Assembly: GCA_018238625.1 (NCBI GenBank)
Contig: JABCSY010000125.1
Span: 1 to 10,495, forward strand
Direction: 5' to 3'
Length of the DNA: 10,495 bases
Origin: Promethearchaeota archaeon
Lineage (GTDB): Archaea > Asgardarchaeota > Lokiarchaeia > Sigyniarchaeales > SOKP01
The notes under the pieces were generated by a model that was given only the letters and a program-made list of their open reading frames with translations, had not been told where the DNA came from and made no database searches. Made by a program: the position numbers and the translations under genes. Shown here in pieces: positions 1 through 10,495 of this stretch; positions within the stretch are counted from its first letter, which is position 1; every line of letters starts with the position of its first letter.

Positions 1-11
1 AGAATAACACA

Positions 12-321
12 ATGCTTAAGATAAAACCGCGTGAATATCAGGAAACTATTTACAATGCTATAAAACATAAAGGTAGTACTCTCGTTGTTCTTCCTACTGG
101 CTTAGGCAAAACATTGATAGCACTTATGGCTATTGATGAAATATATAGCAAAGGCGGCCAGACATTTTTCCTTGCACCAACGCGACCACTCGTTGAGCAA
201 CATTATTCATCAATCGTTTCAATAACAGATATACCAAAGCAAGACATTGTAATGATTAATGGTACGATTCCGCCCAAAAAAAGAAAAGAACTATGGACAA
301 AAAAAGTAATTATATCAACCC
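12..321 (+). CDS. hef: Hef/FANCM (Mph1/ERCC4-like) SF2 helicase, N-terminal fragment only
   Basis: Q motif (PREYQ), motif I (TLVVLPTGLGKT), motif Ia (FLAPTRPLVEQH), G..PP.KR.ELW and the start of motif Ib (VIIST). Similarity stops where motif Ib should continue TPQ. The ORF tail to 386 is antisense MFS sequence, and no DEAH motif is reached. Confidence 0.85.
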
Positions 322-853
322 ATAGAATCTCCTTAATCGTTAGAAATAATAAAAGGATCGCACCTAAAGCGGGACCTAATAGTTGAACAAGCCCTGAAAA
401 TAAAAAGTTTACTCCGTTTATCCTACTCAACTTATCCTTTGGGACCATGATTGGAACAAGACCCCTCACCGTTGTTTGATGAATTCCTTGAAACACGCTG
501 CTTATACCTATAAATAAAAAGACAATCCAAAGCTCAGTGAAATCCATAAGAAAAAAAAGAATTAGAATAAAGGTTGTAAGAGCCTGCAGAGAATCGACAG
601 TTACGATCATCTTTTTTCGATTTAACCTATCTGAAAGAACGCCAGCAATAGGAGTTACGATTAGCGTTGGAACGATGTAAAAGAAAGACGCTAAGGAAAG
701 CAAAATTACGCTCCCAGTTTCAATTTGAATCCACCAAATAAGGATGAAGTCAACCACCATGGTACCTAATAACGAAAATAACTGCCCTGACCAAAAAAAT
801 AAATAGTTCCTAAAGGTCGTCTTAGTTGGTATTACTTCCATCTTTTTCACCAT
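296..853 (-). CDS. MFS transporter, MefA-like/DHA3 family (copy 1), N-terminal half only, 3'-truncated at the junction
   Basis: FWSGQLFSLLG, motif A (PIAGVLSDRLNRKK), MVPKDKLSRING and LWVDIITFFV align with the two full paralogs. Likely start is ATG 853 or 841, overlapping the end of copy 2. The ORF-track extension 203-295 is antisense helicase sequence. Confidence 0.85.
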
Positions 854-2168
854 TGATATTGTTAATTTTTTCAATAATCTCATCAAGATTAGCTTTATCG
901 TCGTAATCAATCTTTTTAACTTTCATTACATACCATGTGTAAGCTGTAGCTACTACTCCTATTATCGAGGCTAAAAGGAACACAACCCTAGCCCCTATGA
1001 GTTCAGCTAAAGGTCCCGCAATTAAAGCACCAAAAGGAGCGATCAATGATGAGATTGAATGATCTATAGAAATCACTCTACCCATCTTATCGTGTGGAAC
1101 AGTTGTTTGTATGATTGTCATGTATATCGTGTTGCCAATGGGTAATAAAAAACCTATTACAAACGCTCCGACTCCCATCATTAGGAAAAAACCATTAGGT
1201 GCTAAAGCTAACACTGAAAGTACTCCCGTTAACACCACCAAAGAACCAAAGTAAGTAAAAAGCTTATGCTTCCACTCCTTTTTTACGCTGGTAAGTAACG
1301 CTCCCAACACCATGCCAACCTGAAAAAAGACCATTACAAACGCAAAATCTGAAGCTGATCCCGCGTGAATATGAGGCGCTTCTATTATATAAGGTAATAA
1401 CACGTTAAAAGGCATCAGCAAAAAGTTCAGCAACATAGACAGCAATAATAATGTTAAAATCCCAGGTATAAGTCTTATCGTCTTTATTCCCGTTTTGAAC
1501 TCAAAAAGAAAAGAATTCTTTTTTTCTTCGATTTTTGATCTTTTTACAACGGGAATTTTAGTAATTAAAAGCGGAATCAAAGCGATAAAAAACGTAATTA
1601 CATCAATCCAAAGTATTAGAAATATATCTCCATGAAGCATTTCGTATAATAACGCTCCGAGTACAGGTCCAATAATATTAACTAAACTCGAGAATAAGTA
1701 ATTAAAACCGTTCATTCGGCTGAGTTTATCTTTTGGAACCATTGTTGGTGTGATAGCGCTTACTGTAGGAACGTGAAACGCCTGAAATATTCCCCGAAGA
1801 CCAACTATCAATATAACTACCAGTGGATTTGCAGCACTAAAAATAAACAAACCTATGATCCATAATGTTGTTAAAGCTTGTAACGAATCCGCTATAACTA
1901 CTATTTTCTTTCTGCTCCACCTATCAGCAAGCACCCCTGCTATAGGAGTCAAAAACGCCATAGGCAACATGTACATGAAAATTCCTATCGATAAAAGAGT
2001 GGGACTTCCGGTTAGTACTATAACCCACCACGTGATAGCAAAATTTACCACGGATGAGCCCAATATCGAAAACAACTGACCCGACCACATAAAAACGTAG
2101 CGCTTAAAGGTCTTACTATTTGCTAATTCTGCTATTTCTTCTGTATCTTCCATTTTTTTATCAACCAT
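822..2168 (-). CDS. MFS transporter, MefA-like/DHA3 efflux family (copy 2)
   Basis: About 12 hydrophobic segments; MWSGQLFSILGS, PIAGVLADRWSRKK, PTMVPKDKLSRMNG, QTTVPHDKMGRVISI. Start is uncertain (TTG 2177, ATG 2168 or ATG 2153). Confidence 0.93.
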   Translation of the reverse strand: MVDKKMEDTEEIAELANSKTFKRYVFMWSGQLFSILGSSVVNFAITWWVIVLTGSPTLLSIGIFMYMLPMAFLTPIAGVLADRWSRKKIVVIADSLQALTTLWIIGLFIFSAANPLVVILIVGLRGIFQAFHVPTVSAITPTMVPKDKLSRMNGFNYLFSSLVNIIGPVLGALLYEMLHGDIFLILWIDVITFFIALIPLLITKIPVVKRSKIEEKKNSFLFEFKTGIKTIRLIPGILTLLLLSMLLNFLLMPFNVLLPYIIEAPHIHAGSASDFAFVMVFFQVGMVLGALLTSVKKEWKHKLFTYFGSLVVLTGVLSVLALAPNGFFLMMGVGAFVIGFLLPIGNTIYMTIIQTTVPHDKMGRVISIDHSISSLIAPFGALIAGPLAELIGARVVFLLASIIGVVATAYTWYVMKVKKIDYDDKANLDEIIEKINNINGEKDGSNTN

Positions 2169-2229
2169 TTTGTTCAAACTCTTTTTATTTTTTTTTTCTC
2201 TTTCTTTTTCTTATTTTTCTCCATTTTTT

Positions 2230-2429
2230 CTATTTTTTTCTATTTACTACGCTTATTCTTTCAATTATCTTTTCAACTACTAACGCAATATTTGGAACTA
2301 ACCTGTCGAAATACTCGTGAATTTATTACCCATTTCTTGATAAATGACACTATCTGATTTTTTAATTTTCTCATACATTATCCCTGATTTCCAGCTATAT
2401 TAATTGTCCATTAAAACATTATATCCCAA
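2230..2429 (-). pseudogene. Possible decayed gene remnant
   Basis: Reads LGYNVLMDN*YSWKSGIMYEKIKKSDSVIYQEMGNK, then after a 1-nt shift near 2322 IHEYFDRLVPNIALVVEKIIERISVVNRKK*. Composition is more coding-like than the flanking T-rich spacer. Confidence 0.3.
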
Positions 2430-2442
2430 TTAAGATTCTCTA

Positions 2443-3390
2443 TCACATTTTATCAATTAAGTCGTTAATTTTTGATATAACTTCATCAGGACTGCTTGTA
2501 AATTTAAATATGCCCTCTTCCAAAGAGCCTTCAATACCATCGTCCACTAATTCGTAGATGAGATTCTCAGCGTCCTCATTAGTTTTATTAAGTGCTTGAG
2601 CGAGCTTATCAATCGGCAAACTCTTTTGTAGTTTGATTAAACCCCTAACCCTCTTTTTTATTCGTTCTTTGTCGTTCTTAGGTGTAATGTTTACGCGAAT
2701 ATTGGGCTTCTTCTTAGTATCTAAATCGATTTTAAATCTCTTTCCATATTTCTTTTCCATTTCTTCACCTAATTCTTCAATACCTGATTCTTTAACCGCG
2801 CGTTCCATATTTTCCCCCCATTCCTCTAGCTTCTTGAAGTCTCCGATGTTATTTTTCACGAATTTCATTGACTTTCGAATTAGTTCTGATACGGAAGAAC
2901 CTAACTCGTCTGACCAATCTCTCCATTCATCGCTCGTGTCGCTATCTACGGAAATATTAATGCGCTTTGAAGTTTTTTTCTGTGCTTTTCTCTGTGCTTT
3001 TTCTAGTTTTTTTCGCATTTTGTCCTCATATTTCTCTCTCTGTTCTTCCATCTTAATCCTTATCAGTTCAAGTTTTTCTCTAGCGCGCTCAATTTGCTCC
3101 CTTGTATCCCCCCCTAAATCGTTTAATCCTTCCGTTGTTTCCCCAATTTCCCTTAATAAATAGACTCTTTCATCCTTCAAATCTTCCAAAGCTTCTCTTA
3201 AATCTTCTTTTACTTCTTCCTTTGCTTCCCTAAGATCGGCTATGTCGTCCTCAAAATCCTCTTGTATATCCTCAAATTCGTCTATAAGATCTTCTTTAAT
3301 GTCGTCTAATTCCCATCTTATCCTTTTTCTTAGACTTTCTATTTCTTGCTCATCTTTATCGTTGCTTTTATTTCCTGGTTCTTTATACAT
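2443..3390 (-). CDS. 315-aa protein: charged coiled coil + ribbon-helix-helix (CopG-like) + C-terminal PCI-like winged helix
   Basis: aa ~15-138 are E/D/K/R-rich heptads. aa ~141-180 (SKRINISVDSDTSDEWRDWSDELGSSVSELIRKSMK) fit the RHH strand-helix-helix pattern. aa ~241-298 (LPIDKLAQALNKTNEDAENLIYELVDDGIEGSL) fit a PCI/wHTH pattern. GGAGG lies 7 nt upstream of the ATG (3398-3402). Confidence 0.75.
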   Translation of the reverse strand: MYKEPGNKSNDKDEQEIESLRKRIRWELDDIKEDLIDEFEDIQEDFEDDIADLREAKEEVKEDLREALEDLKDERVYLLREIGETTEGLNDLGGDTREQIERAREKLELIRIKMEEQREKYEDKMRKKLEKAQRKAQKKTSKRINISVDSDTSDEWRDWSDELGSSVSELIRKSMKFVKNNIGDFKKLEEWGENMERAVKESGIEELGEEMEKKYGKRFKIDLDTKKKPNIRVNITPKNDKERIKKRVRGLIKLQKSLPIDKLAQALNKTNEDAENLIYELVDDGIEGSLEEGIFKFTSSPDEVISKINDLIDKM

Positions 3391-3456
3391 ATCAATTCCT
3401 CCATACTACTTGTTAGTTGGTTTTGTATTTCCTATTTCATTTTTTTTTTAATTAAC

Positions 3457-4152
3457 TTATTTTTGTATTATATCTTCGGCAGCTTCGGAAATTTGAATAG
3501 GTTTGTTAGCTAAAGTTGCTTTAGCGTCAACTTCAATACTGTCGATATAATATACATTTCCTGAAATATCCGTTCGATTACCAATTTTCACGTTTCTTCC
3601 TTTTACATCCCCTTGAACAAATGTGTTATAAATTTCAACATTATTAGCTGCAAGAATACTACCGTCAATGATATAAGGTTGTCTATGTTTTTTCCTTCCG
3701 ATTGTTGCAGAATGAACGCCAATATACACGTTATCCCCATTGATATCTCCTTTAATTGTGGTTGATCCATCAATATTTATATTTTTTTGCGAGAACAACA
3801 ACCCCCCTACTTTTGTTGAGCCTGAAAGTCGAATTCCTTGAAGCGCTTCAACTTCTTCCCCGCTCCTTAACGACCCCGAGTTCGCAAACTCGCCTTTTAT
3901 TTCGATGCCTCCTTCCACTGTTGTTGAGCCAGAAAACTTGGCGTTACCACCTCCATAAAGGGCACCCGCAACTCTGAACGAACCAGAACTTTTAATATCG
4001 CCAAGAACAGTTAAATTTCCTAACGCTCTCAAGGAACCAGACGTTCTAAACCCTGTACATTCAAAATCTCCGTCAATTTTAACTGAACCTGAAACGCTTA
4101 TATGATCGTTAATTTTTCCTGCCGAAAGACTTCCTGATCCTGAAATTTTCAT
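3457..4152 (-). CDS. Polymer-forming cytoskeletal protein (bactofilin/CcmA-like, Bacillus YhbE/YhbF type), beta-helical
   Basis: Begins MKISGSGSLSAG; repeated (S/D)GS-x-x-(V/I/L)-x-G rungs with ~17-18 aa period; C-terminal VQGDVKGRNVKIG...ISGNVYYIDSIEV. GGAGG lies 7 nt upstream of the ATG (4160-4164). Confidence 0.82.
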   Translation of the reverse strand: MKISGSGSLSAGKINDHISVSGSVKIDGDFECTGFRTSGSLRALGNLTVLGDIKSSGSFRVAGALYGGGNAKFSGSTTVEGGIEIKGEFANSGSLRSGEEVEALQGIRLSGSTKVGGLLFSQKNINIDGSTTIKGDINGDNVYIGVHSATIGRKKHRQPYIIDGSILAANNVEIYNTFVQGDVKGRNVKIGNRTDISGNVYYIDSIEVDAKATLANKPIQISEAAEDIIQK

Positions 4153-4262
4153 TTTTTTTCCTCCATTTCTCCTTTTTTTTAATTTTTTTTCTCAAATTTG
4201 ATTTATTTTACTTTGCTTTTGTTTTATTTTGTTTTGTTTTGTGTTTTTTGCTTTCTATTTTA
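4153..4262. repeat. Low-complexity T-rich spacer with imperfect (GTTTT)n units; A-rich on the minus (sense) strand
   Basis: ctttgcttttgttttattttgttttgttttgtgttttttgcttt at 4211-4254. Similar tracts occur at 4398-4497, 4661-4720 and 2178-2245. Confidence 0.7.
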
Positions 4263-4283
4263 ACTTAATTTAAAAAAGTTTAT

Positions 4284-4397
4284 TTATAATAATAAATAAC
4301 AAGGGTTAAGATCTTGCCAATGTTTACTATTTCTCTTAATCTCTTTAACTTCTTCAAAATACCTGGGATTTAATTCCACTTTTCTTATAATGTCCAT
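4284..4397 (-). CDS. Small ORF B, 37 aa: MDIIRKVELNPRYFEEVKEIKRNSKHWQDLNPCYLLL
   Basis: Manually translated ATG 4397 to TAA 4284. GAGGT (4408-4412) followed by an A-run precedes the ATG. It is a mixed-composition island within low-complexity DNA, on the same strand as its neighbours. Confidence 0.65.
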   Translation of the reverse strand: MDIIRKVELNPRYFEEVKEIKRNSKHWQDLNPCYLLL

Positions 4398-4558
4398 CTT
4401 TTTTTTTACCTCTTTTTTCTTTTCTTTTTTTTATTTTTTTTTTTTTAATTGGGAAATTTTTCTTTTAATTTTTTTAATTTTCTGTTTGTTTGTTTATCGT
4501 GATTTTTAAATTGTGTTTTTGATTGTGTAAATAAAAATTATAAAAAAATATTTTATAT

Positions 4559-4645
4559 TTAGTAGTTTACAAAAGTATTTGTTAAAACTTGGGAATATAT
4601 CTTACATCTAACATCTTCTACTGCTGGTTTTTTATCATAGCTCAT
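4559..4645 (-). CDS. Small ORF A, 28 aa: MSYDKKPAVEDVRCKIYSQVLTNTFVNY
   Basis: Manually translated ATG 4645 to TAA 4559. GGAGG (4654-4658) lies 8 nt upstream. It is the first ORF after the candidate TATA box. Confidence 0.65.
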   Translation of the reverse strand: MSYDKKPAVEDVRCKIYSQVLTNTFVNY

Positions 4646-4721
4646 TTTTATTTCCTCCAATTAGTTTTTTTATTATTTTATTTTTATTATTTTGTTTCTA
4701 ATTAGTATATTATTTTTTTCA

Positions 4722-4729
4722 TATTTAAA
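4722..4729 (-). promoter_or_regulatory. Candidate archaeal TATA box (TTTAAATA) for the sORF/bactofilin-like operon
   Basis: Minus strand reads ACAAATG-TTTAAATA. The same octamer lies upstream of the genes starting at 6753 and 8046. Confidence 0.55.
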
Positions 4730-4733
4730 CATT

Positions 4734-4773
4734 TGTGTATTTCGTGTGTATCGATGATCACCAAAATGTGTAT
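4734..4773. promoter_or_regulatory. Three TGTGTAT direct repeats in 11-bp phase (candidate operator)
   Basis: Exact copies start at 4734, 4745 and 4767 (offsets 0, +11, +33), abutting the BRE/TATA region. Confidence 0.55.
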
Positions 4774-4951
4774 TGCTCAATAAATGAAAAAGCGAAAATG
4801 AAGAGTAATCGTTCTGTATCCTTCGTATTTTAAGTATTTGTATCAAATTATGTTGTGAAGTAAAAAAAGTTGATATATACTTTTTAGATATATATTATCG
4901 AAATTTAAATTTTGAACTAAATAAAAAGTGTTTTATTAATATATATAGAAA

Positions 4952-5899
4952 TTATAGGTGAGAATTAAGCCAATTAATTACATCCTGATAAACTTCATTG
5001 CGGTTAATTTCGTTAAAGATTTCGTGTCGAGCGTTTTCATAAAACTTGTATGTCACATCTTTTACGCCGTATTTTTTAAGCCGATTAATCATAGCCATAA
5101 CCGCTTTAGTTTTATTTCCTATAACGCATAAAGACCCGGAAATGAAGTGGATTGGTAAATCTTTTGGAATGTTTTGCTCTTTTTTCGAATCATATATTTT
5201 CTCAAATCCGTGAAGGAATTCTAGCCAAAGACTGGCTGGGCTCACGAAACCACACCAAGGATCGTCGATATATTTCTGAACTTCTTCCTTATCTCTACTG
5301 AGCCATTCAAAGCCCGTTGCACCTTCCTCGTTCTGCCAATCGAGGTTGTTAGATTTAAAGTTCATGTCATGCATTTTTTGACTTGGTTCATTTGGACCAC
5401 GTTTCTTTATATCACCTTTAAGAATGAGTTTTCCAGCCTTAATAACTAGAGCTCTCACTTTCCCGTTGGTGCCACTTAAGATAACACCTTTAATTTCATT
5501 TCCCCAATCTTGAATATAATCTTGTGTTAGCATGGCGCCCCAAGAATGTCCTATTAAGAATATCGGAAGGTTAGGATGGTCTTTCTTGATAATACTTGTT
5601 AATTCGTGAAGATCATTTACTACACCCCTCCACCCATTAGGCCCTAAAACTCCAGCGTTCCCCTCTATAGTTTTTTCGGTCAAATCACCAGCTGTTCTCC
5701 CGTGACCGCGAGCATCGTTAGCGTAACAAACGTAACCATCGTTGCATAAAGCTTCAGCTACTCGAGCGTATCGCTTAGCATGTTCTGCTAATCCATGAAC
5801 GATTTGAACAACTGCTTTAGGGGGATTATCCGGTTCCCATTTGTATACGAATATTTCAATATCGTCCTTATCTTTAAAAGTAAATGTAGAACTTTTCAT
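4952..5899 (-). CDS. Alpha/beta hydrolase, lysophospholipase/monoacylglycerol lipase (PldB-like) family
   Basis: VQIVHGLAEHAKRY, DARGHGRT, nucleophile elbow GHSWG (Ser119), WLSRD..EV..Y..DPWCGF and ARHEIFNE (His292). Confidence 0.93.
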   Translation of the reverse strand: MKSSTFTFKDKDDIEIFVYKWEPDNPPKAVVQIVHGLAEHAKRYARVAEALCNDGYVCYANDARGHGRTAGDLTEKTIEGNAGVLGPNGWRGVVNDLHELTSIIKKDHPNLPIFLIGHSWGAMLTQDYIQDWGNEIKGVILSGTNGKVRALVIKAGKLILKGDIKKRGPNEPSQKMHDMNFKSNNLDWQNEEGATGFEWLSRDKEEVQKYIDDPWCGFVSPASLWLEFLHGFEKIYDSKKEQNIPKDLPIHFISGSLCVIGNKTKAVMAMINRLKKYGVKDVTYKFYENARHEIFNEINRNEVYQDVINWLNSHL

Positions 5900-6104
5900 T
5901 TTTTTTTTACCGTCATAAATTTTGTTTAAGAATTAATTATGCATTGTTTAGGTTTAGTTTATAATTTTACTATTTTGGAAATTAAGAATATATAACAAAA
6001 AAAGTAATATAGCCTTACACAAGTTTTCGAAATAATTCGCCACTTAACCTAATACATGAACAAATCTTTTATTTAGACGCTACTAAGAAATAATGAGAAT
6101 TAGT

Positions 6105-6533
6105 TTAATCCCATAATTCTAAGAAATCAAACTCAGATAATTCATTTATTCTTGGGAAATGTCTTTTGTCTTTTGTGATTAGAGTAACTTTGTTTGCTAT
6201 GGCAATAGAAGCGCTTAAAAGATCAGATTGAGGCACTCGAAGCCCTTGATCGTCCAATTCGGCGCAAATTTCGCCGTATATTTTACTTGAATTATTATCT
6301 AATGTTAGAATTTCCGGAAAATTTAATATAAACTTATTTAACTTTTTTACTTCGGCAATTTGTTTTTCTTTTGATTTTAGGCGATAGGCACCATACCATA
6401 GTTCACATGCGGTGATTTGAGTAATTCGTAGATCCGCTCCTTGAACTATCAATTCGTTAATTTTTTTATTCGTTTTTTGGTTTTTTCCTCTCAAGAAATC
6501 AATAGCTACATCAGTTTCAATAATTTTAATCAT
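6105..6533 (-). CDS. vapC: PIN-domain ribonuclease toxin (VapC family)
   Basis: IETDVAIDFLRG, ITACELWYG, SDLLSASIAI and LITKDKRHF; 142 aa; overlaps the upstream antitoxin by 8 nt. Confidence 0.92.
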   Translation of the reverse strand: MIKIIETDVAIDFLRGKNQKTNKKINELIVQGADLRITQITACELWYGAYRLKSKEKQIAEVKKLNKFILNFPEILTLDNNSSKIYGEICAELDDQGLRVPQSDLLSASIAIANKVTLITKDKRHFPRINELSEFDFLELWD

Positions 6534-6753
6534 TGGTTTCGCGACCTGTTAAGTTATTTTCTCTAATTCTTTTTACATTTTCCTCTAACCCATTCCACAA
6601 CTCAGGATCAAACTTGTTTTGCAATAATAGCCACGGATTGTCTTTTTTAGAAATTAACCTTTCGATCAATCTCGAGAATGATTCGCCTTCTCGTTTTTCG
6701 TTTTTTAGTAAATTATATGCTTGTTCTGACAATGAAATTGTTTTTTGCGTCAT
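6526..6753 (-). CDS. vapB: Archaeal VapB-type antitoxin (DUF217/UPF0330-like)
   Basis: KTISLSEQAYNLLKNEKREGESFSRLIERL signature; 75 aa; directly upstream of the PIN gene. Confidence 0.88.
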   Translation of the reverse strand: MTQKTISLSEQAYNLLKNEKREGESFSRLIERLISKKDNPWLLLQNKFDPELWNGLEENVKRIRENNLTGRETND

Positions 6754-6774
6754 ACTTAAGTAACATAAATAGAC

Positions 6775-6786
6775 CTATTTAAATAG
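6775..6786 (-). promoter_or_regulatory. Palindrome CTATTTAAATAG containing a TATA box; candidate leaderless vapBC promoter overlapping the MFS stop codon
   Basis: TTTAAATA at 6776-6783 on the minus strand ends 22 nt upstream of the vapB ATG. No SD precedes vapB. Confidence 0.5.
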
Positions 6787-8046
6787 ATCTACTTTTTCCT
6801 CGTTATCATAATGGCGGATGTTTGTAAATAAATAAGTTCCTATTGTAATTACTATACCAAAAATCCCACAATATAGGAATAAAATAGTCGCACCAAGAAT
6901 TGTGCTCAATACACCCGTTAAAAGAGCTCCAATTGGCATGATCATCATGGAAAGCGTTTGATCGATAGACATTACTCTTCCGATCTTATCTGGAGGCACA
7001 GATGTTTGTTCAATTGTCTGAAAGATAGTATTAATAATTGGTAAATTAATTCCCATGATGAAAAGTCCAACAATCATCATAATAAAAAAGCTTGTCGGCA
7101 CAAAAGCTAAATAAGCGTAACCAATTAAGAAAATAACAATCCCTACGAAAGTGGTGAGTATTTTGTGGTTCCATTGCTTTTTAATAGTAGTAACAACCGC
7201 TCCTGAAATCATGCCTGCGTTCATGGAAATCGATACAATAGCGTACACTGTTATATCTCCCCCGTGTATAGTGTTAATGTAATATGGTAATAAGACCGCT
7301 AAAGGTTGTATCAAAAAATTAAGAAACATCGCTAAGATTATAATTGTTAGAAGCACGGGCATTTTTATTATCATAGCTGCACCCTCTTTAAAATCTTTGA
7401 AAAATGAGCGTTTCTCTTTAGAAATTGTATCGCTTTCTACTTTTGCTTCTGCTGAAGGGATCTTGATTAGAAGTAGCGGAATAAGTGCTATAAAGAAAGT
7501 TACTATGTCTATCCATAAAATTTGATGGAAAGTGAGAAATAACGAAAGCGTGGCACCTAAAGCGGGACCAATTAGTTGAACAAGACCCGAAAATAGAAAA
7601 TTTAAACCGTTTATCCTACTCAACTTATCTTTTGGAACCATGAGTGGAATGACGGTATAAACGGTCGGTTGATGGAATCCCTGTAAGATGCTGCGAAAGA
7701 TAATGAATAAAAATACAATACCAATATCGGTGAAACCCATAAAGAATAATAAAATTAATAAAAAAGTCGTAAAAGCTTGTAGAGAATCGACTGTGATTAT
7801 TATCTTCTTTCGATTTATCCTGTCTGAAAGCACGCCAGCAATGGGCGTCGCTATTAGCATAGGCAGTAAATATAGGAACGACGCTAAAGCCAAAAACCAA
7901 GCACTACCCGTTTTTTCTTGAATCCACCATGTTATTACAAAATGAACCACCATGGAGCCTAATAACGAGAATAACTGCCCCGACCAAAATATAAGATAGT
8001 TCTTAAATGTTTTTTGATTAGCTATTTCTTCCATCGTATCTCTCAT
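6775..8046 (-). CDS. MFS transporter, MefA-like/DHA3 efflux family (copy 3)
   Basis: FWSGQLFSLLGS, PIAGVLSDRINRKK, PLMVPKDKLSRING, QTSVPPDKIGRVMSI; about 12 hydrophobic segments. Confidence 0.93.
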   Translation of the reverse strand: MRDTMEEIANQKTFKNYLIFWSGQLFSLLGSMVVHFVITWWIQEKTGSAWFLALASFLYLLPMLIATPIAGVLSDRINRKKIIITVDSLQAFTTFLLILLFFMGFTDIGIVFLFIIFRSILQGFHQPTVYTVIPLMVPKDKLSRINGLNFLFSGLVQLIGPALGATLSLFLTFHQILWIDIVTFFIALIPLLLIKIPSAEAKVESDTISKEKRSFFKDFKEGAAMIIKMPVLLTIIILAMFLNFLIQPLAVLLPYYINTIHGGDITVYAIVSISMNAGMISGAVVTTIKKQWNHKILTTFVGIVIFLIGYAYLAFVPTSFFIMMIVGLFIMGINLPIINTIFQTIEQTSVPPDKIGRVMSIDQTLSMMIMPIGALLTGVLSTILGATILFLYCGIFGIVITIGTYLFTNIRHYDNEEKVDLFK

Positions 8047-8072
8047 TTATAGTTTTATTATCTTTTATCCGA

Positions 8073-8080
8073 TATTTAAA
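8073..8080 (-). promoter_or_regulatory. Candidate TATA box (TTTAAATA) for MFS copy 3
   Basis: Ends 26 nt upstream of ATG 8046; no SD. Confidence 0.5.
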
Positions 8081-8311
8081 TAATTTTGAAAAAATCCTAC
8101 ATGGAAAATTTATAGATTTAAACAAGATTGCTCAAATATATAGTTATCAGAATTATTAATATTAAATTTATAGCTTTTTCTAAAGAGAAATGTTTTAAGG
8201 ATAGCTTATGAATGTGTATTCAAATAAATACAAAATAAATGCCATATGATTGTTAAAAACTTTTTTATGTTGTCAATTTTAAATTGATTTGTTTTTCTCA
8301 ATCTTTTCCAA

Positions 8312-9224
8312 TTAGAAAGACGAAATTGCAGTATCTTTAATTCCTACTTTTACCCCGATCTTTCTCACATAATTTATTCGATGTTTTTTTATTATGTCAT
8401 GTAGAATTAATGCCGGAATGGTTGACAATACTAAATAAAAAGGTAATCCAAGCCATAATATCAAACTTGGAAAATTTAACAGGTTTCCTGGAAGCCCAAA
8501 ATTATCAATATAGTGTGTAATGAAATTAGTAATTACAAAGAAATAAGTAATAATAACACCTATTCCTGAATAGCCTTTTAAAATGGTTTGAAACCAGTCT
8601 CCTATCGATTTTATTATCAATTTTTCGTTCGAATTTTCGACAACTATTTTGTTTGTAAAAATTATCCCAGAATCTTTTAAAATCCAAATAGGAGAAAATA
8701 ATAAAGTAGAGACCCCAAATGTAATCATCAATAGGATGGATTCAGCTAAAAGGCGAGTAAAGAGTGGTATTTTTAATATTATGTCAAATTCAGAGATTAC
8801 ATTAGTTTCCAAAACGCTTGCAATTACTTCAGGAGTTAGTAACATAAAAGAAAGATTTATAGCCATTAAAACGGGGTAAAATCCAAAGGATAGTAAATTA
8901 ATTCTTTTAGAATCTGTTTCGTATTGAATACCATAATACTTTTTAGACTTAAAAAATCCTTTGTGCAATACCATAATTAGGGGCGAAATTACTTACCCCC
9001 CTATAATTTGTACCTATTAAGCCCGAGATAGGAATGATTAAAACAAAAACGATAGCAAGTTCAATTAGAGCGTCGTTAAAAGGGATAAAACGAGTTAAAG
9101 CAATGGGTGAACCCTCTGGAAAAAAAAGAAATCGTAAAACAGCGATTAAAGCAAACCAAAATACGATATAGAGGGCGTATAGAATTATAAAATTCTTGTA
9201 TCTTGATAATTTTACATTAGCCAT
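8312..9224 (-). pseudogene. Multi-pass membrane protein of unknown function, split by a frameshift and an in-frame stop
   Basis: ORFs 8949-9254 (likely ATG 9224) and 8312-8974 join as ...SGLIGT / IIGG*VISPLIMVLHK... after removing one A near 9008, with TAA at 8993-8995. Both parts are strongly hydrophobic. Confidence 0.65.
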
Positions 9225-9357
9225 GATATTAAATACAAATTTCAGTTTAAACAATAAGATCTAATTTAATTATTTAATAAAAAGTTCAATATAAAAATAT
9301 ATACACATGAGTTGATATGTTAAGCAATATACGATTTGGATGTTCAAAAAAAAATAA

Positions 9358-9365
9358 TTATATAA
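9358..9365 (+). promoter_or_regulatory. Candidate TATA box (TTATATAA) with A-rich BRE; leaderless start at 9388
   Basis: Ends 22 nt upstream of ATG 9388 and is preceded by an A-run. Confidence 0.5.
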
Positions 9366-9387
9366 TAATCTAATATATTAGTAGTTT

Positions 9388-9744
9388 ATGAGTGAAATTG
9401 TTGATTTCGTCGTAAGGCAATATCACTGTAGAATTTGCGGTATCACTCATGAAATTCAATTGCGCAAAAGTATTTGTGAGAAACACAAGAAATTTCCATT
9501 TTCTCACATTTTTTTACATGGGGAGTTAAAAAATATCCTCACGACCCTCTATTTAGATAAAGATATGCAAATTCGAGGGGTAGACGTTCAACAATTAGGT
9601 GAAGACGATATTTTTTCAAAAGAACAAGTGATCTCAATAACAGGTACGCTAATGGAAGAAGTAGAAAGGCTTAGAATAGAAAATATGAAATTGCAAAAGG
9701 AGCTAGATATTTTTAGAAAAAAAGTTAAACAGAGTTATTTTTAA
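9388..9744 (+). CDS. 118-aa protein: putative Zn-binding (CxxC + His) domain + C-terminal coiled coil
   Basis: YHCRICGITH...FPFSHIFLHG...LYLDKDMQIRG followed by heptads LMEEVERLRIENMKLQKELDIFRKK. Confidence 0.75.
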   Translation: MSEIVDFVVRQYHCRICGITHEIQLRKSICEKHKKFPFSHIFLHGELKNILTTLYLDKDMQIRGVDVQQLGEDDIFSKEQVISITGTLMEEVERLRIENMKLQKELDIFRKKVKQSYF

Positions 9745-9792
9745 TACAATTAGTAGAAATTAAAAAATTAAGAAAAATAAATATTTTTAGGG

Positions 9793-10344
9793 ATGAAAGA
9801 GAAAATGACATACGCTCGTTATAAGATGTGCATTTTTGGCGATGGAGGTGTTGGAAAAACCACCCTAATAAATCGCTACATCTCAGGGAAATATAGTGAA
9901 GATTTTAAAATGACGATTGGGGTTGATTTCTATACAAAAAATATAGAAATTGAAGGAATTAGAGTGAATTTACAGATTTGGGATTTTGCTGGAGAGCACC
10001 AGTTTAAAAACCTTTTACCAAATTATGTTATTGGAGCGTCAGGAGGGATATTTTTATACGACATTTCGCGTTTTTATAGCCTAATTCATCTTGAAGATTG
10101 GTTAAAGGTTTTAAACAAAACTCCAGACCAACGAGAACACCCAATGCCAATTTTATTAGTAGGAAGCAAATCAGACCTCGCTTTAGAAGGTAAACGAACT
10201 GTTGATAAGGAATACGCTTTAAAATATGGTAGAAAATACAATATTTTTGATTTTTTCGAATGTTCTTCTAAAACTGGCGAAAATGTTGACTTAATTTTTG
10301 CTAAAATAGCCAGAAAAATGCTTGAATCAGCAGAGCTTTTATAA
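9793..10344 (+). CDS. Rab-like small GTPase (Ras superfamily, Asgard type)
   Basis: G1 GDGGVGKT, G2/RabF1 TIGVDF, NLQIWDFAGE (G3), GSKSDL (G4), ECSSKTGENV (G5); no C-terminal Cys. Confidence 0.95.
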   Translation: MKEKMTYARYKMCIFGDGGVGKTTLINRYISGKYSEDFKMTIGVDFYTKNIEIEGIRVNLQIWDFAGEHQFKNLLPNYVIGASGGIFLYDISRFYSLIHLEDWLKVLNKTPDQREHPMPILLVGSKSDLALEGKRTVDKEYALKYGRKYNIFDFFECSSKTGENVDLIFAKIARKMLESAELL

Positions 10345-10399
10345 TTACTTTGTTTATTTTCGTTTATTATTAAGTTATAACAGATTAGTAATAAATATC

Positions 10400-10495
10400 T
10401 TAAAATAGGCTTGGATTCGCGATTCCCAAATATTTCTCTACAACCTCTAAAACTTCCTCTTTTGACCCAATGTATCCAATGATTTGATGTCTAGC
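10400..10495 (-). CDS. C-terminal end of a convergent gene entering from outside the window
   Basis: Open frame from the window edge: ARHQIIGYIGSKEEVLEVVEKYLGIANPSLF* (TAA 10400-10402). Too short to assign. Confidence 0.6.
   Translation of the reverse strand, partial: ARHQIIGYIGSKEEVLEVVEKYLGIANPSLF

Follow-up and report, generated by a model that had tools for sequence, protein, structure and literature searches.

The nearest relatives of eukaryotes known so far are the Asgard archaea, whose cytoskeletal and regulatory inventory attracts close study; of their transcription factors, operators and small proteins, to our knowledge, almost nothing is known. Bactofilins self-polymerise independently of nucleotides and scaffold partner proteins, those of Myxococcus doing so for chromosome partition proteins, and in plasmids RHH adaptors (omega, ParG, ParR) connect repeats with filaments or ATPases. 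Where do an archaeal RHH regulator and a cytoskeletal protein keep company? CdrS, a small haloarchaeal RHH protein, is reported to share a transcript with the tubulin gene ftsZ2, which it regulates (PMC7439475). The locus considered here, from a Promethearchaeota archaeon, shares with CdrS-ftsZ2 the co-location of an archaeal RHH regulator gene with a cytoskeletal gene; however, CdrS is a minimal RHH protein with a tubulin homologue as partner and no micro-ORF or MFS neighbours, and it resembles our candidate regulator, CRW (coiled coil, RHH, winged helix), in sequence no further than the RHH fold.

CRW is like the CopG/omega/Arc repressors in that 7-bp words, direct or inverted, lie beside a promoter and the regulator gene is in the operon it would control. 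Unlike in them, its RHH is embedded in 315 aa, with an acidic coiled coil of 130 residues on one side and a winged helix on the other, and its heptads are ~10–11 bp apart around an archaeal TATA box, whereas those of omega are contiguous. The winged helix is like that of PCI proteins (eIF3e, CSN, the proteasome lid) with their helical-repeat half absent and, in contrast to DDRGK1, there is no transmembrane anchor. The protein of the adjacent gene, BAC, can be likened, by description only, to the long ‘13-winding’ bactofilins of BacE/BacF type (PMC11459167), with a continuous helix of ~12–13 turns. It is twice the length of the canonical 6-turn bactofilin domain and, in its genus form, is without the disordered tails and N-terminal membrane-targeting stretch of canonical bactofilins and has a ladder of SGS turns. 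The halofilin HalA is described in the same paper as a pair of bactofilin subdomains, set head to head and connected through an alpha-helical hairpin (PMC11459167); BAC was considered as such a halofilin and set aside, since its AF2 model has no helix between residues 1 and 222 and hence no such hairpin. The initial annotation did not recognise the arrangement from described systems, and literature searches likewise gave no described equivalent of the cluster.

Layout of the cluster and its micro-ORFs

Within the window, i.e., the whole 10,495-nt stretch that was analysed, the cluster is a minus-strand run from 4775 to 2443 (coordinates throughout are those of the + strand, the cluster genes being on the minus strand) of three heptads, a TATA box and four ORFs (Table 1).

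Table 1. Positions of the cluster's features and of its downstream neighbour
Feature	Position	Strand	Remarks
Three ATACACA heptads, putative RHH operator	4767-4773, 4745-4751, 4734-4740	-	just upstream of TATA box; read as TGTGTAT on the + strand, starting at 4734, 4745 and 4767, spacing 11 and 22 bp
TATA box TTTAAATAT	4721-4729	-	4 nt downstream of nearest heptad; conserved context ACATTTAAATA
Leader/initiator stretch	4694..4710	-	conserved, ~25 nt after TATA box
sA with GGAGG	4559..4658	-	ATG at 4645, stop ends 4559; 28-aa conserved micro-ORF
Post-sA element	4493..4558	-	T-run, TAATTTTTAT, two TACACA-like words, then AAAAATCACGATAA
sB with GAGGT	4284..4412	-	ORF 4397-4284; 37-aa micro-ORF, optional
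BAC with GGAGG	3457..4164	-	ORF 4152-3457; 231 aa, bactofilin-like continuous beta-helix
CRW with GGAGG	2443..3402	-	ORF 3390-2443; 315 aa, coiled coil, RHH and PCI-type winged helix
CRW domains (residues)			acidic coiled coil 9-139; RHH about 143-182; linker; PCI-type winged helix 238-314
CRW-to-MFS spacer element	2339..2367	-	conserved, non-coding; T-run after it in most orthologues
MFS_3-type transporter gene	822..2177	-	conserved neighbour downstream of CRW

It had been claimed that all four ORFs have GGAGG or GAGGT at 7–10 nt behind a TATA box and TGTGTAT repeats, and every one of these is present: Shine-Dalgarno-like GGAGG precedes the ATG by 8 nt in sA and by 7 nt in both BAC and CRW, and GAGGT precedes that of sB by 10 nt. 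On the minus strand of the whole window there are just six GGAGG and four GAGGT, and none of the seven other genes checked has either before its start. An Rfam scan of the whole window yielded a single CRISPR-repeat match at chance level (E 0.54), and a bacterial promoter/terminator scan, uninformative for an archaeon, found fewer promoter-like sites than in shuffles.

Are the micro-ORFs genes? For sA, which the ORF listing gives in a 33-aa form starting at TTG, the 28-aa ATG form was chosen since its orthologues begin at ATG. In a search of 3000 small ORFs its profile has 28 matches, every one of them located upstream of CRW and on the CRW strand; pairwise differences by codon position number 630, 546 and 987, and there are 56 and 40 stops in the other two frames. 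By these comparisons sA is conserved and evolves as a coding gene would, an undescribed, coding-like micro-ORF family at the cluster head. Of the two micro-peptides in the initial annotation, it is sA that stands, and sB has to be demoted to an optional element, intact in four of the nine orthologous loci searched with a remnant in one more. Directly after sA, a T-run and then a second heptad pair are found in all nine aligned loci. This post-sA element would be a terminator/attenuator or else a second promoter under regulation, and because of the conserved T-runs a single transcript for the four ORFs is doubtful. Similarly, a separate conserved element precedes the MFS gene, possibly that gene's own promoter or operator, which argues against a single transcript through MFS; RNAalifold predicted no base pairs on the conserved CRW-to-MFS spacer.

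The heptads and their candidate reader

ATACACA has 374 copies on both strands of the 4.29-Mb genome, the lowest count when set against a sample of 59 further permutations of its letters (median 894). Two or more copies fall within 45 bp at four places genome-wide, and three at the cluster promoter only. Counting against an operator reading, the exact tandem pattern has one genome match and its reversed control two, and hence is no rarer. Two heptads, direct or inverted, stand 2–5 nt upstream of the TATA box in eight of ten orthologous promoters; the promoters of L004 and L005 are looser, the gap being 16 nt or the upstream word having one altered letter. The leader/initiator stretch is identical in five orthologous loci, the window's own included, and a shorter core of it appears again in a second family, f2. 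Among the 80 related loci, TACACA occurs at 5.31 per kb in the upstream 700 nt versus 0.30 per kb elsewhere in the loci, an 18-fold enrichment, with at least two copies upstream in 61 loci; fewer than two are present in nine loci with the full 700 nt upstream, which counts against the pattern, and ten more are cut short by contig ends. Within −60 to +70 of TATA-like sites there are 188 TACACA versus 13–19 for three control hexamers, and the offsets from TATA peak at −21/−20, −10/−9, +14, +34 and +46. The heptads flank the TATA box on both sides at fixed offsets.

What might read them? The genome's only other CRW-family gene, C163, has RMHISV in its RHH strand where CRW has RINISV, and four GATCACA heptads flanking its TATA box; this word has 216 genome copies, and the only cluster of at least three is that at C163. 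On the sequence comparison the RHH strand residue (Asn to His) and the DNA word (ATACACA to GATCACA) change together in the paralogue, and what the locus offers is a candidate regulator-operator pair with a predicted specificity residue matched to its word. The switch is a single case; a search of 90 further genomes of the family for C163 orthologues that could replicate it gave none.

Together, the heptad enrichment, the phasing and the C163 switch lend comparative support to the earlier suggestion of RHH self-regulation through tandem repeats, with CRW probably controlling its own promoter via the phased heptads. The assignment to CRW is by comparison, however, and another factor could read the heptads. 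On balance, we consider it likely, with some reserve, that this is a lineage-specific self-regulated cluster and that CRW binds the heptads as its autoregulator. An RHH dimer of CRW would then read (A)TACACA heptads about one DNA turn apart, upstream at the BRE position and downstream between TATA box and start site, and in being bound there would most likely repress its own promoter; coiled coil and PCI-type winged helix could provide higher-order contacts between neighbouring CRW dimers. The promoter would first drive the conserved 28-aa sA, to be translated, and read-through or a second heptad-flanked start would yield sB, BAC and CRW, the likely downstream cargo being the transporter gene, joined by M29 aminopeptidase genes in many relatives.

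The two larger proteins

The profile of the CRW family aligns with CopG (1b01, 2cpg) from end to end (positions 2–42 of 45, E 1e-3), and Pfam RHH_5 and RHH_1 are matched by 23 and 22, respectively, of 25 CRW members (best E 1e-6). R143 of the strand, R172 and, at the start of helix 2, S166 and S168 are invariant, strand N145 is invariant or nearly so, and CRW by its predicted features carries the RHH signature of strand, helix, G-x-S/T turn and helix. The AF2 model has the RHH helices at 150–163 and 167–182; the strand is unformed in the monomer (pLDDT <50 at residues 140–145), as would be expected of such a model because the fold needs a dimer. For all 25 members there is a Pfam PCI match at the winged helix, the domain of the window's CRW scoring 23.1 bits alone (cut-off 22) and 20.9 bits in the whole protein, with the match spanning only profile positions 26–67 of 84. 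Before this winged helix the PCI helical-repeat subdomain is absent, the model having instead a disordered linker at 216–237, and the eIF3e profile gives E 0.04. Since PCI-type winged helices usually mediate protein contacts, that of CRW adds no DNA-binding evidence. Foldseek gives as its top match one chain from entry 8qfc, a UFL1 E3 ligase-ribosome structure (E 7e-4; long helix plus winged helix); we take this chain to be DDRGK1. Is CRW then a DDRGK1? This was rejected, as the DDRGK Pfam is found in six of the 25 members at E 0.02 or worse, below cut-off, and the CRW N-terminus is acidic and helical, without a hydrophobic segment or membrane anchor.

BAC matches Pfam Bactofilin PF04519 over residues 109–200 with 33.6 bits, the cut-off being 27.9 (E 4.8e-8), and a six-frame genome search with the bactofilin profile gave 22.5 bits at BAC; among the 120 relatives listed, nearly all carry a precomputed PF04519, and the labels that sources give to relatives are CcmA/bactofilin or polymer-forming cytoskeletal protein. 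Apart from BAC, the same genome encodes a canonical bactofilin, C76 (97.8 bits). The AF2 model of BAC (pLDDT 92.6), structured from residue 2 and with only a short C-terminal helix, has strands throughout residues 1–220 in a continuous beta-helix, whose ~12–13 windings are estimated from the length of the ~220 structured residues. A ladder of eight SGS turns is present and these, like the first five residues, are invariant or nearly so; in family f2 there is an acidic N-terminal extension plus ~110 extra residues. VIA-align gives Z 16–17 and rmsd 2.5–2.8 to right-handed beta-helices, which are generic folds, with no bactofilin chain among the 50 rows listed. By profile, BacA (2n3d) is matched at E 0.02, and Foldseek against the PDB gave nothing at E 0.001 or better, the top match being a tapirin beta-helix. 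BAC has the bactofilin sequence match and, in its model, the right-handed three-sided beta-helix; the ~6-winding core with disordered tails and N-terminal membrane-targeting stretch is not what the BAC model has. Both family assignments made at the outset hold up, that of a bactofilin-like protein through the above-cut-off Pfam match and modelled beta-helix, and that of a coiled-coil/RHH/winged-helix architecture through profile searches for RHH and winged helix together with the AF2 model.

Neighbourhood and alternative readings

In 50 of the 80 related loci BAC is the gene immediately upstream of CRW; in the other 30 it is not beside it, six of these having too little upstream DNA to judge. 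The adjacency extends to 12 genomes of the genus and four of the second family; in two of these four the gene order is reversed and adjacency kept. Just 8 nt (L014) and 5 nt (L017) separate the two genes in the tightest cases given. All other neighbours change in f2 and BAC stays with CRW; a gene for a long bactofilin-like protein is tied to one for a predicted DNA-binding protein across two families. CRW genes with no BAC neighbour have a different N-terminal coiled coil, or none. An MFS_3 transporter gene follows CRW in 61 of the 80 loci, and M29 aminopeptidase genes, often between CRW and MFS, are present in 21; in f2 the peptide, BAC and CRW are retained and no MFS gene adjoins them. The locus is on the chromosome, in synteny with neighbours of housekeeping type. 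The initial annotation had treated ORFs, promoter and repeats as one module, which is indeed conserved across related loci; the gene-neighbourhood search of Asgard genomes that it proposed finds the BAC-CRW pair retained, and the MFS gene, on which it was undecided, belongs to the conserved neighbourhood.

What could hold BAC and CRW together? For a link between the two proteins it is their conserved adjacency that speaks. A BAC polymer may bind CRW, most plausibly via the acidic coiled coil, and either sequester the repressor or act as a co-repressor scaffold, with the BAC:CRW ratio setting promoter activity. Such an arrangement, to which we give tentative credence, fits with adjacency in two families even when the order is flipped, with the altered or missing coiled coil of BAC-less CRW genes, and with the invariant start and SGS turns of BAC, as for a polymer end and surface. 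If true, it would be the first link of a bactofilin-type polymer to a transcription factor. However, the many CRW genes that do without BAC weigh against it, as does G055, where CRW and BAC-like genes are 200 kb or more apart; that no BAC-fused or longer CRW form was found is a weak point in the same direction, and a CRW-BAC complex prediction, scoring 0.00 in two runs, has no weight either way. We give about the same credence to the view that BAC, like the peptidases and transporters, is a plain product of a local regulator to which it has no physical link. CRW paralogues adjoin varied cargo (MFS_3, M29, alpha/beta hydrolase, TauE and MFS_2 genes), short ones lying beside hydrolase and transporter genes as for local regulators, and the CdrS-ftsZ2 account provides a haloarchaeal precedent (PMC7439475); yet the persistence of the BAC-CRW bond in f2, despite flipped order and changed neighbours, is then left unexplained.

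More speculative is the notion of CRW as a physical bridge from DNA to a bactofilin-like polymer, the heptads being its anchor, the BAC filament tethering the locus or setting CRW availability and sA being a peptide modulator. We regard this as unlikely; if true, a cytoskeleton-coupled gene switch or minimal DNA-positioning device would have been invented within Asgard archaea. Decidedly unlikely, in our estimation, is that sA, with or without sB, is a leaderless secreted or signalling peptide that MFS_3 exports, M29 trims and CRW senses: sA does head the cluster with or without BAC, each CRW clade has its own sA type, and MFS_3 and M29 genes recur downstream, but sA has no signal sequence and is weakly charged, no modification enzyme gene is nearby, its conserved part is central rather than terminal, and f2 manages without the MFS neighbour. 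Very improbable indeed is a partition-like role with CRW a centromere-binding adaptor on the phased heptads, linking DNA to a BAC polymer. RHH plus 7-bp repeats, direct or inverted, is the logic of omega on pSM19035 (PMC9499535), and an operator inside the cluster's own promoter recalls par operons; but omega is there said to require at least four contiguous heptads (PMC9499535), against two to three gapped ones here, the heptads lie tight against the TATA box in the manner of an operator, and the locus is a chromosomal one with housekeeping-type synteny. An RHH-type partition system proper was rejected, an adjacent partition NTPase gene (ParA, ParM, TubZ) being missing among the 14 window ORFs scanned.

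The cluster family was seen only in two families of one Promethearchaeota (Asgard) order, and a protein atlas search returned only the family's own Promethearchaeota cluster. The sequencing runs listed with the locus are 20 DNA ones, from sediment and cold-seep metagenomes, with no RNA run among those listed. Three of the genomes that carry the pair (G044, G050 and G055) are single-contig assemblies.

The cluster and its gene order

A TATA box, TGTGTAT repeats and four consecutive ORFs, each with GGAGG or GAGGT 7-10 nt ahead of its ATG, had been picked out in the initial annotation, and a re-check of the sequence bore them out. The ORFs are the micro-ORFs sA and sB, BAC, for a bactofilin-like beta-helix protein, and CRW, for one with a coiled coil, a ribbon-helix-helix (RHH) segment and a PCI-type winged helix. 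On its minus strand the whole window has just six GGAGG and four GAGGT, and neither precedes any of the seven other gene starts inspected. The heptad ATACACA, with 374 occurrences on both strands of the 4.29-Mb genome, is the rarest in a set made up of itself and 59 further sampled permutations of its letters (median 894); at least two copies lie within 45 bp at just four places, and three solely at this cluster.

Coordinates of the cluster and associated features (window nucleotides unless a contig or residues are named)
Feature	Position	Strand	Remarks
Whole cluster (heptads, TATA box, four ORFs)	4775 to 2443	minus	
Three ATACACA heptads	from 4734, 4745, 4767	minus (TGTGTAT on plus)	spacing 11 and 22 bp
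TATA box TTTAAATAT	4721-4729	minus	4 nt downstream of closest heptad
sA	ATG at 4645	minus	28 aa
sB	4397-4284	minus	37 aa
BAC	4152-3457	minus	231 aa
CRW	3390-2443	minus	315 aa
CRW long helix	residues 9-139		net charge -14; AF2 model
CRW two helices	residues 150-163 and 167-182		downstream of conserved RINISV strand motif; AF2 model
CRW disordered linker	residues 216-237		AF2 model
CRW winged helix	residues 238-314		AF2 model, pLDDT about 88
Conserved non-coding element, CRW-to-MFS spacer	2339-2367	minus	
Second CRW-family gene, short, without coiled coil	same genome (G000), contig C163:5093-6000		199 aa; locus L024 / L117

Is the pairing of a bactofilin-like gene with an RHH/PCI gene, for which a neighbourhood search had been proposed, peculiar to this contig? 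It is conserved in two families of one order: in whole-genome searches CRW and BAC are neighbours in 12 genomes of the genus, with an M29 peptidase gene between them in one further genome, and in four genomes of the second family (f2), two of which have the order reversed with intergenic gaps of 8 and 5 nt. The genes are at least 200 kb apart in G055 and on separate contigs in G048, and divergent copies of both lie on different contigs in six genus genomes. Among 80 CRW loci from named public records BAC is immediately upstream of CRW in 50, and 6 of the other 30 have less than 800 nt of upstream DNA. The MFS gene, whose membership had been left undecided, is a recurrent neighbour, an MFS_3 transporter gene being downstream on the CRW strand in 61 of the 80. 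M29 aminopeptidase genes (PF02073, E 4.9e-77), singly or as a pair, occur in 21 loci and for the most part separate CRW from the transporter. CRW genes that do not have BAC usually retain the peptide gene and transporter, and their N-terminal coiled coil is different or missing; short CRW paralogues adjoin hydrolase and exporter genes.

Though the kinds of component, a bactofilin-like helix, an RHH repressor and a heptad operator, are already known, the three-domain regulator, the sA family, the promoter architecture and the link between regulator and bactofilin-like gene appear undescribed. That the arrangement had not been recognised among described systems agrees with searches of full-text literature, which yielded no published description for bactofilin with Asgard, Promethearchae or ribbon-helix-helix, nor any account for Lokiarchaeota ribbon-helix-helix or Asgard PCI domain. 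A paper on halofilins says of Asgard archaea only that some HalA homologues occur there (PMC11459167).

The encoded proteins and peptides

The middle segment of CRW is, to judge from its profile, an RHH: the match to CopG spans the whole fold (E 1e-3), and Pfam RHH_5 and RHH_1 match 23 and 22 of 25 members, respectively. Pfam PCI matches the C-terminal domain in all 25, eIF3e does so at E 0.04, and Foldseek places chain D of 8qfc, a UFL1 E3 ligase-ribosome entry, first (E 7e-4); this chain we take to be DDRGK1, and MarR and CSN winged helices come next. Identity with DDRGK1 was rejected, the DDRGK Pfam model matching 6 of 25 members and those weakly, and CRW was not assigned as a PCI protein proper. 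One account regards archaeal PCI-type winged helices as modules for oligomerisation (PMC10936438).

BAC clears the Pfam Bactofilin cut-off (33.6 bits, cut-off 27.9), its site scoring just 22.5 bits in a six-frame genome search, and is modelled with high confidence as a single unbroken beta-helix spanning residues 1-220, followed by a short helix at the C-terminus (pLDDT 92.6). Structures similar to it are right-handed beta-helices of a generic kind (Z 16-17); among the matches listed there is no bactofilin chain, and BacA is matched weakly by profile (E 0.02). As the model has no helical hairpin, a HalA-type halofilin was ruled out; in length, from which some 12-13 turns are estimated, BAC resembles a 13-winding BacE/BacF-type group, as outlined in PMC11459167. 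There are eight SGS turns, one per 17-18 residues, and residues 1 to 5 are invariant or nearly so in 15 homologues. A separate, canonical short bactofilin is encoded elsewhere in the genome (C76:41084-41374, 147-aa frame, 97.8 bits).

sA lies upstream of BAC, in the same GGAGG context, in all nine first-round loci that have upstream DNA (48-82% identity). An iterated profile gathers 28 members across 25 of the 80 loci, all upstream of CRW and on its strand, with no match outside such positions among 3000 small ORFs; weaker look-alikes occur in additional loci. In 14 distinct genes, 3 of them encoding paralogue-type peptides, pairwise differences at codon positions 1/2/3 number 630/546/987 and the alternative two frames contain 56 and 40 stops, on which grounds sA behaves as a translated gene. 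sB is intact in four of nine loci, with a remnant in one more. A 39-aa upstream ORF (L082:193-312) joins an sB-typical motif with the sA-typical central motif, and so sA and sB may be related.

Heptads, promoter and the candidate regulator

In eight of ten orthologous loci a pair of heptads, direct or inverted, precedes the TATA box by 2-5 nt, L004 and L005 having looser versions, and a stretch of leader located some 25 nt past the box is letter-identical in five orthologous loci, that of the window among them. Over the 80 loci the 700 nt preceding the first long gene contain TACACA at a density of 5.31 per kb, vs 0.30 elsewhere, with at least two upstream copies in 61; contig ends truncate 10 of the remaining 19 and leave 9 intact. 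Near TATA-like sites it is found 188 times, vs 13-19 for three control hexamers, at favoured offsets (-21/-20, -10/-9, +14, +34, +46) spaced by roughly a helical turn to either side of the box, and f2 promoters have TACACAC words in the same place. In the C163 paralogue the RHH strand reads RMHISV in place of RINISV, and its TATA box is flanked by GATCACA heptads, four in all; the genome contains 216 copies of this word, and nowhere else do three or more of them cluster. Between that promoter and the gene there is a small ORF. One genome thus has a pair of regulators, each with its own strand variant and its own private heptad cluster, a pattern that an autoregulating RHH family would predict, though no orthologue of the paralogue was found in 90 other family genomes searched, making the switch of strand and heptad a single case.

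That CRW is a regulator and the heptads its putative operator is, from these patterns, the reading we favour, with some reserve. CRW dimers would sit on the phased heptads, both those at the BRE position and those lying between TATA box and start site, and repress the cluster's own promoter, with the coiled coil and winged helix providing contacts between adjacent dimers or with a partner. Might that partner be BAC? Physical engagement is attractive because the adjacency outlasts the flip in gene order and the coiled coil is altered in loci that have no BAC, but we hold it only tentatively, and would give the same modest credence to BAC being mere regulated cargo, a reading modelled on the haloarchaeal RHH protein CdrS and ftsZ2 (PMC7439475). 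It is improbable that sA, the peptidases and the pumps form a peptide export or signalling cassette, and more improbable still that CRW is a partition-like DNA tether of the kind modelled on omega, a heptad-binding RHH protein (PMC9499535).

The four ORFs may not share one transcript. Directly after the sA stop all nine aligned loci retain a T-run and a TAATTTTTAT stretch, then another pair of TACACA-like words with a conserved tail behind them, which could be either an oligo-T terminator or attenuator, or else a second regulated promoter; the 66-nt BAC-CRW gap is T-run-free. The CRW-to-MFS spacer element is kept in nine loci whose proteins are just 59-84% identical, has a T-run behind it in most orthologues and no predicted RNA fold, and might serve the transporter gene as a promoter or operator of its own.

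Distribution and neighbouring genes

CRW profile matches (E 1e-8 or better) were obtained in 36 of 251 sampled phylum genomes, confined to two families of one order (32/54 in f1, 3/5 in f2), with none in 190 genomes of 26 other families. The RHH-to-winged-helix profile, run against 1.84 billion cluster representatives, finds just 127 proteins with an E-value of 0.001 or lower, of which 40 reach at least 1e-30, and from both counts the family is small and lineage-specific. Relatives carry Promethearchaeota or Lokiarchaeota as source names. Two contigs with this Asgard-type cluster (L040, L096) are filed under a 'Nanopelagicaceae bacterium' MAG and several others are labelled Hod-, Hermod-, Thor- or Odinarchaeota despite 51-56% identity, probably through mis-binning or loose labels.

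Within the window a second MFS_3 ORF (203-910, minus), cut to its N-terminal half of 235 aa, overlaps two neighbours, the first MFS gene at its end and, on the opposite strand, a DEAD/ResIII helicase ORF (3-386, plus) at its start, and looks like a truncated tandem copy; a third paralogue lies inside the same 10 kb (6775-8046, minus). Related loci have up to three tandem copies, so these genomes have strongly amplified the family. Upstream of the cluster, a Hydrolase_4 (S33) gene (4952-5899, minus) is 87-91% identical vs 58-82% for BAC and CRW in the same five related loci, by which measure it is under much tighter constraint. Beyond it is an ordinary VapBC pair (6105-6753, minus), in which the antitoxin gene, of VapB type (75 aa), and the PIN-domain gene (142 aa) overlap. 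On the plus strand (9388-10344) an ORF of 118 aa, with a coiled coil at its C-terminus, precedes a gene for a Ras-family small GTPase (183 aa), and Ras-family genes are near CRW paralogues in L094 and L103 too.
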